This document shows positions 1 to 64,000 of a DNA stretch of 64,000 nucleotides, in pieces. Numbering within the stretch: the first letter of the stretch is position 1; each line of letters begins with the position of its first letter. The DNA is from Octopus vulgaris (taxonomy: Eukaryota): the NCBI GenBank assembly GCA_951406725.2, contig OX597821.1, positions 38,564,001 through 38,628,000 on the forward strand, given 5' to 3'. The position numbers and the translations under genes are program-made. Below the pieces are notes generated by a model. The model was given only the letters and a program-made list of their open reading frames with translations, searched no databases and was not told the DNA's origin.

Positions 1-534
1 GGGATTAATAAAGAGGCTGATAGGGAATTACAGAGGAGGAAGGTAGGAGGAAAAAGGAGGGTGGTGTAGGTTGTATGTGAATGGTAATCAATTGTGTTAG
101 TTGTATGAAGTCTTTGTAGTTAATGGTTGAGATAGTGAGGAAGGGAATGGCCATTCTTTGAGGGAAATAAGTTGACTGGTTCAGTGACTGAGGGAGATTA
201 CTAAAGTATGTAGAGAGGTATGAGAGAAGATAGAGGGGGGATAGAGTGGGGGATGAGTTGTCGGTCAATATAACAGTTGTTAGTGCGACAAAAGAATTGG
301 GTTGGTATTGAATGGGGGGGGGGTGCCATGGTATGTAGAGTGGTATGAAATTGACCTTTTGTATATAAACATATTTACACTTTTTGTGTATTTCATGTAT
401 TTAATGTACTTTATATATTGACCTGTCCAACTTGCTTATCCCCAGATTTACTTCTAAACCCATTCAAGTTTAAATCTCTTGAGCACTTCTAAGTGTATTC
501 TACATAGAGAATAGCTGATTCTCATCTCTCTCTC

Positions 535-651
535 AATATTTGAATGAGGGAGATAGAAGATGGAAGATACAAGAATGTTTATTATTAATCACTACAATTG
601 TTTCGACCCCTCCAGCATCGATTCCTCAAGAGTTGGATACTTAACAACTGC
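535..651 (-). mobile_element. Penelope-like pLTR remnant with the 3' half of a minimal hammerhead ribozyme
   Basis: Minus strand reads GGTC-GAAA-CAATTG-TA-GTGATT-AATAATAAA: GAAA core, palindromic stem III ACAATTGT, GUA site and a polyA signal. No CUGANGA box found nearby. Inverted homolog at 1137-1243. Confidence 0.55.
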
Positions 652-1092
652 TTATAAATGCACTTAACACAATGCAGTGGGAATGAATTTGAGTAACCAT
701 TAACTAAATTAATAATCATAATTTACCTTAAGCTATGGATGAATTGAATTTAACTCTAGCCTCCCCATTATTATAAACAATAAGTAGCTAATTTAATTCA
801 CTGTGTGAGCATATGTGCACAAAACCATGGATGTGAATAAGCTAATATCTTCATGGATGTTTGTACAAGTGAGTGTATGTGTGCCATGCATCCTAGGCGA
901 GGGTGTTTATACATCTATATCTGTTAATGCTAATATTTATTACATTTATTACATGTATTGTGTAATTGTTGCTTATTTATTATTGATTTTATATAAAAAA
1001 TGAAGCTATATCCTTTAATTTGCTGCTTTTCTATACACAAATTGAGAAGATATCTTGCAGAACAGTTGTTATTTTGACAGGATACATCTTGC

Positions 1093-1243
1093 AATCACCT
1101 GAAAAGACACATCTATACCATCAGATACTCCTAAACCAGTTGCTTCATATCCCACCCATGAGGGATCGATGCGAGATTGGTTGAAACGATTCAAGTGATT
1201 AATGAACATTTTTGTATCTTCCATCTCTTTCATTATTCAAATA
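1093..1243 (+). ncRNA. Degenerate type I hammerhead ribozyme motif in a Penelope-like pLTR
   Basis: Stem I AATCAC (1093-1098) pairs with GTGATT (1195-1200). Core CTGAAAA (1099-1105, G8>A) and GAAA (1183-1186). Stem III spacing is 9 nt as in the other copies, but the sequence is mutated (ACGATTCAA). Probably inactive. Confidence 0.55.
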
Positions 1244-1347
1244 CCCAACAAACACTGTGAAAGTGAATGTGCTTTACTGGTAAGCTACCAGGTGTATACC
1301 ATACGATTTATTGTCTAATATATATATGTGTATACATATTACTTACA

Positions 1348-1741
1348 GTGGAGGCGCAATGGCCCAGTGGTTAGGGCAGCGGACTCGCGGTCATAGGATC
1401 GCGGTTTCGATTCCCAGACCGGGCGTTGTGAGTATTTATTGAGCAAAAACACCTAAAGCTCCACGAGGCTCTGGCAGGGGATGGTGGTGATCCCTGCTGT
1501 ACTCTTTCACCACAACTTTCTCTCACTCTTACTTCCTGTTTCTGTTGTACCTGTATTTCAAAAGGGCCGGCCTTGTCACTCTCTGTGTCACGCTGAATCT
1601 CCCCGAGAACTACGTTAAGTGTACACGTGTCTGTGGAGTGCTCAGCCACTTACACGTTAATTTCACGAGCAGGCTGTTCCGTTGATTCGGATCAATCGGA
1701 ACCCTCGTCGTCGAAACTGACGGAGTGCTTCCATTTCCATC
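1348..1741 (+). mobile_element. tRNA-derived SINE, family A, full length
   Basis: A box TGGCCCAGTGG, B box GGTTTCGATTCC, (TTCCA)-type tail, 13-bp TSD CATATTACTTACA at 1335-1347 and 1742-1754. Confidence 0.92.
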
Positions 1742-2379
1742 CATATTACTTACAAATGTCAGGTGAGCTGTTTTAGAAAATAAATCATTTGTTCATGAGT
1801 TGCTGAAGCAATTACTCATTTGTGGTTTCCATATGCAATGGAAAGAATAAAGCGTCTTTTATGGTGATAATGTGCTGGCTGTAAGGAGCATTTGAACCAA
1901 TGGACATGGTAAATATCAGCTCTAACCTCACAGCACTGTGTCTCATAAACAACTGTAATTATAATTATCATACAAATTATTGAAAAAAATCTCTATTATA
2001 GATCATGTTATTGCTTTTATTTTTATATCTACTTTTGCCAGGATTTTATTTAGTGTTTTTACTTATCTGATCTAATAAAGTGATCAGCAGCCAATACATT
2101 GATTTTAGTATTGGTTAAACCATTAACTCTTACTTTCTCTAGTAAGCTATTTGTATTTTTATTAGCTATAATTCAAATGTTTACATCAATTTATGTCAAA
2201 GACCAACTTGAAGAAGTCAAAAAGTCAACAAGTTTCATTCACAATAAAAAATTAAAAGGATGAAGAACAATATAAAACAATATAAAACTACATTGTTCAC
2301 ACATGAAAAATATATTTCTGTAAAAACAAAAACATATATATGTTTATACATACATACATACATATATATATGTGTGTGA

Positions 2380-2419
<40 letters not shown>

Positions 2420-3869
2420 GTAAATAAGTCATAAAAAGAAGAAAGAAAAGCAGTTAATGAAAGAAAATGTAGAGGTAAATGTAATTAAAGGAAGATTCCT
2501 CCTTCCCCACCTCCTTCTAAAATCTAATTTGTTTTTAATTTCATCATTTTCTCATTTAGTTTATTGGTTAATTTTATTTGTGTCACTGCAGATAGGTTGT
2601 AACACTGCTTGGTTCTCCATCAATTCTTTACCAATAATATATCAGTCGAGGTTCTCATTACAGTCAATATTCATGTATTACGTGTTTATCAATCCTCCTT
2701 AACACCACACACACACACATCATCATCTTCATGGTGTCAGTGAGAAAACTTCAAGTATATTTCAACCTACTAAAAACTGTGTCCATGTCTCACTCAAATC
2801 GCAATCTAATTATTTAAATAAAACAACAGGACACATTGGATCTTGTAGGATTAGATGACAGGATGAGTGACAAAAGTTGGAATAGTCATGGCTGGAATGC
2901 CTTTGATTCGTGCTGACTTGGGGCTAAGCATCATCATTGATGTTGTCACGACCACCACCATCATCATCGTCATCATCTTTAAAATATGGGCAGTGACCAT
3001 GACATTTTCTTCAAGGTCTTTGAGACTGGTGAGAGGAAATTAACCAAAGACCTGAGACTTGACTTCAATCCACTAAAGTCCAGCATGACTGGTGCTGTTT
3101 TATCCTTTTTACACACTGACTGAGGTCGTATGGGTTCATTAATTTCTATTTCTATCTTTGTCTCTTCAAAGTTGTTCAACTTAACAACATAGAGTAATAA
3201 ACTTTTCATTAATTTTACAAATTTTACAAAATTGTTGTTTCTCACACTCTGTGACACTTCATGAAACTAGATAGACTATTCCGTTGAGAACATAGTATGC
3301 TGTTGGTTGTATTAGCTGAATGCCACCCAGGTGCAGGAAATAAACTGGCAAGTTGTTTACATTGATTTATATAAGCCAAAAAAGATATTCTTGCTAGAAA
3401 TACCAGTCAAATCTCTCTCAAAATGACAACTTATCATCTGAAAAATACTATAGATATCTAGAAAATGTAGTCAAGACTAGAGAATCTCTGAAAACAAAGA
3501 TCGGGTAGTCGTGGCTTAAATTCCTTTGATTATTGATCTATTTGATCACAGCTAGTTTTCTTTACTTTCCGTCCCCAAGGAACTCATTATTTACTCTAAT
3601 ATTTTTTCTCTAAGTGTTTCCCAATTTCTCTGTCAAAGATGTGATACTCTGTTGATGTAAATAAACCAGTTCTCTAGAGTCTAGATTACCATTTATTATT
3701 TCTAAAATGCATCTTTATTTTCATATTTTGTAACAATTTATGCACAATTGTACAAATGGGAAAGATTTAGAAAATTCCTACAATTTGTTAGAGAAAAGGT
3801 TTCTGCTACTCATAACCTTTTCTGATATCTAATGGCTCAACCACAATACACCAAAGAATGAGCATACAT

Positions 3870-4245
3870 GGAATTACTTAATGTGCTAGAAAGAAAAACC
3901 AAGCTGCTATCAATGCACACTTTACTGTCTTAAGAAAAGGAAAAACACACTGGATAATGTAGCCCTACATTTATATGGTCTGAACAAAAGATGGCAGGAT
4001 TATTGTTATAGCATTTTTAACCATGAGAGTCGCCTGAGGTTTAACAACAACAACAACAACAACAACAATAAAGACCCTGATTGGTGTGACTTGATTTGCA
4101 AAAACTAACACTCAGATTTCCTTCAACTTACACTCAACATTATCCTATCTTAAGGGAAGGACATTAGGTACTGTAGTCCTAGATGGACAAGGAATGATGA
4201 TGTTGCGCTTGGAATATCTTTCAACAGGGGCTAAGCAACCACTCA
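3870..4245 (+). mobile_element. Old decayed SINE/LINE-tail repeats ending in GGGGCTAA(CAA)n, two adjacent copies
   Basis: Shared motif ATGTAG(T/C)CCTA...GATGG...GGGGCTAA/(CAA)n, also seen at about 2820-2935, 3390-3560 and 59010-59135. Confidence 0.45.
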
Positions 4246-4271
4246 ACCAAGATGTGAGAGAGACACTTTTG

Positions 4272-4333
4272 TTGTAGTAGTAGTAGTAGTAGTAGTAGTA
4301 GCAGCAGTAGTAGCAGCAGCAGTAGCAGCAGCA
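4272..4333. repeat. (TAG)n/(CAG)n trinucleotide microsatellite
   Basis: Direct reading of the sequence. Confidence 0.95.
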
Positions 4334-5511
4334 ACTTTCACTGGAGTAGTGGTGGAGGGGATAATGGTGGTTGTAGTGACAGAGATGATGTTGATAGTGC
4401 AACAATAACAGCAACCTTTCCCACAAAAGCTGGTTGTTATTATTGAAAGATATTTATGAACACTTTAAATATTTAGCTGCAAATACGAGGCAGTGTTCCA
4501 TTCCAAAACTATAATTAATAAATTCACTGTTTGTTGGGAGAAAATCTTTTCAGAATGAAACACACTTTAATTATAGCATCATTGTGAATAAATAAAATTA
4601 TTAATATATATTTGGGGTATTATATATTAGGCACATATGATATTTAGAAAGTAAACTGTCAAATTATGTCTTGTTTTGTCTGCAGAGTTGAAATATTATC
4701 ATGTTTATCACAGTGTTAGTTATGACAGGCCGTGGGTGAGGGTCTAAAAATTGGAGTCAATATCAGAAGGTAAATGAGATTTTCATACATTTTAAAAGTC
4801 TTTCCTCAGCTCAGTTGTCTTGTTTATATAACTACTTCTATCATTGAACAGAATCACTAAGACAACAGTTCTGACTTCTACAGTAGTTCAGGTAGCAAGC
4901 TCTACCTGCTGTTTGTGGTAGCTATTTCCTAAGGTGTGCAAACCACCAAATAATTACATTGGCTTGCAAAAGAAACCCTTTATTTATTGGAGATAAAATA
5001 AACCATTTTTACAGTTTGGTTTGCAGGCATATTTTAAACTTTTACTCTTGTTTTGTTTCCTAGCATGCTTATTTTCTTTTTTGAAATGTGACAGGTTGTT
5101 GGGTTTCATCACTTTTTATAGAGACTTAAACTGTATTACATAATAGCTTGCACGAAATTTGTTCATTGCTTAAACCAAGAAACACAGTTTGTTGACATGA
5201 TAAGCAAGAGAAACACTTACAAAGGAAGGAAGAAATACTACGATATTTCTTTGTATTTTATTACATTTGGAATTCAAATCCTACCACTGCAAACTTCAAC
5301 TTTTACACCTCATTAATAACTGTCTTTTACACACTATGATCAACACAGTTGATTATTTGCTTATTTTACTGGCTTCTGACCCACTAACAGAAGTAACCAA
5401 CTACATTGTGACCTCATCAGCACCACCAGTACTACAGAGCTGTAGCTGTTGGTGGCAGGTATTTACCAGTTGTAGGTACTGAGATTAAGTTTTAGGGGCT
5501 GATTAATTACA

Positions 5512-5675
5512 TGGTATGGCTGTCTGGTTCAGAAGTTCATTACCTAACCACCTGGTTTCATGTTCAGTCCCACTGCACAGCACCTTGGCCAAGTGTCTTC
5601 TACTATAGCCCTGGGCTGAACAAAGTCATGTCTATGGATATCATAGATAGAAACTAAAGTAAGACTGTTGTGTGT
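5512..5675 (+). mobile_element. tRNA-derived SINE, family B, 5' part, decayed
   Basis: TGGCTGTCTGG...GTTCAGTCCCACTGC...CACCTTGGCCAAGTGTCTTCTACTATAGCC, homologous to 49138-49300. Confidence 0.75.
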
Positions 5676-6532
5676 GTGTATATATATATATATATATACA
5701 TATATAAAAGATAAACTTACTTGGAAATGGATGTGTGGCGTTCAGTCATATAATAATATAAATAAAATATATCTAGATGCATATATACATACATATATGT
5801 ACATACATAAACAAAATGAAATACAACGACAAACGAGATAAAGAAATGGAAAACAAGACAAGTAACATAAAGAACGACCTTTCATCAGTTGTCTGCTGTC
5901 CATCTACTCCTCATTTCGAGCATTTAACAACAATATGAGGCAAATCAAAATAAAATTTGGGATTTGCAGAGGATCAATGTTGGTAACAAAAACAGGACAG
6001 TGGGGACATAAAACAAAACAAATGAAAACAAGCACAGAGGGCCATTAGGCCAGACGAGGTAAAGTAGTGAATGCTAGAGAAATATTGTTTTTGACAAGAG
6101 AAAAGATAGAAGAGGAGACAGATAAGAATATGTCTGATATATATATGCACACTCATACACATACTATATATGTTTTTATGTATGTATATGTGAGTGTGCA
6201 TGTGTCTGTGTGTGCGTGTGCAGAAGCAAGGATTTGTGTCTCCTTGTCTTAGCATCATGCAATATGTAAACATTACCTTCATACAAGTAGTGCCACTCAC
6301 TTCCAGAAGGGCATCCAGACATCTGCCTCCACAAACACCATTTGGCACAGGCAAATTCTGCCTCAATAAACTCTGTTTGACTTATACAAGCATAAAAAAG
6401 TAGAGATTAAAACATTGATTATTGAATTCCATTTCTCATTTAATAAACCTTTAGCATAAAATAAAATATCAACTAGCCATTGTGTGCCTCTGAAACACAT
6501 TGCTGTTGCTGTTTTACAAGGAGATCTCTGAT

Positions 6533-6935
6533 ATCATCATCGTCATCATCATCATCGTTTAGCGTCCGCTTTCCATGCTAGCATGGGTTGGACGGTTCAA
6601 CTGGGGTCTGGGAAGCCAGAAGGCTGCACCAGACCCAGTTTGATCTGGCAATGTTTCTATGGCTGGATGTCCTTCCTAATGCCAACCTCTCCATGAGTGT
6701 AGTGGGTGCTTTTTACGTGCCACCAGCAAAGGTGCCAGACGAGTCTGGCAAACGGCCGCGATCGGATGGTGCTTTTTATGTGCCACCGGAACGGGGGCCA
6801 GGCGAGGCTGGCAACGGCCACGAACGGATGGTGCTTTTTATGTGCCACCGGCACGAGGCCAGTCGGGGCGGCACTGGCAACGGCCACGTTCAGATGGTTC
6901 TCTTACGTGCCACCGGCACTGGTAACTCAGCTGCA
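6533..6935 (-). mobile_element. (GAT)n-tailed retroposon sharing its 3' tail with the RTE LINE (family C)
   Basis: (CAT)n-CGTTTAGCGTCCGCTTTCCATGCTAGCATGGGTTGGAC end and several internal tandem units containing GTGCCACCGG. Confidence 0.85.
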
Positions 6936-7641
6936 ATTTCCATTGATCAATTTCGATATGTCACCTTTAATTACCATAAAACTTTTGTCGCACTGTAAAA
7001 CTATTGTTACATCATACAATGTTTCAACTATTTCTCTGATTTTCATCCAATATTTGAAAAATCCAAAAATTCTGGAGAAAAACTGATTATCTTACAAGAC
7101 ATTTTCGAATATCTTGAAGCAATTTACAAGATGGAGCATAAAAGGTTGGTTAATGAATGAATCAATGATTAAAGTTTAGCATTTGATCATTAGCAGCTTA
7201 ATTAGTTGACAAGGGAAAGTTTTAGTTCATTAATTTAGGAACATCATGCTTGTGTAGATCTAAGAAAAAAGGAAATGGTTGCTTGAATATTTAGTGGCAG
7301 ACCTCTGGGACTCTGGATCAAAGAGTATTCAATTCCTTAGCATTAAATTTATGATCAAAATTTACCACTTGACCAGTGCTCCAGTTGGGGCCATCCAGTT
7401 TATGATTATGCTGATTTACTTTCACAAAACATATCATGTGACTATCTAGAAGCTTCTGTATTAACTTATGTTAGTGTATTAGTCTTTTAGTTGAGCCTTG
7501 TAGTGATTAATATTAATTAACTCATTACCACAGGTGATTCTTTAATAGCATAGATTCATCCAAGGACAGGAACTGCTTCAGGATGGAGTAAATTGACAGA
7601 TTTATTTAATATTATTGTTTGTGCAAAAACAACAACAACAG

Positions 7642-7865
7642 TTTAACCATTTTGATACCAACCCACTCAGGCCTGCATATGGTTCCATAATACAAATTTC
7701 CTGTTTTAAAGGGATCTAAGTTAAAACCTTTCATCAAAATTCCATATCAATTTAAGTTCCAAGCACCAGTTTAATAATGACAGAGTTATTTTACTAAATT
7801 CTTCAAAAACTTCAAAAGTAACTACAACAAAGGTGGCGTATTTCAAACGAAATATGTTAGTACTA
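7642..7865 (-). mobile_element. Decayed copy of the TTAA-type MITE family
   Basis: Starts TTAACCATTTTGATACCAACCC and contains GTTATTTTACTAAATTCTT, the reverse complement of the core of 14316-14536. Similar old copies at about 33945-34135 and 50500-50920. Confidence 0.65.
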
Positions 7866-8111
7866 AATTAGTATATAAGGTCAATGATTGTACTAAAATA
7901 AAATTAGTATAACAACATAATATTTTTGTAAATTAAGTCACACTTCTTTTTCAGAAATTTCTTAGGAATAAATCCTGTTTAAGAACATCATATTCCTTAA
8001 GATCTCCATTTGGGGATATTCTCCATCTTCCTGTCCGTGGATATATAATGGAAGGCATGGTTTACGATATCGGGAGAATATCGCCTTCTCCCCATTATAT
8101 CTTGTTCTTCA

Positions 8112-8515
8112 TGTAGTTCAGGCTCCGGCAGGCAAAGAAAGGAGTACAAATGCAATTTACAACCGGTTTATTTACAAGTTTCACAGAATAGGTGAAGTGC
8201 GTTGCTCTCAGCAACCATCTCATGCTGTGTGCATGGTGTTGCATCTCCATTAGTGCAGGCACATTGCCTCTGGAGGTACAACATGCAGACAAGCCCAGCC
8301 AGTGAAGTGTACTCAGCAAGCACTGCTGTGTAGAAGCAGAGAGAGAGAGTGAATCTGTTTCTGTTCTGCCCTTATATACAGTTTGCCATCATGAGCCTTA
8401 TTGTGATCTCGCGCATGGTAAATGGATGCAGGTGAGGTCTCGCTCCATTCTTGGAGATGGGAATGGCTGCTACGAGATCTCATCCAATATGGTGCTGACT
8501 GCTTGTGCTGCTACA
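8112..8515 (-). mobile_element. Solo LTR of an LTR retrotransposon (404 bp)
   Basis: TGTAG...CTACA termini. On the minus strand a TATATAA box (about 8372-8378) precedes AATAAA (8167-8172). GC-richer than the flanks. No TSD recognised. Confidence 0.65.
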
Positions 8516-9494
8516 GATAAATCGGTGATATTAAAGATTTACCTGTGGTAATGAGTTAATTAATACTAATCACTACAAGGCTCAACTAAAAGACTAATAC
8601 ACAAACATAAGTTAATACAGGAGCTTCTAGATAGTCACATGATATGTTTTGTGGAAGTAAATCAGCATAATCATAAACTGGATGGCCCCAATTGGAGCAC
8701 TGGTCAAGTGATAAAGTTTGATCATAACTTTAATACTAAAGAATTGAATACTCTTTGATCCAGAGTCCCAGAGGTCTGCCACTAAATATTCAAGCAACCA
8801 TTTCCTTTTCTTTGATCAACACATTAAAATTATGTTCCATGGGATTTTCTTAGATAAATATACAACATTCATTCTTAGCTCTGATTTTATGGTTTAAAAC
8901 AGCTGGGAGATAACTCTTCTTTTAGATGATAACCCAGTAAATGAAAAATATCATTCCACTATGATCTGACATGTATCCTTATCAGTCAGGTAAACTGAGG
9001 TAATGAAAAATATAATATTCTGTGAAAGAATTCATTAAATACCTACTGTAAATTAAGACAAGTAATTTATGAGTGTAGACTTTAATATCATTTGATCTTT
9101 CCACTTCTGTGTCCATCTATATAGAATGAAGAATATTTTTGCCCAAAATATGGAGAAGAAACTACAAGTGAAAAACATTTGGGGCAATATCCACAGGTAG
9201 TTTTTGGCTTTTTACATTCAAAAGTTTGTTTTCTTTTTTACTCAATTTTTACACACTATGATTCATAGCTTTATCTGATTCAAGTTTCACCATGAGAAGC
9301 AAAATATCAAAATATTTATTAGCACCTAATCAATTGTCAGGTAGAACTAAGGTATTGCATGGTTTGTATGGCTCTACAGATGCAAGGTTTACAAAGCAAT
9401 AATGTGCTCTTATATTTTTCAATTTCTTTTTTGTCTTCCTTTATTATCATTTTTGACAAATAGTTGTCTCGAAATTGTAACATTTCCCAAATCT

Positions 9495-9715
9495 TTTATC
9501 TTTTGCTTGTTTCAGTCATCACACACTGCCACCGGGGGAACCACCTTGAAGAATTTTTAACTGAATGAATCAACCCCAGAACTTCCTTCCTTTTTGAAGA
9601 CTAGTAATACCCATTCCATCAGTTCCTTTGCCAGTCTGCTCAGTTAAGGGGGTGTAAGCATACCAATACCAGCTGTTAAGCAGTGGAGGGGGAGGGGACA
9701 AACACAGAAACAAAG
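9495..9715 (-). mobile_element. SINE family B, 3' part, decayed
   Basis: TCTTTTGCTTGTTTCAGTCAT... is the reverse complement of the family B tail ATGACTGAAACAAGTAAAAGA. Confidence 0.65.
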
Positions 9716-9765
9716 GGAGAAAAACACACACACACGCACACATACACACCTATAAATATATTATG

Positions 9766-9798
<33 letters not shown>

Positions 9799-9814
9799 GA
9801 GTATAGCTAGGAAT

Positions 9815-11118
9815 TTGGCATACAGATGGGAGTTCACCAAAGTTTGGCTTTCAGCACCCTCTTGTTTATCATAACCCACCACGTAATAACAGAGGAGTTT
9901 AAGATTGGTTACTCTTGGGATCTCCTCTATGCTGATGACCTTGTTTTTATAACTGAATCACTACCTGAACAATGGAGGAAATTTCAGGTGTTTAAGCAAG
10001 GTCTGGAATCTAAGAGCTTTAGAGTTCATTTAGCTAAGACCAAAGTTCTAGTAAGTAGGGAAATGGCTCTGCTCAATATGGAGAAAAAGTGTAGATAGAA
10101 ACTCCATACAGTGTACCTGATGCAAGCTATAAACACATAAGAGGTGCAGCAGTAACTGATGGAAAGCAGTCTTAGTGTGTGGTACAGTAAACTCTAAATT
10201 GTATGGAAACAGACTCCCTTAAATGTCCAGGGGGATCCTTAGAAGTAGTAAATAGTTCCTGTTACTTCAGCAACCAAGTTAGCAATGGTGGCAGTAGTTC
10301 TGATAGTTCAGTTGTTTGAATAAGTACAGGCTTGGTAAAGTTCAGAGAGCTTCTATCTTTGGTGGTAACAAAGGGCCTCCCCACTCAGAGTGAAAGATAG
10401 ATTGTATGAAGCCTGCATGTGAACAGCTGTGCTACATTACAGTGAGACATGGGCTGTGACTTCTGAGGGCATGTGAAAGCTTGAAAGAAATGAAGCCAAC
10501 ATGCTCCACTGGATGGGTAATATCAATGTGCAGATATTACTGAGTGTAAGTGATCTGACAGAAAATATTGAGAATAAGAGGCATCAGATGTAGTGTGCAA
10601 GAAAGCAAGAAAGAAAACTGCACTGATATGGTCATATGATACATATGGATAAGGACAGCTGCATCAAGGAGTGCTGATCTCTAATAATGAGGGGATTGTG
10701 TAGAAGGGATAGAAGCAGGAAGGTGTGGGACAAAGTGGTGAGAAAGGAACTTCAGCTTTTGGGCCTCACAGAGGAGGGACAGATTTCTGGCAGTTTGCTT
10801 TTGGTGAGAAGATATGTCAGACTAATTAAAATTGTGACTGTCGATACATACAGGTATGTCTTCTGTGTCCCTCTTTCAGCTGAGAGGTCCTAGTTTTGTG
10901 AGCTTGCAGGAGCTGGTGCCTCGTAGAAGAGGCCATACCAGTGCCACATAAAAGTATGTGTGCCACTGTCACATTAAAAAGCACTCTGGAAGGTGGTTGG
11001 CATTAAGAAGGGGATCCAACTATAGAAACCCTGCCAAAACTAACAAATGGGAGCTTGGTCAGCTCCTGGCAAAGTGTACAACCCATGCCAGCATGGAGAA
11101 CTAAATGATGATGATGAT
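9815..11118 (+). mobile_element. 5'-truncated RTE-clade LINE, decayed reverse transcriptase and 3' end
   Basis: GVHQS(GS)...LLFII...LLYADDLV...GLESK..RVHLAKTKVLV, followed by RLYEAC...SETWAVT...LERNEA.MLHWM with stops and frameshifts. Ends in the family C tail with (GAT)n at 11106-11118. Confidence 0.88.
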
Positions 11119-11123
11119 ACAAC

Positions 11124-11280
11124 AGGCTTCTTTCAGTTTCCACCTACCAAATCCACTCACAAAGCTTTGTTTGGCCCAGGGCTAGAGTAGAAGACACTTG
11201 TCCAAGGTGCCATGGAGTGGAACTGAACCCAGAACCATGTGGTTGGGAAGCTTCTTACCATATAGTCATTCTGTGCCTAT
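11124..11280 (-). mobile_element. SINE family B, 5' part
   Basis: Reverse complement of ...ACCACATGGTTCTGGGTTCAGTTCCACTCCATGGCACCTTGGACAAGTGTCTTCTAC...GAAACTGAAAGAAGCC. Confidence 0.8.
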
Positions 11281-11415
11281 ACAATATATCAATATTTCCA
11301 TTTTAATTGATCTAACTGTCCTATTTGGCACTGTGTAGGTGAAAAAAAAACAACCATTGCTGTACCAATTCTGCTATTTTACCATCTGGACCTTGTGGTG
11401 TCATTGTTCAGCCAT

Positions 11416-11924
11416 TTCTTCTTCTTCTTCTTCTTCTACTTCTTCCAATCAGGACTCACGCCATTAGCCACAAAGAATAATCTCTAATTTGAACCTACTC
11501 TAAGCTACTAAGAATGTGTGTGGCAACTTGAAGATCCACCCACCACATGCCATAGACTGGCGGTTGCATGGGTACAAAAGCTAAGTTGTTATCCTCATTC
11601 CGTAAATGGTGGCTTTTAACAGGTGGAGAGCTGAACCATCCTGGGGTACAGAGGATTCGCAATCCAGACTAGGGTCTGAAAGTTTACCACATCATAGTGG
11701 GTTACACCGTGTTTCCTCTGCTTTGTGGAAGAAGTAGGAAGAAAGAGTGGGAGAAAGTTGTGGTGAAAGAGTACAGCGGCGTTCACCACCACACTCCACC
11801 GGAGCCTCATGGAGCTTAGGTGTTTTTGCTCAATAAACACTCACAATGCCCGGTCTGGGAATCGAAACCGCATTCTTACAACCGCGAGTCTGCTGCCCTA
11901 ACCACTGGGCCATTGCACCCCCAC
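11416..11924 (-). mobile_element. SINE family A with a different 3' tail ending in (GAA)n
   Basis: Head at about 11740-11924 is the reverse complement of 1348-1535. An unrelated body runs to (TTC)n at 11416-11445. Confidence 0.8.
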
Positions 11925-12994
11925 TGTTGTCGTTGCTGCTACCAGTCATATTACTTACCTCTTCCACAACTGTGAACAAAGACCCACCTCACCGCTGTTG
12001 GCTATTTCTCTGTCAGAACTGCCTGTACTAAGCATGGCTATTTTCATATGACTACAAGCAAGATCCATTAACAGTAAAAATAGTGCCAGAGAAGCTTTGA
12101 GTGTCTGAAAATAATATAAAGCCATTATCTTCTATAACACATTCTTCAGTCATCCGATTTATATGACATTATTCCTCCTCAAAAATAGATTTTAAATTGA
12201 TTAATTTAATGGCTTGAAATTTGCCCTTGACCTAAGAAAAAAAAATTAAAATAACAAACAGAAAGTGAAGTGTATCTCTGCATAAAAATACAGAACAAAC
12301 AAAACATATAGAATAAAAACAAATACACTAAAATAAAAACCAAGTATCTTTAATGTTTACTACTGTAACACGTTGGTCCAGAGAGATGACATGAATGATT
12401 TGCAGGAAAACATAAAATGGCTGAGTGGACAAATGATGTGAGTGTCCTGACCAGAATATTATCAGAGAGAGAGAGAAAGAGAAATACAGGGGCTGAGTGA
12501 GAGGGGAGGGGGCAGAGTGATTAGGAGAGAGAGAGAAGCAGTCCCTTGGTTCTGAATTAATCTAACAACTGAGTGAGTTGGAAAACCAAAATAATTTAGT
12601 AGGGAATCAATGGAATGGCTTAAAAACAAGAGATGATTGGAATGGTTAGTGTATTTAAATGAGATTCCTTCTTATATAAAATGGTGACAGTTTCATTGTG
12701 AAAGCCACACATATAATGTATTTGTTGATTTTTTTAATTACATTTCTGCAATAGTATATCATGCGAAAGTCTTTAGTCACACATTTACACTCTGGTCACT
12801 GAGATTTCAATGTTTGTAGTGGACTAAAAGATTAGTGGAACGATGTTGACACTAAACACTAAATACTAAACACTTTGAGAGAAGTGTAATAAAAGAAACA
12901 AGATTATAACAAGTTGCCGATGGAATGAGTTTTCTGTAATACAAGGGATTTAGGTTTAGCTCACACTATCAGATCGAATTTATCTTCAAGCAGA

Positions 12995-13410
12995 GGCATA
13001 GACGTGTGACTGTAGTGGTTGAAAATGCTTGCTTTCTAACCATGTGGTTTTGGGTTCAGTCCCATGCTAGTGTCATCTACTATAGCCCTAGGCCAACAAA
13101 TCCCATGTGCATGAATTTGGAAGCCCCGTTACCAGCATCGCCTTACTGGCACCTGTGCCGGTGGCATGTGTAAAAGATTCGAGTGAGGTCATTGCCAGTA
13201 CCGCCTGACTGGCCCTATGCCAGTGGCACATAAAAGCACCCACTACACTCTCGGAGTGGTTGGCATTAGGAAGGACATCCAGCTGTAGAAACTCTGCCAG
13301 ATCAAGATTGAAGCCTGATGCAGCCATCTGGTTCGCCAGCCCTCAGACAATCGTCCAACCCATGCTAGCATGGAAAGTGGACGTTAAACGATGATGATGA
13401 TGATGATGAT
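12995..13410 (+). mobile_element. SINE family B head fragment followed by a family C (GAT)n-tailed copy
   Basis: GGGTTCAGTCCC...CTACTATAGCC, then GCCAGTGGCACATAAAAGCACCCACTACACTCTCGGAGTGG...AAACG(ATG)n. Confidence 0.8.
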
Positions 13411-13427
13411 AATTGTTTACGTGTGTG

Positions 13428-13527
13428 NNNNNNNNNNNNNNNNNNNNNNNNNNNNNNNNNNNNNNNNNNNNNNNNNNNNNNNNNNNNNNNNNNNNNNNNN
13501 NNNNNNNNNNNNNNNNNNNNNNNNNNN
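13428..13527. other. Assembly gap (100 N)
   Basis: Run of exactly 100 N. Confidence 1.
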
Positions 13528-14315
13528 AATAATAATAATTGGTAAACTATAGAATAACTATAATTTTAAAATGTATAGCTAAATAATAGATATATCGAGT
13601 TAAAGTCCAAATATTTCAATAGTTGCACATTGAAGAAACTAAATTCTATTTTTACCATTTTCAGTTTTAAATTGACAGAACTTGTTTGTCGGAATATTTT
13701 TTTTTTTTTTGAAGATGAGCTTGTTACTCTTGATAACCACCAAATTTAAAAAAAGAATGGAATCTGGTTTTTCAGTGAGGCAGACTGGAAGAAGCAAAGT
13801 CATGTAATTTACTCAAAATCACAAAAACAATATTGGAACCTAACAAATGAGACTTAATAAATGTTATCATGCCTCAAATTATATTGATTAATTTATGCCT
13901 AATTAATAATTGTATATAGGTAGAAATGTATTAATAGATGCTTATAAGCATTGCATCTATTGACTGTTTAGAAAACTTATTTTATGACTATGGTATTTCT
14001 GATTCCATCCTCTATGTGGCACTTCTGACAAATGTCTTCCAATACCTAGAGAGGAAAGTCTGGTGGACAGAAACTTTTAAATAATGTGTGTGTATGTGTG
14101 TGTGTAAGTGTTTTCTGCATGTCTTCACTTTGGTGCTGCAAGAACAAAAACAGGGACCCTGTTTGTGTCTCAACTAAACAATGTATCTTGTAACTCACAG
14201 TTTTGTTGTATGTAGAAAGCAGTGAAATAAAAACACCTTACTTGAAAGACAAGTAAGGATTGGTGACAGGAAGGGCACCCAGCTGTATAATGCTACTGAG
14301 ACAGTTTTGCTTTAA

Positions 14316-14536
14316 CCCTTTCATTACCGTATTTATTTTGAGATGCTCTGTGTTTCTTTCATTTACTTTAAATATAACAAAGAATTTAGTAAAATAACTT
14401 AGTTATCATTAAGCTAGTGTTAGGAACATAAATTGTGACTAAGGGTTGCAGGAAAATTTTAATTCAAAACTTATGAAAACAAGACATTTGTACTACAGAG
14501 CCAGAGGCAGTTTCAGCCGGGTTGGTAATGAAAGGG
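14316..14536. mobile_element. piggyBac-type MITE
   Basis: TTAA TSD on both sides and TIR CCCTTTCATTACC...GGTAATGAAAGGG. Confidence 0.92.
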
Positions 14537-17149
14537 TTAACTCTTGTTTGCATGGACAAAATAGATTTAAAATATTGTTGGTGCTGCTTGTGTTGCTGCT
14601 GCTGCTGCTATGAAATCCTTATAAATGTGATCACAACAAAGGATAAGAAAAATTGGATTAAACAGAAAAGATGGTGAAGGCATTGCTCAGGAGGTTTGGC
14701 CTCACAAACAAGTTCAGATCAAGAAGAATAACAATATAATGTGTTGAAGATCTATCTTTGTCAGTATGGAATAAAAATATAAGGATGACAGCAATATGTG
14801 AGGCTATAAAGATGATTCAAACAACACCCAGAATGCTGTGACATGAAGAGAATATGTCTCTAGTGGAGCTGAACCATTTTAGTCTGTATATGTGTGTGTT
14901 TAATGTTGTTTTAGATTTCATGTGAGACACAGAATTAGATGATAGTCTCTGGTGTGGTTTGTATATGGTTGTTATTTCTTAGTTCCAATTCAGCTCTGGT
15001 TGGGCAGATATGTACACAACCGGAAATATTATTAGATTACTGATGAATTTAAAGGGTTTCATTTCGTAGCTATAATGTCTCATAGAATATCCCTGTAGAT
15101 TTGTTATCCAACTCTGCATCCTACAATGGATGTAAGCAATACATCTATTCAATATATTTGATACAGTTGCACCGGTGAGGACAATAGAATTGAAACATGC
15201 ATGTGCAGATGTTTTATGCTGCACATATATATTGGACAGATGTAGAAATTTTATACTCATCACAAAAAACAAACAAACTGGTTAATAAATAAGTAGATAT
15301 GTTCTTTAGTACATTGTATAAATAACCAAGAATGCATAAAGAATAGGTACCTTCCATCTTTCTGCTAGAAGGCACCTATAGTTTATGTATTCCTCTCCCA
15401 AAATATTGGTTGCCAGGCAGAGAACAAGAACAATATGCTTTAAAGAGAATTTCTCAACCAGCCGACTACATTTGTGCCTTTACCAACTTTAAAAATCATA
15501 AAGATTCTCCAGTAAACACTTGATACAAGCCAAGATCTAAATTAATGAGATCATTCATTACTAATTTGATTATAAGTGTTTTGACTATTTACCTCTTTCA
15601 ACTTCACACACAAAACATCTTTTTAATATTTCATCTAAATTTTATGCTTTGAACAGTTTGATCTATAACCATCATCTAACATTTTACTCTTGCATATATA
15701 TATATATCAATGATTAAATATCATTTACTACCATGTTTCTGTTGATGAGACTTGCCTCTCTGTCTATCTACCTGCCCTCTTTGTAATGTTGATAAATGGA
15801 ATAAGTATAAAAATGAATCCATATGCAGCTGAAGATTGTTCCACATTTTAAAACTGATGTAATACTTGCATTGTTTAATTAAATGAAGTCACATGAAACG
15901 ATTGTACTGCACTGCCTTTGGATATCCTTGTTGCTTATTTTGATTATAATCAACCAATTTTGATAATACCATACCAAATTCTGGTGCCTTTAACTTAAGT
16001 ACCATATTCAACTGAATCTAAATTTCTACTGAACTTTAATTTGATTTTCACGGGAAGGAAATTTTCATTGAAGTCATGTATCGCCTTGACCTTCGAAACA
16101 TGGAGTAGATGAAATTAAGGCAACTGAAGAAGGGGAATTTTCCTTGTTTTGTGTGTCCTGTACTCTATTTTTTCGTTGTTTTAAAAAAATGTCCATTTCC
16201 TTGGTTTTGTGTTTATGTTTTCGTTTCTCATTGTGTTCGACGTTTTTTTGGTGTCCTGTACCCATATATGCATGTATATATACATGTAGAGGTAGGTACG
16301 TACATATATATATGTATATATGCATATGTTTTATTTCTTTAATAATTTATATATATATATATATATATTAACCTAAAATGCAGACATTTACGAAGGCCTC
16401 AAGATTGATATAAGGAAGCTATATTTGTAAATAATTGGTGATAATGTCATTGACACATTCTTAGTTCAGATCTCCTGATAGCAATCAGAGATCAAACCAT
16501 CCAAGACTTAGATGTTGATATTAAAATGTTTCATTGTTTAAGATGAGGCTTGATAATTTGATAGATTTGTTATGTTGTCAAGAGGATCATTCCACAACTT
16601 GGAATTTCATCATGTAAATACACTGATATTTCCTGGGATTTGAATGAGAATCTTGTACAATTGTGGTGTGTGTGTGTGTGTACGTGTGTGTGTGTATGTA
16701 TGTGTGCACGTGTGTATACATATATGTATATGGAATGTTCTTGAGAGCTTTGTTCAAAACTTGGGTACATATAACCAACAAAAATGGATGATGCTCAAAG
16801 AACTTCTCCTTCATCCAGAATCAAAACATTTGGGGATCCCTATTTCAGACCCCCAAAATGGTCTTGTAGCATATTATGAGGTCACAGGAATTCATTCAAG
16901 GAAAAAAGAATGGGTGGGGGTGGGGGCTGCCCCCCTCTTCTGAACCAAAATAAGGAAGTTGCAGCATATTAGGTCAGGGTACTTGATTCCACGCAAAAAG
17001 TCCAAGTTCTTTTTTTTTTTTTCTTAATGAAAATCGTGTGGGTGTTAATATAACAATTTACCAAATTTTACCGAGATTATGTATCAAATTATGCTTTACA
17101 CTTCCATATATTTAACTGTGCTTCTAGTGACTTCCGCCTTTCTATTAGA

Positions 17150-18035
17150 AACGTTTACCTGGGAATTTATTTAAAGCGAGAAAAACAACGTATGCAGATA
17201 AGTCGTCTTAATAACATATTTCTGTGTACCAGACCTTTAGCTGTTATTTTTAGCATAAAGAGTTTTCTGGTGAGGGTTTCTTATTTTTTACTGCACACAA
17301 GGAGCTAAACATAGAGGAGACAAACAAGGACAGACAAAGGGATTAAGTCGATTACATCGACCCCAGTGCGTAACTGGTACTTAATTTATTGACCCCGAAA
17401 GGCAAAGTCGACCTCGGCGGAATTTGAACTCAGAACGTAGCGGCAGACGAAATACCTATTTCTTTACTACCCACAAGGGACTAAACACAGAGAGGACGAA
17501 CAAGGACAGACAAACGGATTAAGTCGATTATATCGACTCCAGTGCGTCACTGGTACTTATTTAATCGACTCCGAAAGGATGAAAGGCAAAGTCGGAATTT
17601 GAACTCAGAACGTAGCGGCAGACGAAATACTGCTAAGCATTTCGCCCGGCGTGTTGAGGTTTCTGCCAGCTTCGTCGCCTTCTTTTCTGGTGAGGGTTTC
17701 GTCTGCTTTCATTGCCTGCTTGTTGCTACATTAGAAATCTACGGATGCACAAACGGAGAAAATGAAACAAAAATGGACGACTTGTACAGAAACATCCGCG
17801 AATGGGGAACAGTTCTCAAAAATAGCCCCAATTCTTTCCCCCAAAATTCCTATGTCCTCGGAATCTACATAGTCTGAGGTATATTTGTAGAGTATTTCAT
17901 TAAAAAATATCCATTTTCTTGAAAATTAAGTGGAATTGAAGTGGAACCGGTGAATTTTCTGAAATTACCCACCCTAACTCCTACAACACTTACTTTGAAT
18001 AAATTTTGTATATTCGGAATCTACATGATGTGGCA
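17150..18035 (+). mobile_element. Third, older copy of the Merlin-complex arm sequence, interrupted by a SINE
   Basis: AGAAATCTACGGATGCACAAACG...GAAAATGAAACAAA...CGGAATCTACATAGTC is a direct homolog of 24960-25340 and inverted relative to 18150-18500. Confidence 0.8.
17281..17682 (-). mobile_element. tRNA-derived SINE, family D (MetaSINE-like core), with duplicated 3' half
   Basis: 18-bp TSD TTTTCTGGTGAGGGTTTC (17263-17280 and 17683-17700). Body segment repeated at about 17281-17455 and 17457-17630. Confidence 0.9.
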
Positions 18036-18049
18036 TAACTACAGATTCC

Positions 18050-19463
18050 TGCCTCCGCCAACTTTGGATGATCACAACTTTCAGAAATATGAATATTTTT
18101 TAAAGAATTTTTTTTTACGAATATGTGCTATATCATGTGGGAAAGTTTTTTAGGAGGGTGGGGTGAGGAATTTCGGAAAATTCACCGGCGTCCACTTCAA
18201 TTCGTGTTTACTTTCAAGAAAATCGATACTTTTTAATGAAATTCTCTACAAATATACTTCGGACAATGTAAATTCCGAGAACATACGGTTGGGGTGTGGG
18301 GGACAATTGGGGGTTATTGTGAACACCGTTCCCCAGTCGGGAGGGTTTCGGAACAAGTCGTCCGTATTTGTTTCATTTCTTCTGTTTTGTGCGTTTGTGC
18401 ATCCGTAGATTTCTACTGAAGCCGCAGGCAATGAAGCTGTCAGCAGGAAACTCGTTATGCTAGAAACACCAGCTAAAGCTCTTAACGTTTCTAACAGAAA
18501 GACATTGAATGGAATAATTCCCCGTTTGAACCTTTTTAATTACATATATATGTGTGTTTGTGAGAACACTTTTTGCTTTTTTTTCTCTCTTCGTTTTGAC
18601 AGGGATTTTTCTAATTTTATTTTTCATTCAGGCCTTCCAGCTGATGTGGTGGTCATGGGGGACATTTTATGAAAAATGTTTTGTTTTCACCTCAGCCCCA
18701 CGCACTTGAAAACTATGAGAGAAGTCTTTTTGGTACTCCTTTATATCACTCACCTAATCTTGTGAAAATTTCATTTTTTTTTTTTAAACTTAAAAGCTTT
18801 TCCCATCGTTTTTAAGTGCTTACTACAGGGGGGAGGGAATAATAAAAAGGCCGAAATAGGTAAAGAGGAGAGAAGAGAGAGGTGAAGAAAAGTTAGACTC
18901 TGATGAAAAAGAAATTCGAAAAACACTGTGAAAACGGAATTTTCTAAACCGAAACTCTGCAAAACTGAAATAATTCGTTACTCATTTTGCCCCACTTGAG
19001 ACATAAATTATCTAGAAATGGAAAATTATCAAATTAGACATTTTAGTGTAGGGGAAAGAATTGACATGGAATGCAACAGAGAAGAGGATATTAATTGTTA
19101 AACAGCAAAAATTATCCAGATATTTGATTTGCAACTTCAATTAGGATCGAGTCCAAAGTTGAGGGAAAATGTCTTGAAGGAGAAGTACACTCTTTTATAA
19201 TAATTTCAAATGTTTGACGAATTGGAATTGTACAAAATGACGAAGAATATAGACAGAGGAAAGAAAGAGAAAAGTTTCGATTTAATGATGAAAAATATTT
19301 CAAGATTTGTGCATTTATAACCAAAGCTAAATTCAAAACTGAAGAACATTTCTTACTTACGTGTTGGTTCCTCAGTTTTCGCTGCCTCAGAGAAATAAGG
19401 AAGTTTCCAAGAATTCCGAATATTTATGTGTTTTCGCCTTTAATTCCAGGGTTCTTTGGTCAA
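18050..19463 (-). mobile_element. Left 1.4-kb inverted arm, non-coding 3' region of a Merlin-like element
   Basis: Reverse complement of 24023-25422 throughout. The ORF-track peptides MNLALVINAQILKYFSSL appear on opposite strands at 19336 and 24148. Confidence 0.92.
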
Positions 19464-19629
19464 TGATGCCTCCTTGTAAAAAGAAATTTGAGCTTCTTTC
19501 TGTTAAGCTATTTCTAGAAAATGAAAACTAAAAAGTCTTGCAAATAAATATGTTGTGTATGATTTTTTAAAAATGTGTTCTGCAATTTGAACAAAAGAGA
19601 TGTTCGAATTTTCATTTTGGTTTTTTTTT

Positions 19630-19960
19630 TTTTCCTCTTCCGCCACAGAAACTCAAATATTTGGGGAACAACTTGGAAGAAAGAGGTACCATAAATTTGT
19701 CGATATTTGCGCTTAGCATGCTCCTTGCCCATGATTTGTGTGGACACCCGTGGCTTCATCAACAAATGATATTAGAATGGTTAACCGTTAAATGTTGGAA
19801 ACCTTGATTTTGCAAATGACGGTCCACAGGCTATTCGTCGGTGGAAATTATGCTGGGCTGGGTGGATATGTTGCTGGATAATGGATTCTAAAGTAGCCAT
19901 GGATCGGCTATTATTTCCAAGAATACTGAAAGGAAACAGTTCGTGAGATTTTTTAAAAAC
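19630..19960 (-). pseudogene. Merlin/IS1016 (ISXO2-type DDE) transposase, C-terminal half, frameshifted
   Basis: Joining frames gives SRSMATLESIIQQHIHP.SIISTDE*...LQNQGFQHLTVNHS...VDEATGVHTN...EFLWRKR. This matches the family motifs TL..II...I.PGS.I.SD, H.TVNHS, FVDP.TG.HTQ and EF.WR. Confidence 0.85.
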
Positions 19961-20036
19961 ATTCAAAGGTGTGCTTCAGCACAGACAAATATCCTGTTTG
20001 CCATTTTGCTGAAGGCCTGTGAGGTTTGGCCAGTGA

Positions 20037-20068
20037 ACTAAGAACCCCCACCACAGGGGGTTCTTAGT
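20037..20068. repeat. Perfect 13-bp-stem hairpin
   Basis: ACTAAGAACCCCC-ACCACA-GGGGGTTCTTAGT. Confidence 0.95.
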
Positions 20069-20397
20069 GGTGTGCTACCACTCTGTCTATGGACAATCCT
20101 GTTTATATTTGTCCGGTGTTCTTCAGTACGGATAATGGCACGTAGAAATTTCCAAAAACATTTACCATTTTCAGTCAATATTTTTGTGAAGGATTGATTC
20201 CAGTACAAATTCTGTTTGTGACGTATATATTAGGTCATTGTTTATAATTTTATTCAGTTTTAAAGTTCATTCTGCAGCAATTTGGAATTGAAACCGTCAG
20301 CTTCTGTTGTCCAGCTTTTATTCTCTTCTCATTTTTGATTGAAACCATCATCTTCTTTTCTTCAGCTTCTCATTTTTGAATTTTGACACGGATATCA

Positions 20398-20926
20398 TGC
20401 AATGTCCTCCAATTCACTTATCAGACGTGTTTCCAATATGCACCGACAATGACGGGCGAATTGACTGGTTAAAAAGACATGGACTTTTAGCTCAAGCTCA
20501 TGTCTGTGAGTGTAGCCGCAATTGTTCCTTTGTGAAATCATCGTGGCTCCGAGATGGATATACTTGAAAGTGCACTACTGCTCTCGGCCATGTCGAAAAC
20601 TCCATTAGAAAAGGATCGTTCTTCTCTAAAAGCCATCTTGTCCTTAGGTTATAATACTGCAATTTCGGCATCGGTGGTCCATTGACGAACCACTAAAAAC
20701 AATGATGCATGAACTTAATATTGCAAGTTGGTCCACTGTGGTGAATTGGGCTAATTTCTACCGAGACATTTTAGCAGAAAACATTATTAACAATCCGGTT
20801 ATGATTGGCGACATTGATGTCGTGGTCGCCATTGAAGAATCGAAATTTAGGCGCCGGAAAAAACCGACGGGATGAGCACAACGACGGCATTTTGGGTGTT
20901 GGACGGGATTGAACAATTTCACGAAC
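20398..20926 (+). pseudogene. Merlin/IS1016 transposase, N-terminal half, with stops and frameshifts
   Basis: WLKRHGLL...CEC...DGYT*KC...SIRKGSFFSKSHL...TVVNWANFYRDI...MIGDIDVVVAIEESKFRRRK...WVLDGIE, matching SIR.GS.F..S.L, T..DW..F.R, VEIDES.F..RK and WV.GGIE. Confidence 0.87.
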
Positions 20927-21826
20927 GGTCAATGTAAAGAAATTTACCAGGGAACAAAAAAATAATAATAAACCAGCCTGGCGGGTATTAACAAGTGTGT
21001 GGAGAACGAATATGGGAAAAAAACGCACGCAGACGACACTGGGGTGGGGAGAGGGGACTTTCGGAAAATTCACAAGATCCGATTTTTCCGTCATAACTTT
21101 CGATAAAATGGATATATATTGATTTATTTTTACGGATTCCAACGTTTTTGGTTATGGAGGATCCGATTCCGAAAATAATTTTCAAAAAATCGCATTTTTT
21201 AAATTTCAGTTACCCCCTCCCAGAATCTTTTTTCCTTTTTTGCGAAATACGTAGAAAAATAAGAATACGATTCTGGAAAAAAAATAATTTTGCTTTGATT
21301 TGATAACTCAATCCGAAATATGGCCCTTTTAATTTTCATATTCGTGTTCCACTCTTTTTTTACGCCAATTAGACATTTTTTACCCGTTTTAGTGACCGGG
21401 CGCTGCTGTGATCCTTTTACAAGAACGCATACAGGAACAGACAAAACAAACGTTCATTTTTCACACTTAGCGGGATGGCTGGGAGACTTTGGGTCGGAGT
21501 TTTTTATTAAAAATTTGAAACTAAAATTTGAATTTGTGTTTATATTTTCCATATTCTTAATCTCCGTATTTTCCCACTTAGGAAAACAAATTCGAAAAAA
21601 ATTTTTTAAGAAGTTAAAAAAAAAAAGAAAAAGAAGCCATTTTAATTTCACATGAATTACTTTGTCATATTACTGCGGAAAATTACTCTTAAAGAAATCT
21701 TTGCAGAAAGGTGAGTAGATTGATTACATTATATTACCGCAGTTAAGTGAGATTTGGCTGTTATTTCTAGCATGTGGATAGCCTGCTTGAAGGCTATACA
21801 CACACACACACACACATATATATATA

Positions 21827-23332
21827 TCTATATATATAAAAGTGAAGTTGTGTGAGTGTCTGTCCCCTTCGATTTAGATTCCTAACTCCTCCCACATTTT
21901 GCGGTGCAGTTTAACCAAATTCGGGTATCTTATAGTCCGTGATTCATATCGAGCCTGTCTGGGTATTAGCGCGCGTCTACGATGAGTCTACGATTTTAAA
22001 AATAATTTAACATCATTTTTTTCCATTTCTTCCAACTTTTTCGTGTGTCGATGGCGGCGGAGTTGGCGTCCATGCTCACACCTGCACCTGTGTTGCTTCT
22101 CCCCATTCTTCCCTCCCTCGTAAAGTGTGACTGCGCATGCGCAGTCACACTTTCGAGCATGCGCAGTTACACGTTCGCGCTTGCGCAAGCAAACGTTCGC
22201 GCATGCGCAGTCACACTTTCGCGCATGCGCAGTCACACGTTCGCGCATGCGCAGTCACACGTTTGCGCATGCGCAGTCACACTTTCGCGCATGCGCAGTC
22301 ACACGTTCACGCTTGCGCAAGCAAACGTTCGCGCATGCGCATTCACACTTTCGCGCATGCGCAGTCACACGTTCACCTGTGCGCATATATGTGCGCATGT
22401 AGCATAAGACCATATATATATATCTATATATATAAAAGTGAAGTTGTGTGAGTGTCTGTCTCCTACGATTTAGATACCTAACTACTCCCACATTTTGCGG
22501 TGCAGTTTAACCAAATTCGGGTATCTTTTAGTCGTGATTCATATCGAGCCCGTCTGGGTATTAGCGCGCGTCTACGATGAGTCTACGATTTTAAAAATAA
22601 TTTACCATAATTTTTTCCATTTTAACGCATATTTTTTCGTGTGTCGATGGCAGCGGAGTTGGCGTCCATGCTCACACCTGCACCTGTGTTGCTTCTCCCC
22701 CTTCTTCCCTCCCTTGTGAAGCTGTGGGGAAGGGAGTGTAAGGAAATCAACGTCGTAAAGCGTTGTCAAGGAGACCAGCGTTCTTTTAGAACAACGACTT
22801 CATGGCTTGAAGTCGCCAAAACAGAAATCGCTAAAAAAGCTGAAACAGATCCACAAAAATGGCAAAAACCGCCACACAGGGCAGGTTTCCTGTGCAAACA
22901 ATTTGCACAACCGAATGTTTTAGTTGTTGCACAAATCTTTATATATAAAAGTGAAGTTGTGTGTCTGTCTCCTACGATTTAGATTCCTAACTACTCCTAC
23001 ATTTTGCGGTGCAGTTTAACCAAAACCGGGTATCTTATAGTCGTGATTCATATCGAGCCCTTCTGGGTATTAGCGCGCGTCTACGATGAGTCTACGATTT
23101 TAAAAATAATTTACCATCATTTTTTTCCATTTTAATGCATTTTTTTTGCTATTATATAAGGGAAGTAACTCTCTAAAAATGTCTACGTTGAGTCAACGAT
23201 TTAAAAAAAATTTACTATAATTTCTTTTCCATTTTTAATGCATTTTTTTGCTATTTTTTGGCTATAACTCTCTAAAAATGCTCTATAGTTATTTCCCTTA
23301 CAAACCCGAGCAATGCCGGGCGATACTGTTAG
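21827..23332 (+). mobile_element. Three head-to-tail non-autonomous Helitron units
   Basis: 5' TC(T)..TATATAAAAGTGAAGTTGTGTG starts at 21827, 22423 and 22936 with about 190-290 bp shared. The last unit ends with hairpin CCCG..CGGG then TTAG|T, matching the CTAG end at 27239-27242. Confidence 0.85.
22122..22375. repeat. 22-bp CpG-rich minisatellite (GCGCATGCGCAGTCACACTTTC), about 11 units
   Basis: Units start at 22133 and recur every 22 nt; 8 have a perfect GCGCATGCGC. Begins with a perfect 32-bp palindrome at 22122-22153. Confidence 0.95.
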
Positions 23333-23428
23333 TTGTTTTATAAGTTATTTATAAATTTAACTTTTAAAGGTATTTTTTAATATGCTGGCCATTGATAAAA
23401 ATTTTTTTCGAAAAATGTTATCCTATAT

Positions 23429-23491
<63 letters not shown>

Positions 23492-23867
23492 TAGATAAAG
23501 ATATATAGATATAGATATGAAAAATTGAAATTTTATAAACGAATTTTTTTTCTACGTATTTCCGGGAGGAGGAAGGGGGTGGGTAATTGAAGTTTTGAAA
23601 AAGAGATTTTTTGAAAATTTCTTTTCAGAATTATATCTGCCATAACCACAAACGTTAGAATCCGTAAAAGAAAATCAATATATATCCATTTTACCGGAAG
23701 TTATGACAGAAAAATCAGATCTTGTGAATTTTCTGAAAGTTCCATCCCCACCCCCCAGGGTCGTCAGCGGACATTTTTTTTCTTCATATTCGTTTTCCAC
23801 AAACTTCTTAACATCCACCAGGCTGGGTTTTTTTTATTGTTCCCGGGTGAAGGTCTTTATATTGACC

Positions 23868-23930
23868 CCAGGAACAGTTTCCTTTCAGAGTGCCCGGATA
23901 ATAGCCAGTTCATGGATACCTTGAAATTCC
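23868..23930 (+). pseudogene. Continuation of the plus-strand Merlin transposase after the insertion
   Basis: GGAACAGTTTCCTTTCAGAGTGCCCGGATAATAGCCAGTTCATGGATACCTTG is homologous to the minus-strand copy at 19890-19945 (CGAACTGTTTCCTTTCAGTATTCTTGGAAATAATAGCCGATCCATGGCTACTTTAG). Confidence 0.75.
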
Positions 23931-24022
23931 CCCACTCCAACCCCTCCTAAAATACTCCCCCACTCCAACCCCTCCTAAAATACTCTCCCACCCCCAAAAA
24001 ACTTTTGTATATTCGGAATTCT

Positions 24023-25422
24023 TTGATCAAAGGACCCTGGAATTAAAGGCAGAAACACAGATATTTGGAATTCTTGGAAACTTCCTTATTTCTCTGAGGC
24101 AGCGAAAACTGAGGAACCAACAAGTAAGTAAGAAATGTTCTTCAGTTTTGAATTTAGCTTTAGTTATAAATGCACAAATCTTGAAATATTTTTCATCATT
24201 AAGTCGAAACTTTTCTCTTTCTTTCTTCTGTCTATATTCTTCGTCATTTTGTACAATTCCAATTCATCAAACATTTGAAATTATTATTTTAGGGAGTGTA
24301 CTTCTCCTTCAAGACATTTTCCCTCAACTTTGGACTCGATTCTAATTGAAGTTGCAGATCAAATATCTGGATAATTTTTGCTGTTTAACAATTACTATCC
24401 TTTTTTCTGTTGCATTCCATGTCAATTTTAGTCTAATTTCAGTTTTGGCAGAGTTTCGGGTCAGAAATCTCTGTTTTCACAGTGATTTTTTGAATTTCTT
24501 TTTCACCAGGGTTTAACTTTTTCGCACCTCCCTCTTTTCTCCTCTTTACCTATTTCGGCCTTTTTATTATTTTTTCCCCCTTTAGTGAGCACTTAAAAAC
24601 GATGGGAAAAGCCTTTAAGGTTAAAAAAAAAAAAATGAAATTTTCACAAGAATAGGTGTGTGATATAAAGGAGTACCGAAAAAGCTTCTCTCATAGTTTT
24701 CAAGTGTGGGGGGTGCGTGGGACTGATGTGAAAATAAAAATCATAAATTTTTGGAAAAAATATTTTCATAAAATGTCCCCCATGACCACCACATCAGCTG
24801 GAAGGCCCGAGTGAAAAATAAAATTAGAAAAATCCCTGTCAAAACGGAGAAAAAAAAGCACAAAGTGGTGGCATGCTTATTCTCAGTGTCCTCACACACA
24901 CATGTATATGTAATTAAAAACAGTTCAAATGGGGAATTATTCCATTCAATGTCTTTCTGTTAGAAACATTTAGAGCTTTTAGCTGCTGTTTTTAGCATAA
25001 TGAGTTTCCTGCTGACAGCTTCGTTGCCTGCGGCTTCAGTGGAAATCTACGGATGCACAAACGCACAAAAGGGAGAAAATGAAACAAATACAGACGACTT
25101 GTTCCGAAACCCTCCCGACTGGGAACTGTGTTCAAAATAACTCCCAATTGTTTTTCCTCCCTAATTCGTATGTTCTCGGAATCTACATAGTCCGAAGTAT
25201 ATTTGTAAAAAAAAATTCAATAAAAAACATATATTTTCTTGAAAGTTAACACGAATTGAAGTGGACACCGGTGAATCTTTCGAAATTCCCCGCCCCCTCT
25301 AAAACACTTCCTCCGTTTTGTGTATTCGGAATCTACATGATATAACACATATTCGTAGACAATTTCATTAAAAAAATATCCATTTTTCTGAAAGTTATAA
25401 TCATCGAAAGTCAGTGGAGGCA
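24023..25422 (+). mobile_element. Right 1.4-kb inverted arm of the Merlin-like complex
   Basis: Reverse complement of 18050-19463. Contains sub-terminal repeats TCGGAATCTACAT...AAAAATAT(C)CATTTT. Confidence 0.92.
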
Positions 25423-25485
25423 TGCCTCACCAAAATATTACCATGCTCCACCAATGGGGCATGCACTCCGTGTTGGGGATCACGG

Positions 25486-25530
<45 letters not shown>

Positions 25531-25562
25531 AAATCAAAATAAGCAACAAGAATGACTCCGGC

Positions 25563-25653
25563 AATTTGGTACGATCGTTTCGTACTACATCATTTTATTA
25601 AATGTTGTAAGTATTACAACAGATTTAAGATGCTGAGTACTCATCAGCCAATT
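25563..25653 (-). ncRNA. Type I minimal hammerhead ribozyme with intact catalytic core
   Basis: Minus strand: AATTGG-CTGATGA-GTACT[long hairpin]AGTAC-GAAA-CGATCG-TA^CCAAATT. Core CUGAUGA and GAAA, G10.1-C11.1 pair, GUA cleavage triplet, stem I UUGG/CCAA, palindromic stem III ACGAUCGU. Confidence 0.85.
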
Positions 25654-25729
25654 ATAGAGGTTTTCCATTAATACAAAAATTTTCAAATCAAGTGGCAACA
25701 TTATAGAGAAAGTAGATATATAGACAAAG

Positions 25730-25776
<47 letters not shown>

Positions 25777-26121
25777 CATACATACATACATACATACATA
25801 CATAGACAGATAGATTTGGTGTATATATAAATATTATATAAAATTGAAATGTAAATAAAACAAATCTGCTGAATGAAATTAAATTCTTTTCATTCAGTGT
25901 AAATTAATGGAGTGCAACTGGTTACCATCTGAATAGTGTATGTAGAGTGGAATGGTGGATGTCATCACTCTCTTTGCAGGGCAAGTCATATCAAGAGAGT
26001 TAATTCCACTCTGAGCCATACTCACAGAAAATATTGAATTCAGTACTAGAAATCAAGAAAGTGATCACTTGTTCAACACTGTTTCATTGGTGAACTATTC
26101 CACCCCATGATAAATATTTAA

Positions 26122-26341
26122 CCCTTTCGTTACTGTATTTATTTTGAGATGATCTGTGTTTCTTTCAATTACTTTAAATATAACAAAGAATTTAGTAAAA
26201 TAACTTGGTTATGATTAAGCTAGTGCTAGGAACATAAATTGTGACAAAGGTTTGATGGGAGATTTTAATTAAAAACTTATGGAAACAAGACATTTGTACT
26301 CAGAGCCAGAGTCGGTTTCAGACGGGTTGATAACGAAAGGG
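26122..26341. mobile_element. piggyBac-type MITE, same family as 14316-14536
   Basis: TTAA TSDs, TIR CCCTTTCGTTA...TAACGAAAGGG, near-identical body. Confidence 0.92.
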
Positions 26342-26844
26342 TTAAAGGCCATTAGTAATTGAATGTTTTGTTCATCTTGGTCTAAGTAGTGTGCTGGTGA
26401 TATAATAATTTATAACATACAAGCTGCTACTGTCATACTCTCTACTCAAGTCATCCATAGCCGTACAGTGATCCATATATGAAATATTTTAACTTTATGA
26501 CAACTTAAATACATAAATTTAAATTGTATTGTTAAAATTTTAACAATTTGACATTAAGCTATAAATTAATTAATTTATGATATCATATATATAATTATTC
26601 ATTAAAACTAATTCAGTTGATATAATTAATAAATCTATTATGTTTATTAATTAACAAATGGATTTTATATTAGTTTGATGTTGAATTGCAGAGAGATTAA
26701 CTCAATATGAATGTACTTTGTATGAATACATGAAAGTACATAACAATGTCCAATTATATTTTATGTATTGCATTTATGTGTGTATATCATTTTGTCTGTA
26801 CTTTAATGGATATTGCTTACAAAGTGGAAAGGAAGTCCTGCTTA

Positions 26845-27242
26845 TCTCTCTATATATAAAGCTGAAGTTGTCTGTGTATGGCAGGTTTGGTAGCCTTCAA
26901 CTAACACTATCTACTCCAAGAGCATGCAGCACAAATTGACCAAAATTGAGAGTATGATAGAAGAAGGCTTGCTCTTCCTTCCGTAGAAGAAAAAATTCAA
27001 ATCAGACCATGTTAACACCAAAAATTATTTACATCAAAAAGGTGCTTTTTTTCTCTGAAAATCCCTAATTTTTGCGATTTTTTTAACTGCTGTGTCACCA
27101 TTTTTCGGTGTATTTCAACCCCCCCCAAAAAATGTTCACTTGAAGAGAATAACAAGCTACATAATGCAAAATTTTTACTTTTCAAAAATTCCAATTCTAA
27201 AGGGTTGAAACAAACCCGAGCAACTCCGGGCGATACTGCTAG
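26845..27242 (+). mobile_element. Non-autonomous Helitron
   Basis: A|TC 5' end (TCTCTCTATATATAAAGCTGAAGTTG), sub-terminal hairpin CCCG..CGGG, CTAG|T 3' end. Confidence 0.85.
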
Positions 27243-27603
27243 TTTCAAATATAAATGTTAACATTGTGTATAAATTCTCTCATTCTCTTTTGTCTTGTGT
27301 CATCTCTCTTTTTATTGACTGTGGACCAGCCATGCTCTCTTTATCTCTATCTCTTTCCATACATACATACGCACTACCAAAAATAACACACCTAATGGGA
27401 AAGTGCCGGCTACAAGCTATAAAAAGTATGTGAAACTTTTGTGAATTTCTGCAAGCAATAAGATCCCTAAATGCAATGACATTCATGCCTATACCCATCT
27501 GTATATGTACACATACAAATATACTTGCATCCATATTCATTATTAGTATTGGAAGAACTATTGGTTCAAATTAGTAATCTGTGTATCATACTTAAAGGAT
27601 ATA

Positions 27604-27737
27604 TACTGTTGAAAACCTTCTAAACTGCAGCATTTGTCTCAAGAAAGCGTCTCTTCTGTGTTTTTTTTTAACACCATACATCTATAAGAGATGCTTTCTT
27701 TAGATGAAATCCACAGTTTAGAAGGCATTCAACAGTA
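27604..27737. mobile_element. Small hairpin MITE, TA-flanked, with ~50-bp arms
   Basis: TACTGTTGAAAACCTTCTAAACTG...AAGAAAGCGTCTCTT is an imperfect reverse complement of AAGAGATGCTTTCTT...CAGTTTAGAAGGCATTCAACAGTA. Confidence 0.75.
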
Positions 27738-27834
27738 ATGCTTCAAGTACGCATACATACGCACATGCATATGTACATGCATACATTTGTGCACACATAA
27801 ACATATGCATTGACAACTAATGTAGGCTGTACAA

Positions 27835-28340
27835 ATCCAAGACTGGAAACATCAAACACATTATTGCCAGCTGCAAGAGAATGTTTTCCAGATATCATTT
27901 TCCAATGAGGTATCTTGTGGTGGCCAGAACAATCTGGAACAAGTGAACCAAAAAGAATGTGGAAGGTTCACTATATTGAGACTAATGTGTCATAAGAATA
28001 TTGGTGGAGCTTATAAATTAAAACAGTCACCAAGTTAAAACACAACCAGCTAGATTTTGTGGTGTGGGACCACAAGCAAAAGATATGTTCTGCAGTGGAA
28101 ATCAGCTGCCCTCTGGACACCAATGTGGTTAGAAAACTGCAACAGAAAGAGAACATCTATGGATCATTGAAAAGGAGTTTGCAAATCCAGTATCCAAAAT
28201 ACACTTTCAGTTTGATACCTATTATTGTACAAAGGCATCTGGAGCAAAATATAGCTGAACTTGGGTTCTTGAGGAGAGAATGTAAATCCTTTATTCATTA
28301 CACTACAAATGATCATGATAACTGGGACTATAAAAATCTG
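27835..28340 (+). mobile_element. R4/Dong-like non-LTR retrotransposon 3' remnant (restriction-like endonuclease), older copy
   Basis: IKHIIASC...VVART...KHNQLDFVVWD....C..VEISCPLDTNV...KENIY...FSLIPIIV. Confidence 0.75.
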
Positions 28341-28454
28341 CAAGACCTTCTTAAGATTTAAAGGAAGATGAACAAAACAAGATGCTTTCCTTCACAATCT
28401 TACTACCAAGTAGGTGACTGAGCAAAATTAACTGTAAATTAAAAAGTGTAAGAG

Positions 28455-28822
28455 AACACATGATCGTTGCCCCCTCATTATTGAGTATGGCCATTACACG
28501 AGGCTTAACTGTTATCGGTGCTGTGATCGAATATGACTTTTTAGCCCAGCTAAAGATCTACAATGTCTTGTACGGAATTGGCAGCTAAAACCTTTACCGC
28601 CAATAGCCAGCTGTAGTTGTAACTGGGCTTCATGTACCTTTGCATGTCGTTTGAGTCCTCCTGCTGAATTACACTCCCTTCTACATACCTGACAGATATG
28701 ATTATTATGGTGTGTAGCACCACCACCAATGGCCTGGTTGTCAATCATCTGTCTTGCTTTATGATTACGAAGATGACTCAAGTCCAGCTTTACTGAGGCA
28801 AGGTCTTGCACAGACACTGCAG
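28455..28822 (-). mobile_element. RTE-type LINE 3' end with C-terminal C2H2-like zinc fingers
   Basis: HICQVCRRECNSAGGLKRHAKVH and FSCQFRTRHCRSLAGLKSHIRSQH fit the C..C.R.C.S..GL..H.R motif ending RTE ORFs; followed by a short 3' UTR. Confidence 0.7.
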
Positions 28823-28939
28823 GTCAACATCAAAGTAAGACCCTTACCATAGGTTTACACATACATACATACATACATAGATACATACATACATAAATAC
28901 ATACATACATACATACATACAAGCATGCATGCATGCCTT

Positions 28940-29800
28940 AAATACATGACTCTACCACAACGTATCACGAGATGAAAACAAGCCTATATGAGCAGAAGAC
29001 CAAGCATGGATATGTTAGTGGAAAGCTCCAAGACGATAGTAACATTGTTCATCAAAGCAGTCTATCATGGACCAACAACCAGATTACTACCTCCCACTTT
29101 GAAGGGTATGCATTTGCAATCTTGGAACAGGAAATATCAACCAAATACCTGATGCACAAACGGGATAGAGATGCAGGAAAAGCAGTAAAATGTGATAGCC
29201 TACGCTGACTTTGTGGAGATCACACTGAAGATATCACCCACATCATAAGCAGTTATCTGAAAATGTCATCACAGTATTATCTACCAATGAAGCATAATGT
29301 TGTAGCTAGGGCACTATATAATGAAATCTGTCAGAAGGATAACCCTGAGGACAAAGAAATAAGAACCCACAGTATGGTAGAAGCCATAATCACTCATAAT
29401 ATAAAGGAGTCCTGGTGGAATGTCCCAGTGAAAATCTCAATAAAATGTAAACGTAATAGACCTGATATAATGATTTAGGATAGAGAAGAGAAACTGTGCG
29501 CAGTTGTGGAAATCAGCTGTCCAGCGCCTGTTAACATAAAGCTGAAGGTCAATGAAAAAGAGAACACCTATGCTGAACTATTGAGAAATATGCGGTTACT
29601 CTATCCTGATTACAAGTTCAGGTTTATACCTGTAATTATTGGAGCCCTGGGATACGCAACACACTGCCTACATACCAATCTTGAGAAATTAGGCTTCTCA
29701 AAACCAGAAAGGAGAAAGCTAATTTGAAGACTACAGATCCAATCCATCACTGGAACTGTAAAAATCTGTAAACCTTTCCAGAAGTTTATCATTTAAGTAT
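28940..29800 (+). mobile_element. R4/Dong-like non-LTR retrotransposon 3' fragment: CCHC knuckle and PD..D/E endonuclease, with stops
   Basis: EGYAFAILEQEISTKY...LCG...EDITHIIS...KHNVVA...NRPDIMI*D....C.VVEISCP...KENTY...FIPVIIGALG. Preceded by (TACA)n at 28856-28921. Confidence 0.88.
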
Positions 29801-30099
29801 ATATGAGCATGTCTAGATATGCAAATATATGCATGGAAGACATACATAAAACAAAACATACTAATCTGCATCTATACATACATACTTAAAAAGTACCCTG
29901 TTGATGTTGTTGAAATTCCAGTGAAGGAGCCTTGGATCTAGGTTAGAAACCAGCTCTTTCTCTATTGGCAAGAAACATTGAAATAAAACTGAATAATGAC
30001 ATAAATACATTTATACACAAACATACATAGAAATAAATACATGTATGCATACATATTCACACATACATACACATGCATACACACACACACACACGTATA

Positions 30100-30240
30100 T
30101 ATGATGGGCTTCTTACAGTTTTCGTCAACCAAATCCACTTGCAAGGCATTGACTGGCCTGGGACTATAGTAGAACCCACTTGTCCAAGATGCCATTTGAA
30201 CCTGAAACCACTTGGCTTTTAACCATGAAGCCATGTCTCT
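30100..30240 (-). mobile_element. SINE family B fragment
   Basis: GGGCTTCTTACAGTTTTCGTCAACCAAATCCACTTGCAAGGC...CTATAGTAGAACCCACTTGTCCAAG. Confidence 0.7.
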
Positions 30241-30915
30241 ACGATGCAGGATCTCAATGTAATTCACTGTGGAATAGTGTATCTCAGTGTAAAATTGACA
30301 GGGTCAGTGTTGAAGTTCACTAGAGTACAACAACATAGCATTGATTCAGTAAAGCTGACAGAACAGAAAATGAAAGAGAGAGAGGCAGGGAGGGAGAAAG
30401 ATAGATAGATAGAGAGAGAGAGAGATTGGTACATAAATAGATAGATTGAGAAAGAGAGAGAGAATGGGGAGCAGCTCACACTTAAAATGTGTATTTTAAT
30501 GTCAGTGTCAGAGTTGTGGTTCATAAACTGCAACAACAATGTCCAGAATGAAACGACGGCTGTGTTTATTTCAGACATCTTAAATACCAATTGAGCAGAT
30601 TAATACAAATGTGGAGGTTCTCATTATCTAAATTAACTGTGTAGAAGCAATAAAATATCTCAAGACAAATGGGAGAGCTCTTGGAATGTTACGCGAAGGA
30701 TAGAATGGCAAGTAAATAATGAGAAGCTTGCTATATTGAGCAGAGATACTTCCCTAATGGGACTCTGAGGAATTGGTTCGATGATATAACACGGAGGAAG
30801 TAGCATTCTCTTTATCTCTGTGTGTCTCTCTCTACATCTGTATATGTGTCTCTAAGTTGTTTATGGGATTGAGTGTATCATTGTATATGCTTCTAGACTA
30901 ATCTTTATCTTGTGC

Positions 30916-30965
<50 letters not shown>

Positions 30966-31155
30966 GGTCTGTGGATTGCTCTATAAGTATTTTCAATTGT
31001 GTGTGTTCTTAACATTATCTCTCTCTCTCTCTCTCATTCCATCCCTGCAAAAGTGTGTATGAAAACTTGTTTATTTGTGTGTTTATGTGTGCTTATGTAT
31101 GTGTATGTGTATTCCATATGTATTGGTATATGTCTATATATGTTCTATTTTTGTA

Positions 31156-31190
<35 letters not shown>

Positions 31191-32959
31191 TTGTATTGGT
31201 TCCACTTATGTATGAATGTGTGTGTCTTTGCATGCTCCATTTATGCATGTATATATGTGTGTGTACAAGTATGTGTCTACATGTGTTCAATTCTTGTATG
31301 TATATCTGTGTGTGTTCCATTTGTGAATGTATACGTATGCCTATGTACATTCTATTTATGTATGTATTTGTGTGTTCCATTTATGTAGAACTACCTCTGC
31401 GAATGTAAGTATATGTATGTATGAGAGAGAATGTGCCTGTTTATTAATTTATGGCTGTCTATTTATATATTCAGCAGTGTATGACTATGTATGTATGTGT
31501 GCTTATGTGTGTGTGTGTGCATATATATATATCCACATATTTGTTAATTTGTGAATTTATAAATAACTGAGAGTGATTATGTATGAGTTCATAAACTTAT
31601 TTGTTACTGTATTCCACTATATGAAAGTATGACATGACATATATCTACGAAAGTATATCTTTGTAAACATATAAATGAGTATGCACATTCTTTTCTCTCA
31701 CTATGGACACTATATACACACATACAGGTCAGACAGCTTATTTATGGGCAATATGTGGGTGTTTATGAGCAATTTGAAACTGCTTATGGCACTGTATGTG
31801 TGCAATTATGTCTGTTAAGGAAATATTGACAAAGTAGTTTATATAAGGGTTTTGAAGGTTTATGCAGCAGGGAGAAGAAAAAGAGAGGTCTGTATGTATG
31901 TATGTATGTAGGAAGGTAAGTAGGTAGGTATATGATAGTTGATGGTACCCTGCTGGTTTATTCAGGGGAAACAACTGATGTAATCATGACTGGAAGAGAG
32001 GACTCAAAGAAGTAGTAATAGTATGTTAGTGGTTATAGTGTGGTGCTAAGTGAGGGTTTACTAAACAATGTGTGTGTGTGTGAAAAGGATTACCCTTTGC
32101 ATGGGAGCTTGCATAGTTAAAAACGATAATCAGAAGGTTGTTTATGTAGAGAAGGAAGATCTAAAAGGTATGGTGGCCACGTAACTTTTGCTCTCTGCTC
32201 ATAAACAACACAATTAACCCCTTCGAGATATCACAATCTCTGATCTTCTCTAACAGAAATTCCCCAAAATATATAACTTTACCAAAAAACTGCATCAGTA
32301 ATATTTTTCTAACTGGGTGCCACCATTGTTTGAACTATGTCGAGGGTATATTTTCCACATTGTACAAATGATGTAGGGTTTGTGATTTGTAGAGAAAAAT
32401 ACTTTATGTGTTTTGACGGCCCAAGTTTGTCAGATTATTTAATTCACAAGAACAGTTGTTGCGGATCCTCAATTCTCATAATGACTTGTTGAGTGTAGAA
32501 AGATCACAGATGGAAGTGAGGAAGTGATGCTGAGGATGAGGTGAGATACAACATTTGAATAGATCATTGATGATAATGCTGAGATATATTTGAAGAAATA
32601 TTCTAAAAATTCAGGAGCTCATCTTGCACGAAATGTCAACTTTATTGTTAATTTTGGCCTGAATTGTTGAAAGGCAGAGTATAAAGCTGATTTAGTTAAT
32701 CTTATTTACCAAAATTGTTGAGTTCTAATTTATCTTAGTTCAACATCATGTCATTGTGTAATAAGCCACAAGGTTACATCATAGAAACCAGATTGGAGTT
32801 TAGTTCCCATTATCATTGATATCCTTCTGGGTCTTTCAAACAGCTGCCAAAGAATTATTTCAAAGCACTGAATCATGTTTGCAATATAATTAATTTTGAT
32901 AGGAAAAAAAAATAGAGGTAAAAATGACATCTCAGGAGTAATGTTTGTACAAAGGTATA

Positions 32960-33844
32960 TGTGGTCTGATCAATAAGTCTCCAGACTGTTGCTATGATAA
33001 CGAAGCTAAAGCATGGAGAATGAAGCCACTTGGCACAGATTGATGTTGAACTCTGCTGTGCATGTGCTTAATGTTCTAGCTCACTTCTGCTGTTTACAGC
33101 AATGCTTGGAAGGAAGGTGTGTAATGTATGATCATTGCATTGACCATGACAGAGAAAGTTGAGCAGAGAATCTGCATCAAATTTTGCCAAAAGCTTGGCA
33201 CTACCTGCTCAGAGACCTACACAAAGTTTTCAAAAAGTTTTCATTCTCAACACAATCAAGGAGATCTTGTGCAACTGAAACTTGAGTGCCCTTTTTGGTC
33301 AGCTGAAAGCAGTTTTGGCACAAACTTGGCACACACACACACATCTCATACACAAATCTTCAGTGATAGTGGACTGAACTGAACCGTAACTAATCTCCAC
33401 ATCCTTTGACAACTCACGGATGCTGATTCAATGATTTCCCTCACAACTGCATACACATCTGCAATGTTTTTCTCAGTTCTGCTGGTTGCAGGTCTCCTAG
33501 ACATTCATCACTATCAATATTTTCCCAGCATCTTGGAAACGTCTGAACCACTCATTCACTTGTGTGCAGCTCATACACTCTTCTCCATACACTTTCCACA
33601 ACTTGCATAGGCCTCTGAGCAGGTATCGCCATGACAACAGTCTTTGTCATGGTTAATGCAATGATCACACACTACACATCTTCCTTTGAAGCACTGCTGT
33701 AAACAGCAGAAGTAAGCTAGAACATTAAAACTTAGTATGCATGCATAACAGAGTTGAAGGTCAATCTATGCCAAGCAACTTCAAACTGCATGCTTTAGCT
33801 TCGTTACTATAGCAACAGTCCGGATACTTCTTGATCAGACCTCG
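32960..33844. mobile_element. Mariner-type fold-back deletion derivative with TA TSD
   Basis: TA|TGTGGTCTGATCAA...TTGATCAGACCTCG|TA with about 190-bp inverted arms. Plus strand encodes EQRICIKFCQKLG; minus strand 33240-33630 encodes VYGEECMS..QVNEWFRRF...SIRELS...AKFVPKLLS.DQK. Confidence 0.88.
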
Positions 33845-34151
33845 TATATACAAATATGAACACATATTTGCACCATTATATCAATAAATGTTTAAATATC
33901 GATCTAGCCATTTGATTCCAATCCAGTTTATGGCAATTTTTTAAAACCCTTTTGATACCAACTTGCTCGAGACTACACATTGGTTTTGATACAAACTTCT
34001 TGATTTAAATTGACTGAAATCAAAACCTTCGATCAAAACTTCATGCTGAAATTATGTTCCAAACACAAGCTTATTAATGACAAATTGTTGTAACAGATTC
34101 TTAATTATTTTCAAAATTTATTGAAGCTAAGGCAATATATACATATATGTA

Positions 34152-34375
34152 AGGTGGCAAGCTGGCAGAATCGTTAGCACGAAATGCTTAGTGGTATTTT
34201 GTCTGCTGCTACATTTTGAGTTCAAATTCTACCGAGGTCGACTTTGCCTTTCATCCCTTTGGGATTGATTAAACAAGTACCAGTTACGCACTGGGGTCAA
34301 TGTAATCGACTTAATCCCTTTGTCTGTTCTTGTTTGTTCCCTCTATGTTTAGCACCTTGTGGGCAATAAAGAAAT
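34152..34375 (+). mobile_element. SINE family D
   Basis: AGGTGGCAAGCTGGCAGAATCG...GAGTTCAAATTC...GCCTTTCATCC...GGGCAATAAAGAAATA. Confidence 0.88.
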
Positions 34376-35694
34376 ATATATATATGTATGTATTTGTGTG
34401 TACATTCGTTTTTCTAACAGTTTTATTCTGAAGAAGACAGTCACCATGAACTCTGCAGAAACTGTGTACTGGCTTGGTTAATACAATGGTTGTTCCCCAA
34501 GTATTTCTGTAAATTCCTTCCTGTGAGAAATTACTTTCAGAGAAGATATTGCGGAGATCTGTAACTCTGGAGATAATGGTTTTGCCAAGTGTTGATCCAA
34601 AAGCAAGGCACCTCGTCTTTGAAATGTAACCTTAGCTATGTCATAGATTGTTACAGAATGTTTGGTTTAGCATTTGTAAGTCTGAGAAGATTTTGGTAGT
34701 GAATTGCTTATGAAAGATTGTAATGTGTCTGGGTTAATATGTCAGAATGACTGTTTACTGGATTAGGTTGAAAGATATTTAGGATGCCACATCTGCATTG
34801 AAGAAGCCTTTCAAGGTGTTTGCTAAAAGAAGTTGACTCTTTTTAACATGAGATATCAAGATCACATCTTGATAATACCTATGAAGATTAACATGATTAA
34901 ATTGACAGTATTATCTGCTTAGGAATGTGCTGCATTTACAGACAGCAGGGAATATGTCACATTCCAACTTTAATGCTATGGGAAGTAGAGACATTAATTC
35001 CTATACATGTAAAGATAGAAGAGCCAAACAAGAGTCTTATAATCCCAGATATGGTAGATAACCAGACCCTTAACCTTTTAACATATAAACTAGCCGTATC
35101 CACCCCAAATATTCTACTTGTTTCATATTTAGACTGGCCAAATCTTTCCTCTCACACTTACCTAACAATGTCATTCTAAAAATAAACAGTCACAGCATTG
35201 AAATATTGTAGCCAAGTGATAAGGTATGATTAATTGAAAACAACATGAATAGGTATCACATTTCACAGCATAATCCGTTTGGTAAAGGATTAAGGTAAAA
35301 GATTCTCATAAAAGACAGACTAAGGGTAAGAACATTGATGTTTTGGCAGTGAAGCTATAGAATGGAGAGATGATGCTCTTTTAAAGGACTGATCACATTG
35401 TGATGGGTATCCAGGGATTTAGGTAAATAATTGCATTCATAAGGGTTAACTGGTCTGTGGGGTTGTTTTAAATATTGGTGATATGAATGGGGGATTAGCA
35501 TCATAAATTCTATCATAATCATAACTGGAGAAGGTGGGGCTTCTACAAAGATCAGCTTTCACAACAACAGATAATAGAAACAATAAGAGTCGAACTTATT
35601 TGAAGAAACATCATTAGCACATACACATACACATACATTCAAATACATACACACCTCACACCATATACCACACCACATAGACACACAAATACAC

Positions 35695-35696
35695 AA

Positions 35697-35728
<32 letters not shown>

Positions 35729-35735
35729 ACCGACG

Positions 35736-35800
<65 letters not shown>
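35695..35800. repeat. (CA)n microsatellite
   Basis: Direct reading; another long (CA)n at 41056-41123. Confidence 0.95.
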
Positions 35801-35803
<3 letters not shown>

Positions 35804-36175
35804 TGTCTAGAAGAAACGAATTTGTATTCAATTTTTGCTGTGTGTATTATTTCAGCCATTTCTGCACGTCCATCTTTTCAAATATATTTAGTAATATAAT
35901 ATTTCTATCTAATATTAACAATATGGAATACTATGGTAAGTAATATAGCAGTAAATTTATTATTACTCATGTACACATATATAAAAGTATACGTACGTTA
36001 TACAGAGACACATACATATGTAAATATATACACACACACACACACACACTTACATTTGAGTATGTTTGTGTGAGATTGATTTTTATCTCTAGACACACAT
36101 GCACATAGAATCACATACACATTCCAACATTTTTGTATGTACTTTTATATATATATATATTTTATATATATATAC

Positions 36176-36219
<44 letters not shown>

Positions 36220-36296
36220 CATATTTTGTCTATGTCATAAAACAAATTATATATATATATGCATACATATGTACATATACGCACACACACACATAT

Positions 36297-36344
<48 letters not shown>

Positions 36345-36639
36345 GAGCTGACAAATGTGTATATTTGGTGTATAATAAATAAAGATTTACGATAAAATAG
36401 TATACTTATAACTGTAGAAAGTATGTAAGTGTGCTTGTGTGGGTGTGTGTGTAAACATATATAAATATATTCACAAACACTGTGTACATGTATTTATACG
36501 CACATATGTCCGCAGTCTTAAAGGTAAAATATTTATTATAGTACCATTAAAACACCATGGTACTCACACACACACACACACACACACATATATACATGCA
36601 AACACACACATATATACATATAGATACATACATACATAA

Positions 36640-36675
<36 letters not shown>

Positions 36676-37222
36676 GGAGGGAGAGGGTGAGGTGGAAGAG
36701 GGAGGGAGAAGTATATAATATATTTTTTTCAAAAGTTAGAAATATACTAATATGTTGTAAATTTATGCTCTTTATATAATCAAATTGTAAAGGTAAATAG
36801 AATATTAATCTACATTTACCGAATATTAATATAGAGGCAGGCGTGTGGATGTGGTTCTCTCACATATTCATATGTAAAATTGTTATAAAGATGGATAATG
36901 CTGTCAGCTGCGTAGAAACAAGACTCCTAGTTAGAAATAATGTTTTCTTGGGGGGTAGTCATTTGCTAGAGTGTCTGGAGGAGGAAACTAATAAGGAAAA
37001 AATATTTCTCAGACAATTTTCCTCAAGGCTAGAAACATGTTCATTAGTTAAATAAAGTGAGATAGGAAGGTAGTCATAGCAAGAAGAAGCATCGGTAGAT
37101 GATATACAAGAGTTTCTTGAAGCCTGGCTGTCTTTTAACTTTAACAATTTGTCAATGCATGGCTTTGTGTTGTCAGGCAGAAAGAAATATTAATATAATA
37201 CATATATATATATACATATATA

Positions 37223-37531
37223 TGGCAGTGCAATGGCCCAGTGGTTAGGGCAGCGGACTCGCGGTCGTAGGATCGCGGTTTCGATTCCCAGACCAGGCGT
37301 TGTGAGTGTTTATTGAGCGAAAACGCCTAAAGCTCCATGAGGCTCCGGCAGAGGGTGGTGGCGATCCCTACTGTACTCTTTTGCCATAACTTTCTCTCAC
37401 TCTTTCTTCTATTGGCCTGCTTGCTTAGCCAGCGGGGTGGCATCATTTGAAGGCTAAGACAATGCAAAGCGCATTGTGACCAGCGATGTGTAGCAACATC
37501 TGATAGCCTGGTCGGTCATGGTGACGGTGAT
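37223..37531 (+). mobile_element. SINE family A with a third type of 3' tail
   Basis: Head matches 1348-1535; the tail GGCCTGCTTGCTTAGCCAGCGGGG...GGTGACGGTGATA is unrelated to the other copies. Confidence 0.88.
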
Positions 37532-37935
37532 ATACATATATGAATATATCATCATCATCATCATCTTCATTTAATACTGATGTTCCATGCTGGCATGGGT
37601 TGACAGCTTGACAGAATCCAATGTGTCCAGTGTCTCCTTTTACATGGTTTAGGAAGGGCTGGATGCCATTCCTAAAACCAACCACTTTGCAGTGTGTATT
37701 GGGTACATTTTTCATGCCACCAGCGCAAGTGGGGTAACTATGCTGCTCACAAGCATAGAAACCCCATGTGAGGTTATGGTTTGCTTTATGTGAGGGGAGA
37801 AAGGGTTAAAGTATAAGGGAAGGGTGCGGATCGGGTTCTTGTAGAGGATCTGCATGGATGCTCACATTTGGTAGGAGAAGGGCAGGGAGAGACAGAAAAG
37901 AGAAATAATTAGTAGGAATTGAAGAGAGAGAGAGC

Positions 37936-37971
<36 letters not shown>

Positions 37972-38596
37972 GAGAGGATGAGGTAGAAAGGGAGTAGAAA
38001 TGGGTAGGTTGCAAAGGTGTATGGGAAATAGGAGGGGAGGGGATGGGGAGGTAGACAACAACTGTAAAACCTGGGTTGTGTCACCTGGGTTGTGTCACCT
38101 GGGTTGTGTCGAAGGGCAGATGACAGATAAGTCATGAGCTGCAAAAGATAAGAGGATGCAGAAAGGAGTGGGTCAGAGGGGATTTAGTAGGATGTTAAGG
38201 GTCACAGGGGAAGATAAGAGGGAGAGTGAGGACAAAAGAAAGAGAGAAGTGACAGTGTTGAGCGGTCTACTGGAGTAGGGGTGAGAGAGGCAGACATAGT
38301 GCATGATAGGAATTAACTCATAGGGGTTGCTCACAGTAACATGTGGGTGGAAGGGGGAGGAGCATGATATACATAACACTTCCAGAACTGAGGTGAGTGG
38401 GTGCAGGTTTTTCTGGGAGCTCATTTTACTAGACACATTATGCACAATGTAAAGAGGCTGGCATTAGGGAGAGCATCCAACTGTAGGAACCTTGTCAAAG
38501 AGTAGAGAGTGGAAGCCAACACCCCCACCCTCAGGCTAGTCACATTCTTTTGAGCTCGCCAACACATACCAAACATTAAATGATGGTGTTGGTGAC

Positions 38597-38774
38597 GGAA
38601 AAATTCAATTTAGAAATACTAAATCAAATTTCACAAAATAAAATATATATATATATATATATATATAAATATATATAAATTAGAAAAAAAAACACTGTTT
38701 ATGAATTCAAAATGAAAAATTTAATTTACACCTTAATTTTTCATTTTGAATTGATAAAAGGTAGTTTTTTTCTA

Positions 38775-38816
<42 letters not shown>

Positions 38817-39021
38817 TCATCATCATCGTTTAGCGTCCACTTTCCATGCTTGCATGGGTTGGACGGTTAAACTGGGGTCTGGGAAGCCAGAAGTCTGCAT
38901 CCAGCCGTAGAAACATTGCCAGATCAGACTGGGCCTGGTGCAGCCTTCTGGCTTCCCAGACCCCAGTTGAACCGTCCAACCCATGCTAGCATGGAAAGCG
39001 GACGCTAAACGATGATGATGA

Positions 39022-39055
<34 letters not shown>

Positions 39056-39224
39056 TAGGAAAAAACTACCTTTTATCAATTCAAAATGAAAAATTAAGGT
39101 GTAATTTAATTTTTCATTTTGAATTGATAAAAGGTGTTTTTTTCTAATTTATATATATATTTATACATATATATATATTATATTTTGTGAAATTTGATTT
39201 AGCATTTCTAAATTGAATTTTTCC
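38597..39224. repeat. Nested ~630-bp palindrome centred on a folded-back family C tail
   Basis: Arms 38597-38900 and 38938-39224. Each arm contains its own ~100-bp hairpin (about 38679-38778 and 39052-39150) and (TA)n tracts. Confidence 0.93.
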
Positions 39225-39656
39225 CTGTAAGTTTGGAAAAATATTCCCTCATATTATTATTATTATATATATATATGTGTGTGTGTGTGTATACATGAGT
39301 GGGTGCTGAAACGTTCTTGGCTTAGGGTAAACGAAAACACAGGAGGATCAGTTATGATTTTATTCAACGTATTTCTCTCACTTTTATACATATACATACA
39401 TATATAGAGAGAGAACGAAATAAGCAGAGCAAAAGCACACACGAAGACGGAAAGTGTCTCTAAGGAGGTCACAGATGTTTGAAGAAAGATTTCCAGTCAA
39501 TGGACACAAGTTAGATGAAGAACAGTAATAAAAAAGTGAAGAACGAATATACAGTGCATGTGTTAATTCGGCAAAAAACCAATACAATATCTGTTTCAAT
39601 ACACAACTTCACATCAGGAATCTTGCAACAAAAATTCATAAGCATATATATATATA

Positions 39657-39694
<38 letters not shown>

Positions 39695-39700
<6 letters not shown>

Positions 39701-39907
39701 GGTCCGAAAGTCTTGTCACTCCCTACCAAAAAATAATAAGAACAATAGAGGAACAATATAATAATACAAAGCACATGTCCTGGTCTTAGTATATTCACTT
39801 CCATTCACACTGACACCGTCACACACCAGGAAGGTCTGTATGAACACCATCATTTTTGTTTGAATTACATTTCAGTAGGGGGTAACAAGACTTTTTCAAC
39901 CACCCTG
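39695..39907. mobile_element. Tc1/mariner-type MITE
   Basis: TA|TAGGGTGGTCCGAAAGTCTTGTCAC...GTAACAAGACTTTTTCAACCACCCTG|TA. Confidence 0.78.
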
Positions 39908-40064
39908 TATGTATATATATGTAATTTCACAAAATCTTATGTAACATGAGGTGATAAGGTAACTTGTTACTCAATTCAACAATGACTATATTAGTTGAAT
40001 TCTACTTCCATTTACTCACCTGTACACACACACACACACACATTATATATATACATATATATAC

Positions 40065-40115
<51 letters not shown>

Positions 40116-40249
40116 TGTATGTATGTATGTATGTATTATATAAATATTATATATATATGTATGTATTTGGCGAGTGCGCCATCTACACAGACATTACTAT
40201 CTCCTTTTGGCTCCACTTTGGCAATGGCATTACTGACTTTTCATCCATA

Positions 40250-40538
40250 AGGTTGTTGCCAGTGCCGCTGGACTGAGACCTGTGCAGGTGGCACATAAAA
40301 AGCACCATTTGAGCATGGCCATTGCTAGTACCGCCTGACTGGCCCTTATGCCAGTGGCACTTAAAAGCACCCACTACACTCTCAGAGTGGTTGGCATTAG
40401 GAAGGGCATCCAGCTGTAGAAACTCTGCCAGATCAGATTGGAGTCTGGTGCAGCCATCTGGTTCGCCAGTGCTCAGTCAAATCGTCCAACCCATGCTATC
40501 ATGGAAAGCGGATGTTAAACAATGATGATGATGATGAT
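40250..40538 (+). mobile_element. Family C (GAT)n-tailed retroposon
   Basis: Homologous to 13125-13410, with two internal units. Confidence 0.85.
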
Positions 40539-41052
40539 AACCTCTCAGGTGACTATTCGGTCCTACTGCATATCTCCATGGCTGTGTGCTTTCAACTAGT
40601 TAAGTCTACCTGTGTCGGCCCTTTCAGTTGATGGAATGACAAATGAAGTCATCAAAAAGAGATGTCTGAACATCATTAGATTATAGTGATAAACACTTGT
40701 ACAAAATGAGTACCATTCTCTTAGTCTCTGTGATTAGTACCTCATGACAGGCCAAAGCAAGGTGACTAGTAATCATGTGAAATTGCAATTTACATCTAAG
40801 TGTCCCTCCTTAGAAGGATGAGTGACAACAACACCAAGGGATCCCTCACTGCTGTTGGTTTAAATTAGATGGTCAATGACTCTCCTGAGTTCATCGGCCC
40901 TTTGATAGGTCTTGTTTTTCATCCTGTAGGGTGTCCAAAAACCACCCTACATGCAAAGCAGACTTTGTAGGGTTGCTGGTTTGGTTGCTGATGACCTGAT
41001 CATGTGACAGGTTCTATTGGGTTGCATGTTACCAATAGTAGTCAAGAGTGAC

Positions 41053-41125
<73 letters not shown>

Positions 41126-41919
41126 ATATATATTAATTGTATTCATGTGACACATGATTTAAATTAAGAGCCTATATTAAAAGAAAGTGAAAATATTCAC
41201 ATTATGGTAGTCATATTCTTCATTTAAAACACATATAAAGCTATATTTATTTATGTTCCATTATTTCAATAAATACTATGAAGGTCTTTCACTCCAACCT
41301 GGTCACTAACACCACTTTCCTTTACTGCATCTGATGGAAATCAGCTATTGGCTATTTCTTATAAATTGTAGAGACATTTTCTCTTTCCTCCCTGCTTCTT
41401 GTTTCAGCTCTCACCATACATTTGTTGACCTCTCCTCATCTAACTCAGTCCTTCCCAACCTCATTCACTTTTGTCTTGTAAAATTTTATTAGGCCATCTT
41501 AATTTCTAGTTTAACTGTCTGGATCATTTATGCCTGGAGATACCATCCATCTTCTTTTATAGACCTTCATACAATAAGTACACATGTACAATGCAATAAA
41601 GTGCATATAAAGTGTGCTTTATTGCATTACATGCAATAAAGTGCAAAGGCTATAAACTGGCTTTCAGGGTATATTAAACACAGGAGCTTGCGTTAAAACA
41701 GACTGAAGATTATGAAGTTAATTATTGCCACCCTGGACCCTTTTACGCACCAAATAATAGTGTAACCTACATGGGGAAAAATAATTTACTAGATGTTATA
41801 TTCCATACCAGTACCCATATGGCAGTGTACAACATCTAAATATGTATCTTTTCTGTCTCAGACCAGAGAAAAATCATTGATTTCTCAGTCTCTAATGCTG
41901 AAAAGGATTTCCTAACAAG

Positions 41920-42350
41920 GTGCAGGGATGGTTGTGGGATTAAGCTGTTTGCTCTCCAAGCACATGGTTTTAGTTTAGTGCTAGTATGGACAAGAGTCTT
42001 CTACTATAGCTCTCATCATCATCATCATCATTTAACGTCCGTTTTCTATGCTGACATGGGTTGACAGTTTGACTGAAAACTGGTAAGCCAAGGGGCTACA
42101 CCAGGTTCCAATCTGATTTGACAAAGTTTCTATGGCTGGATGCCCTTCCTAATGCCAACCACTTCAAGAGTGTAGCGGGTGCTTTTTATGTTCCACTGGC
42201 ATGGATGCCAGTTATGTAACACCAGCATGACTACAATCTTACTTGGCTTGACAAGTCTTCTCAAGCATGGTATATCACCGAAAGCCTTGGTTACAGCAAA
42301 ACCTTGTGAAAGAATTTAGCAGATGGAAACTGAAAGAAGCTTGTCTCTTT
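41920..42350. mobile_element. SINE family B (+) interrupted by a family C copy (-, about 42013-42270)
   Basis: B head ends ...TCTTCTACTATAGC, then (CAT)n-TTAACGTCCG..., then B resumes ACCTTGTGAAAGAATTTAGCAGATGGAAACTGAAAGAAGC. Confidence 0.7.
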
Positions 42351-42352
42351 CT

Positions 42353-42404
<52 letters not shown>

Positions 42405-43112
42405 AACACATCATCATCATCATCATCATTATCATTTAAAGTTTGTTTTGGGTTGGACAGTTAGTCAAGGAACTGATGAGCTGAATGTCTGTACCAACCT
42501 CTAGCATCTGCTTTGCCATGCTTCCTCAGGCTGGATGCTCTTCCTAACACCAACCACTTCACAAACATATACAGATATATGTATGTTTGTATATGAGTAC
42601 ATATGTGTATGTGTGTATGTGCATGCACATGTGCGTGTATGTGTGCACACATGTGTGTGTGTGTGTTTCTGTCACAGTGCCCCATGAAAATTAATAGAGG
42701 AGACTGCTTTCTAGTCGTCTGTGAGTTTAGGTTAATTGTTGTTATTATGAGCAAGCATTTGTTGCTAGATAATTAGATTCTGAGCAGTTAGTTGAGGAAG
42801 GCCATATTTTTAAAGTTCTTGGCTGTTTATAACCTTGAGCTTCTCAAGGATGTCTGCATTCTCAATTTTGTCAATGTTACTTATTCCCATATGAGGTTGC
42901 CTTTGTTGAAATGGTTGCTTGAAATCCTTGACAAGGTCACTCCTACACTTGAGCTGAAGCTGAAATAGATTAGAAGGGTTCTCATCCGTTTAACAGCATA
43001 AGGAAACGAATGCTAACACCCTTGGCTACTCAAGGTACATAGGCTTCTGATTATGTTCTATCAGACATCATTTTATGGCAATACAAGCATAAAGTTTGTT
43101 GCTCTGTCTCTG

Positions 43113-43590
43113 ACTGGCATCTGTGCTAGTGGAGCGCTAAGAGTCCCATACGAGTGAGATCGTTGCCAGAGCAAGCTGGCCTCTGTGCCGATGGCATATT
43201 AAAAACACCATTCGAGCATGATCGTTACCTGTGTCGCCTTACTAGCACTTGTGCTGGTGGCACGTGAAAAAACATTTGAGCGAGGTCGTTGCCAGTACCG
43301 CTGGACTGGCTCCTGTGCAGGTGACACATAAAAAGCACCATTTGAGCATGGCGGTTGCCAGTACCATCTAACTGGCCCTTATGCCGGTGGCATGTAAAAA
43401 GCACCCACTATACTCTTGGAGTGGTTGGCATTAGGAAGGGCATCCAGCTGTAGAAACTCTCTCAGATCAGATTGGAGTCTGGTGCAGCCATCTGGTTCGC
43501 TAGACCTCAGTCAAATCCTCCAACCCATGCTATCATGGAAAGCGGATATTAAAAGATGATGATGATGATGATAATGATGATGATGATGAT
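43113..43590 (+). mobile_element. Family C retroposon, longer copy with several internal tandem units
   Basis: Repeated GTGCC(G/T)GTGGCA(C/T)GT(A/G)AAAA units, then the conserved tail and (GAT)n. Confidence 0.85.
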
Positions 43591-44335
43591 TCAAAGGCCT
43601 TAAAATGAAATTGAACCTCCTACTTTATGGTTAGGAGCCATAGAATTAAACATCCATGTTGAATGGCATAAGCTGCCTAAACTTTCTGCCTGTGATACTA
43701 TCAAGATTTTTGTCAAGCTAGCACTCAGCAGTGGGGGTAGCTTGCATTCTACATTTCCATTGATTGTTGTTGCTTCATGTTTAGTAGGACAAAATCTGAC
43801 TGTAAGCAATGTTTTATAAAGGGTCAGACTAGTACATCTTTAAAAAGCACTGTAGGCATTGTATCTCTTTGACTTTGTGTTTCTTGTGCAGTAGTTGCTT
43901 AAGTAAAGAAAACTCATTGACTATTTTCCAGTTGGACAGCAAGTTTGTTGTATTCTGGGGCATCTTAATAAATAGGAACCACACCACACATAAACTCACA
44001 TATACTAACATATGTTTATTTGGGATGTAGTGCTTATTATTGGCCTCCTAAAACAAACCACCCATCAAAGCTCATAAGCAATTAACCCCAAGCCTTTTCA
44101 AATAACAAATGCACACTGTTTAAGCAACAACATCATTGCATTTTATTGAAATTTTCTTCCAAATATTTTCACATCTTGCCACTTATAGTTTCGTTACATT
44201 TTTACATGCTTATGTTTATGTTAGTGTTTGTACCTTTTATTTTGTACTTTACTTTTAAATTATTTGTTTCAACTCCCTCTCTTTTCTTGCTTTTGCTCTC
44301 CTCCTCCTTAAATGCATTTACTATGTACATAGCAA

Positions 44336-45850
<1,515 letters not shown>

Positions 45851-46434
45851 TCTAGTGGTATATCTCCAAATAAGATACTTTGGTGCCGCCTTACACAGAT
45901 TTAGTCTTGTGGGCTGTCTGATTCTGTAACGAGATGTAGGATTAAATTTTTCAAATGCATTGATATGATATCCAGCCCCAGATTGTCAATCAGTCCCATA
46001 ATCAATTTTTCCAGTGTATATTGATAGGTTATAGACGAATGTTTCCTTTTTAATGAACTTCTTCCATGACATTTCAAACCTTTCACCAATGCTCAAACTC
46101 CTGTTTCCAATTTAAATTTCATTAATGCTTCTACATGATTCCACCATTAACTTATCCAACATGACAAATTTATATTCTTGCTGTCATTGATATTTAGTTG
46201 TTTTTGCTAACATTACAATTAATGCTGTCACAGTAACACACCAGTTTAAGTATTTGGTCATCAGTAATGGAGAGATTGGTTAAAAAAAACCAAACTTGCT
46301 ACCTTCAATTTGGTTTCCATGCCTGTCATACCCTATAGTTATAAATGTTGGCTACTGGCTGAAAAAGTATGATTGTGAATATAAGCTTCAAATAGCTTTT
46401 TGAATATAAGCTTCAAGTAGCTGCCACTCTGCAT

Positions 46435-46710
46435 TGAGAGGTTACGGTACCAGTACTATGGACATGAGATTAGGATGCCACAGGAATGAATCCCAAGACA
46501 GATTCTTCAAACAGCCAACTGGCAGGAGACTCAGGGGCAGATCCGCAATAAGATGGTTGAATAATATCCACAGTCTCAGTTGGCCATAAATGGCAATCTA
46601 GCAGGAAAAGTATAATGTTGGTTCTTTCTGATAGGACCCTATGGGAGAAGTTCCTATGGACTCAATGCCATGACCCTCCCAGATATAGTAGGCTATGAAG
46701 ATGGATGGAA
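46435..46710 (+). mobile_element. RTE-type LINE 3' fragment
   Basis: ERLRYQYYGHEIRMPQE*IPRQIL...PTGRRLRGRSAIRWLNNI matches the RTE C-terminal motif GH..RM...R.P......G.R.RGRP..RW. Confidence 0.7.
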
Positions 46711-47603
46711 AATTGTGTCTCCATATGACTTAGCCAAAGGACAGGACATATAAACGATGGATGTATGATGTAAGGAAACAGTCTCTAAGACAAGCAGTGG
46801 TAACCTGTGTTGGCAAAATTTATGTAGTTCATGAGTTTGGATGGATTCTTAGACCATCAGGAGGAGAGGAATGACATGTTTCCAAACTGACCAAAAGGCT
46901 TTCATGAGAAGGGAAATGTTTCAGTAAGCTCATTGGCTGATTCGACAAACCTATTTATTTCAGTGGCCTTTATATTTAAATTAGTTTGTTGTTCAGGGTT
47001 TTCATATCCATCAACATTACAGTATTACACCTTTGAATATTGTACAATGCAACATATTTTATTTTTTTAACCTATACTTATCTGTGACTCATCTGAGTAG
47101 GAAACTTATGGTTTAAAGAAAATAAACAAAATATGAACCAAAAGAAATAACTCAGACTGGCCAGTGGTGAGAATATAAACAAAGAAAAAGACAGGAGATA
47201 CCTGTGCTTTTCATTTTGACCTCCAGAGGATGTATTGCAATTAGCAAATGGCCATTGAAAACAGCTTCATCTGAGCAAGGGCAGATAAATCTCAAGACTC
47301 ACAACAATCCACCTGACAGTTTTACAAATGTAAGCCCTTCATGTATATAAGTAAATATTGTGAAAAACAAAATGCTGTGAAGGTAGCATTAGATCTTCTT
47401 TGATGCGTTAATGTATGGCTGATATAATCATAGAAATAGAATTCCCTCGTAGGTAATAATCTGCATTGAGAACAACACATGGAGTAAGTATAATCTAGTT
47501 TAATCCTAACATAAAGTACAAATGTTAAAATAAGGATTACAAGAAACATTTTAGCACTGTCTATCAATCATTTCCTGAAGTACTTTCGCTTGCAGCAACA
47601 ATG

Positions 47604-47684
<81 letters not shown>

Positions 47685-47693
47685 TTATCTATG

Positions 47694-47750
<57 letters not shown>

Positions 47751-47834
47751 GTCTGGTCTATCTGTCTATCTATCTTATCTATCTATCTATCTATCTATCT
47801 CTATCTATTTATCTATCTTATCTATCTATCTATC

Positions 47835-47900
<66 letters not shown>

Positions 47901-48079
47901 CTCTCTCTTCCTCTCTCTCTCTCTCTATATATATATATACATATATATACAGAGAGAGAGAGGGGAGAATGACTCTCCCCAGACACACACACACACATTT
48001 ATATATATATATAGACAACAAAATATGCTTCAACACACAAACTCACATAAAAGAATCTTGCAAACCAAATCCCAAAATG

Positions 48080-48115
<36 letters not shown>

Positions 48116-48119
<4 letters not shown>

Positions 48120-48490
48120 TACTTGTTTCAGTAATTAGATTGTGGCCATGCTGGGGCACTGCCCTGAAGAATTTTTGGTCAAATAAATTGACCCAGTACT
48201 TATTTTCTGTTAAGCCTGATACTTATTCTATCAGTCTCCTTTTGTCAGACCACTCAGTCATGGGGATATAAACGCACAAACACCAGTTGTCAAGTGACAG
48301 TGGTGGACAAACAGAATACAAACACACACACTCATACACACACTCATACACACACACACATGTAAGATAGGCTTCTTTCAGTTTTCGTCTACCAAATCCA
48401 CTCACAAGGCTCTGGTCAACCTGAGGCCATATTAGGTGACACTTGCCCAAGGTGTCACACACTGGGACTGAACCTAGAACCATGTGGTTG
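48116..48490 (-). mobile_element. SINE family B, near full length
   Basis: Reverse complement of 49165-49520, including the internal (CA)n and tail. Confidence 0.85.
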
Positions 48491-48538
48491 AGTTTCGCAT
48501 ATTATTTCTAGGAGACTTATATATATGTTATATATATA

Positions 48539-48770
48539 AAGGCGGCGAGCTGGCAGAAACGTTAGCACGCTGGGCAAAGTGCTTTGCGGTATTTCGCCTG
48601 TCGCTACATTCTGAGTTCAAATTCCGCCGAGGTTGACTTTGCCTTTCATCCTTTCTGGGTCGATAAATTAAGTACCAGTTATGTACTGGGGTCGATGTAA
48701 TTGACTTAATCTGTTTGTCTGTCCTTGTTTGTCCCCTCTGTGTTTAGCCCCTTGTGGGTAATAAAGAAAC
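48539..48770 (+). mobile_element. SINE family D
   Basis: GGCGGCGAGCTGGCAGAAACG head, B box GAGTTCAAATTCC, TSD AT(A/G)TATGTTATATATATA. Confidence 0.9.
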
Positions 48771-49137
48771 ATGTATGTTATATATATATATTTACATTCA
48801 CACACACACACATACACATACAGACATATATAACACATACTTATACACACACACATACACACACACATACATATGTATAGTTTACAGTTCCATTGTAGGT
48901 AGGATCAACAAAAAAAAAAGTGCTCCATCCAGTGAGGGATAAATATCATTTAATGTACACAACTACAAAGGAGCTACAAATAGTTTCATGCTTTAAAATA
49001 TATTAAATTGGCAGATTTACATGGCATGCCATGTATCTCCATGTAGTCTTTCACAAACCGCCCTAGATACATATCTTCGCAACAAGAAATGGTTGGTAGC
49101 TCTTACCTGTATAATGTGTCCATTAAATGTTATATAT

Positions 49138-49527
49138 AGGCACGGAAGTGGCTTTGTGGTAAGTAGCTAGCTTACCATCCACATGGTTCTGGGTTCAGTC
49201 CCACTCCATGGCACCTTGAACAAGTGTCTTCTGCTATAGCCTCGGGCTGACCAAAGCTTTGTGAGTGGATTTAGTAGACGGAAACTGAAAGATGCCCATC
49301 ATATATATGTATATATATATGTGTGTGTGTGTGTGTTTCTGTGTCTGTGTTTGTCCCCCCCCCACATCACTTGACATCTGATGCTGGTGTGTTTATGTCC
49401 CCATAACTTAGCAATTCGGCAAAAAGAGACCAATAGAATAAGTACTGAGTTCGATTTGCTTGACTAAAAGGTGGTGCTCCAGCGTGGCTACAATCAAATG
49501 ACTGAAACAAGTAAAAGAATAAAAGAA
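49138..49527 (+). mobile_element. tRNA-derived SINE family B, full length
   Basis: A box TGGCTTTGTGG, B box GGTTCAGTCCC, CORE-like CACCTTGAACAAGTG, internal (TA)/(TG), tail ACAAGTAAAAGAATAAAAGAAT. Confidence 0.88.
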
Positions 49528-52500
49528 TATGTGTAAAGGCACATACATATTCTTGGTGGTCTCTCAGAGAATGATGATGCCACATATTTTTGCTGAACGA
49601 CTCGCACAGATGCAAAGATGATTTATTTCGAATGATCAAATGTTTCTCTCTCCATCGAATCAACATTATTTGTATCGGTGTACAGTATGGCACATATCAG
49701 ATGTGAAAAAGATTGCAAAGCAATGTGAAATAAAGTATTTCGCTTAAGAATGCAATGCATCACGTGGTGTAGAAGAAATTGAAACCATGAACTCATACTC
49801 ATGTGTGCATCACTTTTACCAGTAGGCCGAGCTCCTATACACACATACATTTCTACAAATACAAACACACATGCACACACAAGCACACACACATATACAC
49901 ACACTCACGCATGTGTCTATGAGCAACTTTGAATATTTATCTTGTCACTGCCAGAATAGAAAGAAATATGCAATTACCCCTCCCATCCCCATAAAAATGG
50001 AAGGAAGGAAAAATTTGAGAATTATATTATTCTGTTCTTCCTCACCATGATAACATTTAACATTTGAATTAAAGCTGTTTTTCGTATATAACATATTTCT
50101 CTGTATCAGTAAATATTCTTTCTACATCATTTTTTTTTTTAATAATATCATATTTATTTTATCGTGAAGTATCTATTTCTTATGATAGTATCAATAACAA
50201 GCTCCCCTCCTCTTCACCAATGTTCAGTCACCAGGTGATATCTCCTGTGCAATAGGAAATAAATTAAATATAATTTATGTCTATTGTTGTCAAAATTCAA
50301 TGGCAGAAATGTGTGGTTTGGAGATAATATTTCTTCTCTAGTATATTTTGTTGCTTACTGAGTCTCATATTACTCTGCCTTCTTTTCCCATTAAACATTC
50401 TGCAGCAGCGCCACCTAGCAAACATTACACAGCCTGCTTTTTCTTATTAGACATTTTTTACATTAAACACTGCACAACTTTAGCGAATTTCACCAAGCCT
50501 TACCCATCCTTTTTGATATAAACTCACCTGAAACTGCTTCTGGTTCTGTGATACAAACTTTCTGTTTTAAAATGAGTTCAATGAAGACCTTCAATCACAA
50601 TTTCATGTTAAAGAAAAGTCCCATCTGGATCTGGTCAAGATGGAATAAAAATGCGAATTCCATGGTTGTAATTTACCCTAGAGTCAACTGGGGTCTTAGA
50701 CTGAACCAGTTACAACACTCAAGGAGCCTTGGCTCTTGGGCATCTTAAAAGGGTTTCAATGCAAAGAGCAGCACAAAATGTGACAGCAGAGGGATGTCCA
50801 GGAGTTATGGTCTGGATATAGCCTGAATTCCCTAGAGTATCAAGGGTTAAGGGCCAAAACATATGCAATTGAAACAAAGAATGTGTATTTTAACAGAAAT
50901 ACTGTACCAAAAGGTTTAACCATTCTTATCAAACACTACACTGCCTTTCGTGGGAACTTTATGTATCAGGCATTACACTAAATTCTTTGTTTTCACCAAA
51001 CTTACCCTCAAACCTCACATATTAGAAATATGCATTACTTTTGCCATCAATTTTTACTTGTCTCTTCCATACAAGCATCACACAGTTCTTCCCACTGTTG
51101 TACTCTACTTTAGATACGATATCATTTTACCGTTTTTCAAATGAACTACCATATGTAACCTTAAAAAGTAAATTATAGTATTTTATCTTTTTATCATTTT
51201 AAGTAAACATTAAAAGTGATCGTTTTTGTTTTTTGTACATTAAACATTGTTTTGCCTGAACAATTATGGTAATTCGTGTCTTGAAATGTTCCGCTGTTCA
51301 TCGCATCAAACACTTCACTAATCTACTCCATGAAAATTCATTTGTTCATCCCATTTAACATCAGCCATTACTTACAGAGCTTCACTCAAAATGGTGCAGC
51401 TTCCCACTGAATAATAAGTTTGTCACATCAAACACTATTTCCTAACAACCATTAAACAGCGTTCCCCTTGAAATACTTCATAGTTCTTAACAGCAAACAC
51501 AACAACAGTTCTTCACATTAAACTCCTTATATTAAACATAACATCATTTTGCTCTTTTCAATTGCACTTGTTTTATTATTCCCCTACTAACACTATTTGA
51601 CCCTTTTAGTTTATCTTGGGATCAAGAATTTAAGAATGTTAATCACATGACCTTGTCTAAGTGAATAAGATCAATTCATGTAGTTGAGTCAACATCCAAT
51701 CAAATTGCTTTTCATTCCTACTACTACTCTCTCTCTCCCAAGGAACACAAACCACAGAGAGAACCTCTACAACAACAACAACAATAACAACAACACCTTT
51801 GGCACATATTATAAAGAGACATGCAGCACTTTCTTTCATTCCTTACTCTCAAACTTAAGTGTTCTTTCATTGATGACACAATTCAAATCAAATCCTGTAC
51901 TTTGTTTCTTTGATGTTCATTTGTTTATAACTAATTAGAAGGTAATTAATCTCTCTTGCTTGATGATATTTGATAATAAAGAAAGTGCAACCAGTCTTTA
52001 TTTAACATCGTTTAGAAATATTAATAGAACATCTCTGCTCAATTACCAGACATAACTATATGGTCAACTGTATGTGGTCAAGCCATGGCTGCATGGCCAA
52101 GATATTGGCTTCACAACTATGTGGTTCTGGATTTGATACTTTGCTTTGACAAGTGACTTTCTGAGAGGAATTTAGTTGATGGAAAGCTATTTTCCTCATC
52201 ACTTTCACCAGTTTGATTGTCTTAATCACTCTCATTGCCAGTGTAATGCTAAACTCCTCATCCAAAAAAATAAATATCATTAACAATTTTCTCAATTATA
52301 AATCTTGGCCTTGCTCTTTTACCAGACAAAGTGCTGGGTTCATCACACACTCATCTCATGACAAAAGTCCAGGTATTTTTTTAAAATCAAAAACAAAAGT
52401 AAACAACAGCCATGAGAAACACCATTAACAACGAGTCTTAAACACACTTGACTACAAAGCTCCAATGGATCGGTTGTCTATTTTCAGTATTTCATCTTTT

Positions 52501-53938
52501 TCTATGTGTGTTGTTCATTACTGCTTTAACGGGAATCCAGTAGAGATTATGTTTAGGCTATTCCTGTTACACCAGGAACATGGCATGATAGGGGGTTGTG
52601 AACCTGGATACCGTTTTGACTCTCTCATCCCTTTGACCCTGTGGCACATTCAAAATGTATCAAATGGATAGGGGGAAGAGTGCTGCACTAGCAAAATTCA
52701 GCTGGTGCTAATTTTCAGTTGTGTAAACTGGAGAAACATGAAATGGAAGTGTCTTGCTTGAAGACACAAACCAGGAATTGGGTCCCTTGACATTATGTTA
52801 ATGAGCCAAACACCTTAATTACAAAATGACATGCCTTTACAAGGGCTGACAATAACACAAATTAAAAAATTGCCAAAGAGAGAAAACGTAGCCTCACAAA
52901 AAGCAGTTGTAGTGAAATACATATTCAGTTAGAGGAGAAAAAAAGACTGGAAACTAAAACTCTCTCCACCATTCTCTTTGGTGATTAGACTCTCTTAGGA
53001 GTAATTAGCCTATTTACAAACTGAACATAACAATCAATGATTTATCATTAACAAGATGAGTGGAGGGGGGGGCTTAATGCAGATAACGTTCAGTATTTTA
53101 TTTATTGTAACTTGGTAAACAGCCAAGATACGATAGCCAGAAGGAGAATGATATAAAATGGCAAAAAAGTGGAATCTCACACTCGGTTTTATCATCTCTT
53201 GAGAAAAATGAATGCTGTGATGAGCGAATTGATAAAAACAGCAGTCATTGAGTTATAGCAATAAAGCCATGTTATTTTATCCTGTCCAGAGTATAATAAA
53301 TACTCTTATCTCTCAACACTGATCATTACTTATATCTGTGTATTATTTTCACAAAATGACATATTTTACCACTGTAGACAGTGGTTGCACTATAAAACTC
53401 ATGAATGTTTTTTCAGTTCACAGCAAGTACAAGTACTTTTCTGAATGCTGATCTGGTGTACTTTTGTGAAAATTGACTTCAAGTACTCTAGTGAATTCTG
53501 ATTGTAAGTACTTAAGTAATTGGTTCAGTAATGATGTAGAGCTTTATAATGTGTTTTTGAGAGAAAAGACACTTCAGGTTGTTATCTATGTTTCTATTTA
53601 TCACTGAGATGTTTTGCTGGGGTTGTGACAGTGTGTTGGGATCTAACATAGACGACTGAGCTCCACAAGAGTCAGTCATTATTCACCAATAATTCCCACG
53701 CATACACACTGATGCCACACTTCCAAAGTTTCTTTAAGCAAATCTTTGAACAAGTTCTTTTATCCTCTTTATTTTTACTTTTCTTTTTTCAGTTAGAAAT
53801 TAAACTACAAAACCGTTGTTTGGGAAGCCAATGACCTGAATGATGTAGCTAGTCCAATGAAGCTGATGTTGTTTATTTAGGATTTCAGTCCAGGCAACAG
53901 TAGTTTGTGTAAACATGTTGATATTGTTCTGTCTGACA

Positions 53939-54281
53939 TCTCTATATATATAAACGGCAAAATGTCTGTCTGTGTGTGTGTATGTGTGTGCATGCCCTTT
54001 ATACAAATCCACAATTTTTTCAGTTAGAGGGCTCGCACTTTCTATGGTCATGCATATCTTTACATTTCCCCAGTCACCCCGCAAAGCCATTAAAAAATCA
54101 ATAGAAGTGACTTTTTTGTGAATTTTTTATCCAAAACCCAATCAAAATGCCCAAAACTTGATACGTCAATTGAATGCCAGCTAGCTGTATGTGATTGGTC
54201 GGAGATTTGGACAGTACTCGCATGTATGTGCATATGCATGCACTAGCACTATGACCTGGCAATGTCAGGTCATAGTGCTAG
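53939..54281 (+). mobile_element. Non-autonomous Helitron, second family
   Basis: A|TCTCTATATATATAAA 5' end; 19-bp-stem terminal hairpin ACTAGCACTATGACCTGGC-AAT-GTCAGGTCATAGTGCTAGT; CTAG|T end. Confidence 0.85.
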
Positions 54282-54289
54282 TTTAATAT

Positions 54290-56480
54290 AAAGGAGTTCC
54301 TTCCAGCATTTCTGGTGGTATGTTACCATCTTTGAGAAAAATTACTTATCAAGGGGAACAAGCCAAAAAAACTGCTTGGTTTGTCCCAGATCCTGATTTT
54401 CGTACATCTGTCGTCTTAGATGACCAAAACTTATGCTGGTGCATCTTGTATTGGATCTCCCCCATCAATAGGTTTTGTGATAATTGATTACTCAGATACA
54501 GAAAATGTACTTCATATATTCCAGGATATGTTTGTATACTTGACTGGTTGGATCAAGTTCTTTCTCATGTGTTTATCAATGCTAGACTTTTGTTTTACTT
54601 ACACTAAGACTTAGCTCCATGTTGTCATATGTACCCATGGAAATACCAGTAATTACTTGTGGTTTTGAAGTCACACTAACTGTTGTCTGATCTGCCTCTT
54701 ACAGAAGTTCAATAACCAATGAAGATTCAGCAACGGTCAAATAGTTTACATGTCATTTGTGTGGAATGTTCTTTTGTAGTGAGATGGGAGTTTGTGCATA
54801 GAGAGCTTGAACATAGAGGAATATGAAAAATAAACTTAAAGACATTCCTGCTTTAATCTACATCCCGTTTTAAAATGATCTCTACTAGAAGACTGGTTCC
54901 ACACTTTAGTTTCCATGTTGTTTAGAAGGTGTGTAAGTGAAATAAATCTGTGTTGGTTATCATGTTTGGCTGGCACTTTCCAGACATCTTCATAATTTCC
55001 CAAATCAAATGTTCAGGTGAAACCAAAGCCTGGCTTGTACTCTGATATTTGATGCTTAAGTCTTTTCTACTCTAACTAGGAAACATACAATTATATCAAT
55101 AATATCTCTTGAAAGTTTTAAGTTAGATTGGCATTTTGGGAGATGAATCCCTAAAAGTGAGTGAATTAGTTGAATAGGATTCTAGTTAAGAACTTTTTGA
55201 ACATTTGCCAAATGTAAAATTCTTCAGTTGTTATTCTTATTTATGCATCCTTTTCAAACCTAGCCAGGCTCATGAACCCGGTTTCCCGGTTTCTATGGCG
55301 CATGTGTTCCCCCCAGCTGGACGGGATGCCAGTCCATCACAGCGTTACTCAAGAAACAGGAAGAAAGAGTGAGCGAAAGTTGGGGCTAAAGAGTACAACA
55401 GGGGTCGCCACCACCCCTGCTGGAGCCTCGTGGAGCTTTTAGATATTTTCACTCAATAAACACACACAACACTTGGTCTGGGAATTGAAACCATGATCCT
55501 CTGACCGCAAGTCTGCTGCCCTAACCACTGGGCCAGTGCAACTCCATTTTCAGTTGTTATCACAATCTAATTTGTTCCTCTTCTTGAAGATGGTAATAAT
55601 AATTTTATATAACTCAGCTACTATTTCTGAATGAAGGTTTGATACTGGTGTTTCATTTCAACTAAAATTCCATGAGAACTGAGTGTCTTATATGTTGTTT
55701 CTTCCATATTAAGAGGTGCAGCTAAATTGGTCATCTTTGACCTTTATGCTGACATTTTTCTTTGGCTGCACAGTCATGCCACTCTTTAAACTTTTCTCTT
55801 GTTGACATCTGCTTGTTTTTTATATAAATTTTGTCATAAGACTTTCAAAAGTATTGATCCCATGGATCTGTTGTTCTTGGATCATAGATTGCCATAGTCA
55901 TGTTGCAAAAAATCCTTATGTTAACCAATTTCTTCAAGTACCCTGTACCATTAATTGTTCTTCTTTTATGATTGTAACATTTCCTTGCTGGAAAACTTTC
56001 CTTTTATGCTTATTGATGAGATTTTGGTAGAAATGTGAAGTTACTCTCATTTTTCTGGCAAAAAGCGGCTAGTTTCATATTTTGTCCTTGTCGGCAGTGT
56101 TTTCTTTCTATGAGACTCAAGAAATTCTAGCAAGCTTGCTCATCGTTCTTATTCTTCTGCTTGTCATTCTTGTTCTTTTGATTCCCTTGAAAACCTCTTT
56201 TTCTGTTGATCAGCTAATTGGATTTGGCATTGTTTTCTTCAAACCAATCTTAGTGTTTTCTTGCCTTGAAGCCTAAAAAACTCTTTATCAGTCACAACAG
56301 CTATACCTACCTTTAGAGTGCATCATATGCATTTCCAAAGTGTTTGCAATATTCTGTGCTGTTGGAAGACAGACGTTGCTCAAACTGCTCTGCCTTGGCT
56401 GGATCTGAAAGAGACTCAATATTGATTTTCTGTTGGCATCATTTCTGTTGCTGTTGTTACTTTGAAGCGAGTTAAATTGC
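54290..56480 (-). mobile_element. Heavily decayed RTE-clade LINE ORF
   Basis: Minus-strand fragments LGFKARKH*DWFEENN, IITIFKKRNKLDCDN, LTRILFN, LSVSKTKV and FLYLS occur in RTE order (KHQDWFDEN, IVTIYKK..DC.NYR, KTKV, F.YLGS). Confidence 0.65.
55235..55546 (-). mobile_element. SINE family A with a fourth tail type, inserted into the RTE remnant
   Basis: 12-bp TSD TTCAGTTGTTAT (55223-55234 and 55549-55560); tail contains GATGGACTGGCATCCCGTCCAG. Confidence 0.9.
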
Positions 56481-58503
56481 CAGGTTACTGTTGAGAAAGA
56501 CTCAAAGTAAGCTAGAATATTGACCCAGTTTCAATTCCCAATAGAAATAATTTCATTCATTATTAATGGCTGAAAGGAAACCAAGCTAGTCGTCACATAA
56601 TTTCATTTCCTACTTCTTTCTATAGTCAATATTTTGCGTTTATGCAATGTTTTGTGTCTATAAATAAATAGGTAAAACAAATTTATAGATAAGACATGGA
56701 CCTAGTTATAAGCTACAACACTAACACATGGCTACTGAGAGCCAATCTTGGTATCAATATGCTTTGGTGCATTCTATAATTTATTGAATCATAAAAGCAT
56801 CAATGAAAACCATGACTTTATAGAGTGTATGTGCGATAAATGAGCCAGATAAATCCTCCCTTTTATCTATACCGACAACAAAAAAAAAAAAGAAGTTTAA
56901 GTTGATATTAGAAGCAAGCAAATGAAACACTCATCAATGCTGCCACAACATAGAGTGGCGATGGTGGTGGTGGTGATAGTGGGGAGCTGTGTTTATGGAG
57001 ATATTGGATTATAGACTTGGAAACTGTGAATTGAGTCTGTTGGCCACAGATATATTAATCCACTTCTGGTGACAATATATAACATACCAACCTTTTAGTA
57101 TGTTATTGCAATCTCAACTCAGATGTCTCAGATTCCATTTTATAATAATGCTTGTTATATTCCGAATATTTCTCATAAAATCAAAAAATAATGGGAGAGG
57201 AAACCATGAGGCATTTGGCATTTTCTCGAATAATTTCAGGTTAACTCCTCATCGGTTTCTATGGTAACTGTATTTTTGCTATATCTTACCAATCTTTTCT
57301 CTTCTTATGAAGTGAGAAACCACAGCCATCTCCTGTTGATATATTTGAGGTTTTATGTAAAATAAGTTTAAACTGTATCATCAATAATTTAAAATATTCA
57401 GAAAGATAAATATAGTATTTGGGGAATTCTACAGGTTTCTTGGATATTGTGAATATGAAGGACACATTTGTATGAAATTTATCAGATTGTTTACGAAATA
57501 CCGAGATAAATACCTTTATTCCTGATCACAGATCTTGATGTTCTGATAAAAAGAATATGGCAGTGATGTCTCATCAATACAATTATCAAATTGTCCAACC
57601 AAAATTAATCAATTAACTCTAAATGTTTGGTTTTGCTTTATCACATCATAAGCAGATGAATTATATAAACTTTATTAATGTGATATATTTATAGTTTATC
57701 AAATGACTAGAAGCTATATATTATAATTATTTACTTTATTTGAAAGCTGATTAAAATATGGCTTTTCATAGATGAATATTCAAGAAGTTCTCTTGTTTTC
57801 TTGTTTTTAAAGATTTTACTTATTTCAGCCTTATTTATCCCTTTTTGATATGGGTTTAATACTTCTTATTGCCTCCTTCAAAAACAAAAAAAATAAATAA
57901 ACATGAAATAAACACAAGACTAATGTAATTTCTGTGTCAAGCAAATAGAAACAGTTTTTCTATAGGACACTGATCTGCCATTGGTAGCTTTCACAACTTG
58001 AACTTAGGATAGCAAAGCAATGGGTCAGTTAGTAATTCCACAAAACAACTGTTGCTTATTTCATTCTGTAATGCTTTTTGTTTTTTTGTAACTAGTAGGA
58101 CTAAGACACTCAAAGCTAAAAGCAGTCCATGTAACCTGATATAAACTGTTGCCCTTGATACTGTAACATAACTAACAATATATTTGGTGAGACACTGTGT
58201 ACTGGAATCCCATTTATGGAAGAGTTTGTTGTTTGAACACAACCACAGGGGAGTTCTTATGGTGGCCTGGTGTTTAACAGGATACTCATTCAGCAACTTA
58301 TACAACTGTACTGGTGCCAAATAGACTGTTCTAAGCTCCTATGGACCATAGCAGTGAGGCAAAGAAGGTTATTCCAAGATCTGGGCAACCCAGGACCTCC
58401 ACACACGTTGCCCAAGAATGCAATACGAAGAGGTCACTTTATTGCCACTGTGGGGCTGGTTTTTTCGTTCCCATTGGGCTGCACATTAATTCCTGATTGA
58501 TCA

Positions 58504-58735
58504 GGCGGCAAGCTGGCAGAAACGTTAGCACGCCGGGCGAAATGCCTAGCGGTATTTTGTCTGCTGTTACATTCTGAGTTCAAATTCCGCTGAGGCCGAC
58601 TTTGCCTTTCATCCTTTCGGGGTCATTTAAATAAGTACCAGTTACGCACTGGGGTCGATATAATAAACTTAATCCCCTTGTCTGTCCTTGTTTGTCTCCT
58701 CTATGTTTAGCCCCCTGTGGGCAATAAAGAAATAA
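58504..58735 (+). mobile_element. SINE family D
   Basis: 16-bp TSD AATTCCTGATTG(A/G)TCA at 58488-58503 and 58736-58751; full head and tail. Confidence 0.92.
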
Positions 58736-60464
58736 AATTCCTGATTGGTCAGTGATGCAAAACCCCATTGTCTCTCAAAAGACATGGATACCAAAGTAAG
58801 CACAGCCAAGTATGAAACAAAGGTAAGCTAGTGATGAACAAATAGTAAACCCTGAACAATTTTCACTTAATCCTTGCACTCAAGATTTCTAATCATATTT
58901 AAGTTTATGAGATTAATTATCCATCCAGCTAAATTTTCTGTGGGCATTACACAAAGTCAATGAATTCAATGTTGACTTCTGAGTTAAATCTTTCCATCAT
59001 CTTTAGAAATGGAAGGATGACACTGGATAATATACACTCCTCTTATTCATCTAAAAAGACAGGGTGGTCATAATCGGGATGTATTTGATCATATATGCAC
59101 TCAGTCAGGGATGACCTGGGCTAAACAACAACAATAACTCACCATCCCATTAAGTGGTGACCACATGACATTTTCATTTGGCATCGGTTGGATTCATATT
59201 TGTTTCATTTTCATTTTTATCTTCTCTGACAATGTTTTTTCTACACACTGCAGTAAGTGATTGATTTTTCCCAGATGTATTTAGGTTTGATGTAAAGTTA
59301 CAAACATCTATAATAAATTGCTTCAATGTTATATTTTTTCCAAAAAATTGTGTATTGTGTAAACTGTGTAAGTAGGACACATTGACTGCTGTAAGAAAAG
59401 AACAAATCTTTTTAGAGATATTTTTGTTATAAGATCCTTTGAGGAGTTGGGTGGACAGTGGTCAATTCTTTAAGGCCTGAATTCAAGTCTAGTGAGATTG
59501 ATATATTTGGACATCTGTTGGGTGGTGCCTGGGAAGTAATTCTTAACTATCACTGATCTGGGGCTGAAAGATTGGCCGTAGCGTTTAATGTGGAATCTGA
59601 GCACCGTAAAGATGAGGGAGAGCATATTAACAGCTGGATGAGTAGAACACACGTAGATTACTGAAGACTGTGTAACAGGAACATATAGACAGATGAATGA
59701 GTGGAACTTATACATTAGAAGAGATATATTTGAACTGTGTTCATGGAATACAGACTCTAAGAACTGTGTTTAAAATCAAGAAATAAATATCTAAAAAGGC
59801 ATATTTTCAAAATAAGAAATCATAAAACATGTCTCAATGAGTTCAAATTCTGCAGGGATCGATCTTGCTTTTCATCCTTTTGGGGGTCTATAAATTAAGT
59901 TGTGTCCTGGGGTTGAGTTCTGGGGGTTGATGAAAGCAATTTACCCCCTCCCTTGAAATTACTGGCCTTGTGCCAAAATTTGAAACCAATATTTAGCTAT
60001 GGTTCACCATTGATTAGGCATTTTTTTAAAATTAAAGATTTTCTAACGATGATCTCTCCACCCTTTGGTTTCAGGAATTGTATATCCCAGACTAAGTTAT
60101 CCCATATGATATTTGTTTATTTAAGATGGAGCTGTTTGACTCGAGGAAAATTTTGTTGATATTTCTTACACTTGCATTGACTATGAAGAACTGAAGTGGG
60201 GAATATTTTAGTATCAGGAGTAAAATGTAACAGCGTCAGAAGCTGTGAAGGTGTATCAAGAGCTGGAATAATTGTGTTGTTAATTTTACAAATTCTTAGA
60301 CGTCTAACTTATTCCAATTCAGGCTATTATTCCGCTTGTCTTAATACATTTTAATTTTTAACTATGCAGTTTCACACACACACACACACACACACATGCA
60401 TGTATTAAGGAGATGAGCTTACATGGTATGTGTTTTGATCTGAGAACCATGCATTGAAAGTAAA

Positions 60465-60663
60465 CGTGCCAGTGGCACATAAAAAGCACCCACTATACTC
60501 TCAGAGTGGTTGGTGCTAGGGAGGGCATCCAGCTGTAGAAACACAGCCAGATCAGATTGGAGCCTTGTGCAGCCATCTGGTTTGCCAGCCTTCAGTCAAA
60601 TCGTCCAACCCATGCTAACATGGAAAACGGACGTTAAACGATGATGATGATGAGGATGATGAT
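60465..60663 (+). mobile_element. Family C retroposon, 3' part
   Basis: GTGCCAGTGGCACATAAAAAGCACCCAC...GGACGTTAAACG(ATG)n. Confidence 0.85.
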
Positions 60664-60685
60664 TGCTGTGTGGAACATATTCAAA

Positions 60686-60718
<33 letters not shown>

Positions 60719-61491
60719 CTGTACTTAAGCATTTATGGTTTGTTATATGGTGTCAACATTTCTGTTGCTCCAAGCCACAATCTGAATGCAACAACCTTGT
60801 CAGAGAAGAAATTACAGTTTAGAACAAGGAAAATTTTGAAAGCAACAAATGTTGAAGTGAAGTTGACAGTCTTTGTGTGTTTCTGAATAGTTAATATGCA
60901 TCATGCACACTGCAATCATAATGTATGCACCCAAACAATATCTACCTACACACACACACTCTCTCTCTCTCTCTCTCGCTCTCTCTCTCGCTCTCTCTCA
61001 CACACACACCATATATATATATATATACATATGCATAGATATATACATGCATGCATACATATGTATGTGTGTATGTATGTGTGTATGTATGGGTGTGTGT
61101 ACCAGGAGGACTTTCCCATATTTGAATGCAAGTGGAGAAATTCTTTTCTTTTATTTCCTCGAGAACAACTTCGTGTTGTCTTTCTGTTAACATTTGAAAT
61201 TGGAGAGTGCGAGGTGATGCTGCTTGGTGAGACGTGATGCTGAAAAAGAAGACATGTGTTATGGATGCCTGATTAAAACGGATGATAAGAAATGGCTTTT
61301 ATCAAGGTTGTGATGGTTTGTGGTTATAGGAACCTGCTTGATGTTATCTAACTCAAAGAAATATTTAAAACATCCAGTGATATATCAGGAATTTGTTGGA
61401 CAGATCTAAACACTTTGACAGTGAAGTATACTTTGGCCTTAGGCCTGTCTAGGTCCTTCAAATGGCAGAGAGATAGAGAGAGATAGAGAGA

Positions 61492-61568
<77 letters not shown>

Positions 61569-61985
61569 TGTGTGATCACTTTCCTGAGACTGAGGTGTAT
61601 TTGTTTATCATTCTTTGTTATTTTTCGGTTCTGTGTTGCATCAATACCTACAACTACTTTGAGACATTCTCGATAAGAAATTCAATTCTTAGAAATTGTC
61701 TTCTGTTTTTTTTTTTTTGCTTTTTTTTTTTTTACTTTTACTCCACTTCTAATCGGAAAACAGTCTTAAGTGTTCCAAGTTTCATATTTTGATATTTTAA
61801 ATGGCGTGGACATGGCAACATGTCTTGCTGTTTGCTGCATGATGGTAATGTTCTGTGAGCTGATGTTTCATTAAATATTTGGAAAAGTTTTAAGCAAAGC
61901 TCAACTGAAGTGTAACAGAGTTAAAATTCCATGCAAAATATTCCATAATCCAAATCCGGACTGTGAAAGTGTGATAATAGTTACC

Positions 61986-62064
61986 ATGGTGGACAGCAAC
62001 AAAACAAGTGTCACAGCCAATGTTGTTGGATCGGCATTACGTATGAGGAACCTTTTGCACGTGG
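61986..62064 (+). CDS. Possible short first coding exon (MVDSNKTSVTANVVGSALRMRNLLHV), product unknown
   Basis: ACCATGG Kozak context, non-repetitive sequence, candidate donors GTATGA (62041) and GTAAAG (62065). No homology recognised. Confidence 0.2.
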
Positions 62065-63034
62065 GTAAAGATTAGCCTAGATTCAAAATTGAAACAGCTC
62101 ATGGACAAAACCCGTGAAACCCTTTATAAATAAAACATACATTAAAAATAATGACAAAAACACTTTAATCCCTAAGTCAAAGGCAGTAATTAATTATGAT
62201 AAAAGAAAAATAATCTACAGAAAATAATTAAAATATGATGCTGGTGTGAATTTGGCTAATTAAGTGTAGTGTAGGCTGTACACATGAAAATTTTAATTAA
62301 TTGAATTTTTCTCCTTTGTTGGAGAAAAGATAACAAAAACCCAGAGGTAATTGCAATGGAAGGGAGATAATATCAAGACATTATGTGAATAGAAACTTTG
62401 CTTCCTAATGATGTGGTTTTGAGTTCTATCTCAATGCACGGTCTCTTGTCTTTTACTATAGCTTCAGGCCAACCAATGCCTTCAGAGTAAAACTAATAGA
62501 GGGAGTTAGTTACCCATTACCTCACCTCTCTAATTCTTCTGTAACAATGCTCTCTTTTATACATCTCTCAAACATGCCACAAGGAGGATGAGTTCTACCC
62601 TTCAGCATTACTGTATTTGCCTCTGCTTAGGCCCTACTCCAATCTCCCTTATCCACCCTTTAAATTATGTGGTACCCATCAATCTCCTTTACAAACACTA
62701 AATCTTGCCCTTCTCCCCACACCATGCTTTATTCTCTCAATATCTTATTTAAAATAACAAACCTACCCACTGTCCTCAAACTCAGTCTTGCAAGTTTCAA
62801 GGTGCACAAACAAACCCCTCAGTTATACACTCTGTAGAGGTTGGATCATTGCTGACACTGTGGCATCCAACCCATACTGGTATGGAAAGCAGATGTAAAA
62901 ATGTTACTGGTAGTGGTGGTGGTGGTAGTGATGATTATATATATATATACATACCGACACACACATATGTACATATATATATACAGTATGTATATATATA
63001 TATATGTGTGTGTGTGATATATGCATAATTATAT

Positions 63035-63072
<38 letters not shown>

Positions 63073-64000
63073 CTATATATGCATGTATGTATATTGCATA
63101 TCCAATGATAGTGAGCAACACCTAAAACATGAACAAAGGTAATATGAAAAATAAAAATCTGACCAATAGCAGTCATTTATTTTTAAATAAAATAAATTCA
63201 GATTTTTTGCCCATTAAAAAACAAATATCTTGATTATATTTTTTAAATTTAATATTTCATCAGAATTATGTAGATGGTGAAGAGTTACTGGTTTCTGTGC
63301 ATTAGGGGTTTTTTGTGTGTATGTGTGTGTGTGTGTGGGGGTTAATTTTAGCTATTCATTTTCCAACTGAATTTTCCATTTGGAAAGTGTAATTTGTTTT
63401 CCATCAATGCTATCAGACATTTTAGCAGAGAAGTCCAAAAAGCATATATTTTATACTAGCATGATTTCAATAACAGAAAGGAAAAAAAAAAAAAAAATTA
63501 AAAGTAATTTTTAAGGCAAATACTCGTAATATACGCTGCCCTGCAATGGAAATTAAAATTTACCAAAACTAAAATGATAGAGAGCAAGCAATAAAATAAA
63601 CGAATAAATGATCTAAAAAAAACATAATAAAATGGAAAGCAAAAGTTTAAATTATGACAAGCTCAAAATAAAAATACGGTGAAAGATATTTTTAATTCAT
63701 TCAAGCATTTAATCTAATTTAGGGAAAATTGCTTTTTCCGTACTGAATTTCTTTTCATTTCAATTAATAGAGATTCGAAATTCTTCTGCTTAACCAATGA
63801 GCTTTTTCCTCCTAAAATATATATTTTCAAGTTGGTTCAAGCATGAAAAACTGAAAAATATTTCCTTGTTCACAATTTATATAAACTCTTGTGCATATAT
63901 GTGAAGAAGATGTGTGCAAATAAACACAGACTCCCACCATATAGTACATGCGATGTGTGTTTCAGTGAAATGCTGTGTCAGTGTTACATACAGTCAGACA

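Follow-up and report, generated by a model that had tools for sequence, protein, structure and literature searches.

The 205-bp element at positions 25529 to 25733 of the minus strand is read here, with a probability of about 90%, as a 5'-truncated insertion of a Penelope-like element (PLE) bearing the motifs of the Hydra clade, in which only the terminal repeat (pLTR) that carries a hammerhead ribozyme (HHR) was copied into a (TA)n tract; the ribozyme is predicted to work only as a dimer. The window, meaning the whole 64,000-nucleotide stretch of Octopus vulgaris DNA under analysis, also holds a second copy of the same lineage and a decayed end of another family. The features are as follows.

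25529..25733, minus strand: truncated part of the pLTR of a Hydra-type PLE family, with the short 3' end; 198 of 205 positions identical to the downstream pLTR of the full-length copy L166
25648..25651, minus strand: 5' strand of HHR stem I, UUGG; helix 98.8% paired, compensatory change in 3 of 4 pairs
25641..25647, minus strand: core box CUGAUGA, invariant in 21 of 21 aligned rows save the N position
25582..25640, minus strand: extended stem II domain of 59 nt, with a basal helix of about 10 bp, an internal loop and an apical helix, from fold and covariation
25594..25599, minus strand: AAUAAA hexamer within the stem II internal loop and 24 nt ahead of the cut, a putative polyadenylation signal; AAUAAA or AUUAAA in 20 of 21 aligned sequences
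25578..25581, minus strand: core box GAAA, invariant
25571..25578, minus strand: self-complementary octamer ACGAUCGU of stem III, predicted dimer interface; 8-bp duplex of -10.0 kcal/mol
25569..25572, minus strand: GUA triplet (25572-25570) and predicted cut between 25570 and 25569, placed by alignment to Rfam Hammerhead_1
25566..25569, minus strand: 3' strand of HHR stem I, CCAA, from sequence and covariation
25489..25527, no strand: (TA)n at the 3' junction of the element, the insertion target; 28 of 30 copies have a TA run after their 3' end
25735..25804, no strand: (TA)n/(TACA)n where the 5' end is cut short; in 15 of 30 copies the 5' junction is TA-rich
15828..16036, plus strand: another truncated copy from the same PLE lineage, more diverged than the first; 78.5% identical to L166, core intact
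973..1310, plus strand: decayed 3' end of a different, older PLE-type family, with an inactive-looking HHR at about 1093-1200; from genome copies

Continuity with a coding Penelope-like element

Both repeats of the window element's lineage are preserved in a full-length copy (L166, G000:C14:19642000-19649000), a unit of 3465 bp in the arrangement pLTR-ORF-pLTR. It runs from (TA)n through a pLTR with HHR (96%), a tail, the 5' UTR, an RT-endonuclease ORF, the 3' UTR, and a second pLTR with HHR (97%) and tail to a further (TA)n tract. The two repeats are identical at 318 of 325 positions, and the window copy is 97% identical to the downstream one. Because the tail precedes the 5' UTR in this copy, the 96-nt tail can be recognised as the start of the 5' UTR. 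The longest upstream extension among the copies (L012) enters an open frame that ends in a GIY-YIG endonuclease (Pfam match of 23.5 bits, cut-off 22.6). Searching the genome with the endonuclease domain gave 19,796 candidates, of which 150 were scored, and the window's element lay 0.3-1.6 kb downstream on the same strand in 29 of the 30 best endonuclease loci, L012 itself included. The 205 bp are thus the pLTR of an RT-endonuclease element, which bears out the link to PLEs that an earlier interpretation of the window, called here the sequence-only reading, had proposed.

A single ORF with a reverse transcriptase (RT) and, at the C-terminal end, a GIY-YIG domain is found in relatives of the window copy only, broken in L166 and intact in L167 and L171; HHR-bearing pLTRs as direct repeats, the optional tail and inverted 5'-truncated copies are also present. 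By tblastn there is no PLE ORF within the window, and no unbroken ORF was seen in the window's own subfamily, where L166, L168, L169, L176 and L070 are frameshifted or stopped. A sister family, about 70% alike in the HHR and 64% in the endonuclease, has unbroken ORFs of 957 and 949 aa between two HHRs (L167, 1877-4750, with about 4.6 kb between the HHRs; L171, 1871-4720), and its many near-identical copies suggest recent activity. ORFs of 1071-1072 aa occur in a third family (L172, 1457-4675; L173, 6384-3169). All four unbroken ORFs (949-1072 aa) are of Hydra type and contain two Asn-rich inserts (16-17% Asn).

The proteins share the motifs RW(K), DKT and YRDD, a CxCX5C linker, and CxxC and CxH around the conserved E and N of the endonuclease, and CCHH is absent from them; RWK is replaced by RWR in L172 and L173, and by RWI in L166, which is decayed. 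These motifs and homologues identified the RT, as neither the ORFs nor three homologues matched a Pfam RT family. Twenty homologues of the ORF proteins were found, nine with a precomputed PF26215 assignment and none named as a PLE. The RWK/DKT, CxCX5C and CxxC/CxH motifs, the lack of CCHH and the insertion into (TA)n point to the Hydra clade, an assignment made by motif; the units, at 3465 bp in L166 and about 4.6 kb in L167, are longer than the 3 kb under which members of the clade generally stay.

The genome searched comprises 2.80 Gb in 227 contigs. With the window element as query, 1845 candidates were obtained and 40 scored, the full-length ones being 97-99% identical and spread over many contigs, and a pattern of the core plus the lineage's stem bases matched at 882 sites (reversed control, 0), in keeping with the earlier expectation of a dispersed, high-copy element. 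Ends and junctions were counted in the best 30 of the 1845 candidates, selected by likeness to the query and not at random. The 3' end is fixed at two points in these copies, short as in the window in 19 of 30 and with the 96-nt tail in 11, and a script found a TA run after it in 28 of 30, as against 111 of 2666 background 24-mers (about 4%). The expected targeting of (TA)n therefore holds, and at the window locus (TA)n does lie on both sides of the element, at 25489-25527 and from 25735 onward. The 5' ends vary in position, from near the boundary of the window copy to about 1.3 kb further upstream. Two fixed 3' ends abutting (TA)n together with ragged 5' ends indicate that the window copy is 5'-truncated. 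An inverted partial copy lies nearby in 9 of the 30, an arrangement also known from published PLEs. The second copy in the window (15828-16036, plus strand), overlooked in the sequence-only reading, has a 59-nt stem II, a ACGAUUGU stem III and the long tail.

The sequence-only reading had instead taken the element for a self-contained, non-autonomous unit of about 200 bp, a retrozyme or mini-PLE that would be transcribed, cut, circularised and reinserted on its own. Its many short dispersed copies, 97-99% identical, would suit such a life cycle, a recent preprint derives retrozymes from pLTRs and counts monomers (10.64898/2026.07.22.740005), and another HHR family of this genome does form a tandem array of 545-bp units. 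Retrozymes are, however, defined by tandem units with an HHR in each (PMC7229834; 10.64898/2026.07.22.740005). A direct repeat within 1.5 kb was found in 0 of the 30 best of 1845 candidates, and the window locus shows no head-to-tail array. The 5' ends form a continuum that reaches the endonuclease and RT, with no unit boundaries fixed independently of the coding element. The contigs of four presumed-RNA runs (Logan) gave cover of the element at family level, with no joints, end pile-up or poly(A) loose end, and are uninformative on expression. On the 30 best copies the retrozyme identity was rejected, and an independent life cycle for the 205 bp is very improbable; the sequence is read as the pLTR of a coding PLE whose 5' boundary varies between copies.

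The array mentioned above (L177, G000:C1:33098000-33107000, 2244-7570) consists of 9.8 tandem units of 545 bp that are 99% alike, each with one hammerhead core, a 26-nt spacer and the palindrome ACGUACGU. It has no Hydra-like ORF match and, by its sequence, looks like a retrozyme-like array of another family.

Other repeats were noted in the window. Very high-copy interspersed repeats, judged by contig depth, lie beside the element at 26110-26310 and 26810-27310. LINE-type retrotransposon fragments occur on the plus strand at 9811-10095, with a weak RVT_1 match, and at 28017-28358, where the frame resembles by eye the C-terminal end of RTE/CR1-like ORFs. Minisatellite-like tandem repeats are found at 22133-22374 (22/66 bp), 6705-6919 (62 bp), 43176-43405 (64-66 bp) and 23079-23285 (102 bp).

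A hammerhead predicted to act as a dimer

On re-reading, every catalytic nucleotide that the sequence-only reading had placed on the minus strand is present at its position, and the type I core (CUGANGA, GAAA and NUH) occurs in order with stems I and II. The alignment to Rfam Hammerhead_1 at 25564-25652 covers the core and stems and reaches 19.6 bits (E 0.018, 181 bp searched); the model treats 51 nt as an insert, the penalty for which keeps the score under the gathering threshold of 34. An Rfam scan of the whole window gave no hammerhead among the 150 matches listed of 183 rows, those listed being microsatellite noise. The extended stem II noted earlier, about 59 nt long, corresponds to the domain 25640-25582, which folds at -13.2 kcal/mol, a value equalled by 3 of 1000 mononucleotide shuffles. 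Folding z-scores are -2.05 for the 106-nt region and 0.25 for the whole 205-nt RNA, which folds no better than its shuffles and is predicted to form an inactive hairpin. A chance motif was rejected, given a fold better than all but 3 of 1000 shuffles and 882 genomic core matches against a control of 0.

The octamer of stem III is an 8-nt palindrome, both self-complementary and too short for a monomer, as had been supposed; the computed probability of the active monomer fold is 2e-5. The strand-swapped active dimer was computed at -43.4 kcal/mol, as against -36.6 kcal/mol for two monomers. It is not the minimum, which is an inactive cofold at -47.0 kcal/mol. The HHR is predicted to self-cleave only as a dimer.

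Conservation was assessed in an alignment of 21 distinct sequences, hand-chosen as intact-looking HHRs of related subfamilies, with a mean identity of 77%. The core boxes are invariant save the N position; 91.4% of 525 cells pair in the named structure, and 12 of 25 pairs change on both sides. Compensatory changes affect 3 of the 4 pairs of stem I, 5 of 10 in the basal and 3 of 8 in the apical helix of stem II, and 1 of 3 in the palindrome, where the third pair switches from G-C to A-U among subfamilies and self-complementarity is kept. The covariation score is 0.40, compared with 0.20 for shuffled and at most 0.12 for slid alignments, although the shuffles overstate its significance because the rows are related and were chosen as intact-looking HHRs. 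RNAalifold, unprompted, recovered stem I and both stem II helices, with double changes in 10 of its 21 pairs, and the basal helix has a slightly different register in the alignment, where support is best, than in the single-sequence MFE. Core and stems are thus conserved among copies and covary, a condition on which the earlier claim had been made to depend, and as judged from the alignment the hammerhead structure is under selection in the lineage.

The stretch at 1093-1200 had been described as another copy of the window element with the same long insert. It is of HHR type and has a long stem II, 77 nt in better copies of its family, which have ACAAUUGU as their palindrome; the member in the window has a CUGAAAA core and a disrupted palindrome. 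Its stem II has no homology to that of the window element: blastn gave short patches in the AT-rich ends and none in the stem II insert, and identity with the window element was rejected in favour of another, older family. A search for that family gave 1876 candidates, of which 40 were scored, at 77-84% identity, and a Hydra-like endonuclease lies upstream in 1 of 12 loci (L085).

Long stem II arms and their hexamer

The stem II of the window lineage measures 57-60 nt, whereas none of the 26 Hydra rows in File S2 of PMC8557442 exceeds 24 nt. Genome-wide, the pattern CTGAWGA-spacer-GAAACNWWNGTA was matched 4471 times with a spacer of 8-38 nt (control 163), 13,794 times with 39-69 nt (control 109) and 1684 times with 70-100 nt (control 137). 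A spacer of at least 39 nt hence occurs in 15,478 of 19,949 HHR-like cores (78%), counted as pattern matches with stems unchecked. Several unrelated long-arm families fold into hairpins by computation, and Hydra-like ORFs are flanked by four of six inverted or repeated HHR loci (L178, L179, L181 and L182). The long covarying stem II, dominant among the HHR-like cores of this genome, is the unusual part of the finding, while the palindromic stem III, cleavage as a dimer, the targeting of (TA)n and solo HHRs left by truncated PLEs are already published.

Among the roughly 19,900 HHR-like cores with a GUA site, the stem III octamers include ACGAUCGU, ACAAUUGU, ACAUAUGU, ACGUACGU and ACUGCAGU. As the octamers differ between families, each family could pair only with like palindromes. 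One locus (L180, G000:C1:8394000-8399700) has two short-spacer (21 nt) HHRs, inverted and 4.4 kb apart, with no Hydra-like ORF match between them; these may belong to another PLE clade.

There are precedents for a long arm. The HHR of the spike-moss PLE-X has a stem II region of about 53 nt (PMC8557442, File S2). Naiads are said to be without canonical HHRs, and eight of them have core halves 35-50 nt apart (PMC8557442, with Naiad_Ovul in File S1); these half cores may be long-stem-II hammerheads like the octopus ones. PLEs of O. vulgaris have already been annotated, with 31 families recently active and ribozymes unmentioned in the available text (PMC13282606), in the main text of which the words "hammerhead" and "ribozyme" are absent. 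No report of long-stem octopus HHRs was found in the literature, the supplements of PMC4209133 and 10.64898/2026.07.22.740005, the repeat library of PMC13282606 and Lunse et al. 2017 lying outside the scope of this search. The family supplies natural hammerheads with a long covarying stem II in large number. Because they score under the cut-off of Rfam and escape descriptors that allow only a short spacer, ribozymes are probably undercounted in genomes of this kind.

AAUAAA and AUUAAA are the two common polyadenylation signals. Their presence in the arm raises the possibility that the long stem II carries such a signal, so that host 3'-end processing and ribozyme cutting would compete at about one site and yield either a polyadenylated mRNA or a cut template for retrotransposition. 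This proposal would add to the truncated-PLE reading and not replace it, and it is unlikely on present evidence. In 20 of 21 aligned rows one of the two hexamers sits in a predicted unpaired loop 23-26 nt before the cut, and a U/GU-rich tract follows it. When 27 clusters were drawn from the 168 HHRs in the loci examined, 7 of the 13 with long stems had a hexamer 8-40 nt before the cut, and none of the 14 with short stems did. Yet it is missing in the other 6 long-stem clusters, the 7 positive ones represent about three lineages, and its chance presence is 1-13% per shuffled domain. The other strand of the loop is also partly conserved and A/U-rich, and genomic copies ending in A12 after the site gave 0 matches. 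The hexamer as a polyadenylation signal in an octopus HHR arm is offered as a lead only. A broader version would make octopus PLEs the bearers of a long-armed dimer HHR class, some 15,000 copies of which standard descriptors miss, with stem II a functional module whose polyadenylation signal lies about 24 nt before the cut, 3'-end processing and cleavage alternative fates controlled by folding, and truncated copies able to clip or terminate host transcripts; this is improbable as a whole.

Effects on a host transcript were also considered for the window copy, which might have been co-opted to cut such a transcript by pairing in trans with RNA of other copies. The copy has an intact core, stems and palindrome, and at least 882 copies keep the core. 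Intactness is, however, expected of a young copy only 1-3% diverged from its relatives, published minimal PLE HHRs cleave weakly even as dimers in cis (PMC4209133), and the nearest relative in the window (15828-16036) is on the opposite strand. Pfam was run on 108 of the 177 low-complexity-filtered window frames; there were three matches, two zinc-finger-like scores on repetitive frames and the RT fragment at 9811-10095, and neither a host exon nor an exon chain was identified among these 108 frames. The intronic position raised in the sequence-only reading accordingly finds no host gene or intron among them. In the flank at 25810-28800, contigs of three presumed-RNA runs and one run of unknown kind were compared, and cover in the three falls nearly all on repeats and is uninformative on expression. 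Co-option in trans is scarcely credible, and the lone window copy, which has no same-strand partner within the window, is most likely an inert passenger of the PLE from which it was copied.

Proposed mechanism and relation to known elements

Minimal dimer-type HHRs of metazoan PLEs are reportedly also described by Lunse et al. 2017. In the survey of Cervera and de la Pena (2014, PMC4209133) they share with the window element the type I form, a stem I of 4-6 bp and a palindromic stem III, and they too are mostly solo motifs read as truncated PLEs, with opposite-strand pairs 100-700 bp apart (PMC4209133; review PMC6765202). Their helix II has 7-8 bp and a small loop, as opposed to the two-helix arm found here. 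They did not cut as monomers and cut weakly as dimers (PMC4209133; review PMC6765202).

The closest known elements are the PLEs of the Hydra clade, including Hydra-1_Obim of Octopus bimaculoides (Craig et al. 2021, PMC8557442), which have the same single ORF with RT and C-terminal GIY-YIG, the same RWK, DKT, CxCX5C, CxxC and CxH motifs without CCHH, and the same type I HHR near the 3' end with a short self-complementary stem III and insertion into (TA)n. The units described here are larger, at about 3.5 kb (4.6 kb in the sister family) as against "generally" less than 3 kb, and the proteins have 950-1070 aa with Asn-rich inserts, compared with 709 aa for Hydra-1_Obim, which is listed in the available text without any pLTRs, whereas they are clear here (PMC8557442). 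Compared by eye, the window family would be different from Hydra-1_Obim.

Metazoan non-LTR retrozymes (Cervera and de la Pena 2020, PMC7229834; Li et al. 2026, 10.64898/2026.07.22.740005) resemble the window copy in their type I HHR, non-coding nature and relation to pLTRs; they form tandem units of 150-450 bp that give circles, while the window copy stands alone and is continuous with a coding element. Poseidon_Ac (PAc), a PLE of another clade (Frangieh et al. 2024, PMC11167929), shares the AT-rich target, the pair of 3' ends with its optional tail and the HHR in the pLTR, although its tail is 30-40 bp as against 96 bp here, and its HHR lies over the start codon and not about 180 nt upstream of it. 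In purified form the PLE protein nicks AT-rich DNA, and reverse transcription from two internal sites defines the optional tail (PMC11167929). The PLE protein is needed for the PAc HHR to cut, cutting is dispensable for insertion in vitro, and no RNA-seq read ended at the HHR cut of PAc (PMC11167929).

By analogy with this published PLE work, the element's own enzymes, endonuclease and reverse transcriptase, likely placed the copy of the terminal repeat in a (TA)n run. The GIY-YIG domain would nick TA-rich DNA, and reverse transcription would begin at either of two sites within the pLTR RNA, leaving the tail optional, and would often drop off early. For the window copy, priming at (TA)n, a start at the proximal site and a stop after 205 nt would account for the insertion. 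The two hammerheads of a pLTR-ORF-pLTR transcript would join by way of the palindromic stem III, probably aided by the element's protein, and their cleavage after GUA would set free an RNA of unit length. The long stem II is likely a tolerated arm that is nevertheless selected for pairing, and it would close the core and compete with the inactive GUACGA/UCGUAC hairpin.

The window locus itself is ordinary transposon debris. What it leads to is a Hydra-type lineage not yet described, in which two HHRs enclose intact ORFs (L167 and L171), a ready substrate for the role of PLE hammerheads because these were dispensable in the only in vitro PLE assay, and a long arm carrying a putative poly(A) signal, which is a testable lead.
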